DNA from: an uncultured delta proteobacterium
GTDB lineage: Bacteria > Myxococcota_A > Polyangia > Polyangiales > Houyiibacteriaceae
NCBI GenBank assembly: GCA_963699755.1
Contig: CAVOVB010000002.1
Coordinates: 288,001-352,000 of the forward strand
DNA length: 64,000 nt
Direction of reading: 5' to 3'
How positions within the stretch are numbered: the stretch's first letter is position 1; each line of letters begins with the position of its first letter. The notes beneath the pieces were generated by a model. That model did no database searches. It saw nothing but the letters and a program-made list of their open reading frames with translations, and was not told the origin of the DNA. Shown here in pieces: positions 1 to 64,000 of the stretch. A program made the translations under genes and the position numbers.

Positions 1-1
1 T

Positions 2-288
2 CGCTCTGACCAAGGGCGCGCCTTCAGGATCATCGGGGCTGTTTCCCCGCGCATGTCCGATGGCTCGATCGAGAATGATTTCGCCCCTGCGCCGGATGCA
101 AAGCGCGATCGCTGGATGCAGTCCCGACTTGTAGAAGGTGACCACCGAGCCCCAAATCGCATCGACGTCTTGAGTGCTCAGCCCCACCCCGCGAGGATCG
201 ATTTCGCGGTGACTCCGGGTCGTCACCTCCTCTGGATCGAACGTTCGAACGCTCACCGGCAGAAGATCTCGAAGCCGTGGTCGCTGCA

Positions 289-304
<16 letters not shown>
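2..304 (+). CDS. Hypothetical protein, 5'-truncated by window edge
   Basis: Frame is open from position 2 through the 53..304 ORF and ends overlapping the metH stop by 16 bp; no recognisable motif. Confidence 0.45.
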
Positions 305-3960
<3,656 letters not shown>

Positions 3961-4116
3961 CTGCTTCAAACCTCGCCCCGAAGAACTCGCGTAATGACCT
4001 TAAAAGGTGGCATGCGCCCGTGGCACGACGCACGCATACTCAGACGGGCAGCCGGTGGGGAGCATTGATATACTCCTGATGGGTTAAGCTACTATGCTTA
4101 GACTGGTGCGCCTACG

Positions 4117-5172
4117 ATGAATTCCAACCGATTGGCTTTTGGTACGGCGTGGGTTCGCTTCGTGTTGGCGGCCTGCGGGATCTGGCTCGTCCCCCTCTTG
4201 TATCCGCCGATGGCGGCGCATCGCTGGGTGTTCATCGCCTACGCCGGCGTCGCGATCGTCGAGCAGTTCTTGATTTGGCGCGACATCGCGTCGCGGTGGC
4301 GCGCGGTCCTCGGCGGCATCCTCGACATGGCAGTGCTCACGTTCATCGTCCAGCGCGTCGGCTCCTCCCGGACCGTGATGGTGGCACTCTATTTCGTCGC
4401 AGGGATCGTCAACTCGCTCGTGGTGACACCGAGATTGGGCGTCCTGGTCTCGACCATTGGCGCGTTCATGTACTCGGCGGTGGTCATGATGGAGGTCCAA
4501 GGCATCCTGCCATTCGCACCCGACGGGCCAGCCTGGATGCAGTCGGGACGCCTCAGCCCAATCGACGGGTTCTTGCAAGCGTCATTGGTCACCGTGTTGC
4601 TGATGTTTGGGACGGCGATCGTCGCGAGCTTGATCCGGAGAATCAGCCAGCGGGAAACCGAGCTGGTCGTGGCCAACGAGCGCCTCGCCGAGCTCTCTCG
4701 CCAAGACCCGCTGACCAAGCTGTGGAACCGTCGACATATCCTAAGCCACATCGAACAGGGTCTCGCCTGGCTGAATCGTGGACGGCCGATGGCTGTCGTG
4801 ATGATCGACTTGGACCAGTTCAAGCGCGTCAACGACACCCGAGGCCACCTCGAAGGCGATCAGGTTCTCAAGAGTGTGGCCGAAGCGCTTCAAAGGTCGA
4901 CGCGCGAGGTCGATATCGCCGGCCGATACGGCGGAGACGAGTTCGTGATCGTGCTTCAGGACACGAATCAAGATGAGGGACGCGTCGCCGGAAACCGCTT
5001 CGTCACTGCAATCCGGGAAGTGGGCATGAAGTTCGACCCGGTGAACCCCGTCACGGCAAGCGCCGGCCTGAGCATCGCCCGCCCCGGCGACACGGTGGAA
5101 ACCGTGTTGAAACGGGCCGACGATTTCGCATACTCCGCCAAGGGCAAGGGCGGCAATCGCCTTTGTGGCTGA
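4117..5172 (+). CDS. Membrane-bound diguanylate cyclase (GGDEF)
   Basis: Several N-terminal TM helices, DPLTKLWNRR, DLDQFK, intact RYGGDEF, RxxD I-site (REVD). Confidence 0.92.
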   Translation: MNSNRLAFGTAWVRFVLAACGIWLVPLLYPPMAAHRWVFIAYAGVAIVEQFLIWRDIASRWRAVLGGILDMAVLTFIVQRVGSSRTVMVALYFVAGIVNSLVVTPRLGVLVSTIGAFMYSAVVMMEVQGILPFAPDGPAWMQSGRLSPIDGFLQASLVTVLLMFGTAIVASLIRRISQRETELVVANERLAELSRQDPLTKLWNRRHILSHIEQGLAWLNRGRPMAVVMIDLDQFKRVNDTRGHLEGDQVLKSVAEALQRSTREVDIAGRYGGDEFVIVLQDTNQDEGRVAGNRFVTAIREVGMKFDPVNPVTASAGLSIARPGDTVETVLKRADDFAYSAKGKGGNRLCG

Positions 5173-5175
5173 AGC

Positions 5176-6039
5176 ATGCCTGACACAGTTTTGATCGCTG
5201 GCTGTGGTGACGTGGGAAACGCTCTTGCGGCGAGGCTCCTAGACGAAGGGTGTGAAGTTTGGGGCGTGCGCCGTCGTGTCGAGGGTCTGGGCCAGGGGGT
5301 TCGGCCCTGGCGTATTGATCTCTCCGAGCCGCGCGGTTTCGGTTCCCCACCCGCCGCTTTCGACTACCTATTCTATACTGCGAGCGCAGACCGTCGGGAC
5401 GAGGACCACTACCGGTCGATCTACGTCGACGCCCTGCGAGACCTCCTGGCTGCGCTGCGGGCGGCCCGCTGCCCCCTTCGGCGTGTCTTTTTCACCTCGA
5501 GCACCGCCGTATACGGCCAAGGTGCAGGCGAATGGGTCGACGAGGACTCGGCGACCGAGCCGCTTGGGTTCAACGGGCGCGTTCTTCTAGAGGCTGAAGC
5601 CATCGTTCGCGAGGGACCGGAAACGGGAATCAATCTACGGCTATCGGGGATCTACGGTCCCGGACGCACCCGATTGGTCCGGAACGTTTGGAGCGGGGAG
5701 GCGAGCCCAACCGCAAGCTGGACCAACCGGATTCACGTCGAGGACTGCGCGGGCGCGCTGCACCATCTAATGCGCGTCGACGATCCGAAGGCCCTCTACC
5801 TGGGCTCTGACGACGAGCCCGTGACCAGCGCTGATCTGACGACCTGGCTCGCCGAAGCGCTCGGCGTGCCCGCACCCACGAAAAAAGAAACCGCTCGATT
5901 GAACAAGCGCTGCCGAAACGCCCGGCTCCGAGAGTCGGGCTATCAGTTCGAGCTGCCGACGTTTCGCGAAGGCTATCGGCCGATCGTCCGGGAGTTCCTG
6001 AGGGACGTCAGCGACCCGGGTGCGAGCGACCAGCGCTAG
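5176..6039 (+). CDS. NAD-dependent epimerase / atypical SDR (YeeZ-like)
   Basis: IAGCGDVG, SSTAVYG, LRLSGIYGPGR, NRIHVED. Confidence 0.85.
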   Translation: MPDTVLIAGCGDVGNALAARLLDEGCEVWGVRRRVEGLGQGVRPWRIDLSEPRGFGSPPAAFDYLFYTASADRRDEDHYRSIYVDALRDLLAALRAARCPLRRVFFTSSTAVYGQGAGEWVDEDSATEPLGFNGRVLLEAEAIVREGPETGINLRLSGIYGPGRTRLVRNVWSGEASPTASWTNRIHVEDCAGALHHLMRVDDPKALYLGSDDEPVTSADLTTWLAEALGVPAPTKKETARLNKRCRNARLRESGYQFELPTFREGYRPIVREFLRDVSDPGASDQR

Positions 6040-6356
6040 CCAGTTCGGTGAATGATGTGAAAGCCGAAAGGCGTCTCTACCACATCGCTCGTCTCCCCCA
6101 CTCCAAGCGCGAACGCGGCATCTTCGAAGCCCTTGACCATCTGGCCGCGGCCGAAACCACCCAGGTCACCCCCTGCCTGGGCGGAGCCGCAATCGGAGTG
6201 CGCACGCGCGAGGGCGCCGAACTCGGCACCGTCTCGAAGCTGTTGCGCAATGTCGGCGATCTGAGATTGAGCTTCTTCTTTGCTTCGGGTTGCGGAGGAG
6301 CGGTCGGAGCCCGCATACATGAGAAGGATGTGTGAGGCGTTGATCTGTTCTGCCAT
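6036..6356 (-). CDS. Parvulin-type peptidyl-prolyl isomerase
   Basis: ASHILL, SDCGSAQAGGDLG, FEDAAF, TPFGFHII. Confidence 0.95.
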   Translation of the reverse strand: MAEQINASHILLMYAGSDRSSATRSKEEAQSQIADIAQQLRDGAEFGALARAHSDCGSAQAGGDLGGFGRGQMVKGFEDAAFALGVGETSDVVETPFGFHIIHRTG

Positions 6357-6403
6357 AGTCGTCTCCCCTGAAGGCCCAACCCTAGCAGAGACCAGCGGCG
6401 TCT

Positions 6404-7795
6404 TCAGTCGCTAATGGACTTCAAGCGGCCCGAACAGCGGAGCTCCACAGCAGCACGATCGACTTTGCCCGAACGATTGACGGGAAACGAATCGAGGAGG
6501 CAAATGCGCTTGGGTCGTTTGTGCGGCGCAAGCTCCCGTTCGAGCTCTCGTCGGAGCTGGTCGACGCTGAATCGTGCTCGGTCAGTCAGGAGAGCCGCAA
6601 CCACCTCTTGACCCCAGTCGTCGTGCGGCAGCGGAAAGACACAGGCCGAAACGATTCCATCGACGGATTCGAGCCAAGCTTCGACCTCCTGAGGCGCGAC
6701 GTTTTCCCCGCCCGTCACGATGATGTCGTCGATGCGTCCCCCAACGAGCAGCTGCCCGTCGGGCAAGAAGGCGCCAAAGTCGCCGGTACGAAGCCAGGCG
6801 TCCAGCGTCCAGGGCTCGCCGCTTCGATCTTCACCCAGGTATCCATCCATCAACGTGTCGCCGCGAATCTGAATCTCGTCATCCACGATCCGAACATCGA
6901 TGCCGCGCAATGCTGAGCCTGAGCCGGGCTGGCCGCTTTGTTCAGGCGCTTGTGTCGTGACCTGAGAGCAAGCTTCGGTGCACCCGTAGGTGGCGAGGAT
7001 CGGGACCCCTCGACTTCTGGCACGCTCGCGCAAGGCAGAAGGAAGCGGCGCACCGCCAACCAAGACCGCGCGAAGCTCCGGGCTCGGCTCCCAGATGGGG
7101 TCTTCGAGCTGGAGCAAGCGGCGAAGCATGGTTGGCACGACGCTCAGGAGCGTTATGCGGTTCTCAGTCATCAGGCGGCTCAGCGCACGGGGATGGAAGG
7201 GACCGGGGCCCAACACGATGCAGCGCCGGGCAATGAGCGATCGGGTGATGATCGACAAACCGCCGACATGGGCCGGTGGCATGCACAGGAGCCAGCGGTC
7301 CTCAGGAAGCCAGCCGAGATTCGCGGCATGCGCAGCTTCCGAAGCGATGAACGCGCGACGAGATAAGCGAGCTCCGCGAGGCGCACCGCTCGAACCCGAC
7401 GTGTAGGCGATCGCCAGGGTCTCCTCGTCGGCGACCGGTGCGGGCTCCGCGAACGGCTCGGCGGGCGCATCGACCGGGACCGCGCCCTCGATCCGGTGCG
7501 CGGGCACCGACTCGGTCAACAGGAAGGCCCGTTCGCGATCGCGGAGACCTGGATGTAGTAGCACCGCCGGGCAGCCGAGCTCGAAGAGGGCGTATAGCCA
7601 AACGATCGAGTCAAAATCCAGCTCGGGCGTGAGCGCAACCCTATCCCCGGGCTTGACCCCGCGAGCCCCAAGCGATGCAACGGCTCTCTGAACACGGATC
7701 GCGACATCTGCATACGACCAAGCCCTGCCGTCTGCGATCAGGCAGTCACGGCCTGGATCTTCGCGTGCCGCAGCGAGCAGGCTCAGCTCAGTCAT
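6404..7795 (-). CDS. menE: o-succinylbenzoate-CoA ligase
   Basis: AMP-binding motifs YTSGSSG, YGCTE, TGD, GGENV, SGK; HVGGL; last gene of men operon; ATG at 7795 overlaps menC end. Confidence 0.88.
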   Translation of the reverse strand: MTELSLLAAAREDPGRDCLIADGRAWSYADVAIRVQRAVASLGARGVKPGDRVALTPELDFDSIVWLYALFELGCPAVLLHPGLRDRERAFLLTESVPAHRIEGAVPVDAPAEPFAEPAPVADEETLAIAYTSGSSGAPRGARLSRRAFIASEAAHAANLGWLPEDRWLLCMPPAHVGGLSIITRSLIARRCIVLGPGPFHPRALSRLMTENRITLLSVVPTMLRRLLQLEDPIWEPSPELRAVLVGGAPLPSALRERARSRGVPILATYGCTEACSQVTTQAPEQSGQPGSGSALRGIDVRIVDDEIQIRGDTLMDGYLGEDRSGEPWTLDAWLRTGDFGAFLPDGQLLVGGRIDDIIVTGGENVAPQEVEAWLESVDGIVSACVFPLPHDDWGQEVVAALLTDRARFSVDQLRRELERELAPHKRPKRICLLDSFPVNRSGKVDRAAVELRCSGRLKSISD

Positions 7796-8861
7796 CGGAG
7801 CCCTCTTCGAATTCAAGGCCCAAACCCGGCGCGTCATGCGGGACGATGAGCCTGTCTCGAATCGCCGCGATCCGGTGGGGCGGCCAGAGCCCAAGCGCCG
7901 GATGCTCGCCGAGGCCGGCAGCGAGCTCGGTTTGGAGTGCGAGCGCAAGCTCAGCGGTGGCGGCGCGGGCAATCGGGCCATCGAACGTGTGCGACACCAG
8001 GTATCGGGCGCCATGAGCGGCTGCGCGCTCGGCGATTTCGAACGAGGCACGCAAACCTCCCAGGACCATTGGCTTGATGACCACGGCGCTGATCCGGCCG
8101 CTCTCGAGTAGCCGCCGAGTAAGCGCCCGATCGCGAAGCGATTCATCGAGGGCGAAAGGCAGCGGCAGGCCCAACGCGGTCGGCCAGTCCTCGGGCGCAA
8201 CGGGTTCTTCGATCAGCTCCAGCTCGAGGGCTTCGAGCACGTCGGCATTCTGCCGAAGCGCTGCGACAGGGACGCGGCGGTTCGCGTCGAGACGAAGCGG
8301 GAGCATCGGATGTGCACTTCGAATCGATCGAAGGGCTTCGATCTCTGATTCGAGATCAGATCCAATTTTGAGCTTCAGGTGCGTTGCACCGTCGGCGACT
8401 AGCTCATCGGCGCGCTGCGGCCATGAGCTGGCGTCCGCGGTCATGACGAGGTCTGCGATGGAGATCGCAGATCGCTCCTCGTCGCCACCCAGCACCCGAT
8501 GCACCGGTTCGCCCCGAGTCTGACCAAGCCAAGCGAGCAGCGCCGTCTCTAGTGCGAAGCGAGAAGACGGTTGCTTCAGCGGCCGCGCGGTAAACGCATC
8601 CTCGAGTAGCCGAAACGGGCTTGCCAATGGGTCCGCAACGAGCGGCGCATCAGCGAGCTGCTGGAGCTCCTCGGCGACATCGGCGAGCACATCCGGAGAA
8701 TAGCCAGGCAGCGGGGAGGCTTCACCGAGCCCAGTGGTGCCGTCGCTGCGCATGAGCCGAATCACCGCGAACGCCCGCCTGAGGAGGCCTTCGGCTCCGC
8801 CCAGGAGCGCCTCCGACAGCTCGCCTTCGAGCAGGTCGATCTGCGCGTGAAGCTCGGTCAC
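7788..8861 (-). CDS. menC: o-succinylbenzoate synthase (enolase superfamily)
   Basis: [34 protein letters not shown] start overlaps the menA stop (GTGA). Confidence 0.88.
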
Positions 8862-9748
8862 GCCAGGATCCCAATCGCGAAGAGCACACCGAACAGGGAA
8901 AGAAGCTTCGCTGTGCCGGCGAGCGTTTGATTGAGAACGACCCCGCGATCGTGGGCAACCGAGCGATAGAGCCGAATCGCCCAGACCATCGTGAGAAGAG
9001 GAAGGCAGACCCAGGCGCTGCTCCAACCGAGAAGGAACATGCCGATGGGCATTGCGTATGAGAGGAGCAGCAGGAGGGCGTATTCCCGCACACCGGCTTC
9101 CCTGCCGAATCGAACGACGAGCGTCGTCTTGCCAGCCCGGCTGTCGCCTTCGAAGTCGCGCACGTTGTTCACGACCAGAATCGCGGTAGCAAGGGCGCCG
9201 ATTGGAACAGAAGCGAGCCAAGCGATCGAGGGAACATAGAGCGCCTGCACGAACGCCGTTCCACAGACCGCCACGAACCCGAAGAACGCCATCACGAAAA
9301 CATCGCCGAGGCCGTTGTAGGCGAGCGGCAACGGGCCGCCGGTATACGCAAGGCCCGCGGCCATCGATGCGAGGCCGATTGCGACCACGACCGGGCCAGC
9401 AATCCACGCGAGATAGAAGCCAGTCCCGAGCGCAAGCCCGAAGGCGACCAGGATTCCACGACGGAGCTCGGGCACGCTGAGTAGACCGGCCTGAGCCGCA
9501 CGGGTGGGGCCCAGGCGTTCTTCGGTGTCGGCGCCCTTTTGAAAGTCGAACATGTCGTTGGCGAAATTGGTCGCGACCTGAATCAGAAAGGCGCCAAGCA
9601 AGGCAGCAAGCGCAGCATCCCAGCGAAATCCACCCGCCCGCCATGCGCAGGCGGTACCCACCGCAACCGGCGCGAAGGCCGCCGTGAGCGTCGCCGGGCG
9701 CGCGGCGACAATCCAGGCGCCCATCGAGCCGGGGGCGATCTCGGTCAT
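8858..9748 (-). CDS. menA: 1,4-dihydroxy-2-naphthoate polyprenyltransferase
   Basis: [47 protein letters not shown]. Confidence 0.95.
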
Positions 9749-10494
9749 CGGCGCGCCAACTCCTCGACTCGCTTCAGCGCGGCAGCAACGACGGCCGGCG
9801 CTTCGAGCAAGACGTTGTGACCCACGCCATCGACGAGCTGCACCTCGATGTGCGCGTTGTCTGCTGCAAGCGCTGTGGCGACCTTGGAGAACTTCGAATC
9901 GAGCGAGCCAGTCATGAGGACGATCGGAATTTCGAGAGACGCGAAGGCAGCAGCATAGTCGGGCATCTCCGCCAAGCCCAGGATCTCGAGGGATCGGGCC
10001 AAGCCCTCCGGATCGTGGGCGAGCCGGTTCTCACGCTGCACGGCCAAGCGTTCCGGGGGAAGCGCGCGTTGGCTCGCGAAGAGGGGCAACGCTTCCCAAG
10101 CCGCGACGAAACACGCAAGCCCTTTCTCACGAAGCAGGCTCGCACGGCGGGAATCGATTTCGCGACGCTCGTCGCGAGCGGCTTGCTCAGTGAGGCCCGG
10201 GTGAACCCCGATTAGAAGCGCGCCGTCAAACAGGTTCGGCTTGGCGGCCAGCATCCCCAGCGCAAGCCGCGCACCGAGCGAGTAGCCACAAACGAAGCGG
10301 GGTTGGGTGATGTCAGACTGAAATGAGATGAGCCGCGACACTTCGTCCTCGAACGAGTCGATGGCCCTGCTCCGCCAATCGACCCCGTGACCGGTCAAAG
10401 CCGGAATGCACGGCAAGTCGCTGAGGTCGGCGCAATGGAGCATGGGATCGTAGCTTCGCGGCGAGCCCGTGAAGCCGTGCAGGAGCGTCCACAT
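9745..10494 (-). CDS. menH: SHCHC synthase (alpha/beta hydrolase)
   Basis: LHGFTGS, GYSLGAR, W..LPLFASQ, DSKF, GHN; lies between menD and menA. Confidence 0.9.
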
Positions 10495-12278
10495 CAAGAC
10501 GCCTCGCGCTGCAGTGCCCGCTCGACCCGAGCGATGAGATCGCGTCCTTGATGCAGCGCGCTATGTGGCGGCACCAACGCCTCGATGACGGTGCAACCTT
10601 CTCGTCGGTATCCAAGCTCGAGGGCTTGGCGCAACCCGATCACCGTGTCGACGCTTTGGAATGCGCATCCATAGAGCGAAGCGGCAGAGTGCAGGTCGGC
10701 ACCATGAGGAGTCGTGAAATAGGGGAGCCAGGCCTCCTTGCCGTCTCCCGCGATCGGCAGCTGCTCGAAGATCCGGCCGCCGCCGTTGTTGACCACCACA
10801 ATCACCAAAGGTCCCGCCAGCTGGGACGCCAACTGAAGCCCATTGATGTCGTGTAGGAAGCTGACGTCACCAATCAGCAGTGTCGTCACGCCGTCAACCC
10901 AGGACGCGACGCCAGCGGCGCAAGATACGACGCCGTCGATTCCACTCACGCCGCGCTGAGAGCAAACAGCCAGAACCTTCTTCCCGGGCGGCACCCACAT
11001 GTCGACGTCGCGGATCGACAGGCTATTTCCAACCACCAATGAGCTAGGGTCAGGGAGTGCATCGAGCAACGTGCGGGTTGCTCCAGCCTGTGTGAGCAGA
11101 TCACCGGCCTGAGCAACGATCGCCGATGCCTCGTCCCATACGGCGGACTCCGCCCACTCAAAGCCAGCCACGAAGTCTTCGTCGCGGCGGACCGGTCTGT
11201 AGGCAGACGAGCAAAGCGCGGTAAGGAAGGAACCGATGTCGGCTTGGACGATCGCCTCGGCGCTCGAGCTGGGGTCCGCCCATTCCCAAGGATGCACGAC
11301 GATGCGTCGAATCCGATGCGCTGCGCAAAGCTGCTCCCAGCCCCTGGAGGTCGGGCTTGCACCGAGCTGCAGAACGAAGTCCGGGAGGCACATCGACCTC
11401 CCACTCTCGGTTCGCCAAATGGTGTCGAACGCACCCAGCGCACGGGACTTCGCCCAGCACCGGAACTGACTCGTGGTTTCAGCAAGGACCAAGGCACCGG
11501 AACGCTCGGAAAGCTCGTCGAGCGCGTCGACGAACATCGCACTCCGCAGGTCGGCGGGACCGCATAGAATGACCGGACGCGCCGCGGCATCGAGCGCCTC
11601 GGCAACCGAATCGACGAGCAGCGGGGAAACGTGCTCGATGAGCTTCGGGTCGAGTGGTCGCGCGCGATGGAGCTGGGTGAGCGGCTCGCCGAGGATCGCA
11701 TCGACTCGCAAGGCGAGCTCGCGGCTGGCTGGCGCTGGCTCTAGTGGTTTGCGGGCCTGTGCATTGATGTGAACCGGACCCGGCTTGACACCGAGGGCTT
11801 CGGACACCGCCTGTGCGACGATGCGCCTGGCGGCCCGCAGGCTCGCCTCCTCGTCACGCGGTTCTCCGAGATTCGCGAAGAAGCGAACTTTGTTTCCGTA
11901 CAGCCCGATCTGATCCGTCGTTTGGTTTGCGCCGCAGCCATGGAGCTCAGGAGGTCGATCGGCGGAAAGCACGACCAGCGGAACGCCTGCCTCGCTCGCC
12001 TCGATGACGGCCGGAAAGTAATTGGCCGGCGCGCTTCCGGAAGTGCACAAAAGGAGCGAAGGCCGCAAGGTGCACCGCGCCTGACCAAGGGCGAAATAGG
12101 CGGCCGAGCGTTCATCCAGCACGCTCGTGCACTCGAGCTCCTCGTTTTCGAGGGCCGCGATCACGAAGGGCGTGGAACGCGACCCTGGACTGATGATCGC
12201 GTCCACGATGCCGGCTTGAACGAAGCTCTCGATGACGAGCCTCGCCCACGCGCTTTGAAGCTCAGCGGCCGTCCCCAT
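10494..12278 (-). CDS. menD: SEPHCHC synthase
   Basis: SPGSRSTP, DERSAAYFALG, CTSGSA, ADRPPEL, QRGVSGIDG, GDVSFLHD, NNGGGRIF; ATG at 12278. Confidence 0.96.
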   Translation of the reverse strand: MGTAAELQSAWARLVIESFVQAGIVDAIISPGSRSTPFVIAALENEELECTSVLDERSAAYFALGQARCTLRPSLLLCTSGSAPANYFPAVIEASEAGVPLVVLSADRPPELHGCGANQTTDQIGLYGNKVRFFANLGEPRDEEASLRAARRIVAQAVSEALGVKPGPVHINAQARKPLEPAPASRELALRVDAILGEPLTQLHRARPLDPKLIEHVSPLLVDSVAEALDAAARPVILCGPADLRSAMFVDALDELSERSGALVLAETTSQFRCWAKSRALGAFDTIWRTESGRSMCLPDFVLQLGASPTSRGWEQLCAAHRIRRIVVHPWEWADPSSSAEAIVQADIGSFLTALCSSAYRPVRRDEDFVAGFEWAESAVWDEASAIVAQAGDLLTQAGATRTLLDALPDPSSLVVGNSLSIRDVDMWVPPGKKVLAVCSQRGVSGIDGVVSCAAGVASWVDGVTTLLIGDVSFLHDINGLQLASQLAGPLVIVVVNNGGGRIFEQLPIAGDGKEAWLPYFTTPHGADLHSAASLYGCAFQSVDTVIGLRQALELGYRREGCTVIEALVPPHSALHQGRDLIARVERALQREAS

Positions 12279-13617
12279 GGAGCGCTCCCAGAAGCGCCTG
12301 CATTTTGAGCTCGGTTTCCGCGTACTCCGCATCGGGATCGGAGTCGGCCATGATTCCGGCGCCAGCGTAGACCCAGGCCTTTCCGTCGCGTAGCAGTCCG
12401 GAACGAAGCGCGACCACGAATTCGCCATCGCCGGCAGCGTCGACCCAACCCACCGGAGCGCTGTACCAACCGCGGGCCTGGGCCTCGTGCTCGACGATCC
12501 ATCGAATCGCTTCGTTCGTTGGAACGCCCCCCACGGCCGGCGTGGGGTGCAGCGCTTGCACCAGGGCCAAGATGTGAGTCGGCTCGCGCAAACGCCCTTC
12601 GATAGGCGTCTGCATGTGCAAAAGATTTGGAAGCTCGCGAACGCTTGGCTCCGGAGCGGAGCGAAGCGAATCACAGAACGGCTCGAGCGCCTTGAGGATC
12701 GCCTGGACCACCAACTGATGCTCCTCCCGCTCTTTGGAGCTCTCCATCATTCGTGCTGCATCACCATGGGTCGTCGATCCGGCCAGAGCCTCACTCAAGA
12801 CCGATGGACCCCGACGCGAGATCAGAAGCTCTGGCGTCGCGCCCAGGAATGCGGCGTCGCCGCGCCAGAGTGCGAATCGAGTGCAGCCGGGAAAGCCGCC
12901 TTCGAGGCGCTTGAGAACGTCCAGTGAACCGGCTCCCGTCTCGAGCTCGACGACACAACGCCGCGCGGCGACGACTTTCTCGAAGATCCCGTTCTGGATC
13001 TCATGACGAATGTCACCAACCTGGCGCGACCAGGTCTCGCGATCGGCTTCTTCGATGCGACGGACCGAAACGGGAGGCGGAATGACGCCGATTGGGCGTT
13101 CCAGGCTGTCCCAGATCGCATCGAACACGTCGAGCGCTTGCTCGGCGGCTGGGCGTTCCAAACCGCAGGCTGCGAACGAGAGCCAAGCGCGCTCGTCGAC
13201 TTGATAGGTCCAGGTCGGCAGGAGCAAGAAACCATCTCCAAAGCTCTCCCAGGGCATCTGCCCCGCCGCACCCGGAGCAAAGGAGGCCCCGCCAAATACC
13301 CGGGGCGTGGGACTCGCTTCATGCGCAATATGGCTCGTGTGATCGAAGAAGTCACCGATGGACGGGGCATTGGTCGGTAGAGTGGTCGCCACTCCAATCC
13401 CGGAGCAGGCGGTGCCTTTCGGTGGATCCCAGAGAATGCTCGCCTCGTGCGGAAAGGCACGAAGCAGGGCATCGGGCGGCGCAACCGGCGCTGGCACGGT
13501 GACGATGAGGTGATTTACCTCGGAGCGATGCGCGTTCAATGCCTGCTCGAGGAGTGACCGCGAGCTTTGCCGAACCGCTGCGCCGTCGAATGCAAAAGCC
13601 GCGCTCTGCGACCTCAT
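12262..13617 (-). CDS. menF: Isochorismate synthase
   Basis: KVVAAR, GATPELL, ALAGS, KEREEH, LHPTPAVGG, RGWY, ALRS, AGAGI. Confidence 0.93.
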   Translation of the reverse strand: MRSQSAAFAFDGAAVRQSSRSLLEQALNAHRSEVNHLIVTVPAPVAPPDALLRAFPHEASILWDPPKGTACSGIGVATTLPTNAPSIGDFFDHTSHIAHEASPTPRVFGGASFAPGAAGQMPWESFGDGFLLLPTWTYQVDERAWLSFAACGLERPAAEQALDVFDAIWDSLERPIGVIPPPVSVRRIEEADRETWSRQVGDIRHEIQNGIFEKVVAARRCVVELETGAGSLDVLKRLEGGFPGCTRFALWRGDAAFLGATPELLISRRGPSVLSEALAGSTTHGDAARMMESSKEREEHQLVVQAILKALEPFCDSLRSAPEPSVRELPNLLHMQTPIEGRLREPTHILALVQALHPTPAVGGVPTNEAIRWIVEHEAQARGWYSAPVGWVDAAGDGEFVVALRSGLLRDGKAWVYAGAGIMADSDPDAEYAETELKMQALLGALHGDGR

Positions 13618-14345
13618 GATGCGGCCCCTCGTGGCTCAGCCACGTACAGATTGCAGGCGCCGAAGGTGAGCGGGTTCACTTCGAGCACGTTCAAGCCGGA
13701 AGCCCGCATCTGATCGGCGAACTCATCGGCGGGCGGAAAGGCCGCGATTGATTCTTGAAGGTACTTGTACTCGCGCGAGCCCGACAGCATCCCACCAAGT
13801 CGCGGAATCACTTTGCGAACATGGAAGCGGGCAATCGGACTGAGCCAGCCCACGCTCGGCTCGCCAAGCTCCAGCACCGCGACGCGGCCGCCGGGTTTGG
13901 TGACCCGCGCCATTTCGGCGAGCGCGGCGCTTCGATCTGGAACGTTGCGTATGCCAAACGCGATGCAGCAACCGTCGAAGGCGTCAGTCTCATAGGGAAG
14001 CGCCTGTGCGTCACCCAGCTCGAGCCGTACGCGATCGGCAACACCGCTTCGTGCCACTTTCTCGACACCCACTTCGAGCATTCGACTCGAAGGATCGCTT
14101 CCGACGACCTGCGCGTCGGGGTGACTTCGGGCGATCATGAGGGCCAGGTCGCCTGTTCCGGTTGCGAGATCGAGCACGCGAGCCCCGGCGGACAGCTTCA
14201 GCGCAGCAACGGTTTTTCGACGCCAGGACTGGTCGATGCCCATCGACATCAACCTGTTCAGGAAGTCGTAACGGCCCGCAATCTGGTCGAACATCTCCCC
14301 CGAGCCCGGATTGGGCGAGCTGGTCTCTTGGACCGCTTCGCTCAC
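13614..14345 (-). CDS. menG: Demethylmenaquinone methyltransferase (UbiE/MenG)
   Basis: MFDQIAGRYDFLNRLMSMGID..WR, LDLATGTGD, FGIRNV, YKYLQESI; GTG start overlaps HMGR stop. Confidence 0.93.
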   Translation of the reverse strand: MSEAVQETSSPNPGSGEMFDQIAGRYDFLNRLMSMGIDQSWRRKTVAALKLSAGARVLDLATGTGDLALMIARSHPDAQVVGSDPSSRMLEVGVEKVARSGVADRVRLELGDAQALPYETDAFDGCCIAFGIRNVPDRSAALAEMARVTKPGGRVAVLELGEPSVGWLSPIARFHVRKVIPRLGGMLSGSREYKYLQESIAAFPPADEFADQMRASGLNVLEVNPLTFGACNLYVAEPRGAAS

Positions 14346-15556
14346 TGAGCACCTCGTTCGAGCTTCTTGGCTTGCAGCCGTGCGTTCTCCTGCACCTCCT
14401 GCTTGCGAGAATGGAGCCTCATGTGACCGCGCTGGATGCCCTCCCCGGCCAGTGCGCGAAGCGCCGCCAAGTTCGATGCCATGCCAGCCGCACCCATGAC
14501 GACGGCGAGCTCCCCCGCATTCTGGATGCCCATGAGCTCGAAGCCGGCGCGAACGCCACGATGGACACGCGTCGAGCCGCCGACGGTACCGACGGCCATC
14601 GGCATGTCGAGCTCCCCGTGCACCCCACTCTCGGTGCGGCTCCAAACGACGAGCGGCCTATAACGCCCGGTCAGCGCAGCGAACGCGTGGGCCCCCGCTT
14701 CAATGGAGCGCCAATCCTGCCCCATCGCAAGGGCCACCGCATCGATGCCGTTCATCACGCCCTTGTTGTGCGTAACCGCGCGGAAGGGATCGAGCTCAGC
14801 AAAGCGGCTCGCCTTCACGATGCCGTCTGCGAGCTCCGGGCCACCGAGTGCATCGACACTCACGTCGCAGCGCACTTTGATGCGACGTCGCAGAGGCAGA
14901 TTGCTGAGGATGCGCAAGCCGACCGTGCCGCCGGTCAGCTCCTGGATTCGTGGAGCGACAGCTTCGGCGACCGCGTCTACGACGTTGGCGCCCATCGCAT
15001 CGCCCACGTCGACGTAAAGATGCACGACCAAAATCCCGTCGTCTTCGTCGAGCACGCGCACGTCGAGATCACGGGAGCCACCGCCCCGCTCGACCATGCC
15101 CGGGATTGCTTCGTCTGCGATCTGGAAGATGAGATCACGCTCGGCTTCCACGCGGACCTTCGCCGCTTGCGGATCGGGCACATCATCGAACTGCACCTGC
15201 GTCGTCATGATCGGCGCCGTAGCCTCGCCAAAGAAGCCGCCGGTCATACGCACCTGACGCGCAGCGTTCGATGCCGCCGCGACGACCGAAGGCTCCTCCA
15301 CCGACATGGGTACCAAGACGTCGTTGTTGTTGACACGGAAATTGAGCGCGATCGCGAGAGGCAGACCGTGCACGCCGATCACGTTCTCGCTCATGCGGTC
15401 GGCGACCTCGAGCGTGAGGCGCCCGCCGTCCTGAAGATGCCTTACCGAATCCTCGGATAGCAGGCCGGTATCGATCATAGTTCGCAGCCGCTGCTCGACA
15501 TGCTCGCGGTAGAACCCCGGGATGCGGCTAGTCACGGTTGGTGGTTGCTTGGACAT
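14342..15556 (-). CDS. mvaA: Class II HMG-CoA reductase
   Basis: ENVIG, EEPSVVAA, DAMGAN, THNKG, GQDWR, GTVGG, GIQRGHMRLH. Confidence 0.95.
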   Translation of the reverse strand: MSKQPPTVTSRIPGFYREHVEQRLRTMIDTGLLSEDSVRHLQDGGRLTLEVADRMSENVIGVHGLPLAIALNFRVNNNDVLVPMSVEEPSVVAAASNAARQVRMTGGFFGEATAPIMTTQVQFDDVPDPQAAKVRVEAERDLIFQIADEAIPGMVERGGGSRDLDVRVLDEDDGILVVHLYVDVGDAMGANVVDAVAEAVAPRIQELTGGTVGLRILSNLPLRRRIKVRCDVSVDALGGPELADGIVKASRFAELDPFRAVTHNKGVMNGIDAVALAMGQDWRSIEAGAHAFAALTGRYRPLVVWSRTESGVHGELDMPMAVGTVGGSTRVHRGVRAGFELMGIQNAGELAVVMGAAGMASNLAALRALAGEGIQRGHMRLHSRKQEVQENARLQAKKLERGAQ

Positions 15557-15580
15557 CGATGACTCTTTCCTGGTTGCTCG

Positions 15581-16651
15581 CTAGGACTCCCGGTGGACGG
15601 TGGCGCGAGCCACCGTGATCAACGCATCTCGTGCCCGCCCCTCGGGCAGCCCGTTTAAGGCCGAACAGGCCTCGTCGGCTTTGTGAATCGCCAGCTCGCG
15701 CGTCGCCTCGAGCGCGCCCGTCAGTTTCAGCGCGGACAGTAATTCCGACTTCGCTGCGTCGGACACCTCGTCTACAGGGCTCGCGACCAGCTCCTCCAGA
15801 ACAGACCGGAGTGAAGGGTCCCGCTCGAGGGCGACAATCACGGGGTACGTCATCTTGCCCTCGCGCAAGTCGGTGAATGGAGATTTTCCGATCGTCGAGC
15901 TTTCGCCCGCGTAGTCGAGCTGGTCGTCGATCAGTTGAAACGCGACACCGAGGTGAAGCCCATACTCTTCGAGCGCCTGGCACGCTCCAGGGTCGAGACC
16001 GCCGGCCCGGGCGCCCGCGAACATCGCCCAGCGGAAAAGCGCAGCCGTCTTTCCCTCGACCACCTGCATGTAGGTATGCATGCGGGCGTCGATGCGGCCA
16101 CGGTTTTCGAGCTGAATGGCCTCCGCGAAGATCATCTCGTCGATGATGTCGAGCAAGCGGATCAAAACATCGGGCATTTCGGCAGCTCGAACGCGGCGAA
16201 GCGCATCGACGAGCAACCAGTCACCGGCAAAAATCGACGCGGCATTCCCATAGAGGGTGCGGGCGGCAGGCACACCGCGACGTTGATCACCCGCGTCCAC
16301 GACATCATCGTGCAGGAGCGTCGCACAATGCACGAGCTCCACCGCCACCCCGAACGCGCGCGTCTTGTCGTCGAGGCCCTCTCCGAGCCGCGAGGCCAGA
16401 ACTACGCACATCGGACGGAGCCTCTTCCCAGCAATTTCGAGCAAATGATGCGCGCTCTTGTGCACCAAGCTCTCACCGAGAGGCAGACCCTGGATATTTT
16501 TTTCGAGCTCCGCCATGTCCCAACGCACCAATCCGGCGAGGTCGGCCAAGTCCGCAGAAAGGTCTCGAAGGCCCTGCGAATCGCAGACGGCCTGCAGGCT
16601 TGTCAGCACGTCAGACGACGAATCGGATCGAAGCGCCGCAATCAACGACAT
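15581..16651 (-). CDS. Polyprenyl (hepta/octaprenyl) diphosphate synthase
   Basis: GKRLRP, LLHDDVVD..RRG, KTA.LF, FQLIDD.LD, DLREGKMT; ATG at 16651. Confidence 0.93.
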   Translation of the reverse strand: MSLIAALRSDSSSDVLTSLQAVCDSQGLRDLSADLADLAGLVRWDMAELEKNIQGLPLGESLVHKSAHHLLEIAGKRLRPMCVVLASRLGEGLDDKTRAFGVAVELVHCATLLHDDVVDAGDQRRGVPAARTLYGNAASIFAGDWLLVDALRRVRAAEMPDVLIRLLDIIDEMIFAEAIQLENRGRIDARMHTYMQVVEGKTAALFRWAMFAGARAGGLDPGACQALEEYGLHLGVAFQLIDDQLDYAGESSTIGKSPFTDLREGKMTYPVIVALERDPSLRSVLEELVASPVDEVSDAAKSELLSALKLTGALEATRELAIHKADEACSALNGLPEGRARDALITVARATVHRES

Positions 16652-16682
16652 CTCGGGCCTCCGCTGAGTCTTCGCTGGTGCA

Positions 16683-17258
16683 TCAGTCTTCTTCTTCCGC
16701 TGCTTGCAGATCGGCTGGGTTGAGCATGCGACCTGCGACCAGCATACGAACGAGCCGTTCGCCGGCTTTGGATAGGGCGGCGAGCCTTGCAAGTCGCTTG
16801 CGCATGTAGTCCACGCGCCGGCGCTCCTCGCCCCTGAGCTGATCGCGCGCCTCATCGAGAACGCGCTGTGCTTCGCAGAAGGCGTCGCTCGCTTCGCGTA
16901 TGAGGTTGAGCTCCCGGCGTTCGTACACGCGACGAAGGAGCTTCCAAACACTGCTTTCCGCCTGATAGAAGTCTTTTCGTTCACCGGGGAGCCAGGTCTT
17001 GCGCACAGCGCCCCATCGAACCAGCTCCCCGAGGGACAAGCTCACCGCGCTGCTGCTCAGCTGAAGCGTCTCCGAGAGCGCTCCGGTGGTCATCGGCTCG
17101 GGGGAAAGGTAAAGGATCGTCCAGAGCCGTCCCATGTGGCGGCGGAAGCCCCAGAACTCCATCAATCGCCCCATCGCGTCGGCCGCACGAAGTTCGCCCT
17201 CACGCCATAAAGGCTGAGAATCATTCGGTTCTGTCTGTTTGGCGGCTGCGGTGGGCAC
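16683..17258 (-). CDS. GbsR/MarR-family transcriptional regulator
   Basis: FWGF.R.MGRLW..LYLS.EPM, wHTH LSSSAVS.SL.EL..WG.V, GERKDFY; first gene of the men operon. Confidence 0.88.
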
Positions 17259-17274
17259 TCGGGCGGCTCGGTTC

Positions 17275-17292
17275 GTTCAAATTTTATTGAAC
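17275..17292. promoter_or_regulatory. AT-rich palindrome GTTCAA-N6-TTGAAC, candidate operator of the GbsR-family regulator
   Basis: Perfect 6-bp inverted repeat 16 bp upstream of the regulator GTG, in the divergent regulator/ilvD intergenic region. Confidence 0.65.
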
Positions 17293-17391
17293 AGTCGTAG
17301 GACCGGGGCGGGAACGGGTCAAGTCGAAGGTCTCAGGAGCCGAAGCAGGGTGCGGATGAGGGGGATCGGAGTGCTAGACTCTGCAGCCCCC

Positions 17392-19074
17392 ATGAGCAGA
17401 AAACTCAACAAGTACAGCAGTCGAATCACCCAACCCCCGTCGCAGGGCGCATCCCAGGCGATGCTCCATGCAACCGGGCTGAGCAGGGGCGACCTGGACA
17501 AGGCGGAAGTTGGCATCTCGGCGGTCTGGTACGAGGGCAACAGCTGCAACATGCACCTCAACGAACTGGCCGGGGTCGTGAAGCGCGGGGTCGTGGACGC
17601 GGGGCTGGTCGGCATGCGCTTCAACACCGTCGGCGTCTCGGACGGGATTTCGATGGGCACCGACGGGATGAGCTACTCGCTGCAGTCCCGCGATTTGATT
17701 GCCGACTCGATCGAGACCGTCATGGCAGCGCACTGGTACGACGCGAACATCTCGATTCCCGGCTGCGACAAGAACATGCCCGGATGCATGATCGCGATTG
17801 GCCGCCTCAATCGGCCAGCGCTCATGATCTACGGCGGAACGATTCGCGCGGGCCGTGGAAACCACGGCGAGAAGCTCGATGTAGTCTCAGCGTTCCAGTC
17901 CTACGGCCAGCTACTGGCGAAATCGATCGACGAGACCAAGCGCCTCGACATCATCGAGCACGCCTGCCCTGGCGCTGGCGCCTGCGGTGGGATGTACACG
18001 GCAAACACCATGGCATCGGCGATCGAAGCGATGGGCATGTCTCTCCCATATAGCTCCTCGACGCCGGCAGAGGATCCTGGAAAACGGGAGGAATGCTTGC
18101 GAGCAGGCCAAGCTATCAAGCTACTCCTGGAGAAGGACATCAAACCGCTCGATATCATGACACGGCAAGCCTTTGAAAACGCCATGGTGACGATCATGGC
18201 GCTTGGTGGCTCGACCAATGCGGTCCTGCACCTCATCGCAATGGCGCGGGCGGTCGATGTTCCCTTGACGATCGATGACTTCCAAACGGTCAGCGATCGC
18301 GTGCCGTTTCTCGCGGACCTGAAGCCGAGCGGACAGTACGTGATGGAGGATTTGCACCAGGTTGGCGGCACCCCGGCCGTGCTTCGCTATCTGATGGCCC
18401 ACGGCGCGCTTCACGGCGACTGTCTCACCGTCACCGGCAAAACCCTCGCCGAGAATCTCGCGGGGCTTCCCGACTTGAGCGAGGGACAAGACGTCATTCG
18501 TTCTTGGGAAACGCCGATCAAGAAGACAGGACACCTCACGATTCTGCGCGGCAGCCTCGCGCCCGACGGTTCGGTTGCAAAGATCACCGGGAAAGAAGGC
18601 TATCAGTTCAAGGGGCCCGCCAAAGTCTTCAACTGCGAAGAGGACATGTTGGCCGCGATGGAGCACGACGGAATCGAGAAAGGCGACGTCGTCGTCATTC
18701 GCTATGAGGGACCGAAGGGTGGGCCTGGGATGCCCGAGATGCTCTCACCAACCTCGGTCATCATGGGAGCGGGGCTCGGTCAGGATGTTGCGCTCATCAC
18801 CGACGGCCGTTTCTCGGGCGGCTCGCACGGCTTCATCATCGGCCACATCACACCAGAGGCGCAGGAAGGCGGGCCCATCGCCCTGGTGCAAGATGGCGAC
18901 CTCATCGCCATCGACGCCAAGAAGCGATCGATCGATCTCGGGGTGCCCGATGCGGAGCTCGCAAAGCGTCGCGCCCGGTGGAAGGCGCCTGAGCTCAAGG
19001 CCAAACGTGGGACACTTTACAAATATATCAAGAATGTGAAATCCGCTTCGGACGGCTGCGTGACCGACGAATAG
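17392..19074 (+). CDS. ilvD: Dihydroxy-acid dehydratase
   Basis: [49 protein letters not shown] at 17392. Confidence 0.97.
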
Positions 19075-19113
19075 AAACTCGGTTCACGCGCGAGCACGGA
19101 CCGTTCGACCCGG

Positions 19114-19138
19114 CCGGGACGCCGTTGGCCCGGTTTTT
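19114..19138 (+). terminator. Possible intrinsic terminator after ilvD
   Basis: CCGGG...CCCGG followed by TTTTT; short stem. Confidence 0.35.
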
Positions 19139-19207
19139 CCAGCGATTTCGTGGTCCACCCCTACACTGAAGCAGGTCAGGTCAGACAGCTGCCGCGGGGG
19201 ATTGATC

Positions 19208-20365
19208 ATGTACATCAACAAACGAGGCCTTCAGGAGATTGGGAAAGTCATCTTCAAGAGGCCGACCGTTGGCCGTCTGGTGACGACTGCCTGGGTCGCG
19301 CCGATCTATCTCGGTCTTCGCCAAGCTGCGGTGACATTCCGCGCCCTCGACGAGCTCGTCTGCCCCGAGTACCGCCACCAGAAGGTCGAGCGCCCGGTCT
19401 TCGTCTTCGCCAATCCACGGAGCGGCACCACCCTCGCCCATCGCCTCATCAGCATGGACGAAGAGGTCTTCACCACAGTGAAGCTCTACCAAACGATCTT
19501 CCCCGCCGTGACCGCAACCAAGACGTTCAAGCGGCTGATCGCGCTCGCACAGACCAGCATCGGCTCGGTCCTCAACCGCGCGTACGACCTTTTCAACGCC
19601 CCACTCGAGAGTCGCTGGCAGGAAGTCCATCACCTCAGTCTCGACCAAGCCGAGGAAGACGTGTGCACGCTGCTTTGGAGCCTGACCTCTCCGGCGACCG
19701 GTCTTCTCTTTCCGTTCATGGAAGACATGCCAAGCCAGACCTGGGTCGACCATCAGCCCCCCGAGGAGCGGCGCGCGTTCATGGAGTCGTATGAGAACAC
19801 CATCAAACGCCACGTGTTCGAAGCGGGCGGCAAACGCTTCTTGAACAAGAACGTATTTTTCTCGACCCGTGTTCGGTCCGTCTACGAAAAGTTCCCCGAT
19901 GCTGTGTTCGTGTACCTGGTCCGTGACCCGCACGACTGCCTTCCGTCGTTCTTGAACATGTTCTACCAGGCCTGGAAGGCGCACTCGCCGAGCATTCCTC
20001 CCGATGGGGAAGAGATTCAGGCGCTCAAACGGCTCGGCTACGACTACTATCGATATGCGCTCGAGTGCCGGAAAGAAATCCCAGAAGACCAGTTCATCGT
20101 AATTCGCTACGAGGACCTTGTCGGGGACCCGAAGAAGGCGATCTTGGATTTGTACGGCCGACTCGGCATGCCGGTGAGTGAGGCGTTCGAGGCCAAGCTC
20201 GACGAGGCCCTCGTGGACCATCACGACTACGAAAGCCCCAGGAATTTCGAGCTCGATTTCTTCGGAATCAGCCGAGAAGAGGTTTCTCACGAGCTCCGCG
20301 AAGTCTTCGAAGAGTTCGGCTACGAGAGTCCCGAAGAGGCCCGGTACCTCGAAGCCGCCGAATAG
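19208..20365 (+). CDS. PAPS-dependent sulfotransferase (Sulfotransfer_3 family)
   Basis: 5'-PSB PVFVFANPRSGTT, KN, FPDA.FVYLVRDP...S, RYEDLV.DP. Confidence 0.88.
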   Translation: MYINKRGLQEIGKVIFKRPTVGRLVTTAWVAPIYLGLRQAAVTFRALDELVCPEYRHQKVERPVFVFANPRSGTTLAHRLISMDEEVFTTVKLYQTIFPAVTATKTFKRLIALAQTSIGSVLNRAYDLFNAPLESRWQEVHHLSLDQAEEDVCTLLWSLTSPATGLLFPFMEDMPSQTWVDHQPPEERRAFMESYENTIKRHVFEAGGKRFLNKNVFFSTRVRSVYEKFPDAVFVYLVRDPHDCLPSFLNMFYQAWKAHSPSIPPDGEEIQALKRLGYDYYRYALECRKEIPEDQFIVIRYEDLVGDPKKAILDLYGRLGMPVSEAFEAKLDEALVDHHDYESPRNFELDFFGISREEVSHELREVFEEFGYESPEEARYLEAAE

Positions 20366-20422
20366 GCGACCGCCGGCTAACACCGGTGGGGCAACGTTGT
20401 ACATTCCCCACTCGGAGGATGT

Positions 20423-21517
20423 ATGACGACGGACGTCGAAAGTCTCGAATTTCCCGGCAGCGATGGGCAGCCTCGCGCGGGTCGAATTGACTTGCCGGCT
20501 GTGAGGCCGATTGCCTGCGCTGTGTTCGCTCATTGCTTCACCTGCTCCAAGGACAGCAGAGCGGCAAGATATGTCGGTGCCGCTCTTGCGGAGAGGGGAA
20601 TCGCGACTCTCCGATTCGACTTCGCGGGACTGGGTGAGAGCGGAGGCGAGTTTGACAGCACGACGCTCGCTCACGACGCAGGCGATATCATTGCCGCTGC
20701 GGGCGCGTTGCACGAGGTCTACCCCGTCCCATTGCTACTCGTTGGGCATAGCCTCGGAGGAACGGCAGCTCTCGCCGCGGCTGGGCGAATTCCAGAGGCA
20801 GCCGGTGTCGCGACCATCGGTGCGCCTTTCGAACCCCAGCATGCCGCGGGAATCGGCAGCATGAGGAAGCCTCTGGTCGTCTTTCACTCCCCGCAGGACA
20901 ATGTCGTCGGGATCGACAACGCACGCAGGATTTACGAAGCCGCCCGTCACCCGAAGAGCTTCGTCTCTTTGGACGGAGCCGATCACCTGCTGGGCCGGCG
21001 GAGTGATGCGCGGTACGTCGCGGAGGTTCTGGCGGCCTGGGCAGACCGCTATTTGCCCGAACAGCCTGCTGAAGAGCCCCCGATGGATGCCCCCGAGGGC
21101 GAGGTCGTCGTCGAGGGAAAGACCATCAGCTTCTTGCAGCGAATTCAGGCGCGCCATCTAAGCTTCGCAGCCGACGAACCGATCGATAAGGGAGGTAGCG
21201 ATCTCGGTCCCAACCCGTACGAGCTCTTGCTCGCTGGACTCGGCGCATGTACCTCGATGACCTTGAAGATGTATGCGGGAAGGAAGGAGTGGCCTCTCGA
21301 AGCGGTACGGGTCACCCTGCGCCACGATCACGTTCACGCTAAAGATTGCGAAGACTGCGACAAGGACACCGGAATGATCGATGTGATCGAAAAGAAGCTC
21401 GAGCTCGAAGGCGCCCTCACTGAGGAGCAACGTGAGCGACTTCTCGAGATCTCGGCGCGCTGCCCGGTGCACCGAACCCTGGTCAACGAAATCAAGATCC
21501 GCTCGGAGCTCGCTTGA
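20423..21517 (+). CDS. Alpha/beta-hydrolase-OsmC fusion (apparent internal in-frame deletion)
   Basis: AHCFTCSKD, GHSLGG, HSPQD, HPKSFVSLDGADHLL; OsmC part LGACTSMT...CPVHRTL. Confidence 0.88.
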   Translation: MTTDVESLEFPGSDGQPRAGRIDLPAVRPIACAVFAHCFTCSKDSRAARYVGAALAERGIATLRFDFAGLGESGGEFDSTTLAHDAGDIIAAAGALHEVYPVPLLLVGHSLGGTAALAAAGRIPEAAGVATIGAPFEPQHAAGIGSMRKPLVVFHSPQDNVVGIDNARRIYEAARHPKSFVSLDGADHLLGRRSDARYVAEVLAAWADRYLPEQPAEEPPMDAPEGEVVVEGKTISFLQRIQARHLSFAADEPIDKGGSDLGPNPYELLLAGLGACTSMTLKMYAGRKEWPLEAVRVTLRHDHVHAKDCEDCDKDTGMIDVIEKKLELEGALTEEQRERLLEISARCPVHRTLVNEIKIRSELA

Positions 21518-23502
21518 CGACACTCGCTTCGATCAACAAGGTTTCGCTCGCGCTGGGTGGAGAGGTGCTCTTCGATGGGCTGTCGCTTCAGGTGCACCAG
21601 GGCGATCACATCGGTCTGGTGGGTCCGAACGGATCAGGGAAATCGAGCCTATTCCGCTTGCTCGCCGGCAAGATCGAACCCGACGGCGGCAGCGTCAAAA
21701 CGCTGCCTGGAGTGCGAGTCGGCTTTTTGCCCCAGGAGATCGCTTCGTTTCCGAACGAGCAGGTGCTGACCTTCGTGTACGACAGCGTGCCCGGCCGGCC
21801 CGAGCTTCGCGCGGAGCTCGAACGGTGCGAAGCTCGGTTGGCCGCGCTCGAGCACGATAGCCACGCCAACCACGATGAGCTGGTCGCTGTGGCGAGCACC
21901 GTCGCAGAGCTTCACGAACGAACCGCCGTGCTGGATGCTCAGTTCTCCGAGCACGACGCCAAAAAGATTCTGCACGGGCTGGGCTTCACCCAAGACGACC
22001 ACCAGCGCCTCTTGTCGGAGCTCAGCGGCGGCTGGAAAATGCGCGCCGTGTTGGCCTCACTCTTGTTTCAAAGACCTGGGCTACTGCTCCTCGACGAGCC
22101 CACCAACCATCTGGACATGCCATCGGTCGCGTGGTTCTCGAAGTTCTTGAGCGGCTACGATCAAGCCCTCTTTCTCGTCTCCCACGATAGGGAGTTCCTG
22201 AACGAGCAGGTTAACCGAGTGGTCAGCTTCGAGCCGGAAGGCGTCCGGACCTTTCGAGGGAACTACGAGCGGTATCTATTGCAGCGGGAGGAAGAGCGGC
22301 AGCTTCTAGAGAACCGGGCGAAGAATCTGGAGAAGGAGAAGGAACACCTCGAGCAGTTCGTGCGACGTTTCCGCGCCAAAGCGAGCAAGGCGGCTCAGGT
22401 TCAAAGCCGTGTTCGCAAGCTCGAGAAGATGGACTCTGTGGAGCTCCACGCCTCCGCACGCGAAGTTCGTTTCTCGTTTCCGGCGACCGATCGTGGCGCG
22501 CGCACCCCGATGCGAGTGGATGACCTCTGCAAGTCGTTTGGCGAGCATGTAGTATTCGACCGCGTGACGCTTGCGGTGGAGCGCGGCGATCGCATCGCGA
22601 TCGTTGGACCCAACGGCGCCGGCAAGACCACGCTCCTGAAGATCTTGGCCGGTGAAATCGAGGCTTCGGCAGGACGCGTGCATCTGCCGGGGCAATCGAA
22701 CGTCCGGTATTTCGCACAGCACCACACGGACGCCCTCGACATGCAACGCACGGTGATAGAAGAGGTCGCCTATGCCAGCGATGGCACGAGCGTGGAGGGT
22801 GTCAGGAAGGTGCTCGGTGCCATGTTGTTCGGCGAGCGAGCGATCGACAAACGAATCTCGGTTCTCTCCGGCGGTGAACGGGCGCGGGTCGCCCTCGCCA
22901 AGATCCTCGTTCGCCCCGGCAACGTCTTGTTGATGGACGAGCCGACGAACCACCTCGACCTTCAAACCACCGAGTCCCTCACCGAGGCGCTCGCCACCTA
23001 CGACGGCACCCTACTCTTCGTCAGCCACAACCGAGGCTTCATCCGTCGCCTCGCGACCAAGCTCTGGGTCGTGCACGACGGCGGCGTCGAAAACTATCCG
23101 GGCACCCTCGACGACTACCTCTGGTCCTGCCAGCAGCGGGATCTCACCCCTGCGACGGAGGGCGCAACCAAGCCGGCGGCTCAGAAGAGAAGTCGGAACG
23201 CCCGAAAGGAGCAGAGACGGAAGGAGGCCGAGCTTCGATCCAAGCAGAATCAGGGCGTGAGGCCGCTGGAGAAACGCGTTGGAGAGCTCGAACAATCGAT
23301 TGCAAGGCTCGAAAAAAAGATCGCCAAGGGCAATGAGGAGCTGAGCAAGCCCGAGGTATATGGCGAGCCCGAGCGCCGCGATAGGCTACTGCACGAGGCG
23401 CGGACGGCGCAGCGGGAGCTGGAACGCGCCTTCGACGAATGGACCGAATCGAACGAGAGGCTGGAACAGCTCCGCGGGGAGCTGAAATCCATGGAGGGTT
23501 GA
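21514..23502 (+). CDS. ABC-F family ribosome-associated ATPase (YheS/Uup-like)
   Basis: Two NBDs ([34 protein letters not shown]), no TM, C-terminal coiled coil. Confidence 0.95.
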
Positions 23503-23504
23503 GT

Positions 23505-23792
23505 ATGAAGAAGCTGACCGACGCGGAAATCGCCGCCCAGATGCTGGCGCTCCCGAATTGGGAGCTGGGAACGGACCGCATTCGTCGCGTGTTCCGCTTC
23601 AAAGACTTCGTCGAGGCCTTTGGCTGGATGAGCAGCGTCGCCATCGTAGCCGAATCGATGAATCACCATCCCGAGTGGCGCAATGTCTGGGCAACCGTAG
23701 AGGTGGAGCTCAGCACGCACGACGCCGGCGGGCTCACCGAGCTAGACATGAAGCTCGCCGCCAAGATGGACGAGCTCAGCCGCCTCGGCTGA
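23505..23792 (+). CDS. phhB: Pterin-4-alpha-carbinolamine dehydratase
   Basis: [29 protein letters not shown]. Confidence 0.93.
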
Positions 23793-23812
23793 CCCTGCCT
23801 TGCGTCTCACCG

Positions 23813-25924
23813 TCAGTAGGTCGCCGTGGCGACCGGCGTAGTCAGGTCGTCTAGGTTGTGGACTCTGATGCCGCCGTAGCTGATCGAGTAGATGAAGTCT
23901 TCGTCGTCACCGCTGATGAAAACGCCGCGGGTGATCTGTGGCTGGTAGCCGCACTGAAGGTAGAAATCGTCTACCGGATACGGGGCGCCAGCGCAGCCAC
24001 TGACGACCAGGTCGGAGTGATCGACGGCGCCGAGACGCTTGAAGCCGTCCGCAACGGTGACCTCATAGAGCTCGAGAGTGCTCGAGAAGTTGCCCTCATA
24101 GGACACGAACGGGAACGCCAACAGACCCTTCTCGGCGTAGAAGTTGAACGCCTTGTGGTTGTGGTTCGCTTCCGAGTAGCCCTCGCCGACGATCTCCTTG
24201 TGCGCAAGGATCGGGTTTGTCGGGTCGGACACATCGAAGATCTGCAGAGCGGTTCCGTTTTCCCTCTGCGTCGTTTCGTCCACATCGCGACCGATCGTCA
24301 ATAGATGGCTGTCAGCAAGTGGATGGATGTATTCGCTGAAGCCCGGGATCTTGAGCTGGCCGAGAACCTTGGGGCTTTCCGGATCGCTGAGATCGATCAC
24401 GAAGAGTGGGTCCACTCGCAAGAACGTCACGACGTAGGCGAGGTCTCCGATGAATCGGGCGGATTCAATCGACTCCCCCTCCGCGAGCGGCGGCGTCGAG
24501 CCTGCAAGCTCGAGCGTGTTGCCCTCGAGCCTAAGGGTGCTCACCAGATTATCCCTAATTGGCGGAATCCAAATCTCCGGCGCCCCAAGATCGGGGTTGC
24601 GGCTCGGCCAAGTGGTACGGGTCGTCGCGAGCCGGATGATCCCGGCCCGCTCATCGATCGAGAACTGGTCGTTGACGGTGCCCTGAACGAAACCCGATCC
24701 CTGATAGGGGGTCCGTTGCTGCTCGGACGAAACCGCAAAACGGTGCACCGCGGTTCGGTCGCTGTTCACGCCACGTTCGTAGTAGGTCCAATCCGGCTGA
24801 GTGAGCACCATCGTCTCGCTGTTGGCATAGACCTGATTCGCTTCGCCCAGAATCGACGTGATTCGGGTCGGGCTATCGCTCGCGATGTCGAGGCCGACGA
24901 TCTGCGTGAGCCCGTAATTAGTGAGGCCCGGCTCCGGCGAGTAGAAGTCGGTGCATTGCACCGGCTGCTCCACAATTTCGCCGTCGATCCGTTCGCCCCA
25001 GACTGGCACCCAGTCCGCCAGGCTCGTCTCGCGAATCGCGTCTTTGGCCTGCGCTGCCCAGATGCGGGCACGAGCGATTTCTGCCTCGCGCGTCTCTGGG
25101 TAGGTTTCGCCGTTGTAGACGACCTCGTAGAGGTGCGGCACGGTGCCCGGTCTTTGCATGCTGCTCTGCACGACGGCGCGAACGATGCCGTCATGCCGAC
25201 GCGAAGAGGTATACCAACCGTCTACGTACACCTCGCGCACCGCCTCGGGCGCATCGCCGCTCAGGTCGATCACGGTGATCTTCACGAAGGAACGGCCGCA
25301 GTAATAGAAGCTGCCGTCGACGTCAGCCAACGCGGGCTCGGGGCCGCCGCCGTAGTAGTAGCCTTGGCAAAGGTCGCCATCATCGAGCGCCTCGACACCA
25401 TAGGCATTGGAGAACACCACGGCGCGGTCGCCTTCGACGAACATCTCCATGGGACCGCCCTCGATCTCGAGGTCGGCGACCTTGGAGGTCTGTGATGCCG
25501 GCCAGGAATCAAACTCGTAGAAACCGTTGCCGCGAATCACGAAGAGCTTCCGGCCGTCGTCGCCGACTTTGACGATGTCCGCCTCGTCGACATCGGCCAC
25601 CTGTCGGTTGGTATCCGAGAATCCGGACGGAGCCTCGGCCCCCGCATCACCCTCGGCCACGGGGGCTCCCGGGAGGAGCGGGCCACCGAAGTCACCGTCG
25701 ACCGCGACCGCGCCGCCCCATCGGTCGTAGTACTCCTGGCTGATGAAGGACTCGAGCTCGAGCTCCACCTTGGCGATCGCGTCCTCTCGAACGGCGTCGA
25801 GCACGTCCTCGCAGCTCGTCGCCTGCCTCAGGGCAGCCTCGTACTGGCTCACCTCCGGGCTGTTCGTGCAACCTATCGAGCCCCCGATCAGCACCAGGCA
25901 AAGCATTCCGATGAACTTTCGCAT
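23813..25924 (-). CDS. Beta-propeller domain lipoprotein (Beta_propel/COG4880-like)
   Basis: Lipobox SIGC; TN.QV.DVDEADIVK, QFSIDE, R.ATT, GE.I.SARF.GD..YVVTF..VDPLFVIDL, LKIPGFSEYIHP; SD AGGAGG. Confidence 0.88.
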   Translation of the reverse strand: MRKFIGMLCLVLIGGSIGCTNSPEVSQYEAALRQATSCEDVLDAVREDAIAKVELELESFISQEYYDRWGGAVAVDGDFGGPLLPGAPVAEGDAGAEAPSGFSDTNRQVADVDEADIVKVGDDGRKLFVIRGNGFYEFDSWPASQTSKVADLEIEGGPMEMFVEGDRAVVFSNAYGVEALDDGDLCQGYYYGGGPEPALADVDGSFYYCGRSFVKITVIDLSGDAPEAVREVYVDGWYTSSRRHDGIVRAVVQSSMQRPGTVPHLYEVVYNGETYPETREAEIARARIWAAQAKDAIRETSLADWVPVWGERIDGEIVEQPVQCTDFYSPEPGLTNYGLTQIVGLDIASDSPTRITSILGEANQVYANSETMVLTQPDWTYYERGVNSDRTAVHRFAVSSEQQRTPYQGSGFVQGTVNDQFSIDERAGIIRLATTRTTWPSRNPDLGAPEIWIPPIRDNLVSTLRLEGNTLELAGSTPPLAEGESIESARFIGDLAYVVTFLRVDPLFVIDLSDPESPKVLGQLKIPGFSEYIHPLADSHLLTIGRDVDETTQRENGTALQIFDVSDPTNPILAHKEIVGEGYSEANHNHKAFNFYAEKGLLAFPFVSYEGNFSSTLELYEVTVADGFKRLGAVDHSDLVVSGCAGAPYPVDDFYLQCGYQPQITRGVFISGDDEDFIYSISYGGIRVHNLDDLTTPVATATY

Positions 25925-25953
25925 TCTCTTCCTCCTAGCTGCGCCTACGAACA

Positions 25954-25969
25954 AGCAAGGGACGTGCCG
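25954..25969 (-). promoter_or_regulatory. Sigma-54 (-24/-12) promoter of the beta-propeller lipoprotein gene
   Basis: Minus strand CGGCACGTCCCTTGCT = GG-N10-GC with GGCACG/TTGC core, correctly placed before the SD and ATG 25924. Confidence 0.65.
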
Positions 25970-26061
25970 AACCAAAACCCTAGCAATTTCAAATTAGCCA
26001 CTGGGCCAGGATGTGCCATTCGGATCAGCCTTGCGCTCTTGTTAGGGACTTCTAATGAAGC

Positions 26062-26082
26062 TGCAATTCATTTTCATTTGCA
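26062..26082. promoter_or_regulatory. Fur-box-like operator
   Basis: TGCAATTCATTTTCATTTGCA (reverse complement TGCAAATGAAAATGAATTGCA), AT-rich, just upstream of the porin SD and ATG 26100. Confidence 0.6.
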
Positions 26083-26099
26083 AGAGGGAGAGAGCGAAC

Positions 26100-27449
26100 A
26101 TGACCAGTCGATACAGCGACTTCGCGCTGATTTGCGGAATGCTGCTGGGACTGACCGGCTGGAGCGACGGAACAGCCAGCCCCCAGGACAGCGCACCCTC
26201 CCCGGAGACCGACGCCCGCACGGACGCTGACACTGGCGCTGACGCTGGCGCTGACGCTGACGCTGACGGCCCTGAAATGATCTTGGCTCCCGGTGAGGTC
26301 GACAACGAAGAGCCCGATCCCGGGCAATACCGGGTCGAAATCGACCCGCTGCGCGGCATGCAGCAAGGGCGTATGCGCCGCGAGCAGAGGACCACAATCG
26401 GCGGCTACGGCGAGCTGCACCTGAACACGGTGAAACCCGAGGACGACGACTTCAGCTGCATCTTGGACTTCCGCCGTTTCGTCATCTTCTTCGCCCACCG
26501 CTTCAACGATCGCTTCCAGTTCTATTCCAAAGTGGAGCTCGAACACGCGTTCGTCGCCAACAGCGACGGTGTGGCGATTCCCGAATTGGTGCGGATCGAG
26601 CAAGCCATGCTCGACTGGCGACTTCTCAAAGGCTCGAGCACGGCGCTCTACCTGCGAACCGGTGCGATCTTGGTGCCGATCAGCATCATCAACCAATGGC
26701 ACGAGCCCCCGATCTTCAACGGCGTCGAGCGCCCAACGGTCGACCGCATCGTCATTCCAACGACCTGGCGAGAAGGCGGCATCGGCATCTGGGGCCAACC
26801 CAACGACAGGTTCCGCTACGAGCTCTACATCCTGAGCGGCCTCGACGCGAGCGGCTTCTCGGGCAGGAGCGGCCTTCGCGGCGGCCGCCTCAAGATGACC
26901 CAGGCGGAGCTCAACGGGCCGGCATTCGTCGGCCGTGCGGAATGGGAGCCCGTGCTCGGCACGGTGCTCGGGGTGTCGCCGTACTTCGGTTTGGCAGGGC
27001 CTCGCCAGCTCCCGGACGTCAACGTGAAAGTCAGCGGAGCCTCCGGCGATCGCCGCATCCTCCGCAAGGGCTTCGAGTCCCGATTCCTGATCGCCTAATT
27101 CGACATCAGCAATACCACCGAGCTTCGCGAAATTCCCGACGGGGAAACGGACCCGATCAGCACGGTCGGCTCGAACATCTTCGGCGTGTACGGAGAGCTC
27201 GGCTACAACGTCCTCAACTACGTGGATACCGAGATGGCGCTGGTGCCCTGCGTGCGCGTTGACTACTACGATACGACCTTCCGAGAATCGGATCCGGACT
27301 TCAACTTGCCAGCCTATCTGGTGCCCACCATCGGGCTGAGCTACCGCCCCATTCGGCAGGTCGTCTTCAAGTTCGACTACCAGTATGAACGGCCGTCCAG
27401 CGGTGCGATCGTCAATCGTTGGAATGTCGGCATGGGCTGCATGTTCTGA
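26100..27449 (+). pseudogene. Outer-membrane porin-like beta-barrel, interrupted by in-frame TAA at 27096-27098
   Basis: TTIGGYGELH, D..RFVIF..H.F, ELEHA, EQA.LD, N.WHEP..F.GVERP, IPTTW.E.G; frame continues past TAA to ..VVFKFDY..C-terminal Phe. Confidence 0.82.
26223..26270 (+). repeat. Low-complexity GCTGAC-type tandem repeat encoding DADTGADAGADADADG
   Basis: Repeated gctgac / gctggc hexamers in the porin N-terminal linker. Confidence 0.7.
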
Positions 27450-27532
27450 GCCGATCCCGAGTCGTGGAACGTGCTTGGTCCGCTCGCCCGATCTCGCATG
27501 GCAAGCGGTCGCAAGCCTGGTACGGTCTGCGC

Positions 27533-28666
27533 ATGCGACTCTTGTTGGCCCTCGTTGCGTCGACTCTACTCGCCTCGACCGCTCACGCGGAGGGCTGGCA
27601 CGGCTCTGCAGCAGGCGGTGCCGACTTCGCGTTCGTCCCCGAGGTGACGGGCTTTGGCTTCGTCCTCTTCGAGGCGACCGGCGAAGACAAAGTCGGAAAG
27701 GGTGATGTTCGCCTTCTCTTCAACACCGATACCATCCACCTGGAGATCGAACGAATTCCCCTAGGCAAGAACTTCGAGCTCTCCGTCGCTCTTCGCGGCG
27801 AAGTGTTCTTCGCTGGACTGCTTCGCTACTACTACGAGCAAGGTCTTCGTCGCTCGGACCTGGGATTCAACGCGAGCTACGTGGCCCTACTGCCCAAGCT
27901 TCAGTGGCACTTCGCAGACCACCAAACGCTCGAGGTCCTCACCAACGTTCGCTACTGGTTCTTCGGCGGCAACAAGGACTACCCACCAGGCTATTTCCTT
28001 CCCGCCAACACCGTGGTGTTCGAGCCGCGGCTCGGATACATTTATTGGAACATCGACTCGCCCGCTGAGGAGTACCGCGCGTCCAAGCTCTTCCCGCGGA
28101 TTGAGGGCGTCGCCGTCGGCGCATCGGTCGGCGCGGACGTGCGCTCCGAGGTGCGCCCATGGGGATTCGTGACGGATCAGCCCGACCGGAACGACCCCAA
28201 CAAGGCGATCTGGACTCTCAACCAATGGCTGCGCGCGGGCTGGCAGACAGGGGACTACTTCCGGCTGGAGCTTCAGGAAACGTTCAACTGGGGCTGGTTT
28301 CAAGATGACCTCACGCGCCTGCGGGTCGGGGGCATGAACCCTTACGTCGTCGTCGTCCCCGGCTTGCCCTGGTCGGCCAGCATCTCGGAGCGCCTCGCGC
28401 TCGCGCAGCTCAGCGGTCACGTCCGACCCAAGAAGGGCAAGCCGCAAGAGCTCGGCCTGCTGGTCGCTGGCGGCACCATCAACGACCCGCGCCGTCAGGG
28501 GCTTCTCAGTGATTTCGCCGGGATCGGCGGTCTCGCCCTCTTCACCGATCTTCGCTGGGGCCGCTGGCAGGTCTACGCACGCCTCGGATGGGCGTTCCCG
28601 ACGAGCTGGCTGCTCGACAACCCACACGTCTCGGGCTTCGTAGGCCTTGGCGTCGACGCGTTCTGA
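27533..28666 (+). CDS. Hypothetical exported protein, probable outer-membrane beta-barrel
   Basis: Signal peptide ending AHA, aromatic/Gly-rich alternating strands, C-terminal GLGVDAF. Confidence 0.7.
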   Translation: MRLLLALVASTLLASTAHAEGWHGSAAGGADFAFVPEVTGFGFVLFEATGEDKVGKGDVRLLFNTDTIHLEIERIPLGKNFELSVALRGEVFFAGLLRYYYEQGLRRSDLGFNASYVALLPKLQWHFADHQTLEVLTNVRYWFFGGNKDYPPGYFLPANTVVFEPRLGYIYWNIDSPAEEYRASKLFPRIEGVAVGASVGADVRSEVRPWGFVTDQPDRNDPNKAIWTLNQWLRAGWQTGDYFRLELQETFNWGWFQDDLTRLRVGGMNPYVVVVPGLPWSASISERLALAQLSGHVRPKKGKPQELGLLVAGGTINDPRRQGLLSDFAGIGGLALFTDLRWGRWQVYARLGWAFPTSWLLDNPHVSGFVGLGVDAF

Positions 28667-28672
28667 ACCGCC

Positions 28673-29254
28673 TCACGGAAAGGTGACGAGGAGCAGCTTG
28701 ATCTCGACTTCGTCTTCGAGGCTGATCTTCGCGGCGACGCTGTCGGTGCCGATGCCATAGTCGTTGCGATCGAGCGTGAGCTTGCCCTTGTAGGCCGTGG
28801 TATCCACGCCGGCACCGTTCTTTCCTTTGGCGATCTTGAATGGGATGCTGACCAACTTCGACACACCGTGCATCGTCAGGTTGCCTGTCGCGACCAGTTG
28901 ATTTCCTTGCATCTTCACCCCGGTAGAAGCGAACCGAATCATGGGATACTTCGCAGCGTCGAAGAAATCCGGACCCTTGAGGTGATTGTCCCGTTTGACG
29001 TTCTTGGTGTTGAGCGAATCGACCTCGATGTTGGCCTCCACTTTGACGGTCTCAGGCTTGCTCGGGTCGCCATCCACGATGACGCTGAATTTCTCGAACT
29101 CGCCGTCGACGTCAAACAGCACCGTAGCCGCGGTGAAGCTCACTTTGCTGTGAACCGTGTCGAGCTTGAGGGGCGAAAAAGCGGCAAGAGCCGTCGAGCT
29201 GAGCAAGATGGCGCCGAGCGTTACACCGAGGACGTTGCGAATCGCATGCTTCAT
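28673..29254 (-). CDS. YceI family periplasmic polyisoprenoid-binding protein
   Basis: Signal peptide, D..HSKV.F, G.F, RDNHL..PDFFD..KYP.I.F, G.LTMHGV, DR.DYG. Confidence 0.93.
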   Translation of the reverse strand: MKHAIRNVLGVTLGAILLSSTALAAFSPLKLDTVHSKVSFTAATVLFDVDGEFEKFSVIVDGDPSKPETVKVEANIEVDSLNTKNVKRDNHLKGPDFFDAAKYPMIRFASTGVKMQGNQLVATGNLTMHGVSKLVSIPFKIAKGKNGAGVDTTAYKGKLTLDRNDYGIGTDSVAAKISLEDEVEIKLLLVTFP

Positions 29255-29324
29255 GGACTGTTTCCTTTCGTTGATGGCCCTGCGTATGCATGAGCCATTG
29301 GGATGTTTCAGACGGCCACCTGGC

Positions 29325-30227
29325 TCAGGTCGCGGCAGCCATCGGCACGGGATCTTGGTGAATGATGACCTCCGCGTTGGGCAGGAGAGCCAGGATGCGT
29401 TCTTCGACCTCATCGGCGACCGCGTGAGCCCGGGTCAGTGGCAAGCCGTCGTCGAGCTCGAGATGGAGCTGAACGAATCGAAGTCGGCCCGATCGGCGGG
29501 TGCGAAGATCGTGAACCCCAAGCACATCCGGATGCGCTCTCGCAATCGCTAGAATCTCCTGCTGAACCCCGGGCTCCAGCTCCCTGTCCATGAGCTGTTG
29601 GAACGCTTCCGCTGCGATGCGGACCGCGCTGTAGAAAATATAAGCAGCGATTCCGATGGCGAAGACGGAGTCTGCCCAGCCCCAGCCTAGCGAAGCCAAT
29701 CCGAGGCCAGCGATCACGGCGAGGTTCGTGAGGAGGTCGGTCACATAATGCAAGGCGTCAGCTCGAATCGCCGTGGACTCGGTCTGTCGAATCACGCTGC
29801 GCTGAAGCGTCAGGAGCCCGGCCGTCACCACGATCGAAAACACCATGACGGCGATACCGACTTCGATGTCGCGCAAAGGCCGCGGGAAGCGCAGACGATC
29901 GATCGCGTGAAACAGCAAGAACACCGCCGAGCCGCACACGAAGCCAGCTTGGGCTAACCCCGCAAGCGGCTCTGCCTTACCGTGACCGAAGCGATGCTCG
30001 GCATCGGCTGGTACGAGCGAATACCGAACGGCGACCAAATTGATCGCGGACGCAATGCTGTCCATCAGGGAATCGACCAGGGATGCAAGCATGCTTACCG
30101 ACCCGGTCCAGAGCCAGGCAAGCAGCTTGACCGTGATCAAGACGAGAGCCGTGAGGACGGAGGCATACGTGGCACGTCGCAATTGCTTGCCGTATGCCGC
30201 CAGCGGAGCTTGCCCAGGGGTGCGCAT
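29325..30227 (-). CDS. fieF: Cation diffusion facilitator (FieF/YiiP-like)
   Basis: SLVDSLMD, PAD.EHRFGHGKAE, ADALHY..D, HDLRTR.SG, IIHQDP. Confidence 0.92.
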   Translation of the reverse strand: MRTPGQAPLAAYGKQLRRATYASVLTALVLITVKLLAWLWTGSVSMLASLVDSLMDSIASAINLVAVRYSLVPADAEHRFGHGKAEPLAGLAQAGFVCGSAVFLLFHAIDRLRFPRPLRDIEVGIAVMVFSIVVTAGLLTLQRSVIRQTESTAIRADALHYVTDLLTNLAVIAGLGLASLGWGWADSVFAIGIAAYIFYSAVRIAAEAFQQLMDRELEPGVQQEILAIARAHPDVLGVHDLRTRRSGRLRFVQLHLELDDGLPLTRAHAVADEVEERILALLPNAEVIIHQDPVPMAAAT

Positions 30228-30306
30228 CTTTCGGAGACGGGTTCTTGAATCCAGGAGGCCCACCTGTCCAGAGAACCGGCGCGGATGAACGATGGCAAGG
30301 CCGAGT

Positions 30307-30927
30307 CTAGCGACCGCGGGCCCTGCGCCAGACCGCGAACGGTGATTTGCGCTGTCGCGCGGCGGCGATGAGCGTGCCCAGCCACGCACCCGGCAAGAAC
30401 ATGATGTTGATGAGTAGCTCGTCGAAGAGTCGACTTCCCGGGTTTGGTTGGCCACGGCGGCGGTCGGAGAGCGCGTTGAGGGTGTTGGCGATTCGGTTGG
30501 CGACAGTCATCACGCGAGCCACGTCTTCGATATCGCTGCGGGCTTGAAGCCCCAACGCGTCGCCGAGTGCTTCCTGCGAATCTTCCTGGGCGACGGGCGC
30601 GAAATCGGCCTTGACTCGTTCTCGGGCGTGCGCGATGGCCAACCAAGTCCGTCGATCAAATGCGCTCTCGTCGATGCTCTCGAGCGCTGCGAGCTCGGCG
30701 GCCGACACCCCTGCTTCGAGCGCCATTCTGCTGTGCGCGTGCTCGCACATCCTGCAGGCGTTGACCTGTGCGACAGCAACGATGATCTTCTCTCGCAGCG
30801 CCGGCGACAAACGCACGCCAATCCAGATCGACCAGAGTGCCGGTATGCGTCGCAGGACCGTGCCGAAGTCCCGGAAGAGCTCGGGCACGGTGTAGACCCT
30901 TGGAACCGGGCGAGGGGGAAGTTCCAC
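30307..30927 (-). CDS. AhpD/carboxymuconolactone-decarboxylase-like protein
   Basis: REKIIVAVAQVNACRMCEHAH (CxxC..H). Confidence 0.8.
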   Translation of the reverse strand: MELPPRPVPRVYTVPELFRDFGTVLRRIPALWSIWIGVRLSPALREKIIVAVAQVNACRMCEHAHSRMALEAGVSAAELAALESIDESAFDRRTWLAIAHARERVKADFAPVAQEDSQEALGDALGLQARSDIEDVARVMTVANRIANTLNALSDRRRGQPNPGSRLFDELLINIMFLPGAWLGTLIAAARQRKSPFAVWRRARGR

Positions 30928-31796
30928 TATCGCTCCTCTCCTTGCGTACCGAGCAGGCGCTTGACCATGTCATGTATTTCATGAAGGCGCTCGCTCATGT
31001 GATCCCGCTGCTTGCCATCGAGCAGGTCGAACACGAACAGAAGCGTCTTTCGGCCGTCGGCTCGACGCTCTTGGGGGGACCGGGTGCCGGAGCCCCAATC
31101 CTCGCGTTGCATCCAGGCGTTCCAAAGGAGATCGCGGATCGCCGGCGCGCCAGGGTGTTCGTGCATCCGGTCGGCGATGTCGGCTAGGCGCTGCTCATCC
31201 GCTCTAAGTCGGTCGGGCGCCTCATCGGGCATGGAGGCCACGAACGATCGAATTGCCTCCTCCTGTGAATCGCTCAAGCGCCCCGACCATTCTTCGATCG
31301 CCTCGACGAACTTCTCTTGTCGACTCTGAAGCCGCTCGTCCTTGGGCGCGTTGAGCTCATCACGGGTCTCTTTGAGCCGTTCGTTGAGCACGCGCTGGGC
31401 GTGATCGATCTGCGCATCGCTCAGGGTTGCCAAGATGGGAGCGGCCTCATCGAGGATCCAAGAGACCGCCTTATCCATGAGAATGTCGACCTGGCGCTCG
31501 AGAATGAGGATCTTCTTCTCCGTCATTCCCCGAGCGAGCGCTCGATCGACGGTCGCAACCAAGAGGTCGAGCCTAGGTCCCAGGACCTCGGGCGCCGTCG
31601 CGATGACCCGATCAACTGCCGCACGCGTGGCTGTCCGCTGCGCGTCGTCGAGATCGAAGACCGCGGCGATCTTGCCCGTTGCCCATCGCGCCCCCAGATT
31701 CTGAAGGACACCGGTGCAGCCCGCGGCCAGCGCCAGACCCAAGAGCAGCACGACGAGCGCAGCCTGTCCTGGGGAACGCTCCTTACGGCGATCCAT
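30927..31796 (-). CDS. Helical lipoprotein (DUF6279-like)
   Basis: Lipobox AAGC; FDLDDAQ, LSDAQI, W.GRLSDSQ repeats. Confidence 0.65.
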   Translation of the reverse strand: MDRRKERSPGQAALVVLLLGLALAAGCTGVLQNLGARWATGKIAAVFDLDDAQRTATRAAVDRVIATAPEVLGPRLDLLVATVDRALARGMTEKKILILERQVDILMDKAVSWILDEAAPILATLSDAQIDHAQRVLNERLKETRDELNAPKDERLQSRQEKFVEAIEEWSGRLSDSQEEAIRSFVASMPDEAPDRLRADEQRLADIADRMHEHPGAPAIRDLLWNAWMQREDWGSGTRSPQERRADGRKTLLFVFDLLDGKQRDHMSERLHEIHDMVKRLLGTQGEER

Positions 31797-32379
31797 AGCC
31801 TCCTTTGCCCCACATCGCACCGATCCCGAGACCGATCAGCGGCCCCTTGATGCCGACACCATCCACAGTCACCGGAATGATCACGTTGCCGGCGCGCGCG
31901 TCGAGTCCGATCCAGAACTCCTTCCGGAGCCGCCAATAGAGAACGCCGCGCAGGTATCCACTCATCACGAAGTCGTTGCGAGCGCCGACTCGTGCCCAAC
32001 CCAGGTCGAACATCGCGCCGGCCCCGAACCAGTGATCGGGGTCACCATTGCCCCAGAGCGCGCCGAGTGCGCCGCCCACAGTTCTCATGTTCTGTTCCAC
32101 TGAGGCGATCGTCCGGCTCCCGAAGCGGGCAAACCCTTCACCGGTGATATGGAGACACTTGTCCGTAGGTCTCCAGACCGCTCCGGCAGCGAAGCCGATC
32201 AACGCGGCGTCGGCATTCGGATAGATCCGAGTGCTCGAGAAGAGGTCGACGAAGAGCCGAGGCGCTTCTCTCTGATTGCACGCGACCTCGGCCAACGCGG
32301 GCTGTGCAAGGGGCAGAAGCAAGATCACGAGAAGCCCAGCAAGCGATCGGCGAAGGAGAGCTCCAGATGATTCGTTCAT
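31783..32379 (-). CDS. Hypothetical exported protein
   Basis: Signal-peptide-like N-terminus, beta-rich, translationally coupled in operon. Confidence 0.6.
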   Translation of the reverse strand: MNESSGALLRRSLAGLLVILLLPLAQPALAEVACNQREAPRLFVDLFSSTRIYPNADAALIGFAAGAVWRPTDKCLHITGEGFARFGSRTIASVEQNMRTVGGALGALWGNGDPDHWFGAGAMFDLGWARVGARNDFVMSGYLRGVLYWRLRKEFWIGLDARAGNVIIPVTVDGVGIKGPLIGLGIGAMWGKGGYGSP

Positions 32380-33083
32380 GACTCTCGCTCCAGGTGCAGC
32401 TTGACCGGGGCGGTGTGCTCGAACGCCAACTTGCCTTGCCATCTTCGAATGAAGAAGAAAGCGATGGCGACGCCAGCTACGACGAGCACGATGATCAAGG
32501 GGCCGAATCGATCCCAGGGCCAGCTCGCAATCGGATGCACGGCCAGCCAGGCGTTGATCTGCGTGCCGAGCAGAGTCATGAGCGCCGTGAAAGGGACGAC
32601 TCCCAACATCGTCCCGACCAAGAAGGCGCCAACTCTCACGCGCGACACGCCGAGCGCAAACTGCAAGGTCGGCGCAGTGTAGAAAAGGAGTCGGAGAAGC
32701 AGCACCGTCCTCAATCCACGCGTGGCCAAACGCTCATCCAATCGACGAATGCCAGGTGGAAGGCGTCGCTGGACCCAAACGCGTCCGGCGAAGCGAGCGA
32801 ATCCAAATGCGGCAATCGACGCTGCGACGGTGCCCGCCCAGCTGAGAGCGAACGCGGTCACCGGCGCCCAAACCAGCGGGGCGCTCAGCAGAAATAAAAC
32901 GCTTCGCACTCCGAGGGGCTGCAAAACGCAGTAGGAAAGAACGAACATCAAGCCGCCCCAGGCTCCTGCATCCAGCAGCCATCCTCGCATCCCCTCGGGG
33001 TCGAGCGCCGGGCGAACGCCGCCGGCGTAGAGCCAGCCAGCTGCCCCCAACACGACCATGACCAAGGCGATTCGGACGCGCAT
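32376..33083 (-). CDS. DedA/VTT (TVP38/TMEM64) membrane protein
   Basis: F..ARF.GR, VLLLRL, GVSRV..AFL.GT.LGVVP. Confidence 0.85.
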   Translation of the reverse strand: MRVRIALVMVVLGAAGWLYAGGVRPALDPEGMRGWLLDAGAWGGLMFVLSYCVLQPLGVRSVLFLLSAPLVWAPVTAFALSWAGTVAASIAAFGFARFAGRVWVQRRLPPGIRRLDERLATRGLRTVLLLRLLFYTAPTLQFALGVSRVRVGAFLVGTMLGVVPFTALMTLLGTQINAWLAVHPIASWPWDRFGPLIIVLVVAGVAIAFFFIRRWQGKLAFEHTAPVKLHLERES

Positions 33084-33090
33084 CCAAGCC

Positions 33091-33354
33091 TCAGGGCTCC
33101 GTTGTCGCTCGGCGTAGCTGCTGGAGCAAGCGCGCCATCACGTCGAGCCCTGCTTTCGGACCGTGCTCGGACTCTTTGCGAAGCGCTACAAGCATCGAAC
33201 CGAAGTTTTGGCCGAATCGTTCGCAATTGGGGCAGCCAAGAAGGTGCCCCTCGACCTTCTCGACGGTCGATTCGTCGAGCTCGCCATCCACGTACTCGCT
33301 CAGGAGCTCCAGGACTTCGAAACAACGAAGGCCACCGACATCACGTTCGATCAT
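33091..33354 (-). CDS. Zinc-binding (zf-HC2/ZAS) anti-sigma factor
   Basis: C.EVLELLSEYVDGEL...HLLGCPNC; directly follows ECF sigma. Confidence 0.9.
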   Translation of the reverse strand: MIERDVGGLRCFEVLELLSEYVDGELDESTVEKVEGHLLGCPNCERFGQNFGSMLVALRKESEHGPKAGLDVMARLLQQLRRATTEP

Positions 33355-33961
33355 TGCGGGCTCCTTCCCCGTCACGTGGGTTCCCAGCGGAGCTGGCGCG
33401 AAGCGCTGCGGCAAGCCGTAACCGCGCCCGGTGCAAACGACTCTTGAGTGCCCGCTCGCCTATGCCCAGAACCTCCGCTGCTTCCGGCCCGCGCAATCCT
33501 TCGACATCCCTCAAAATCACAACCTCTCGGTCGATGGGTTGCAGCACTTGGAGAGCGCGCACCAGAGTCTCTCTACGCTCTGCTGCGATGGCGAGAGCCT
33601 CCGGGTTGTCGCTTCCCCAGCCGGCCTCGAGACCGAGTGTCATCAGCGGTTCCTCCATGAGTTGCTCCTGGCCGTGCTTCGTCCGAAGCCGGTAGGCCGC
33701 GTTGCGGGCGATGCTGAGCAGCCAGGTTCGAACCGAAGCCTCACCGCGAAAGCTGGCCGCGTTTCGGTATGCGGATAGAAACGTCTGCTGCAGGGCATCT
33801 TCAGCGCTCACGGGGTCATCGGTGACGATGGTCGCCAGGCGGAGAACCGCCGCCGCGTGACGCTCGACGAGAGATTCGAACGCGCGGCGGTCTCCTGCGG
33901 CGGTTTGCGCAACGAGGTCACGGTCAGAGCTCAGGTCGTCTTGCTTGCGTCGATCGGGCAT
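33341..33961 (-). CDS. ECF sigma factor
   Basis: GD..AF..LV.RH, AEDALQ.TF, FRGEAS.RTWL..IARN, LRDVEGL, KSRLHRAR. Confidence 0.93.
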   Translation of the reverse strand: MPDRRKQDDLSSDRDLVAQTAAGDRRAFESLVERHAAAVLRLATIVTDDPVSAEDALQQTFLSAYRNAASFRGEASVRTWLLSIARNAAYRLRTKHGQEQLMEEPLMTLGLEAGWGSDNPEALAIAAERRETLVRALQVLQPIDREVVILRDVEGLRGPEAAEVLGIGERALKSRLHRARLRLAAALRASSAGNPRDGEGARNDRT

Positions 33962-34146
33962 GTCGAGATGCCGAAAATCCTGTAGAGCGGGCAACTACCC
34001 ACCAAGCCGGTGATCAGCGGCACGAGCCCGACCCAACCCCAGGGTGTCTGTGGCCCGATCCATACCAGCGACAGGAGACCTATCCCAAGGATTACCCGGA
34101 TCACGCGATCGGCTATGTGTTCGTTTCGAGGGAAAATTGCACTCAT
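33931..34146 (-). CDS. DUF2892 (YgaP-like) small membrane protein
   Basis: NE..DR.IRV.LG, GLVPLITGL.G.CPLY.IFGISTC; SD AAGGAG. Confidence 0.9.
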   Translation of the reverse strand: MSAIFPRNEHIADRVIRVILGIGLLSLVWIGPQTPWGWVGLVPLITGLVGSCPLYRIFGISTCPIDASKTT

Positions 34147-34258
34147 GGCTAGACTCCTTTTCACAGACCCCGGCTGCGGCGTTCATTCGCCAGCCTCCTT
34201 GGGGACAGGAGTAGAGAGCCGCCCCAGGCCCAAAAGGATTCGGGCATTCGGACGAATT

Positions 34259-34309
34259 CGACCCAGGTTGAGCAGGGCGCGACCCAGGTTGAGCAGGGCA
34301 GAGCAGGGC
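34259..34309. repeat. 21-bp tandem duplication plus partial third copy
   Basis: CGACCCAGGTTGAGCAGGGC at 34259 and 34280, GAGCAGGGC again at 34301. Confidence 0.85.
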
Positions 34310-34405
34310 GGAGCGGAATCGCCCCCCCCGAAGCCCCGAAAAGGTTCAAACTGGGGACAATTTTAGCTTGCAGCAATACCGAGCTGCCCCTGTTGTCGAT
34401 AGCGA

Positions 34406-34426
34406 AGAGGAAAATCGTTTTCAATA
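34406..34426. promoter_or_regulatory. Second Fur-box-like site
   Basis: GAAAATCGTTTTCAAT, near-palindromic AT-rich core upstream of the FMN-binding pseudogene. Confidence 0.5.
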
Positions 34427-34454
34427 GAGCGACCTCCTGCTCGCACTCACGGCT

Positions 34455-34850
34455 TTGGGGTCCGGCATGGCGGCGAACGGGCACGCTCAGGTGTGCTTCA
34501 GCCTCCGGGGTCTGCTTGCCGAGCAGTTTCATCGGTCCGAGCTGGTCGACGGATACGCGCTCTTCGATCGAGAGATCGGCCAGCACGAGTACATCGACTT
34601 TGCCACTTTCTTCGATGGCGAGGGCCGCGTGACGCGGGTCGAGGTCGTCGCGTATCGCGAACCCTACGGCGAAGCGATTCGCTCCAAGCGCTTCCGCAAT
34701 TAGTTCGTAGGCAAGCAGGCGGCTAGTGGATTCAAGCCTGGACACGACATCGACATCATTTCCGGCGCGACGCTTTCTGCGCGTGCAATGGCCAACGCCG
34801 TAGAGCGCGCGACCTTGCTCTTACGTGACACCGCGCTGAGCTCGTCGTAA
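34455..34850 (+). pseudogene. FMN-binding (flavinylation-target) protein, in-frame TAG at 34701-34703, eroded N-terminus
   Basis: GYALFD.E.GQH..I.F, VEV.AYREPYG.AIR..RFRN*FVGK, then IDIISGATLSARAM; stop lies where CAG (Gln) is expected. Confidence 0.82.
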
Positions 34851-34858
34851 CTCGAGCC

Positions 34859-35407
34859 ATGCAGGACTTCACTCGACCTTCCGGCAGGCTGCCAGCCCTA
34901 CCTCTCTGCGCGCGTGCCGTCTACACGGTGTTTCTGGTGTTCACCCTCATCGGCTTGGCGCTTACGCTCTTTCTGACGCACGACGTGGTCGGGATCGGCC
35001 TCAGCCGTGCCGGTGAATACTAAGCGGGCGAAGCCGCGCCCGTGGAAGAGGCTGCGCTCGACGGAGGCCCCGCGCTGCTCCTTCCCCCGGAAGGCGAGAA
35101 CTTGGCCGCATTCGAACCCATGCCGCGCAGAAAGCTGCTGGAAATCACCCACTTTCACCTGTTCTCGATGCCGGTTTATCTTTTGATCCTCGGTCACATG
35201 TACATGCTTTCCCGTTCCCGAAAAGCGGCGAAGGCCGCATGGGTCGCGATTGGCTCCTTTGGCACCCTGCTCCACATTGCGGCGCCCTGGCTCGTCGCAC
35301 ATGGCTGCGCGGGCGCCGTCGCAGGCCATGCCCTGTCAGGCCTGCTCCTTCTCGTCAGCTACGTCGTGATGAGCCTGGTTCCGCTTTGGGAGATGTGGCG
35401 GCGCTAG
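34859..35407 (+). pseudogene. His-containing membrane protein, in-frame TAA at 35021-35023
   Basis: ATG 34859 gives MQDF..VYTVFLVFTL..GEY*AG, continuing in frame to LLEITHFHLFSMP..LGH..LLH..PWL. Confidence 0.75.
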
Positions 35408-35438
35408 GCACGGACGCCCGACGTGCTAAGAAGCCGCG

Positions 35439-35795
35439 GTGGCTGAAAACGGCAAGTCGGGGAAGCGCGTCGTTGCAGTGCTGCTAGCACTCGTGCTCGG
35501 CGCAGGCCTGGTCGCCTGGCTCGGCGCGGCGAGGCTCGAGAAGAACAACCGAGCCCTTCAGGAAGCCAGGAGCACCTCCGTCTTGAGCGAAGGAGTGCTT
35601 TACCGGGCGGAAGCGGGCGAGCCTGGCGTCGTGATCGCCACAGACGTCGGCTCTGGCAAGGAGCTCTGGCGTGCCGAGCTCGGCGAGGTCATCAGCAAAC
35701 CGGCGGTCACGGTCCATGAAGAGGTGATTGAAGTGCAGATCGCCGGAACCCCTTGGATGAGCCTCGACCGCTCGACCGGCGAGCCCTTGGACTGA
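35439..35795 (+). CDS. Small membrane-anchored protein with PQQ-like beta-propeller repeats
   Basis: N-terminal TM; A.D..SGKELWR and LDRSTGE motifs. Confidence 0.6.
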   Translation: MAENGKSGKRVVAVLLALVLGAGLVAWLGAARLEKNNRALQEARSTSVLSEGVLYRAEAGEPGVVIATDVGSGKELWRAELGEVISKPAVTVHEEVIEVQIAGTPWMSLDRSTGEPLD

Positions 35796-36062
35796 TGAGC
35801 GACGCCCCTGCCGAGATTCTCGAAGGGGGCCGACGCGATCACGACCTACACCTTTGGAACACACACAGCCCGGCATCATTTCTGCAGCCACTGCGGGATC
35901 CACTCGTACTACCGGCCGCGCTCTCATCCTCACCAGGTCGATGTCAACGTGCGTTGCCTCGATGGTGTCGAGCTCTCCGACTTTGCGTTTACCGCATTCG
36001 ATGGTCAGAACTGGGAACACAGCGTCGCAGAGCTACGAGCGCATGAGCGCAATCGTCAGTGA
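35795..36062 (+). pseudogene. GFA/CENP-V family protein with internal deletion and frameshift
   Basis: MSDAPAEILEGG joins at G-run 35825-29 to another frame: GADAITTYTFGTHTARHHFCSHCGIHSYYRPRSHP..VNVRCLD..FDGQNWE; the N-terminal CxC/CxCxxC zinc motifs are missing. Confidence 0.8.
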
Positions 36063-37420
36063 AGCTCGATCGACTGCCAGCGGCCACGCTTCCACATGAG
36101 TGAAAAGGTGAGCGACTGAAGCGAGCGGTAGATCACCTGAAGGGCGAATACCACGACGAGTCCTAGACCCATCACCGGACCGAACAGAGAGACGAGCGGC
36201 AGGAAGATCAACCACTGAAAGCCGGTGGCGACGAACATCACGCGCTTGACGTCCCCGACTCCCATCAAGGCGTTCATCAGAACCATCCCGATGGCATCGA
36301 TGAACAGAAACGCTGCCACGAGGCGGAGCGGGTATTCGGCGAGCGCGAGCGTCGACGGCTCATGAATGAAGCCGCTTAAGATCCATTCGGGAGCCAAGAG
36401 CGCCGGAAGGCTGAGCCCGCCCACGACGAGGACCGCCATCTTGGTCACATCCCATCCCCACTGTTTGGCATCATCGGGATGACCGCGTCCGAGCGCCTGA
36501 CCAGCAAGCGAAGCCGCCGCGAGCCCGAAGCCGATGCCAGGCAGGATACCGACGAGGATCAAGTCGATGATCACCTTGGTGGCTGCGAGCTCCGGGGTAC
36601 CGATGCGAGCGACGAGCATGAGGAACACCGTCATCCCTGCAGCGAAGAAGAATTGCTGCAGGCCTGCGGGAGCTGCGAGACGCGTGATGGTCTTCATGGT
36701 GTCACGGCTCGGTAACCCCTGAAGAAAACCCGCTTCGCGCGCATAGCCGCGACCGAGCAGGAAATAGGAAGCCGTTCCAAACACGGTGGCGACAGCTGAG
36801 GCTACGCCAGCGCCCATCGCGCCAAGCGCGGGCGCGCCGAGGTTCCCGAAGATCAGTACCCAGTTCAGGAAGACATTGACCAGGTGCATCGTCATCAGAG
36901 TCCGCATGTAGAGGATCGACTTGTCGACCGCGTTCCAGTAGCCGCGGAAGGCGAAGTTCATCCCCATCGCGAACATCGCGAAGAGGCGCGCACGGAGATA
37001 GGGTACGCCTTGCTCGACGACAGCGGGGTCGTTCGTGAGCACCGGGAAGTAATCAGGCGCAAGCGCGATCAAGGTGGCCGACCAGGGAACCGCGATGATT
37101 GCCGCAAGCAGCAAGCCCCCGTTGAGCGGGATGGCGGTTTCACCGAGGCGCCCTTCCCCGACGCGACGTGCCGCCATCGCCTGAACCCCCGCGGAAAGGC
37201 CCAAGATGAAAGCAGAGAAGAGAAAGTTCGCGAAGCCACCGAGACCGACACCAGCGAGCGCAGCATCGCCGAGGGTACCGACCATGCCCGTGTCTACGAG
37301 GTTGAGCACGTTCTGCGAAAGCATCCCACCGATGATCGGGAGGGCGAGGCCCAAGATCCGGCGCCGACGCACGGGAGGAACGCCCAAGACGTGCCTCTCC
37401 TCTTGCGCGCCGTCAGCCAC
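36056..37420 (-). CDS. MATE family efflux transporter
   Basis: [41 protein letters not shown]; about 12 TM. Confidence 0.93.
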
Positions 37421-37455
37421 GGCCCGACTCTAAGACTGCACCGCGATGCGACAAG

Positions 37456-38220
37456 TCAGCGCGGCGCCATGCGAATGGATCCGTCGAGCCGAATGACCTC
37501 GCCATTGAGGTAACTGTTCTCGACGATGTGGCAGGCGAGCGCGCCGAACTCCTCGGGGCGACCAAGCCGGCTCGGGTGCGGAATCGTGGCCGCCAGGGCT
37601 GCACGCATCTGCTCCGGAAGGGAGGCAAGCAAGGGCGTGTCGAAGGTGCCTGGCGCTATCGTCATGACACGAATTTGCGCTTTGGAAAGATCGCGCGCGG
37701 CCGGGAGGGTCAAGCCAACGATGCCGCCCTTCGAGGCTGAGTATGCGACTTGCCCGATCTGACCGTCAAACGCGGCCACCGACGCCGTATTGATCACGAC
37801 GCCTCGCTCGCCGTCTTCGGGCTCGTTTTTTGCCATAGCCGATGCCGCCAGGCGGAGGACGTTGAACGTGCCGATGAGATTGACCGAAACGACCTTCTGA
37901 AAGACTCCGAGATCGTGAGGTGTGCCGTCCTTGCCGATCGTTCGCATGCCGAATCCGATCCCCGCGCAGCTGATCGCCGCGCGGAGCGTACCCATCGACG
38001 TTGCTTGGTCGACCGCAGCCTGCACTTCCTCGGCGTTGCTGACGTCGGCCTGCGCATACGTCGCAGCGTCACCGAGCTCTGCGGCTAGCCTATTTCCGCG
38101 GTCCGCATTCAGGTCGACGATGACCACGCGGGCTCCCTTGCTCACGAGCTTGCGCACCGTCGCCTCGCCCAAGCCAGACGCCCCACCCGTCACCAGTGCT
38201 ACCGAACCGTCAATCTTCAT
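37456..38220 (-). CDS. 3-hydroxyacyl-CoA dehydrogenase (SDR, HSD17B10-like)
   Basis: [41 protein letters not shown]. Confidence 0.93.
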
Positions 38221-38331
38221 CGAAACCTCCCGGTCGAGATGCTTGGTCTAAGCAGGGGGCCCGTCAAGCAGCTAGCGTGCAGGGCCGCCTGCGGCTAGAA
38301 CCGGGCGCACTCACGCTGGGTAAGGGGACCA

Positions 38332-39759
38332 GTGCTCTTCAATAGCCTCGACTACATTCTGTTCCTGGGGATTGCCGTCGCCGGGTTCTGGCTCTTGGCT
38401 CGCCATGCTCAGGCGCGGATCATCTTCATCTTCGTGCTGTCCTGCCTCTTCTACATGGCATGGCACCCCGCCTATATCGTTCTGATCCTCGGCTCGACCC
38501 TCATCGACTTTGTCGCCGGCCTCCGAATCCACGCCACTGAGAGCACCAAGATCCGGAAGCGCTGGCTGATCGTCAGCCTGGTCTCGAATCTGGGACTGCT
38601 TGGCCTCTTCAAGTATTTCAACTTCGCCTCGCAGGCCACCGCCGACGTCCTGGGGCTCTTTTTCGGCATCGAGATCCCGAACCCGCCGTTCCTCGACATC
38701 CTTCTTCCAGTCGGCATCTCCTTCTATACCTTCCAGACGCTCAGCTACACGATCGACATCTACCGGCGGAAGCTCGCTCCAACCCGCAACTTCTTCGAGT
38801 TCGCTTTCTTCGTCACGTACTTCCCGCAGCTGGTCGCCGGGCCCATCGTTCGCGCGTCCCAGCTGCTGCCACAGCTCCAGCGCAAGATCACGCTGCGGAA
38901 CGATCAGGTCACTCAGGGTCTTTTCCTCATCGCGACCGGCATGGTGAAGAAGATCGCCATCGCCGATTACCTTTCGGTCAATCTCGTTGACCGCGTCTTC
39001 GACCAGCCGGAGCTCTACAGCGGCGCAGAAGTCGTGATCGCTCTCTATGGCTTCACGATGCAGATCTACTGCGACTTCTCGGGCTACACCGACGTCGCAC
39101 GCGGATCGGCGAAGCTCATGGGGCTCGAGCTTCCGGAGAACTTCGACCGACCATATCAGTCCTCGAGTCCTGCGGAGTTCTGGCGCCGCTGGCACATGAC
39201 GCTTTCGACTTGGCTCCGCGACTACTTGTACTTCCCGCTGGGCGGCTCACACACCGGCCCGATCCGGGCGTACTGGAACCTCTGGCTCACCATGTTCCTC
39301 ATCGGTATCTGGCATGGCGCATCCTGGACCTTCGTCGTCTACGCGATTCTGCAATCGATGGCCATGGTGATCCACCGCTTCTTCTACAGGCGATCGGGCC
39401 GCAGTGGCGACACGGTCGACGGGTGGCAACTGCACGCCTTCAAGGTGTTCATGGCGCTGCAATTCGTCGTCTTTTCGAGAATCTTATTCAGAGCGACGAG
39501 CCTTCAGAACGCCGCGGACGTCACGGCGCGCCTCGGCTCCGGAACGTTTTCGGTCGCCCAGATTTCGTTCGGGATCTGGACGATGCTGATCCTGACCTTT
39601 GCCGCACATTACACGCCCAAGCGCTATTTCGAGTCGATCGAGCTCCGCTTCAAGTCGATGCCTGCGCCGGCCCAAGGCGTCGCGCTCGCGATGGTCGGGT
39701 TCGTTTTGAGCGTCGTCGCAACGAGCGAAGTCGTTCCCTACATCTACTTTCAGTTCTAA
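38332..39759 (+). CDS. MBOAT O-acyltransferase (AlgI/PatA-like)
   Basis: LFKYFNF, LPVGISFYTFQ, FPQLVAGPI, DFSGYTD, FWRRWHMTLS, GIWHGA, C-terminal YIYFQF. Confidence 0.95.
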   Translation: MLFNSLDYILFLGIAVAGFWLLARHAQARIIFIFVLSCLFYMAWHPAYIVLILGSTLIDFVAGLRIHATESTKIRKRWLIVSLVSNLGLLGLFKYFNFASQATADVLGLFFGIEIPNPPFLDILLPVGISFYTFQTLSYTIDIYRRKLAPTRNFFEFAFFVTYFPQLVAGPIVRASQLLPQLQRKITLRNDQVTQGLFLIATGMVKKIAIADYLSVNLVDRVFDQPELYSGAEVVIALYGFTMQIYCDFSGYTDVARGSAKLMGLELPENFDRPYQSSSPAEFWRRWHMTLSTWLRDYLYFPLGGSHTGPIRAYWNLWLTMFLIGIWHGASWTFVVYAILQSMAMVIHRFFYRRSGRSGDTVDGWQLHAFKVFMALQFVVFSRILFRATSLQNAADVTARLGSGTFSVAQISFGIWTMLILTFAAHYTPKRYFESIELRFKSMPAPAQGVALAMVGFVLSVVATSEVVPYIYFQF

Positions 39760-41414
39760 TGCTCAAACGAATTCACGAAGAGCTCACGCCCTTGCAGCAC
39801 CTGGTGACCGTCGTCGCGTTCATGTTCGCCGCATGCATGCTCACGTACGTCGTCCCCCCGATGGAAGGCTTGCGTCCTTGGGTGCCGGGCGAAGACGACT
39901 TCCCAATCATGAGACTGTTCAAGAGTTGGGGTGAGATCCCAGCCTTCGCCGGGCATGGTGGCTCCTATCGATCGACGGCTGGCACCGCAGCTGGAAGCGA
40001 GCGCCTCGCTGAAGCAGTGGGGGAAACCGTGGCAGCGAACCTCGGCGCCGAGCGCATCGTGGCACCGCCCGTGGGTGCGAGAGACGGCGTCGAGATCGAC
40101 CCGGCAGAGTACGCTGGGATTTCGGTCCGAATCGAAGACCCCAGCGGACGGGGCATGCGTGCGTTCTACGAAGCCCTCGAGAAGACGGCGCGGGCCGACG
40201 GTGGCGCCGTGACGCGTGTGGGACATTACGGCGATTCGAGCATCGCAACCGACCTCATCACGTCGACCGTCCGTGAGAATCTTCAGGCGCGTTTCGGAGA
40301 TGCAGGGCATGGTTTCGTCCTCGCCGCCAAGGGATACATCCCATACAAGCACCGCGGCGTACGCCAATCGTCCAATCCCGAATCCTGGGAGCTTCGCGAA
40401 GTCGTGCGTCGGCAGGATCGCGAGGGCCGCTACGGCTACGGCGGTGTTCAGTCGAGAGCGATGCAGGGCTCTTGGGCTCGAATTGGCACTGCCAAGCGAG
40501 GCGACGTGGGACAGAACGCATCGCGGTTCGACATCTACTATGAGGAACAGCCGCGCGGTGGGAAGTTTTCCGTTCGGCTCGATAGAGGAGATCGCGAAAT
40601 CGTGTCGACGCAAGCTGACGCACTCGGCGATGGTGTCTACTCCATCGCAGCCCCCGACGGGCCGCACAGCATCGAGCTTCGCGACATACGGGGCGGGCCC
40701 GTGAACTTCTACGGCGTCGTGGTCGAGCGCGAGGGGCCCGGCGTGGTGTATGACTCACTCGGCCTCGTCGGCGCGCGCGCCAATCGATTGCTCAACTTCG
40801 ACGAAGAGCACATCCGGCACCAGCTCGAGCTGCGCGGCACCAACCTGCTCGTGCTGGGCTTCGGTGGGAACGAAGCGAGCGACGACCGAACCGAGCAGGC
40901 GTACTACGAGGACTACCTCCAGGTCTTGCGCCTCATGCGACAGGGGCGCGAGGACCTGGGCTGCCTGGTCTTTGCCCCACTGGACCAGGCGCGGCGTACG
41001 CGTGGGCGCATCCGCACTCTTCCGACGATTCCCTTGATCGTAGCAGCCCAGCGACGCGCGGCTTTCGATTCCGGCTGCGCCTTCTTTGACACCTGGACAG
41101 CGATGGGCGGCGAGGATTCGATGCGCCGCTGGTACAAGGCGCAGCCGCGACTCGCGATGGGCGATTTCCGGCACGCAACGCCAGCCGGCTATGAGATCAT
41201 CGGCAACATGCTCTACAAAGCCCTACTCGCGGGCTTTGCAGCTTACCTCTCCGGCGAACCCTCGGCGGCGCCCGCGTCTGCAACGGATTCGTCGAGCGAA
41301 GGCGCAGGAGACGCCGGGGCCTCGACAGGGAGCGCAGCGGACGCCGGTTGGTACTCATTCGACGGGGGCATCCCTTCGAGCAACGCCGAGAGCAAGACCT
41401 CGCCCAAGCGCTGA
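39759..41414 (+). CDS. Membrane-anchored SGNH/GDSL protein (O-acetyltransferase or esterase)
   Basis: ATG overlaps MBOAT stop; GDSS..D, LQ.RFGDAGHG, FGGNE, DFRH. Confidence 0.85.
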   Translation: MLKRIHEELTPLQHLVTVVAFMFAACMLTYVVPPMEGLRPWVPGEDDFPIMRLFKSWGEIPAFAGHGGSYRSTAGTAAGSERLAEAVGETVAANLGAERIVAPPVGARDGVEIDPAEYAGISVRIEDPSGRGMRAFYEALEKTARADGGAVTRVGHYGDSSIATDLITSTVRENLQARFGDAGHGFVLAAKGYIPYKHRGVRQSSNPESWELREVVRRQDREGRYGYGGVQSRAMQGSWARIGTAKRGDVGQNASRFDIYYEEQPRGGKFSVRLDRGDREIVSTQADALGDGVYSIAAPDGPHSIELRDIRGGPVNFYGVVVEREGPGVVYDSLGLVGARANRLLNFDEEHIRHQLELRGTNLLVLGFGGNEASDDRTEQAYYEDYLQVLRLMRQGREDLGCLVFAPLDQARRTRGRIRTLPTIPLIVAAQRRAAFDSGCAFFDTWTAMGGEDSMRRWYKAQPRLAMGDFRHATPAGYEIIGNMLYKALLAGFAAYLSGEPSAAPASATDSSSEGAGDAGASTGSAADAGWYSFDGGIPSSNAESKTSPKR

Positions 41415-42709
41415 TAGCCGACCCGCGTGTAGTGAATGTGATCTTGTGATGCGTATGCTGGGTCGTTCGCGGCCCACTGCACCATCGAGAGCGCGCCGCC
41501 CTGGAACGCGACCAGATCGAAAAAACCGCAACCTTGCTCGAGCGCAACGCGGTGCTGCACTTCGATCAAGCTGGCCGTTCGCGAGCGGTCTTCGAACACG
41601 TGCGCCTCTACTTGCAGTGGCCGGTCCGACGGGCCGATCAAGAGACAGGAAGCCTCGGGGACCGTGTCCCGCATGCGTTGGAGCACGGCGCGAAGGTCTT
41701 TCTCATAGTCTTCGAGAGGTGATTCGTCGCCGCTTTCGTTGGTCCCGTAGGCCAAGACGACCAGGTCCGGCTTTCGTCTCCGAAGGTGTTCCTGGTACAC
41801 CTCCTCGTCCCACAGGAGCTGATAGCGAACGCGTGAACCGTTGATGCCAAGGGTATCGACGATCACGCCGGGCTCATCGCGTTCGACCGCCAGGCCATAG
41901 ACACGGACCGGACGCTTGCCCAAGGTTCGGATTTCGAAACGATGAGGGGCATCCGGCACGCGAAAGGTGGCGTAGGCAGTCGAAGCCTTGGCGGCCCGCG
42001 TGGAAATGCGACGCGCCTTCCGGCCGTCGATGTACACATCCATGTCGCCGCCGTGGGGGTGGTTGTCGTAGTAGAGCTCGAAGAGGCCCGCGGTTCGGCC
42101 GTGCTCACCCTCTTGGGCAGTCTGTACCGCGCCGAACGAGCCTGGTCGCTGGCTCATCATGGCGATTCCGGCGAGCCCAACGCGCTGGACGTCCTCATCC
42201 CCGACTCGAACGCGCTGCGTCTCCCATCGATCGCCGTCGCTCTCGATGTTGATGTCACGGTGCCTATAGGTCCGCCAGGGATGCACGGGCACGAGAAAGC
42301 CGTGACCTGCATCGCCGTAGCGGGCTTGCAGCTCCCGACGGATGTACCCTGTGAAAAGATCACTGGCGACGTGAGACGCGCCGTAAAACAGAAGTCGAGC
42401 TTGGCCTTCGCCCGCCGCAGCGCGTGCAAGAGCTCGATGCAAGGCGTCCATCGACTTCCCATCACGATCTTCAATTGCGATGTCGAGCCCCAGCCGGTCA
42501 TTTGGCGGTGGCCCCAGGAGCTTCGGTCCCATGCGCTCTTTGGAACGAGCCGCCTCGAGGACCACGGTCCCGTTGATCGCGGCAGGCGTCCTCGGAGATG
42601 CATCGGCCGAGGTCGAAGATGCGCCATAGCCGAGCGTCCAGACGCTCGCTAGCGCCAGCCCAAACAAGACAATCGCCGCAGGCGAACCCCATAGATTCCC
42701 GAGCCGCAC
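41243..42709 (-). CDS. Second exported SGNH/GDSL protein, paralog of the convergent gene
   Basis: YGASH..D, LQ.RYGDAGHG, GING, YGTNE, DHIH. Confidence 0.85.
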   Translation of the reverse strand: MRLGNLWGSPAAIVLFGLALASVWTLGYGASSTSADASPRTPAAINGTVVLEAARSKERMGPKLLGPPPNDRLGLDIAIEDRDGKSMDALHRALARAAAGEGQARLLFYGASHVASDLFTGYIRRELQARYGDAGHGFLVPVHPWRTYRHRDINIESDGDRWETQRVRVGDEDVQRVGLAGIAMMSQRPGSFGAVQTAQEGEHGRTAGLFELYYDNHPHGGDMDVYIDGRKARRISTRAAKASTAYATFRVPDAPHRFEIRTLGKRPVRVYGLAVERDEPGVIVDTLGINGSRVRYQLLWDEEVYQEHLRRRKPDLVVLAYGTNESGDESPLEDYEKDLRAVLQRMRDTVPEASCLLIGPSDRPLQVEAHVFEDRSRTASLIEVQHRVALEQGCGFFDLVAFQGGALSMVQWAANDPAYASQDHIHYTRVGYQRLGEVLLSALLEGMPPSNEYQPASAALPVEAPASPAPSLDESVADAGAAEGSPER

Positions 42710-42786
42710 GTCCCCACAATGGCGACCCCGCGCGATCCAGTCAAATTGGCGTGTGATGCGGATGAAAGTCGGCCATGATGTGTGCC

Positions 42787-43305
42787 ATGAAATCGCGCGA
42801 GTTGCTCTTCTCCGGCACCTTATTCGACGTGGCTCGTCTTAGCTTCGAAGGGCCGGATGGCCGCGCGGCCGTCCGCGAGGTGATCGAGCATCCAGGGGCG
42901 GCCGTGATCCTCCCCCTTTTAGACGACGGTCGTGTCGTCCTGATTCGCAATATGCGCCATGCCGTCGGCAAGGTTCTCTGGGAGCTGCCAGCCGGCACAC
43001 TCGAAGCCGGGGAAGCCCCCATGGCCTGCGCGGCTCGAGAGGTAGAGGAGGAGACCGGTTATCGGGCAGGAACGATCGCACCACTCACCGCGTTCTATGC
43101 CTCCCCTGGCGTCCTCAACGAGCGGATGCACGGTTTTCTGGCCACTGACCTCGAGCAGACCGCCCAGTCGCTCCAAAATGACGAAGAGATCGAAGTCTTC
43201 CCGATTCCGCAATGGCAGATTCGCGACATGATCAAGGACGGACACATCGAAGACGCCAAGACCATCGCGCTGCTGCTCTATTGGATGCACCTTTATTCCC
43301 CGTGA
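42787..43305 (+). CDS. NUDIX hydrolase (ADP-ribose pyrophosphatase-like)
   Basis: REVIEHPGA, ELPAG..E.GE....AAREVEEETG, SPG, DAKT. Confidence 0.92.
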   Translation: MKSRELLFSGTLFDVARLSFEGPDGRAAVREVIEHPGAAVILPLLDDGRVVLIRNMRHAVGKVLWELPAGTLEAGEAPMACAAREVEEETGYRAGTIAPLTAFYASPGVLNERMHGFLATDLEQTAQSLQNDEEIEVFPIPQWQIRDMIKDGHIEDAKTIALLLYWMHLYSP

Positions 43306-43328
43306 AGTTCTCGGGAGCGTCGATACCG

Positions 43329-44567
43329 ATGGAGCTGCTGACCCGCATTCAAGACAACTGGATCGTCCTGCTGATCCCGATGATCAGCGCATTGGTGGGC
43401 TGGTTCACCAATGTCGTCGCCATCAAGATGATGTTCAAGCCGGTCGAATTCATGGGCATTCCACCCTATCTCGGCTGGCAAGGCGTGATCCCAGCCAACG
43501 CGCTCCGGCTCGCGCGAGTTTCAAACACACTGATCACAGAGAAGCTGATCTCACTGCGGGAGCTTTTCGACGAGACCTTCAGCGCCGAGTCCTTTGCTGG
43601 AAAGCTCGGCGCGGTCATCGATGACGTGACGGAACAGGTGATCGACGAGGTCGCGAACAAGCACGCCAAGGCGATGTGGGACAATGCCGGCGAGTTCATG
43701 CAGAACAAGGTGCGCGGGCGGGTGCGAGCCGAAGTGATCGAAGTCTCGCGCGCAATCGCGATGGACATGGCGGACGACATCGACAAGATCATGGACATCG
43801 AGAAGACGGTTCTCGACGCAATGGAACGGCACAAGGCGTTGATGGGCGAGATGTTCTTCGAAGTCGGGCGCAAGGAGTTCAAGTTCATCGAGCGATCAGG
43901 CCTCTATTTCGGCTTCCTGTTTGGCCTCTTCCAGATGGTCGTCTGGGTCCTCTATCCCGCTCCCTGGATCCTTCCCGCCGCTGGCTTCCTCGTCGGCTAC
44001 CTGACCAATTGGATCGCGATCAAGCTCGTGTTCGCACCACGCGAGCCCGTGAGAATCGGACCCCTGACGGTACAGGGCCTGTTTCACAAGAGGCAGAACG
44101 AGGTCGCCGAGGCGTTTGGGCGAACTGTCGCGACGCGCGTACTGAACGCTGACAACATCGTGACTACGGTGATGCAAAGCGATGGTGCGGCGCATATGAA
44201 CGCAATCGTCGAGCGTCGCATCGGCGAGCTCATCTCGAAATACGAAGCCCACCCCATGGCTGCTCTGGTTTTGCCCGAACAGAAGCGACCTGCCCTCCGG
44301 GCCGAGCTCCTCGAACGAATCCAAACCGAGTGGCCGAAGCCGGGCGGCTTCTTCCACACCTTCGCCGGCGAATCGGTGGATCTCCAAGGTGAGCTCGAAC
44401 GTCGGATGAAAGCGCTCGACCGCGAAAGCTACGAGGGGGTTCTCAGGCCTGCATTCCAGCAGGACGAATGGAAGTTGATTGCAGCGGGAGCCGTCCTAGG
44501 CACCATCGCCGGCGTCCTGCAGCTGGTTTTCATCTTCGGCGACGCCATGGAACGCCTGAGCCGCTAG
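43329..44567 (+). CDS. DUF445 family membrane protein
   Basis: VGW.TN..AIKM.F.P, GWQG.IP, repeated GY.TNW.AIK..F.P, DEW.LI..GAVLG. Confidence 0.85.
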   Translation: MELLTRIQDNWIVLLIPMISALVGWFTNVVAIKMMFKPVEFMGIPPYLGWQGVIPANALRLARVSNTLITEKLISLRELFDETFSAESFAGKLGAVIDDVTEQVIDEVANKHAKAMWDNAGEFMQNKVRGRVRAEVIEVSRAIAMDMADDIDKIMDIEKTVLDAMERHKALMGEMFFEVGRKEFKFIERSGLYFGFLFGLFQMVVWVLYPAPWILPAAGFLVGYLTNWIAIKLVFAPREPVRIGPLTVQGLFHKRQNEVAEAFGRTVATRVLNADNIVTTVMQSDGAAHMNAIVERRIGELISKYEAHPMAALVLPEQKRPALRAELLERIQTEWPKPGGFFHTFAGESVDLQGELERRMKALDRESYEGVLRPAFQQDEWKLIAAGAVLGTIAGVLQLVFIFGDAMERLSR

Positions 44568-44609
44568 GCAGCCGGGCGCTGGCCGAACACCCGCGCAACG
44601 GCTACACCT

Positions 44610-45470
44610 TTGCCCGTGGAACACACCGCAACGTTGCTCGTCTGCTGCCCCGACCGCAAAGGCCTCGTCGCGGCCCTGGCGCAGGTTCTCTACGGCCACG
44701 GTGCCAACATCCTCGATGCCGATCAGCACAGCGATCCGGTCGCCGGTCAGTTCTTCCAACGCATCAAGTTCGACATGTCCGAGCTGCATACCGATCGCCG
44801 AAGCTTGGAGACCGCGATCGCCGAAGTCGCCGGCCGTTTCTCGATGAGCTGGCGGATAGCCGACGGCAGCAATCGCTTTCGGACCGCGATCTTCGTGTCG
44901 AAGTACGACCATTGTCTATATGACCTGTTGCTGCGCCAACGCGCTGGGGAGCTCTCCACGGAGTTCGCCATGGTCATCAGCAATCACGAGGACCTTCGCC
45001 CGGTGGCCGAGCAGTTTGGGATCCCGTTCTACTGCCTACCGGTCACCAAAGAAACGAAGCCTGCGCAAGAGCGTGAGACGCTCGCACTGCTCAAGGCCGA
45101 GAGGGTCGATCTCGTCGTGCTCGCTCGATACATGCAGATTCTCAGCGATGACTTCTTGAATGCCTATGACGGTCAGGTCATCAACATCCACCATTCGTTC
45201 TTACCTGCCTTCATGGGGAGCAAGCCCTACCACAGAGCTTTCGAACGGGGCGTCAAGCTGATCGGCGCTACCGCACACTACGCCACCGCAGACTTGGACG
45301 AAGGACCGATCATCGAGCAAGACGTCGTCCGCTGTTCACACCGCGACTCCGTGCAGGACCTGATTCGCAAGGGTCGCGACCTCGAGAAAGTCGTGCTGGG
45401 GCGCGCAGTGCGCTGGCACCTCGACGACAGAATTCTCGTCTACGACAACAAAACGGTCGTGTTCAACTAA
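44610..45470 (+). CDS. purU: Formyltetrahydrofolate deformylase
   Basis: CPDRKGLV ACT domain, LARYMQIL, INIHHSFLPAF, GVKLIGATAHY, LDEGPIIEQ. Confidence 0.97.
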   Translation: MPVEHTATLLVCCPDRKGLVAALAQVLYGHGANILDADQHSDPVAGQFFQRIKFDMSELHTDRRSLETAIAEVAGRFSMSWRIADGSNRFRTAIFVSKYDHCLYDLLLRQRAGELSTEFAMVISNHEDLRPVAEQFGIPFYCLPVTKETKPAQERETLALLKAERVDLVVLARYMQILSDDFLNAYDGQVINIHHSFLPAFMGSKPYHRAFERGVKLIGATAHYATADLDEGPIIEQDVVRCSHRDSVQDLIRKGRDLEKVVLGRAVRWHLDDRILVYDNKTVVFN

Positions 45471-45479
45471 GGAGTCCAG

Positions 45480-46274
45480 ATGTTCGAACGAGTTAAACTG
45501 ACCATCGACAACCAGGTCGCGACGGTTCGCATGTCACGTCCCGAAAAACGCAACGCCCTGGACGCAGACATGTTCGAGGCTCTCATCGGCACAGGTAAGC
45601 GCATCATGGCAGACAAGAGCGTTCGCGCGGTCGTGCTCCACGGCGAAGGCAAGGCCTTTTGCGCCGGGCTCGATTTCGGCTCGTTCATGGGGTCGCCTGA
45701 TCTGATGCAGAAGCTCCTTTCACGAAGCGAAGAGAGTCCTGCCAACGTGGCGCAACGGGCAGGGTGGATTTGGCAAGAGGTCCAGGTCCCTGTCATCGCC
45801 GCGATCCACGGCTTCGCTTTTGGCGGTGGGCTTCAAATCGCCCTCGGCGCCGACCTTCGCTACGTCACCGCCGATTCGCAGTTCTCCGTCATGGAGATCA
45901 AATGGGGATTGATCCCCGACATGAGCATCACACAGACGATGTTGGAGACCGTCCCGCTAGACGTCGCCAAGGAGCTTACGTTCACCGGAAGGATCATCTC
46001 GGGCAGCGAGGCGGTCGCGCTGGGGCTCGCGACCAAGGTCTCCGACGATCCGCTTGCGGACGCGCTCGAAACCGCCAAATTGATTGCGACGAAGTCGCCG
46101 CATGCGATCCGAGCAGGAAAGGCTCTTCTTCGCGACGCGCCCAAGATGTCCCGCGCAGATGCGCTCAAGCTCGAAACCGCGCTGCAGGTCACTTTGCTCG
46201 GCAGCCCCAATCAAATGGAGGCCGTGCAGGCCAACATGAGCAAGCGCGATCCCGAGTTCAAAGACCCAGAATAG
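45480..46274 (+). CDS. Enoyl-CoA hydratase/crotonase family protein
   Basis: RPEKRNAL, FCAGLD, GGGLQIALGAD, EIKWGLIPDM. Confidence 0.92.
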   Translation: MFERVKLTIDNQVATVRMSRPEKRNALDADMFEALIGTGKRIMADKSVRAVVLHGEGKAFCAGLDFGSFMGSPDLMQKLLSRSEESPANVAQRAGWIWQEVQVPVIAAIHGFAFGGGLQIALGADLRYVTADSQFSVMEIKWGLIPDMSITQTMLETVPLDVAKELTFTGRIISGSEAVALGLATKVSDDPLADALETAKLIATKSPHAIRAGKALLRDAPKMSRADALKLETALQVTLLGSPNQMEAVQANMSKRDPEFKDPE

Positions 46275-46284
46275 GCGCGACCGG

Positions 46285-47328
46285 CTAGGCCGTCTCGGGC
46301 GGCTTCGAGACGCGGGGCTGATACTGACAACAATCCGGTGGACAGACGTCTGGTGAAGGACCGCGGTTACCCATGGATTGACGCACGCTGACCTTGCCGA
46401 GGCGCTCTTCGATGAGCTCGCGAATCATGGAAACGAAAGCCGGGTGGGTTCCGACCGTGGGCGCGCGCGTGAGCGTAATACCGAGCTCGTTGGCATAGTC
46501 TCTGGCCTCGTGGTCGAGATCCCAGATTACCTCCATGTGGTCCGACAAGAAGCCAATCGGCGCGACCACCACGTCTTTCGTGTTGATCTGTGCAAGGGCC
46601 TCTAGATGCTCGAGGATGTCCGGACCCAGCCAGGGGACATGAGGGGGCCCACTTCGGCTCTGATAGACGAGCTGCCAGCGATCGTGGCGCGCCCCCTCTG
46701 CAACCAGTCGTGCAGTTTCTTCGAGCTGATCCGCGTAGTCGCAAGTCTTGGCCATCGCATCCGGAATGCTGTGGCCGCTGAATGCGACGCGCGCGCATTC
46801 GCGTCGCTCTTTGGGTAGCGTCTCGAGCGCGGCGAGCAAGCAGTCGACGTTCGCTTCGATGAAGCCAGGATGATTGTAGAACGCTCGGATCTTGTCGACC
46901 AAGGGCGCGCCTTCGCCCAGCTCCTCGCAAGCCTTTGCGATGTTCTCCTGGTACTGCCGACATCCACTATAGCTACCGTACGCCGATGTGAAGAATGCAA
47001 GCGCTCGTTTCTTCCCGTCGTCACGCATTTGGCGGAGCGCTTCGAGAATGAAAGGGTTCCAGTTTCGATTTCCCCAGTAGATCGGCAGATCTATTCCGCT
47101 CTTGCGTAGCTCCTCTTCGAGCGCAGCGATCAACGCTCGATTCTGGTCGTTAATGGGACTCTTTCCCTCGAAGTGATTGTAGTGCGCGGCAACTTCCTTG
47201 AGCCGCTCGGGCGGGACGTTCTTGCCACGCACCACGTTCTCGAGAAATGGCATGACGTCTGCGCGGTTCTCCGGTCCCCCGAAAGACACCAGGAGAATGC
47301 TGTCGTACTCCAAATCTGTATCGCCCAC
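46285..47328 (-). CDS. hemH: Ferrochelatase
   Basis: SFGGPE, PFLENV, GNRNW.P, HSIP, YQSRSG..WL.PD, PIGF.SDHMEV..DLD; C-terminal CPPDCC. Confidence 0.93.
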   Translation of the reverse strand: MGDTDLEYDSILLVSFGGPENRADVMPFLENVVRGKNVPPERLKEVAAHYNHFEGKSPINDQNRALIAALEEELRKSGIDLPIYWGNRNWNPFILEALRQMRDDGKKRALAFFTSAYGSYSGCRQYQENIAKACEELGEGAPLVDKIRAFYNHPGFIEANVDCLLAALETLPKERRECARVAFSGHSIPDAMAKTCDYADQLEETARLVAEGARHDRWQLVYQSRSGPPHVPWLGPDILEHLEALAQINTKDVVVAPIGFLSDHMEVIWDLDHEARDYANELGITLTRAPTVGTHPAFVSMIRELIEERLGKVSVRQSMGNRGPSPDVCPPDCCQYQPRVSKPPETA

Positions 47329-47402
47329 GTCCGAACTCTCGCGCCGAAAACCGTCAATGGCAAGCCAAGACTCTTGCCAAGTATCGAGGGCTGTGCTCTA
47401 GC

Positions 47403-48191
47403 TTGGCCGTGCGGATCACGATTCTCGGAAGCGGTAGCGAGGGGAACGCGCTTCTCTTGGAGTCCAGGACGACCACTGTTCTGGTCGACGCAGGTCTTTC
47501 GCACCGCAAGCTCGTTCAGCGCTTCGCGGCGCTCGGGAGAGAGGTTCCGACCAATGTGCGCGCCCTCATAGTGACCCACAGCCACAGTGACCACGCAGCG
47601 CACGCGTCGAGCTACGCGACCCGTCTCGGCTGCCCGATTCGTGCCAGTGAAGCAACGATGCCTTGGATTCGCCTAGGTGCTGCGGCGCAAGCCGAAACCT
47701 TCACCACAGGGCGGCCATTCGTCTTGGGCGACATCAGGATCCACTCGCAGTCGATCCCGCATGACGTGCCCCAGGTTGCCCTCCGCTTCGAAACGAAGTC
47801 GACCAGCGTCGGCCTCGTGACCGACCTCGGGCATGTTCCCAAGGAACTCCGGCGATTCCTCGGCGACTCCGAGATCCTTCTGCTCGAGAGCAATCACGAC
47901 CCGGAGATGCTCGCCGAAGGCCCCTACCCTGCGACACTCAAGCAGCGCGTGAGCGGGTCGCGCGGACATCTTTCGAACGGTCAGGCTGGCGACTTGCTGG
48001 CAGGGCTTGGGTACGTGCCCAAGTGTGTGGTCCTGATGCACTTGTCCGAGACCAACAACTCCCCTCGACTCGCACGAAGCTCCGCCGAGGCAGCGCTGGG
48101 ACATCAGGGCACTCAGCTGCTTCTCGCAAAGCAGCGAGAGCCGCTGGAGCTTGGTCCCAGACTCGAACCACAGCTGCAGCTCGGTCTCTGA
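47403..48191 (+). CDS. MBL-fold metallo-hydrolase (YycJ/WalJ-like)
   Basis: GSGSEGN, THSHSDH, PHD, TDLG, LESNHD, GPYP..LK.RV...RGHLSN, HLSETNN. Confidence 0.9.
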   Translation: MAVRITILGSGSEGNALLLESRTTTVLVDAGLSHRKLVQRFAALGREVPTNVRALIVTHSHSDHAAHASSYATRLGCPIRASEATMPWIRLGAAAQAETFTTGRPFVLGDIRIHSQSIPHDVPQVALRFETKSTSVGLVTDLGHVPKELRRFLGDSEILLLESNHDPEMLAEGPYPATLKQRVSGSRGHLSNGQAGDLLAGLGYVPKCVVLMHLSETNNSPRLARSSAEAALGHQGTQLLLAKQREPLELGPRLEPQLQLGL

Positions 48192-48364
48192 CGAGAAAGC
48201 AGTGTGTCCTCTGGCGGATTTGGGGGCGAGTGCGTCGCGATCGCGAGCACGCCCATCGCGAGGCGTTCGCCGGTTGTATGGTGGATCGTTGCCGGGGCGA
48301 CTTTCTGTCGATCCAAACGCCGCAGCCCGGCGTAGGTCTGGATGAAAGGGATAGGAAGACCACC

Positions 48365-48553
48365 ATGTTTTGGACCAGCAGCCAGGCCGCCGTGAGTCAG
48401 GACCTCCTCAACGAAATCGCCACTTCCAGTGCCGTCCCCGATCCGATGCTCATCGTCTATGGTGTCTTGGGAGCACTTGCGGTGGCAACCCTGGCGACCG
48501 GCTATCTTCTCTTCGGACGATCTGGGAGGCGATCGCTACCAGACCAGCACTAG
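48365..48553 (+). CDS. Small single-TM hypothetical protein (62 aa)
   Basis: AGGAAG upstream, one hydrophobic helix followed by basic tail; fills an intergenic gap. Confidence 0.45.
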   Translation: MFWTSSQAAVSQDLLNEIATSSAVPDPMLIVYGVLGALAVATLATGYLLFGRSGRRSLPDQH

Positions 48554-49522
48554 CTTCCCGAAGGTCTCGTTGCTGTCCATTCTCCGGTGCGCGGCTTGCA
48601 CCTCAGACATCGGCAAGACCTCATCGATGATGGGCTTTAGCTCCCCGTTTGCGAACCGCCCCAGCATTGCTTCCCTAAATGCCTTCGTTAGCTCAGCTTT
48701 TTCGGCCGCGGAGCGACTGCGAAGGACCGACCCGTGAATCGAGGCGCGTTTGGCCAAGAGCGCACCGAGCGCGAGCTCGGCCTTCGCGCCACCCATCAAA
48801 CCGATCACGATGATCCGTCCCTTCTTCGCGATCACTTTCACGTTTTGCGAGAGGTAAGCGGCGCCGACGGTGTCGAGAATCACGTCGACGCCCTCTGGCG
48901 CTGCGGCGAGAACGGTATCGGCAAACTGACCGTCCTCCACGAACACCGCGTGGGTCAACCCGAGCTTGGTGCAGCGTGGAAGCTTCTGTACGCTGCGGGA
49001 AGTGCCAACGGACGACGCGCCGAGCGTCCGGGCAATCTGGATCCCAGCGGTGCCGACACCACTGGCAACCGCGTGCAAAAGGACCGTCTGCCCCGAGCGA
49101 AGGCCACCCTGCAACACGACGCCATCGTACGCCGTCAGGAAAACCTCCGGCACCGCAGCGGCTTCCTCCAACGAGATCTCGTCCGGAACGGGCATCAGCT
49201 CGGCAGCTTCGGTGACGAGCCGCGTCGCCATGGAACCGCCACCCACGATCCCCATCACCCTATCGCCAGGCGTCCATTCGCTCACTTCGTCGCCGATCGA
49301 CTCGACGACGCCGGCAAATTCGAGGCCAGGGACATCCGCCGGGACCCCAGGAGGCGCCGGGTAGAATCCACGTCGCTGTAGGCAATCGGCACGGTTGAGG
49401 CCAGCGGCTGCAACTTCGATGAGCACTTGAGTTGGCCCAGGCTCGGAGAGCACGATCTCGCCGACCTCGAGCACCTCCGGCCCGCCGGGCTCACGAATTA
49501 GGATCGCTTTGGCTTTGCGCAT
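48536..49522 (-). CDS. NAD(P)H:quinone oxidoreductase (PIG3/zeta-crystallin family)
   Basis: GLNRAD..QR.G.YP.PPG, PGLEFAG, PEVFLTA, ASGVGTA, GS.LRSR, GKLVL. Confidence 0.92.
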   Translation of the reverse strand: MRKAKAILIREPGGPEVLEVGEIVLSEPGPTQVLIEVAAAGLNRADCLQRRGFYPAPPGVPADVPGLEFAGVVESIGDEVSEWTPGDRVMGIVGGGSMATRLVTEAAELMPVPDEISLEEAAAVPEVFLTAYDGVVLQGGLRSGQTVLLHAVASGVGTAGIQIARTLGASSVGTSRSVQKLPRCTKLGLTHAVFVEDGQFADTVLAAAPEGVDVILDTVGAAYLSQNVKVIAKKGRIIVIGLMGGAKAELALGALLAKRASIHGSVLRSRSAAEKAELTKAFREAMLGRFANGELKPIIDEVLPMSEVQAAHRRMDSNETFGKLVLVW

Positions 49523-49586
49523 GCGGCGAAGCCTATCGCGCCGCCGGCCGCCGTCCAGCACCGTCTGTCGTGCTAGCTTCCCCCTG

Positions 49587-51116
49587 ATGAACGCAAACGT
49601 CGGAAGCTTGCTGCGTCGCCGGGCGCAGACCGACCCAGGGCGCACGGGCATCATCGATTCGCGGCGCGATGACCTCCCGCTCAGCTATGCGGAGCTCGAT
49701 GCACAGGCGTCCCGGGTTGCCGCAGAGCTCATTGAACGGGGCGTTGGCCCCGGCGACCGCGTCGCGATCTGTACGGCGAACGGCCTGGACTTCGTAGCCG
49801 CGTGGTTTGGCGCCCTGTACGCCGGATGCACCACGCTCCCCATTCCGGCCTCCTCGACGCCTCACGAGATCGCTGACCGTCTGCGGCACGCGAGCTGCAA
49901 GGCCCTCCTCTCCGACGCCGATTGCGTGGCGGTCGCTCGAGCGGGCAGGTCACGCGCAGGCATCTCGTCCGAGATCCTCATGGTTGAAGACGGGATCAAC
50001 CGGTCCGACGGTGGTGCTGCTCCCTGCGAAGTCTCTCCAGATTCGTTCGCCCTACTTCTCTACACTTCGGGGACGACCGGAGCCCCCAAAGCCGTCTGTA
50101 TCACCCACGGCTCACTCGCCGCCCACAGCAAGACGCTCGCCGAAGAGACGTTGAGGCTCGGCGAAGACGACCGAATCCTCGGCACCCTGCCCCTGACACA
50201 CTCCTATGGAATTCGAACGACCCTGCTCGTTCCATTCTATGCCCGCGCAACGGCCATCTTCGTCCCGAAGTTCTCCCCGACGCGGACGCTTGAGCTCTGC
50301 ACTAAACATCGGATCAGCTGGATCCCGGGCGTGCCGACCATGTTCGTCGCCTGGGCGAACGAACGCCGTCTCCCCAAGCCGCCGGCGCTTCGATGGTGCA
50401 TGAGCGCGGGCGCTCCCCTCTTGGAAGACCTGCGGCGGCGCGCAGAAGAGCGCCTCGGCGCACCGGTTCGTCAAGCGTACGGCCTCACCGAAGCGAACCT
50501 GACTGCGATCAACGCACCGCCCGACGAGGCGATCGCGGACTCATCGGGGAAACCGGTCGCCGGTGTCGAGCTCCGCATCGCGGACAGCCACGGCGCAGCA
50601 CTGCCAGAAGGCCGGCACGGCGAGGTGCTGGTGCGGGGGCCGAACGTCATGGCGGGCTACCTCGACGACCAGCTCGCGACCGCCCACGTGATGCGCGGCG
50701 GCTGGCTTCACACGGGCGACATCGGATTCGTCGACAGCGAAGGGCGGCTCAGCATCGCCGACCGTAGCAAAGACTTGATTCTCCGAGGCGGAGCGAGCAT
50801 CTACCCTTCTGAAGTCGAAAGCGTTCTCGCTCATCACGAGGCCGTTCACGACGTCGCCGTCGTCGGACGCGCAGACGACTACTACGGCGAGGAAGTGGCT
50901 GCCGTCGTCGTTTGCAGCGCCGAGGTCAGCGCCGAAGAGCTCGACGCCTGGGCAGCAGAGCGTCTGGCTCCATACAAACTCCCGCGCTGGTATGCATTCG
51001 TGAGAGAGCTCCCACGGACAACGAGCGGAAAGGCCCTGAAGCGTCGCTTGCGCCAGCAGCTCAACTCGGGCGAAATCTTGGCGGAGCCCTTAGCCCCGCA
51101 CCGCCGCGCTGAGTGA
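49587..51116 (+). CDS. Acyl-CoA synthetase (AMP-forming)
   Basis: YTSGTTGAPK, YGLTE, GWLHTGD, DRSKD, SGK. Confidence 0.9.
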   Translation: MNANVGSLLRRRAQTDPGRTGIIDSRRDDLPLSYAELDAQASRVAAELIERGVGPGDRVAICTANGLDFVAAWFGALYAGCTTLPIPASSTPHEIADRLRHASCKALLSDADCVAVARAGRSRAGISSEILMVEDGINRSDGGAAPCEVSPDSFALLLYTSGTTGAPKAVCITHGSLAAHSKTLAEETLRLGEDDRILGTLPLTHSYGIRTTLLVPFYARATAIFVPKFSPTRTLELCTKHRISWIPGVPTMFVAWANERRLPKPPALRWCMSAGAPLLEDLRRRAEERLGAPVRQAYGLTEANLTAINAPPDEAIADSSGKPVAGVELRIADSHGAALPEGRHGEVLVRGPNVMAGYLDDQLATAHVMRGGWLHTGDIGFVDSEGRLSIADRSKDLILRGGASIYPSEVESVLAHHEAVHDVAVVGRADDYYGEEVAAVVVCSAEVSAEELDAWAAERLAPYKLPRWYAFVRELPRTTSGKALKRRLRQQLNSGEILAEPLAPHRRAE

Positions 51117-52805
51117 TTCAAACGCGGCGATCATCACCAGGGCTCCGACCAGGAGGCCCATCCAGGGGCCGTACCAACCCCCAGCAACCGGAAGCTCCGC
51201 GCAGAGCAAGCTCACCCCGCCGACGAGGAGTGCGTACGGAAGCTGTGTTCGAACATGGTCCATGTGATCGCAGCTGCTGGCCATCGAGCTGAGAACCGTC
51301 GTGTCCGAAATAGGCGAGCAGTGATCGCCCCAGACCGCACCGGCCAAGATCGACGACACCGTGCCCAGAAGGATCGTCTCGTTGCCCGGCGCGATCTGAT
51401 GCGCGAGCGGGATGACGAGCGGAAAGAGGATCGCCATCGTGCCCCAGGACGTGCCGGTCGCGAAGCTGACGAGCGCAGCCATGATGAAGACGGTTGCGGG
51501 AATCCAGGCGGGCGCGATCCAATCTCCAACCGCGCCGATCAAGAATGAAGCGGTGTCAAGGTCACGGCAGACCCCGCCCAGGGCCCAGGCCAAGACGAGG
51601 ATCACCGCTGCAAAGAGCATCGAGCGCATCCCCGACAGCCAGGCCTCGATCGACTTGGCAAACGAAAGCGCGCCGCTCCAAACCGAGAGCGCCAAAGCCG
51701 CCAGGCAGCCTGCCCCCGTCCCCCAGAGGATCGCCGCGCTCGAGCTGGCCTCGCCGACGATGGCCCTGAGTGAACCGTCCATCCCTGCCGAGAGGGCCTT
51801 CGCCCGCCCATCGAAGTAGATCCCGAGCGCGGCCACGAGCACCACGACGACTACGGGGATCAGGGCGTTCATCGGTCTGCCGGGAAGGTGCTCCGGAACG
51901 GATTCCTCGTGAAAATCCGAAGCCGGCTCGGCACCAGGGCGCGACACGAAGCCTTCGTGAAACGCGCGCCGCTCCGCTCGAAGCATCGGTCCGAAGTCAC
52001 GGCCCCTGACGGCGACCCAGGCGACGAAGAGCAACATCAGAATCGGATAGAAGCGAAACGGGATCGTTTCGATGAACGTCAGGTAAGCGTCCCTTTCAAT
52101 CCCGAGGTGAGTGAACTGGTCGGCGATGTAACCAACCTCGACCCCAATCCACGACGATATCAAGGCCAGGCTTGCCACGGGCGCCGCGGTGGCGTCGACG
52201 ATAAACGCGAGCTTCTCGCGACTGATGCGAAGTCGATCCGTGAGGGGACGCATCGAGGAGCCAACCAGGAGCGAGTTGGCATAGTCATCGAAGAACACCA
52301 GCAAGCCGAGGAACCATGTCGTGAGCTGTCCGCGTCGGCGGCTCGTCGCATCGGTGCCCACCCAGGAGGCGAGCCCCTTCGCACCGCCGCTTTGCGTCAT
52401 CAATCCGAGCATTCCGCCAAGCAGCAAGCTGAAAACTAGAATCGACGCGTGTCCTCGGTCCGCAATCGCGCCGACGACGTGCGTGTCGAGCAAGCGCGCG
52501 AACGAGCCCAGGAACGACAGATCCGCGATCAGAAACGCGCCGAGCCAGACGCCCAGGACCAACGCCACCAGCACGTGACGAAACAGCAACGCGAGGACGA
52601 TCGCAAGGAGCGGCGGCAAAATCGACGTCCATGGGGGCAGACCGCTGCCGGCGGCGTTTGCGGCTACCTCGCCGGCCGCCCCCGGTGTAATATTCGAGGA
52701 AATACCTTGAATGACCGTCGAAGCGGCGGCGTCATCGGAAAGAGCCCCGGCTCGAGTGGCCGCGAAAACGATGATGACTACAAAACCGACGAGGACTGCC
52801 CGCAT
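51090..52805 (-). CDS. NhaC family Na+/H+ antiporter-like transporter
   Basis: FFDDYAN, SREKLA..VD.TAAP, SFATGTSWGT, GDHCSPISDTT, DHVRTQ; start uncertain. Confidence 0.9.
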   Translation of the reverse strand: MRAVLVGFVVIIVFAATRAGALSDDAAASTVIQGISSNITPGAAGEVAANAAGSGLPPWTSILPPLLAIVLALLFRHVLVALVLGVWLGAFLIADLSFLGSFARLLDTHVVGAIADRGHASILVFSLLLGGMLGLMTQSGGAKGLASWVGTDATSRRRGQLTTWFLGLLVFFDDYANSLLVGSSMRPLTDRLRISREKLAFIVDATAAPVASLALISSWIGVEVGYIADQFTHLGIERDAYLTFIETIPFRFYPILMLLFVAWVAVRGRDFGPMLRAERRAFHEGFVSRPGAEPASDFHEESVPEHLPGRPMNALIPVVVVVLVAALGIYFDGRAKALSAGMDGSLRAIVGEASSSAAILWGTGAGCLAALALSVWSGALSFAKSIEAWLSGMRSMLFAAVILVLAWALGGVCRDLDTASFLIGAVGDWIAPAWIPATVFIMAALVSFATGTSWGTMAILFPLVIPLAHQIAPGNETILLGTVSSILAGAVWGDHCSPISDTTVLSSMASSCDHMDHVRTQLPYALLVGGVSLLCAELPVAGGWYGPWMGLLVGALVMIAAFESLSAAVRG

Positions 52806-53475
52806 GAACAAAGCCAGACATAGACAGGAACGAGGCCGCTGGTCAATTTTGACCGCCAGTCTCGCCCTGCTTTCTATCCTTGGGTTGTCTTTCGCAGCGC
52901 CGTCTCGATCATTCTCGAGCAACGATCGGCTCAGCGCCGAAGACAAGAAGCTCCTTGCGGCGGGTGAGCTCGTCATGAAGCAGAAGAGCGAGCAGCGCGG
53001 TGTGTACAAGCTGATCGGTGGACAGAGCTGGCAGATCGTGGACGTTCCGGTCGAGGTAGCCTGGCAGGCCTTGGCCGACTTGTCGGGGTACAAAAACTTC
53101 ATCCCTCTCGTGACCGAGAGCGACGTCAAGCACCAAGTCGGCGAAGAGGCCGACCTGGCGATTCGGCAGGAGTGGGGACCGATCGACGTTCGTTACGTCC
53201 TACAAACGACGCTCGAGGTGGATCGTCGCTCGATGATGTTCCGAGTCGATCACTCCCAGGCCCACGACATTCGGGCCGGCTGGGGTTTCATGCGAATCCG
53301 TCCTTACAAGGGAGGTCGGACGCTGGTGTCCTTTGGTGCGCTCGTCGACATTGGTGACGGCGTGTTCGTGTCGATCATCCGCCCCGCAGTCCGGAAGGAC
53401 CTCCTGCGGATTCCGTTCTATTTCAAGCGTCACCTCGAGGCAGAAGTCGCCGGGCTCCGGACTGACTCGCTTTAG
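52804..53475 (+). CDS. Exported SRPBCC/START-like protein
   Basis: Signal-like segment; P.EVAWQ.L.D...Y..FIP, WGF..I.P; start uncertain. Confidence 0.7.
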   Translation: MNKARHRQERGRWSILTASLALLSILGLSFAAPSRSFSSNDRLSAEDKKLLAAGELVMKQKSEQRGVYKLIGGQSWQIVDVPVEVAWQALADLSGYKNFIPLVTESDVKHQVGEEADLAIRQEWGPIDVRYVLQTTLEVDRRSMMFRVDHSQAHDIRAGWGFMRIRPYKGGRTLVSFGALVDIGDGVFVSIIRPAVRKDLLRIPFYFKRHLEAEVAGLRTDSL

Positions 53476-54884
53476 AAAAGCTTCTTGAGCCAGCCCAGCT
53501 TTCGGTTGCTGTATGGCGGGAAGAGAATCGGGGGATCGGGAAGCGTTGGCTTCTTCAAGACCGACCGGCGGTGCGAGAAGCTTTCGAACGAATGACGCCC
53601 GTGGTAGGCACCCATGCCACTCTCGCCGACGCCGCCGAACGGCAGCGCAGGTACGCCAAAATGAAGACCGACGTGGTTGATCGTCGTGCCGCCGGCGCTG
53701 GTTTCCGCGAGAACGCGGTCCTGCACGGTCTCATCCTCCGCGAACAGGTAGAGGGCCAAGGGCTTGTCGCGCCGGTTGACGAAGCCAATCGCCGAAGCGA
53801 CGCTCGGAACGGAAATCACCGGCAGAATCGGTCCAAAAATCTCGTCCCGCATCACCGCGTCGTCTTCTTCGACGTTCTTCACGATGGTGGGTGCGATGTA
53901 GCGATCGGCGAGGTCGCTTTCGCCGCCGGTGACTAGATCAGCTCCTTCGAGCAAACGGGTCAGGCGCCGATGATGTTGCTCGTCGACGATCCGGCCGAAG
54001 TCCGGGCTCTGTTGGGGATCCTCCCCATAGAATTCGCGAAGCGTGGAGACGAGGCGGTTGACGAGCGCATCGTGAACATGATCGTGAACCAAAACGTAGT
54101 CCGGAGCGACGCACGTCTGACCGGCGTTCAAGAATTTGCCGTAGACGATCCGCTTGGCCGCGGTGTCCAAGTCGGCGCTCTCATCGACGATGCAGGGGCT
54201 CTTTCCGCCAAGCTCGAGGGTCACGGGCGTGAGGTGTTTGGCCGCAGCTTCCATCACCACGCGACCCACGGTCCCGCTTCCAGTGAAGAAAATATGGTCC
54301 CATTGCTGCTCTAGGAGTGCAGTCGTTTCGAGCACTCCGCCTTCGGTGACCTGAATCGCGCTCGGGTCGAGATACTTGGGGATCCACTTGGCGATGAACG
54401 CCGAAACCTGCGGAGCGACCTCCGATGGCTTGAGCATCACACAGTTGCCCGCTGCGATGGCGCCGATCAGAGGCAGGACGACCAAATGGAATGGATAGTT
54501 CCAGGCGGCGATGATCAGCGTTACACCGAGCGGCTCTCTGCAAATGTAACTGCGGCCCGGCCAGGCAGCGAGCGAGGTCCGAACGCGTTCAGGCTTCATC
54601 CAAGAAGCGAGCCTCTTCCGCGTCGAACGTAGCTCGGAAAAGGGGACTGCGATCTCTGCTACGAAAGCTTCCATTGCCGGCTTTCCGAGGTCGGCGCGAA
54701 GCGCGTCGAGGATGTCCTGCTCCCGCTCCATCAGGAAATGCTCGAGCGCATCGAGCTGCGACAGACGCCAGGACAGCGACCTGGTCGCGCCGGCTTCAAA
54801 ATGGGTCCGGAGAGCCCGGGCAGCGGTCGAGGCGCGGCCTTCGAGGGAGGCAGAGGAGGCGGGAACGACGCCGAGTTGAGACAT
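53472..54884 (-). CDS. Aldehyde dehydrogenase (ALDH3 / fatty aldehyde type)
   Basis: EPLGV, WNYP, KPSE, FTGS, LELGGKSP, NAGQTCVAPDY, EIFGP, PFGGVGESG; SD AAGGAG. Confidence 0.95.
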   Translation of the reverse strand: MSQLGVVPASSASLEGRASTAARALRTHFEAGATRSLSWRLSQLDALEHFLMEREQDILDALRADLGKPAMEAFVAEIAVPFSELRSTRKRLASWMKPERVRTSLAAWPGRSYICREPLGVTLIIAAWNYPFHLVVLPLIGAIAAGNCVMLKPSEVAPQVSAFIAKWIPKYLDPSAIQVTEGGVLETTALLEQQWDHIFFTGSGTVGRVVMEAAAKHLTPVTLELGGKSPCIVDESADLDTAAKRIVYGKFLNAGQTCVAPDYVLVHDHVHDALVNRLVSTLREFYGEDPQQSPDFGRIVDEQHHRRLTRLLEGADLVTGGESDLADRYIAPTIVKNVEEDDAVMRDEIFGPILPVISVPSVASAIGFVNRRDKPLALYLFAEDETVQDRVLAETSAGGTTINHVGLHFGVPALPFGGVGESGMGAYHGRHSFESFSHRRSVLKKPTLPDPPILFPPYSNRKLGWLKKLF

Positions 54885-54947
54885 GAGCAGAGCTCCTTGA
54901 GGGCGATTGCCTTGGAAATTGCGTTTGATCTTCAACACTTAGCATAT

Positions 54948-54966
54948 TTGCGAAACAATTTCGCAA
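54948..54966. promoter_or_regulatory. Perfect palindrome TTGCGAAA-N3-TTTCGCAA, candidate operator upstream of ALDH
   Basis: 8-bp inverted repeat in an AT-rich stretch about 65 bp upstream of the ALDH ATG. Confidence 0.6.
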
Positions 54967-55108
54967 CAAGACTTACATCTGTATAATCGCTGAACGGTAT
55001 TCGACAGCCCGACGGAGACCTTCCAATGCAGAGCAGCGAACGCACTTGGCAACCTCATAGGAAGCCGGCCCCATGGTGGGCGCACATCCTACGTTGGTGG
55101 CTGTAGTC

Positions 55109-55137
55109 AAACCCGCACACCTTCACCGCGGGGTTTT
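55109..55137 (-). terminator. Possible terminator hairpin downstream of desaturase
   Basis: AAACCCGC...GCGGGGTTTT immediately after the stop. Confidence 0.4.
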
Positions 55138-55140
55138 GTC

Positions 55141-56061
55141 CTAGGCGGCTAGGCTGAGTTTCTTCGGACTCTCGCTGCGCGTGCCCTCCTGGCCGTCTTC
55201 GCCGGCATCACGGCGCCGACCTTCTTCGAGGACGCGCTCCGGTACATCGCGGATATCCCAGACCAGGCCGATCCAGCTCAGCATCTTGAGCACGTAATAA
55301 GTCACGTCAATTTCCCACCAGTAGAAGCCGTTGCGGCAAGAGGACTGGTAGTAGTGGTGGTTGTTGTGCCAGCCCTCTCCCAGGGTCAGCAGTGCTGTCA
55401 CTATGTTGTTGCGGCTCTCGTCGTCCGTGTCGAAGCGCTTCGTGCCCCAGACGTGCGTGACCGAGTTGATCAAGAAGGTGTTGTGCCAGAGGAGCACGGT
55501 GCTCAAGAAGAAGCCGATGAAGAGACCAGGCCAACCGGCGATCAGAAAACATGCGACAGCGAGGGCAGTCGGGGGCACGGCCCAGTACTTGTTCAGCCAG
55601 CGGAGCTCGGGGTACTTCGCGAAGTCTCGAATCTTGTCCCAGCGCGTCTCCTCGGTACCGTCGAAGATCCAACCGGCGTGCGCGTAGAGAAAGCTGTTCT
55701 GCACCGGCGAATGAACGTCACCCGTTTGGTCGGAGAGCTTGTGGTGCACACGGTGGTGGGCGGCCCACCAGAGCGCGCCTTTTTGGGAGCTGCTCTGCGC
55801 GAGTAGTGCCAGGAAGAGCTGAAACGCCCGGCTGGTCTTGTAGGTTCGGTGGGCGAAGTAGCGGTGATAGCCGGCGGTGATACCCCAGACGCGAACGAAC
55901 AGGAGCACGAAGCAGAGCACGAGCGCCTGCCAGGTCACCCCTGACCAGAACGCGCCCAGCACCGCGAGATGCGCGAGCACGAATATCGTTGCACGCCGCC
56001 ATTGCTCGGATCGGCTCAGCGGTCTGTTGGGGAGCGCGGCCCCGAGAACCTTCGTTTCCAT
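55141..56061 (-). CDS. Delta-9-type acyl-CoA/acyl-lipid fatty-acid desaturase
   Basis: His boxes GYHRYFAH, HRVHH, GEGWHNNHH; INSVTH; WWEID. Confidence 0.94.
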   Translation of the reverse strand: METKVLGAALPNRPLSRSEQWRRATIFVLAHLAVLGAFWSGVTWQALVLCFVLLFVRVWGITAGYHRYFAHRTYKTSRAFQLFLALLAQSSSQKGALWWAAHHRVHHKLSDQTGDVHSPVQNSFLYAHAGWIFDGTEETRWDKIRDFAKYPELRWLNKYWAVPPTALAVACFLIAGWPGLFIGFFLSTVLLWHNTFLINSVTHVWGTKRFDTDDESRNNIVTALLTLGEGWHNNHHYYQSSCRNGFYWWEIDVTYYVLKMLSWIGLVWDIRDVPERVLEEGRRRDAGEDGQEGTRSESPKKLSLAA

Positions 56062-56140
56062 GCCTCAAAGGCTATCGCGGCACCCGAGATTTCACCGTCA
56101 CGGTTCACCCTCGAAAGGTCATAGTTGTGTAAAAAGTTCC

Positions 56141-56857
56141 TCAAGCGATGAATTTGTATCCGGCTCCACGAACGGAGAGGAAGTGGATGGGAGAGCTCGG
56201 GTCCTGTTCGAAACGGCGGCGGAGGCGCGAGATGAAGTTGTCGACCGTTCGGGTGTTGCCGTAATTGCGGAGTTTCCATACCCGTTCGAGGAGCTCGGTA
56301 CGGCTCAGGACGCGGCCGGCGTTTTCAGCAAAGTACCGAAGGAGGTCGAGCTCCAGCTGGGTGAGTTGCACGTCCTGGCCGGCGACCTGGACCTCATGGG
56401 TGTCGAAGTTGATTCGGGCGTCACCAAAGGACAGCGTGGCGGCCTTGACCTGGGTCCCAGACCCCTGCTCCCAGCGCTGGCGCCTGAGCACCGAACGCAC
56501 CCTGGCGAGCAGCTCGCCCAGCTCGAAGGGTTTGACCATGTAATCATCCGCGCCGGCTTCTAGGCCGAGAACCCGATCTTCGGGCGATGAGCGCGCGGTC
56601 AGCATGATCACCGGCACGAAGTTTCCCGCGTCCCGAAACCTCTTGCAGAGCTCGAAGCCGTTGATGTCGGGCAACATGACGTCCAGGACAATCGCATCGT
56701 ACCCGCTCGGGTCGAGCAAGCGCTGCCCGGCTTCCTTTGCATTCGCCGCGACGTCGACGCGATAGCCTTCGAGCTCGAGGTTGAGCTTGAGGCCAGCGGC
56801 CAAATGGTCTTCGTCCTCCACGATGAGTAGTTTTTGCGCTTCGTCGTCGGTCATCAT
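56141..56857 (-). CDS. OmpR/PhoB family response regulator
   Basis: VEDE, LDVMLP, LTA, GADDY..KPF, wHTH RTVDNFI.RLR, RGAGY. Confidence 0.96.
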   Translation of the reverse strand: MMTDDEAQKLLIVEDEDHLAAGLKLNLELEGYRVDVAANAKEAGQRLLDPSGYDAIVLDVMLPDINGFELCKRFRDAGNFVPVIMLTARSSPEDRVLGLEAGADDYMVKPFELGELLARVRSVLRRQRWEQGSGTQVKAATLSFGDARINFDTHEVQVAGQDVQLTQLELDLLRYFAENAGRVLSRTELLERVWKLRNYGNTRTVDNFISRLRRRFEQDPSSPIHFLSVRGAGYKFIA

Positions 56858-57795
56858 CCCCTCACCGCATGGGCCATCGGCAGCTCGACGCGCATCACCG
56901 TGCCCTGCCCCCGCCCTTGAGAAGACGCTCGCACCTCACCGCCCAGCTGTTTCACCAGCGCCGAGACGACGAAGAGCCCGAGGCCAGTGCCGCGTCGTTC
57001 GCGAACCTCCTGATCCTCCACGCGATAGAAGCGGTGAAAAACCCGTCTCAGATTCTTTCGCTCGATCCCTATTCCGGTATCGCTCACCTCGATCAAGACC
57101 TTGTTTTCCGAATCTCTGCGCGCCGTGACCTCAACCCGCGCGGGGCGCTCGGAGTACTTGACCGCGTTGTCGATGAGATTCTTGACGATAATCTCGAGTG
57201 CCGCACGATCAGTGGTCACTACGAGCTCGGGATCGACGTGAATGCGCACCTCGTCTCGCCCTAGATTGTGTCGACTGCGAACCGCTTCGGCGCATTGTTC
57301 GCTGAGCTGCGAAAGGGGCACATCGCTCAGATTGAGCATGCCGGGTCGCGCATAGGACAGACGGTTCGCTTCAAGGACGTCGTCGATGAACGCACGCAGA
57401 CGGTCGACATCCTGGAGCATCATCTGACGCAGCCTTTCCCGGGCCTCGTCTTCGAGCTCTTCGCGCCCGAGCGTCTCCAAGCAGAGCTGCAGCGACGCTA
57501 GCGGGCTCTTCAGCTCGTGCGTGACGGAATCGATGAAGGTGTCCTGCTTGCGCACCTCGATGATTCCCCGTGCCAGGGAAATCACGAAGAGCACGAGCAC
57601 TACGATGATGAGCACGAAAGACAGAGCGCCGAGGACGAGAAGCCACACGTCGCCAGCAATGTCTGCGGAGCGGACGATCTTCTGGCCGAGGAGAAAAGAC
57701 CAGCCCACCAGCAGTGCGATGCTCAGCAGAACGGTGATCGCGCCCAAGGTGATAGGGATCGAAATCGAGGATCGGATTTTTCGACGGCGTGCCAT
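56854..57795 (-). CDS. Small sensor histidine kinase (2 TM, HisKA + HATPase)
   Basis: THELKSPL, NLIDNAVKY, DTGIGI, F.RFYR, GTGLGL; only a short loop between TM helices. Confidence 0.94.
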   Translation of the reverse strand: MARRRKIRSSISIPITLGAITVLLSIALLVGWSFLLGQKIVRSADIAGDVWLLVLGALSFVLIIVVLVLFVISLARGIIEVRKQDTFIDSVTHELKSPLASLQLCLETLGREELEDEARERLRQMMLQDVDRLRAFIDDVLEANRLSYARPGMLNLSDVPLSQLSEQCAEAVRSRHNLGRDEVRIHVDPELVVTTDRAALEIIVKNLIDNAVKYSERPARVEVTARRDSENKVLIEVSDTGIGIERKNLRRVFHRFYRVEDQEVRERRGTGLGLFVVSALVKQLGGEVRASSQGRGQGTVMRVELPMAHAVRG

Positions 57796-57809
57796 GAATC
57801 AGCTTGCGG

Positions 57810-58577
57810 TTAGGTCCCACGCAGCAGGCGCCAGAGGTTTTCTTTTTCCCATTGCTGCGCAGCGGAGTGGTACTCGAAGCTTCGCTCACGCGTTCGAAAT
57901 GCTCGAGTGTGATAGTGGTGACGCCCATTTCGCACGACTGCTGGCATGTCGTGGTGCAGCATCTCGTGAAAAACGACCGCTTCGACGAAAAAACGGGGGA
58001 CCCAGGACTGGTCGAGCGCCGGATGAATCCGAATCAGACGTTCCTCAGGAAGGTAGGTTCCGAGCTGAAGCGAGCGCTGCCGGCGTTTGGGCTGAACGCG
58101 CTTTCCCCAGGTGATTCGGACATCGACGCCGGCGCCGAAGTGCCGGCGACCTAGCTCGTCGGCGATTGCGCGAAGATCATGATGGCGCCCCTCTGAACGC
58201 AAGTCCTCCTGAGGCGGTCCCGAGGCGACGAAGTGGCGGCGATGCTCTTCGACGAATCGATCGATCGTCGCGGTCGCCTCCGCCGCGTTGCCTGTCAAAT
58301 AGTCGCCCACAGCGTCCAAGATGTCTTCGTTGGCGGTGAGGAACATGTGATGAAGACGCAGCTCGAGCCGGCCCCCCTTGGGGCGAGCAGCCAACATGGT
58401 GCTCCGGTTGTCGGTCACGACGAGACGAACCGGCTGGTTCAGGCGTGTGGCCAGCGCTCGACTCCAGTCGGACGCTCGGGCATAGGCCCGATCCAGCTCG
58501 TTCTGACGACCTTCGGTGACGTCGCGCTCCGCGGTCGTCGGCGACGCAGCGGCAAACTCGAAGGAAAGTTGAAGCAC
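57810..58577 (-). CDS. SprT-like/YgjP-like zinc metalloprotease-fold protein
   Basis: ITWG, LG.Y, IRIHPALD..VP, FHEMLH, H...FR..E. Confidence 0.75.
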   Translation of the reverse strand: MLQLSFEFAAASPTTAERDVTEGRQNELDRAYARASDWSRALATRLNQPVRLVVTDNRSTMLAARPKGGRLELRLHHMFLTANEDILDAVGDYLTGNAAEATATIDRFVEEHRRHFVASGPPQEDLRSEGRHHDLRAIADELGRRHFGAGVDVRITWGKRVQPKRRQRSLQLGTYLPEERLIRIHPALDQSWVPRFFVEAVVFHEMLHHDMPAVVRNGRHHYHTRAFRTRERSFEYHSAAQQWEKENLWRLLRGT

Positions 58578-58585
58578 CCCATCTC

Positions 58586-58614
58586 GAGCTAGAGGTTTGC
58601 TGGTTCTTTGTCAA
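58586..58614 (-). promoter_or_regulatory. Sigma-70-type promoter of the protease-HK-RR unit
   Basis: Minus strand TTGACA-N17-TAGCTC, 8 nt before GTG 58577. Confidence 0.45.
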
Positions 58615-58657
58615 CCGCGCTTTCCGAGGGGCGACCGGCAGGCTAGAATCAACGGGG

Positions 58658-61600
58658 ATGCGCGCTGCGACTCGGGACCGCCTCGAAGGCCTGTCGGTCT
58701 TGCACCGACTGAACAGCGCTGAGCAGCGCGAAGCAGCATGGCGTCGAGGTATGGCAACGCTCGCGCGAGCGGTCATCGACGAGCGACGTCCTCTCCCGCT
58801 CGAGGGCCTCGATCCAGAGGCCTTGCGTCAAAGCTTGGAGGTCGCAGTCGATGGCGGCCTCGTCGACGAGCTCGGCTGGCTCTCGGGCCCCGCCGCCGCG
58901 GCAGCGCTCTACGAAGTCGCAGCAGCCCTCCCTTCGAGCCCGATCAAACGCCAGCTCGGGCGGATGGTGGTCGAGCGTCTGCGAAGGGGTGACGCCGCAA
59001 CGTTCGTGTCCGTGGCGACGCAGCTGGCGCTAGGATCGCAACGCGCCCTCAGCGGGCGATTCATACGTGCCCGTGTTGCACTCGCGCTGAGCTTGCCCAT
59101 CGGCGCCGTCGACAACGTCGACGCCCTCGCTCTCGCGCTGGTCTCGCGGCAGGATTCGAGCCGCGACTGGCTCCTCACGCCCGCTGCCGGATCACTTCCT
59201 TCTCGCCGTTTGGCCGCTCGACTCTTGGAGCGTGCCGCCCGGGAAGCGGCGCGGCGCGCGGCCGAAGGCGACGACACAGGCGTCCGTGTCTTCTGCACCC
59301 CGGCCGTCCGCGAGGCCTGGGACCGCTTACTCTCGGATCGGGAGACCTTGGTCTGGCGGCACGTCGCATCCGCCCGGGGACTGCTGGCGTCGTCGATGCC
59401 AATCTTCGAGCAAGAGATTCGGCGTCACCTAGACCCAGAGTTCACCATCACCGAATGGCGCCGCGCAGCAGCATCCCTTGCTGCAAGCATTGCAGTGGAG
59501 CCCGAAGAGGGTGTTCGAGCCTGCCAGGAGCTCTTGGAATCTCTCATTTTCGAGCAGGATCACGGCGTCGCTGCGGCGATGATCTCCGGGCTTCCGCGCG
59601 CAGCGGAAAGCCATCCAGTCGCGGTCGAGTCCTTGCTCGAGCAATTGATGCGCGTGAGCGGTCTGGAGACGGCAGAGGCTCTGGTCGAGCTCCGGGCCGA
59701 ACGAATCCGGCCGGGCTTTGCGGAGAAGGCGGCGAAAAGAGCCGAGACCCGTCTCCGCCAAGCGATCGCCGACGGCGGCAGCGAGGACCTCGGTCGCGAG
59801 GCGCTCATGAAGGCTCTCGCAGAGGAGCTCGGGGGCAAATCGAGCCAGGGCGAACCCACGCTTCGTGAGATGCTGTCGGACGCGCTCGAGATCTTCGCAA
59901 GCAAAGGCGCCTACGAAGCGGCGCGTGAAGCAGAGGCAATCCTCGAAGCGGCAGCCCGCAAGGCCACTCTCCTCCAGCGTCCTTTCGAGGGTGATCCCGC
60001 GGCCGAGGTGGAGGTGTTCCTGGCACTTCGAGAGCTGGACTCAGCGCTCTTCGAGACCTCGACCCTGAATGACCTCTTGCTCGTAGGCGAGGACGATGAC
60101 CAACACGACGGCCACGACGAGCGCCTCGGGGATCTCTTTCAGCAGGTCACTAATTGGCTCGTCATTCGAGAAGGCGACCCATTGGAAAAGACTGGCGAAG
60201 TCAAGCAGTTCACGACGCGCCTGCGCCAACTTCGGACCATGCTTCATCTGGTCGATGCGGATGGACCGGAGGTCGACCCACGAAAAGACCTCGTCCGGCA
60301 ACGGCGATTGCTAACGCAGCGCGTCTTGCTCAATCGCATCCAGCGCGATCGACAAGGCTCGCTTCGACGCACACTCTGCGCCGCAACCGCACGCACCTGC
60401 GACGCCCTGGTGCGCGAAGACAGTGCGGACCTCTCCGAGGTCCTGGTCGCCGCGGCGGAGCACGTTCCCCACATCGATGATCTCAAAGCCATGGCCGAAG
60501 CCTCGATGGTTCCAGAGATCAAGAGCATGCTGAGAGCGTACGCGAAGCTACAGCAAGCCACTCGCACGGCGGCGCGAGACGGTCAGGGATTGGTCGCAGC
60601 GACGGACGCACTCAGGGCCATTGGCGCCGAGCTGCCCGTTGCGCGCTCCGCCCGAATCGAAGCGCTTCGCCAAGCCCTATCGCTCCTCTCGCGGGGGCTC
60701 CGCGCTGTGGCTGCGTCAGGCTCGCTCACCGAGGTCGCGGACCGTTCGTCGGGCACTCCGCTTTCGCCCCTCGAACGCGGCGTTGCGGCTCTAGCTCAGC
60801 TCGTCAACGGATCTCGGCGGCGACTGGGTGTTTCGGTCGGCGACGATGCTCCGGCAGCGGCAGCGGCGATCTGGGCGATGGGGCTTGAAGTCGAGCGCGC
60901 GCTTCGCAGCTCGGTCTCGGAGATGGACCAGGCGTTGACCATGGCGCTGAATGCGATCGACCGCGATTTGCCAGGTGCTTTCGGTGAGCTGACGGGAACG
61001 GTTCTCGAGCACCTGCGCTCGCTCCCACTGGACGGTCCGAAACGAATGCCGAGCCTCGCTCCGCTCGAGCTCGACGCGGACGCGCCCTTGCCAGCATGGG
61101 CGCCGCCAAGCCGAATCGTCGGGGGGTTCTATCTGGTGCGAACGGTTGGCACTGGCACGGTAGGCTCTGTCTTCATCGCTCGCCGCGCCGAAGAGAGGCA
61201 AGACGAGACCGCGCCGCTCTTCGCGTTGAAGGTGCCCGATTACTCGGCCGCCGCTGCGCGCACGCTCTCCGAGGACGAGTTCCTGAAGATGTTCCGCGAG
61301 GAAGCGGGTGCACTCCTAGCGCTCCCAGAGCATCCGAACATCCCGCACTTCGTCACCTTCGACGCCGGCGCTCGGCCCAAGCCGATCTTGGTCATGGAGT
61401 TGGTCGAAGGCCCGAACCTCGAACGCATGCTCGAGATGGGTGACCTCTCCGTCGGACGCGCGCGGGATCTACTCCTCGGCATAAGCGCGGGCCTCGATGC
61501 GATGCACCAAGTCGGCGTCGCGCACTTGGACCTGAAGCCCTCGAACATCATCGTCTGTCATGCGGAAGCCAACACCGGCGTGGGTCAGCCGCCCAAGCCC

Positions 61601-62005
61601 GTCCTGGTCGACTTCGGCCTCGCAGGTCGTCATCTCCGGCCAGGCTGTGGAACCGCGAACTACGGGGCCCCGGAGATTTGGGGTGCCGGAGACAAGTCTC
61701 AGGCGATCCCCGCGGACGTGTACGCATTCGGTTGCCTCATCTTCGAGGCGTATACTGGCCGGCCTCTATTCGATGGGATCGGAGAGGCCGCGTTGCTCAG
61801 CCAGCATGTGACGCACGACGGGAGGCCCGAAGCCGTCCGCGCACTGCTCGAGCAATCCGAAACCCGCGACCTCGGGACATTGATCGCGCGCTGCCTCCGA
61901 CGCGACCCGCGCGACCGAATCACGATTCGACAAGCGCGGCAGTTCCTCGCCGACCTTAGCCTCGGCGCGCAAGACCCGGCCTGGCCCGTGCGAATCGCGA
62001 GCTGA
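58658..62005 (+). CDS. Hanks-type Ser/Thr kinase, C-terminal catalytic domain with about 800-aa helical N-terminus
   Basis: GTGTVGSV, ALK, alphaC Glu, HLDLKPSN, DFG, GT..Y.APE, DVYAFG. Confidence 0.9.
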   Translation: MRAATRDRLEGLSVLHRLNSAEQREAAWRRGMATLARAVIDERRPLPLEGLDPEALRQSLEVAVDGGLVDELGWLSGPAAAAALYEVAAALPSSPIKRQLGRMVVERLRRGDAATFVSVATQLALGSQRALSGRFIRARVALALSLPIGAVDNVDALALALVSRQDSSRDWLLTPAAGSLPSRRLAARLLERAAREAARRAAEGDDTGVRVFCTPAVREAWDRLLSDRETLVWRHVASARGLLASSMPIFEQEIRRHLDPEFTITEWRRAAASLAASIAVEPEEGVRACQELLESLIFEQDHGVAAAMISGLPRAAESHPVAVESLLEQLMRVSGLETAEALVELRAERIRPGFAEKAAKRAETRLRQAIADGGSEDLGREALMKALAEELGGKSSQGEPTLREMLSDALEIFASKGAYEAAREAEAILEAAARKATLLQRPFEGDPAAEVEVFLALRELDSALFETSTLNDLLLVGEDDDQHDGHDERLGDLFQQVTNWLVIREGDPLEKTGEVKQFTTRLRQLRTMLHLVDADGPEVDPRKDLVRQRRLLTQRVLLNRIQRDRQGSLRRTLCAATARTCDALVREDSADLSEVLVAAAEHVPHIDDLKAMAEASMVPEIKSMLRAYAKLQQATRTAARDGQGLVAATDALRAIGAELPVARSARIEALRQALSLLSRGLRAVAASGSLTEVADRSSGTPLSPLERGVAALAQLVNGSRRRLGVSVGDDAPAAAAAIWAMGLEVERALRSSVSEMDQALTMALNAIDRDLPGAFGELTGTVLEHLRSLPLDGPKRMPSLAPLELDADAPLPAWAPPSRIVGGFYLVRTVGTGTVGSVFIARRAEERQDETAPLFALKVPDYSAAAARTLSEDEFLKMFREEAGALLALPEHPNIPHFVTFDAGARPKPILVMELVEGPNLERMLEMGDLSVGRARDLLLGISAGLDAMHQVGVAHLDLKPSNIIVCHAEANTGVGQPPKPVLVDFGLAGRHLRPGCGTANYGAPEIWGAGDKSQAIPADVYAFGCLIFEAYTGRPLFDGIGEAALLSQHVTHDGRPEAVRALLEQSETRDLGTLIARCLRRDPRDRITIRQARQFLADLSLGAQDPAWPVRIAS

Positions 62006-62025
62006 GCCAAGCCGCTAAACGCGAA

Positions 62026-62054
62026 GCGGGCTCCAGATCGAACCTGGAACCCGC
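62026..62054. terminator. Hairpin between convergent kinase and OmpA genes
   Basis: GCGGGCTCCAG-N7-CTGGAACCCGC. Confidence 0.5.
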
Positions 62055-62090
62055 CGCGCAGATGCCGCGCCCAGTGGGCGCTACCGTGGA

Positions 62091-63905
62091 CTATGGTGCG
62101 GCGTCGCCGTCTTCAGTCGCACCTTCCTCGGGGCCCGTGTCGACCATGTGGAACTCGACGCGTCGGTTCTGCGCGAGCTCTTCCTTGGTCCTGGCGTCGG
62201 GAACGAGTGGCCGGGTTGGACCGAAGCCCTCGGCAATCAGGCGATCGTTACTGACCTTACCCCTACCGACGAGGTAGCGAACCACGGTCGTCGCGCGCAT
62301 CTTCGAGAGCCTCATGTTGTACTTGAGGCTACCGGTCGAGTCTGTGTGGCCCTCGACTCGGACGAGCTCGATCTCCGGGTGTGCGTTCAGGACCTCGGCC
62401 ACGTTGTCGAGCAGCGCGAAGGAGCGCGTCTGAAGCTTGTGACTTCCGGTCTTGAAGTAGACCTTCTCGAGGATCTCGAGCTGGCCCAGGCCGATGACCA
62501 CCATCTGGGCATTCTGACAGCCGTGGTTCTCCACGGTGCCCGGCTCATCCGGGCAGTTGTCGACGCGGTCGGGAACACCGTCGCCATCGCGATCGGGGTC
62601 CGGACAGCCGTTGTTCTCCAGGCTGCCAGGCTCGTTCGGACACTGGTCGTCGACATCGAGAATACCGTCGCCATCGTTGTCTGGATCGGGGCAACCGTCC
62701 TCGTCCTCGAATCCGTCGATGTCTTCGGGGTCGTTCGGACAGCCGTCGTCGACGTCGAGCACGCCATCGCCGTCGTTATCGAGGTCGGGACAACCATCTT
62801 CGTCCTGGAAGCCGTCGAAATCCTCAGGGTCATTGGGACACTGGTCGACGTCATCGAGAATGCCGTCGCCGTCGATATCCAGAATCGGTTCGACCCCGGG
62901 CATCGTGTAGCCGATCATCCCGATGCCGCGCCAATCGGGCGCGCCGTAGCCAGCGGTCACGCCCGCGCTACCCGAAACACCAACCACGAATCCCTTCGGA
63001 TGCAGGTACTTGAAGCCGCCGAGCACCTCCACGGGCGTCTCTTCTCGGACCCAGAACTTCACTTGGGTGTTTGCCGCGGTGCGGCCAAAAGCTTCAGCCG
63101 AGAGCATGAACTTCTCCTGGCCGAGCATGAGCAAAAGGCCACCGCCGAAGGTGAATTCGTTGCCAACATAGAGATTGGGCGCCACCTGTCGACCGTTCAT
63201 GTTACCGAGCTTATAGCCCGCCTGGATCGGAATACGCACGATGTCTCCCGCGTTGAAGGTCATCAGGAGCTCGAACCAGCCGCCGATGTACGGCTTCTTG
63301 TCGAACTGGCCGGCGTACTTCTGCAGATTGTCCGACAGCGAGGAGGTATTGATCGTCATCGTGGCCTGCAAGGCGAGCTCGAAGACGTCGTCACGCGTGC
63401 CAAAGATGTTGCCGCGCGCACCGAAGTACACGTCTCCAAAGTGACCGCCGTTCGGAAGCAGGTAGTTGAAGCTCGGATCGGGCAAACCCGCCGCCGCGTT
63501 CTGCCCGGCATCGATGATGAAGTGATAGGGGATGTCCATGTAGATCACCAGGTGATCCCACAAACCCAAGTTCCAATTGATGTGTCCGGTGAGCTGTCGA
63601 TGGACGACCGAAGAGGTCGTGCCGTTACCCGACTGCTCGAAGACGAGCGCGTCGTCGTTGTAGTCGACGTAGATCATCAGACCAAACCGCTTGTGGCCTT
63701 GGCCGTCTGCGGTGCTCGTCGCAAAGCCGTCTGTCGCAAGCTCCGCGGGTCGGTACTGGTTTAAATCGATCTGCGCCGTACCCTGTGCCTGCACTGAGTC
63801 GCCGACCAAAAGCCCGAGCAGGCCTATGAGCACCGCCAGCAACCTTGCAACCCAACCCCGGTTGAGCATTCTTAGGTCATCGCTCTGATTCACGCCATCC
63901 TCCAT
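62091..63905 (-). CDS. Outer-membrane protein: beta-barrel + thrombospondin type-3 repeats + OmpA domain (TraB-like architecture)
   Basis: Signal peptide; DxDGDGxxDxxDxCP repeats; VYF.T, VEGHTD, N..LS..RA, NRRVEF; start may be 63869. Confidence 0.9.
   Translation of the reverse strand: MEDGVNQSDDLRMLNRGWVARLLAVLIGLLGLLVGDSVQAQGTAQIDLNQYRPAELATDGFATSTADGQGHKRFGLMIYVDYNDDALVFEQSGNGTTSSVVHRQLTGHINWNLGLWDHLVIYMDIPYHFIIDAGQNAAAGLPDPSFNYLLPNGGHFGDVYFGARGNIFGTRDDVFELALQATMTINTSSLSDNLQKYAGQFDKKPYIGGWFELLMTFNAGDIVRIPIQAGYKLGNMNGRQVAPNLYVGNEFTFGGGLLLMLGQEKFMLSAEAFGRTAANTQVKFWVREETPVEVLGGFKYLHPKGFVVGVSGSAGVTAGYGAPDWRGIGMIGYTMPGVEPILDIDGDGILDDVDQCPNDPEDFDGFQDEDGCPDLDNDGDGVLDVDDGCPNDPEDIDGFEDEDGCPDPDNDGDGILDVDDQCPNEPGSLENNGCPDPDRDGDGVPDRVDNCPDEPGTVENHGCQNAQMVVIGLGQLEILEKVYFKTGSHKLQTRSFALLDNVAEVLNAHPEIELVRVEGHTDSTGSLKYNMRLSKMRATTVVRYLVGRGKVSNDRLIAEGFGPTRPLVPDARTKEELAQNRRVEFHMVDTGPEEGATEDGDAAP
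62516..62878 (-). repeat. Four TSP3-like Ca-binding repeat units within the OmpA gene
   Basis: DIDGDG.., DNDGDG.., DNDGDG.., DRDGDG.., each followed by CP. Confidence 0.85.
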
Positions 63906-64000
63906 TCACGTCCCTGCAAGGGGCTGAAAACCCCGAATCTCCGCGCAAGTGTCGCCCTCAAGTAGCACCGCAGTAAAAAAAAGCGGAGCGAAAGCGACTA

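Follow-up and report, generated by a model that had tools for sequence, protein, structure and literature searches.

A GbsR-type regulator and a candidate palindromic operator at menaquinone synthesis genes of Myxococcota

No respiratory quinone is more widespread among bacteria than menaquinone. In an uncultured delta proteobacterium (Polyangiales, assembly GCA_963699755.1), genes of menaquinone synthesis form a compact row together with those of a polyprenyl diphosphate synthase (PPS) and an HMG-CoA reductase (HMGR), and the row begins with a gene for a small putative regulator. We wondered what this protein controls and by which site. The window analysed is a stretch of 64,000 nucleotides (contig CAVOVB010000002.1, positions 288,001 to 352,000), and features of the locus are listed in Table 1. 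We consider it very probable that the first gene encodes a MarR repressor of the GbsR/CydE type dedicated to menaquinone (vitamin K2) synthesis, its binding and repression being predicted.

Table 1. Features of the locus, in window positions. Gene start codons were picked among in-frame candidates.
Feature	Position	Strand	Evidence
menE, o-succinylbenzoate-CoA ligase	6404..7795	-	TIGR01923 top match, 277.4 bits, under cut-off 330.2
menC, o-succinylbenzoate synthase	7788..8861	-	TIGR01927 top match, 97.2 bits, under cut-off 130.6
menA, DHNA polyprenyltransferase	8858..9748	-	TIGR00751 and NF004751 over cut-off
menH, SHCHC synthase	9745..10497	-	TIGR03695 top match, 178.6 bits, under cut-off 208.6
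menD, SEPHCHC synthase	10494..12278	-	TIGR00173, 384.9 bits vs cut-off 244
menF, isochorismate synthase	12262..13617	-	TIGR00543, 292.4 bits vs cut-off 225
menG, demethylmenaquinone methyltransferase	13614..14345	-	TIGR01934, 236.6 bits vs cut-off 158
Class II HMG-CoA reductase (HMGR)	14342..15556	-	TIGR00532, 370.8 bits vs cut-off 260
Long-chain trans-polyprenyl diphosphate synthase (PPS)	15581..16651	-	PF00348 E 8e-60; octa/heptaprenyl models in top matches
GbsR/MarR-type winged-helix regulator, 191 aa	16683..17258	-	profile, PDB and fold matches
Predicted palindromic operator TTCA-N8-TGAA	17276..17291	.	2 bp behind -10, over expected transcription start
-10-like hexamer TACGAC	17294..17299	-	17 bp behind -35; leading TA invariant in 47/47
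-35 element TTGACC	17317..17322	-	TTGAC, then TA 18 nt on, in 47/47 aligned upstream regions
ilvD, divergent neighbour	17392..19074	+	TIGR00110 over cut-off

The ten co-directional genes stand in the order originally predicted, all on the minus strand and with short or overlapping junctions. Gaps of 31 bp (regulator-PPS) and 24 bp (PPS-HMGR) are followed by overlaps of 4 bp (HMGR/menG, menG/menF), 17 bp (menF/menD), 4 bp (menD/menH, menH/menA, menA/menC) and 8 bp (menC/menE). The claimed overlap of the HMGR stop with the menG start is thus confirmed. At its 5' end the regulator gene in fact starts at 17258; the end first proposed, 17292, incidentally covers the operator. Such junctions suggest that the ten genes are co-transcribed as one transcript. 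Neither co-transcription nor a transcript start was visible in two estuary metatranscriptomes, where 6-7% of sampled words were present, in short contigs of mixed relatives. For the strand of the operon, a consensus scan did not yield a terminator that convinces (14 terminator-like sites versus 11.5 in shuffles). PPS contains both DDxxD motifs (DDVVD and DDQLD). The operon is an incomplete menaquinone pathway, menB being elsewhere: profile search of the genome placed it, over cut-off, at C2:190390, about 100 kb away. With menF, D, H, C, E, A and G in the operon and menB remote, these eight genes of the classical men pathway are all present in the genome.

The regulator belongs to the GbsR family of the MarR superfamily and is homologous to MJ223 and GbsR. 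Its GbsR-type identity, part of the original prediction, is borne out by MJ223 (1ku9), the closest solved relative by both profile (E 2.4e-24) and fold (E 2.1e-9). Matches to MarR_2 and to the GbsR-type CudC model are weak (NF047500 CudC, E 8.9e-15, 54.9 bits versus cut-off 218); CudC was likewise weakly matched by all 13 aligned members, and many homologues are annotated by JGI as 'GbsR (MarR family)'. In the structural model (pLDDT 83.8), helices extend to residue 81, followed by a beta wing (85-100) and long helices (104-174), which would represent an N-terminal winged helix-turn-helix and a C-terminal helical dimerisation domain. The best relatives of the family in a plasmid collection show only 27-34% identity.

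The same fold family (MJ223 template) includes CudC and the Bacillus proteins GbsR, OpuAR and OpcR, all of them osmoprotectant repressors. Unlike these, the regulator subfamily has mostly aliphatic residues in place of the six-aromatic choline cage. When the register is set by spacing pattern rather than direct alignment, cage positions correspond to V104, W105, L107, L108, V111 and Y112, two of six being aromatic, and the subfamily consensus reads L, W, M, I, V, F. An osmoprotectant role was rejected on account of this mostly aliphatic cage, the CudC score far under cut-off and a scan of the neighbouring genes that showed none for betaine or Opu. The regulator's neighbours are quinone genes and ilvD. 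A link to cydAB was also rejected, as PF01654 (cytochrome bd subunit I) was not found in the genome.

The promoter and the TTCA-N8-TGAA box are kept in 47/47 close-relative loci. TACGAC presumably serves as -10 element with a non-consensus last base; because it lacks the final T, the promoter was missed by a consensus scan. Scored with a matrix built from 73 relatives' sites, the box ranks first in the whole genome of 5.35 Mb. It has the same geometry as the footprint of CydE, which contains TTCA-N8-TGAA and a further TTCA 18 bp on (PMC6096048); tandem boxes 18 bp apart also occur among the Myxococcota loci surveyed. The eight fixed bases show no enrichment across the genome (54 observed, 52.7 expected), and a single bare-motif match in the window is nothing unusual (0.51 expected); the argument therefore depends on where the box stands and on its conservation. 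Other matrix matches inspected in the genome (8 of the next 11) fall mostly within long open frames or near unrelated genes, and thus no wider regulon was found there. Exact-motif search of the genome found no box at menB or at the lower mevalonate cluster. One low-scoring site (14.3 bits) precedes a molybdopterin oxidoreductase operon. The divergent ilvD is probably not under the box: near the start of this gene lies a separate conserved promoter-like element, at a distance of about 75 bp from the box, and ilvD is still in place in a genome without regulator and box (G170).

Further, we examined the distribution of regulator and box in relatives. Gene order is kept in all 47 close-relative loci (28 in full, 19 as far as the contig reaches; none discordant), and, within the reach of the contigs, the regulator and HMGR are found beside men genes in each, as the original prediction would have it. 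Beyond the genus, the regulator has PPS or men genes as neighbours at 42 of 60 loci, in three layouts: PPS before regulator (17), divergent (20) and regulator first (5). The exact box heads the PPS/menaquinone unit in 39 of these 42, in any gene order; in PPS-first layouts its position shifts to the front of PPS. Where the regulator is remote, the 450 bp in front of PPS contain a box in 17/20 genomes; where no regulator was found, in 1/20, although in the latter set PPS perhaps does not always lead its unit and one locus has 145 bp upstream only. The genomes are hand-picked and related, and these counts are therefore not independent trials. Controls in the two sets gave 0/20 and 0/20 downstream, 1/20 and 0/20 inside genes, and the contrast between regulator-remote and regulator-free genomes holds within six families (f1, f14, f24, f29, f39, f40). 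Boxes are missing from three adjacent loci and three remote genomes; in two of the latter, PPS lies inside a longer operon. One regulator-free genome (G099) contains a weak box match. The pattern suggests that the regulator frequently acts from elsewhere in the genome, in trans.

Ring genes may carry boxes of their own. Where menG stands separately, the 1.5 kb in front of it contain a box in 15/26 genomes (the other 11 are without it), and 1/6 further menG loci of family f23 has one. The box heads DAHP synthase>menG>men units as well as menG>mqnE>mqnC>mqnP units, separate operons of the men and the futalosine route respectively. To judge from these sequences, the constant targets would be PPS and men or futalosine genes; HMGR and DAHP synthase, with which tail and ring synthesis respectively begin, belong to the units as accessories.

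We infer that the regulator binds the box directly. Position of the box, together with the known action of CydE, CioR and GbsR, points to repression as its mode, and box position by itself suggests a homodimer acting on the promoter palindrome. Bound where transcription of its own operon starts, such a dimer would limit in one step HMGR (tail precursor), PPS (tail), menFDHCE (ring), menA (joining) and menG (methylation). A signal would free the repressor from the box, and autorepression would then reset the level. The predicted regulon spans men and futalosine routes, and DHNA is therefore unlikely as signal. Of our guesses, a shortage in the quinone pool or respiratory redox stress has a nearly even chance; some other signal is a lesser possibility, and a prenyl diphosphate seems rather unlikely.

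The original prediction held that a single regulator tunes isoprenoid flux to quinone demand. This is favoured in so far as the predicted operator follows the quinone genes and is found together with the regulator, and tuning is still an inference. In this genome a box precedes the unit with HMGR but not the IDI/FPP synthase/kinase cluster, and even HMGR is accessory rather than a constant target. As to a single regulator, the genus has two paralogues and the regulator is often remote.

The protein might instead be mainly a prenyl diphosphate sensor for long-chain prenyl supply, to which ring genes were joined later. PPS is indeed the most constant target, and 96 aligned regulator proteins all share R115 and E116, with R155 almost invariant. 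A precedent would be CrtR of Corynebacterium glutamicum, described as a MarR-type repressor released by isoprenoid pyrophosphates (PMC5401885). CrtR is encoded next to a prenyl synthase operon, has its binding site over the promoter and is autoregulated, and it controls carotenoids rather than respiratory quinones. Nevertheless, operons made up of ring genes only (DAHP synthase, men or mqn) have boxes of their own, induction of HMGR by substrate would amount to positive feedback, and the FPP synthase/IDI cluster of this genome is without an exact box. We regard the prenyl sensor as rather unlikely and prefer a repressor dedicated to menaquinone synthesis.

The two paralogues of the genus, the in-operon copy and a remote one at C3:680917, raise the question which of them binds the box; it may be either or both. 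In a quick tree made only of regulators of the phylum sample, with no CydE or GbsR outgroup, the remote copy clusters with common Polyangiales regulators (32 rows, support 97). Moreover, one relative (G013) has lost the in-operon regulator and retains promoter and box, the remote paralogue being the only copy found. Both observations would fit a remote paralogue that alone works as repressor in the genus, next to a diverged, redundant in-operon gene. This is improbable, given that the in-operon copy is present in 17/18 relatives, intact, 65-90% identical across the genus and in possession of the subfamily's invariant residues.

HMGR raises a doubt of another kind. The model that it matches carries the name 'degradative', and HMG-CoA synthase was not found in the genome (PF01154, TIGR01835 and tblastn with a relative's enzyme) nor in 16/28 genomes of the genus, as if the enzyme worked in the degradative direction or were unrelated to quinone supply. 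We hold this very unlikely. No Dxr was found in the genome, yet it does encode mevalonate kinase and type 2 IDI, the other mevalonate genes (IDI/FPP synthase/kinase cluster) lying away from the operon, and HMGR is the sole one found (a single tblastn match). It recurs inside PPS/men units of 18 further genomes outside the genus, and in 8/8 loci of one family it shares one open frame with DAHP synthase. Motifs ENVIG, EEPSV, DAMGAN, HNKG and a C-terminal histidine, which we take to be catalytic, are all present. HMG-CoA might be supplied by leucine degradation via LiuC, which has been discussed as a branch point in M. xanthus (PMC5389471).

That the box is an autoregulatory site only, with quinone genes as passengers and real targets elsewhere, is hardly tenable: GbsR-type proteins are known autorepressors and the sole strong site of this genome stands before the regulator, but remote regulators leave the box with PPS and have one before their own gene in only 1/18 cases, and G013 keeps it with the adjacent regulator gone.

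The proposed repressor resembles two GbsR-type proteins that repress cytochrome bd operons, CydE of Alishewanella sp. WH16-1 and CioR of Chromobacterium violaceum. Common to all are the GbsR/MarR family, the place as first gene of the own operon and a respiratory theme; with CydE, also the operator geometry at its own promoter. In contrast to both, the predicted targets here are quinone synthesis genes instead of a quinol oxidase, the regulator is not adjacent to cydAB, and the regulon would comprise several operons, often controlled in trans. Among gene clusters, mxq (myxoquinone/menaquinone) of Myxococcus and Corallococcus likewise unites analogues of menG, F, D, H, A, C and E, with no menB listed, and starts with DAHP synthase>menG, as do box-led units of family f23 and G190. 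It differs in that its list (Table S5) includes shikimate genes and a P450 and no polyprenyl synthase, HMGR or regulator; the region of M. xanthus DK1622 is given in Table S6 of PMC8955186.

Regulation of menaquinone synthesis is called poorly understood in published work, where only feedback of DHNA on MenD (M. tuberculosis, S. aureus) is described, and the authors of that work state that little is known on regulation of the pathway. Such feedback is likewise pathway-specific, but allosteric and confined to one enzyme of one route. No dedicated transcriptional regulator of menaquinone synthesis from this family was found in the literature searched. Family, fold and operator type are already known. 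Now that a protein, a candidate site of 16 bp and the promoters that it would target can be named, transcriptional control of the pathway is directly testable. Part of the GbsR-type genes classed as 'unknown' (73/179, PMC6207618) would gain a likely function, and a sensor of quinone status could serve as biosensor in vitamin K2 production. Why lineages exchange men and futalosine routes is an open question (PMC13386864), on which the finding bears because the same box heads both. More tentatively, and with somewhat less than even confidence, we suggest an ancient pathway-wide switch in Myxococcota: one GbsR/CydE-type repressor would read the state of the quinone pool and control tail, ring and both precursor gates (HMGR and DAHP synthase, even when fused), its operator being re-attached to whichever route, men or futalosine, was acquired. 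If this is true, one family, CydE and CioR included, would sense respiratory-chain status for quinone supply and quinol oxidation alike.

Outside the phylum, two proteobacterial GbsR-type loci have a one-mismatch site and no site, respectively, in the upstream 300 bp. In a third, a Rhizobium locus (L409), the same box geometry occurs 40 bp upstream of a GbsR-type gene that precedes cydD.

It is very likely that the operon studied here belongs to a dedicated menaquinone regulon under a predicted GbsR/CydE-type repressor. Ten co-directional genes are arranged in the order originally predicted, regulator > polyprenyl synthase (PPS) > class II HMGR > menG > menF > menD > menH > menA > menC > menE. 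Their junctions are as close as had been claimed, the first two being gaps of 31 and 24 bp and the remaining seven overlaps of 4 to 17 bp. In profile searches HMGR, MenG, MenF, MenD and MenA passed curated cut-offs; for MenH, MenC and MenE the expected family was the best match, with scores under cut-off. The regulator matches MarR_2 and CudC weakly, and its assignment to the GbsR type agrees with MJ223, the template used for GbsR, being its closest solved relative, in a profile search as well as in a fold comparison with its confident model. Its start lacks a clear ribosome-binding site. A parvulin-type prolyl isomerase gene, 47 bp past menE in all genus loci read, is possibly co-transcribed with the operon.

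Features of the window, of its own genome (G000, contigs C1-C3) and of other fetched loci (L numbers)
Feature	Position	Strand	Remark
Ten-gene operon	17258 to 6404	-	
-35 element	begins 17322		conserved TTGAC
Box TTCA-N8-TGAA	17276-17291		over expected transcription start; from alignment
Extra half-site	17267-17275		
ilvD	start 17392	+	divergent from operon
ilvD promoter-like element	17368-17392		
Parvulin-type gene	6036-6356		
menB	C2:190390		
Lower mevalonate genes	C1:1049000-1054300; L349		
Remote regulator paralogue	L021:8906-9454 (C3:680917)		
Oxidoreductase-linked site	L248:8682 (C1:370681)		
Distant GbsR-type gene	L035:10388-10927		genome G021
DAHP synthase-HMGR frame	L284:5873-8203	+	example
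Radical SAM gene	L178:7088-8101		
Cholesterol oxidase gene	L417:2142-3743		

HMGR and regulator were expected to stay beside men genes in relatives. Among the 47 closest loci, all from close kin and some being records of genomes also used below, the whole run is present in 28 and the order is intact up to the contig end in 19, with none discordant. Further, a profile built from 13 regulators gave a match in 123 of 201 genomes sampled from the phylum, weak matches included. From the 150 matches listed, 60 regulator loci were picked by hand, excluding the window organism's genus and most further entries from any genus already sampled; PPS or men genes touch the regulator in 42 of these (PPS first in 17, divergent in 20, regulator first in 5). 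Since the link survives gene shuffling, this argues for function more than inertia.

The gap between regulator and ilvD was aligned for 47 sequences (the window, 45 close-relative loci reaching ilvD, and locus L022). All display TTGAC, TA 18 nt on, a further 6 nt and then the palindrome TTCA-N8-TGAA, hereafter the box. The motif by itself means little, as its counts match chance (1 in the window versus 0.51 expected, 54 in the genome versus 52.7). Scored with a matrix built on 73 sites in relatives, a few from the window organism's own genus, the window box is the top-ranked site of its genome (24.8 bits versus 21.5 for the runner-up, which sits within a long open frame). An AT-rich box in a short gap ahead of a molybdopterin oxidoreductase gene (best match PhsA-like, under cut-off) scores low, at 14.3 bits. 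The extra half-site, conserved in the genus, is offset by 9 bp behind the box, and in other lineages full boxes stand in tandem, 18 bp apart (L188, L284-L286, L291), hinting at cooperative binding. On the opposite side of the gap, a promoter-like element about 15 bp ahead of the ilvD ATG is conserved in 46 of 47 loci, and ilvD may be leaderless.

Identical box geometry is found in the CydE footprint of Alishewanella (PMC6096048). In Rhizobium it recurs 40 bp ahead of a GbsR-type gene that lies upstream of cydD; two other GbsR-type loci fetched alongside have a one-mismatch site and no site within 300 bp, respectively.

Across the phylum, the exact box heads the unit in 39 of 42 regulator-adjacent loci. 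In PPS-first layouts it precedes PPS, about 1.1 kb away from the regulator, and only 1 of 18 remote-regulator loci has it ahead of the regulator gene itself. With the motif fixed beforehand, we compared 20 genomes in which regulator and PPS are far apart with 20 lacking a regulator-profile match, both hand-picked. The box occurs within 450 bp upstream of PPS in 17 of the former versus 1 of the latter, counts that carry no P value because the genomes are related; equal control windows gave 0 and 0 downstream, and 1 and 0 inside the gene. Three additional remote-regulator genomes have the box at PPS in two cases, and in two of the three box-less genomes of the first set PPS lies within a longer operon. 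The contrast also holds within six families. The most telling case for the box needing the regulator is G170, from the window organism's family, which keeps the order ilvD, PPS, HMGR, men with neither regulator nor box. In G013, from its genus, the in-operon regulator has been lost; promoter and box persist, and the remote paralogue is present. A distant GbsR-type gene in G021, with two boxes before itself and none before PPS, represents a separate, probably autoregulated subgroup.

Units headed by the box extend over both ring routes. Among 26 genomes with a menG match, from 30 hand-chosen regulator-bearing ones, 15 have a box within 1.5 kb upstream of menG. Box-led units run DAHP synthase>menG>menFDHACE in genome G190, DAHP synthase>menG in G224, menG to mqnE, mqnC and mqnP in G219, and menG to mqnC in G027; in G122 the regulator is divergent from PPS>mqnE>mqnC. 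The gene between PPS and HMGR or menG encodes DAHP synthase in 6 of 7 scanned gaps and a radical SAM protein in one. One regulator>PPS>men unit contains a radical SAM gene; in another, menE is followed by a cholesterol oxidase gene.

Outside the genus, 18 genomes place HMGR inside such quinone units, a count from which one duplicate locus and G013 were removed. In family f26, DAHP synthase and HMGR share one uninterrupted open frame in 8 of 8 loci (L284-L291), inside a box-led PPS>fusion>menG>menF>menD unit. Judged by its sequence, this frame fuses the enzymes that open the shikimate and mevalonate routes. Taken with the DAHP synthase genes above, both precursor routes thus have their entry enzymes recruited to the quinone unit. 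Such recruitment supports the operon HMGR serving quinone supply; the original prediction that one GbsR-type regulator tunes isoprenoid flux to respiratory-quinone demand thus gains on this point, and overall it is supported with corrections.

Other pathway genes lie elsewhere. menB is about 100 kb away and so outside the operon, and type 2 IDI, a short-chain prenyl synthase and mevalonate kinase are grouped on contig C1. The operon HMGR is the only one found in the genome; Dxr was not found there, so mevalonate is likely its sole isoprenoid route. Neither two profiles nor tblastn with the enzyme of a relative detected HMG-CoA synthase in this genome, rated 100% complete with 9% contamination, despite the presence of lower mevalonate genes. 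Within the genus the synthase is present in 12 of 28 genomes and was not found in 16; in G009, the one case read, it lies directly ahead of IDI. Where it was not found, leucine breakdown is a candidate source of HMG-CoA; PMC5389471 treats that branch point in M. xanthus.

The GbsR survey PMC6207618 sorts members by their link to cydAB, betaine synthesis, Opu and other transporters, with 73 of 179 unassigned; the words "quinone", "prenyl" and "myxo" are absent from its main text. Regulator, PPS and HMGR are not among the genes listed for the mxq cluster in Table S5 of PMC8955186. PMC9835592, PMC6257245 and bioRxiv 841569 describe MenD feedback and FNR-independent synthesis, and PMC13386864 describes frequent exchange of men and futalosine routes. 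No dedicated menaquinone regulator was found in the full-text literature searched, which covered few subscription papers or regulon databases. The regulator family and operator type are known, and the pathway-wide target is apparently undescribed.

The box position, together with analogy to CydE, CioR and OpuAR, suggests repression. A dimeric repressor would sit on the box and block the promoter until released by a signal, and autorepression would reset its level. The choline cage of osmostress GbsR proteins is absent: mapped by spacing, two of its six positions hold aromatic residues and the others aliphatic ones. W36, F38, G43, L79, R115 and E116 are invariant in 96 proteins, W46 and R155 nearly so. 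Confidence in the identity of the signal is low. Our tentative first choice is a shortage of quinone or redox stress in respiration, a guess put slightly short of even; a prenyl diphosphate, by analogy with the carotenoid repressor CrtR, is a rather improbable guess. DHNA is unlikely, since the futalosine route bypasses it.

The binder of the box may be the in-operon copy or a remote paralogue, because most genomes of the genus carry two copies and these fall in separate groups of a quick tree: in-operon copies form their own (8 rows, support 99), and the remote copy groups with common Polyangiales regulators (32 rows, support 97). No box was seen in 19 kb around the remote paralogue, a candidate trans-acting partner; this gene adjoins a sigma-54 response regulator and pilin-like genes.
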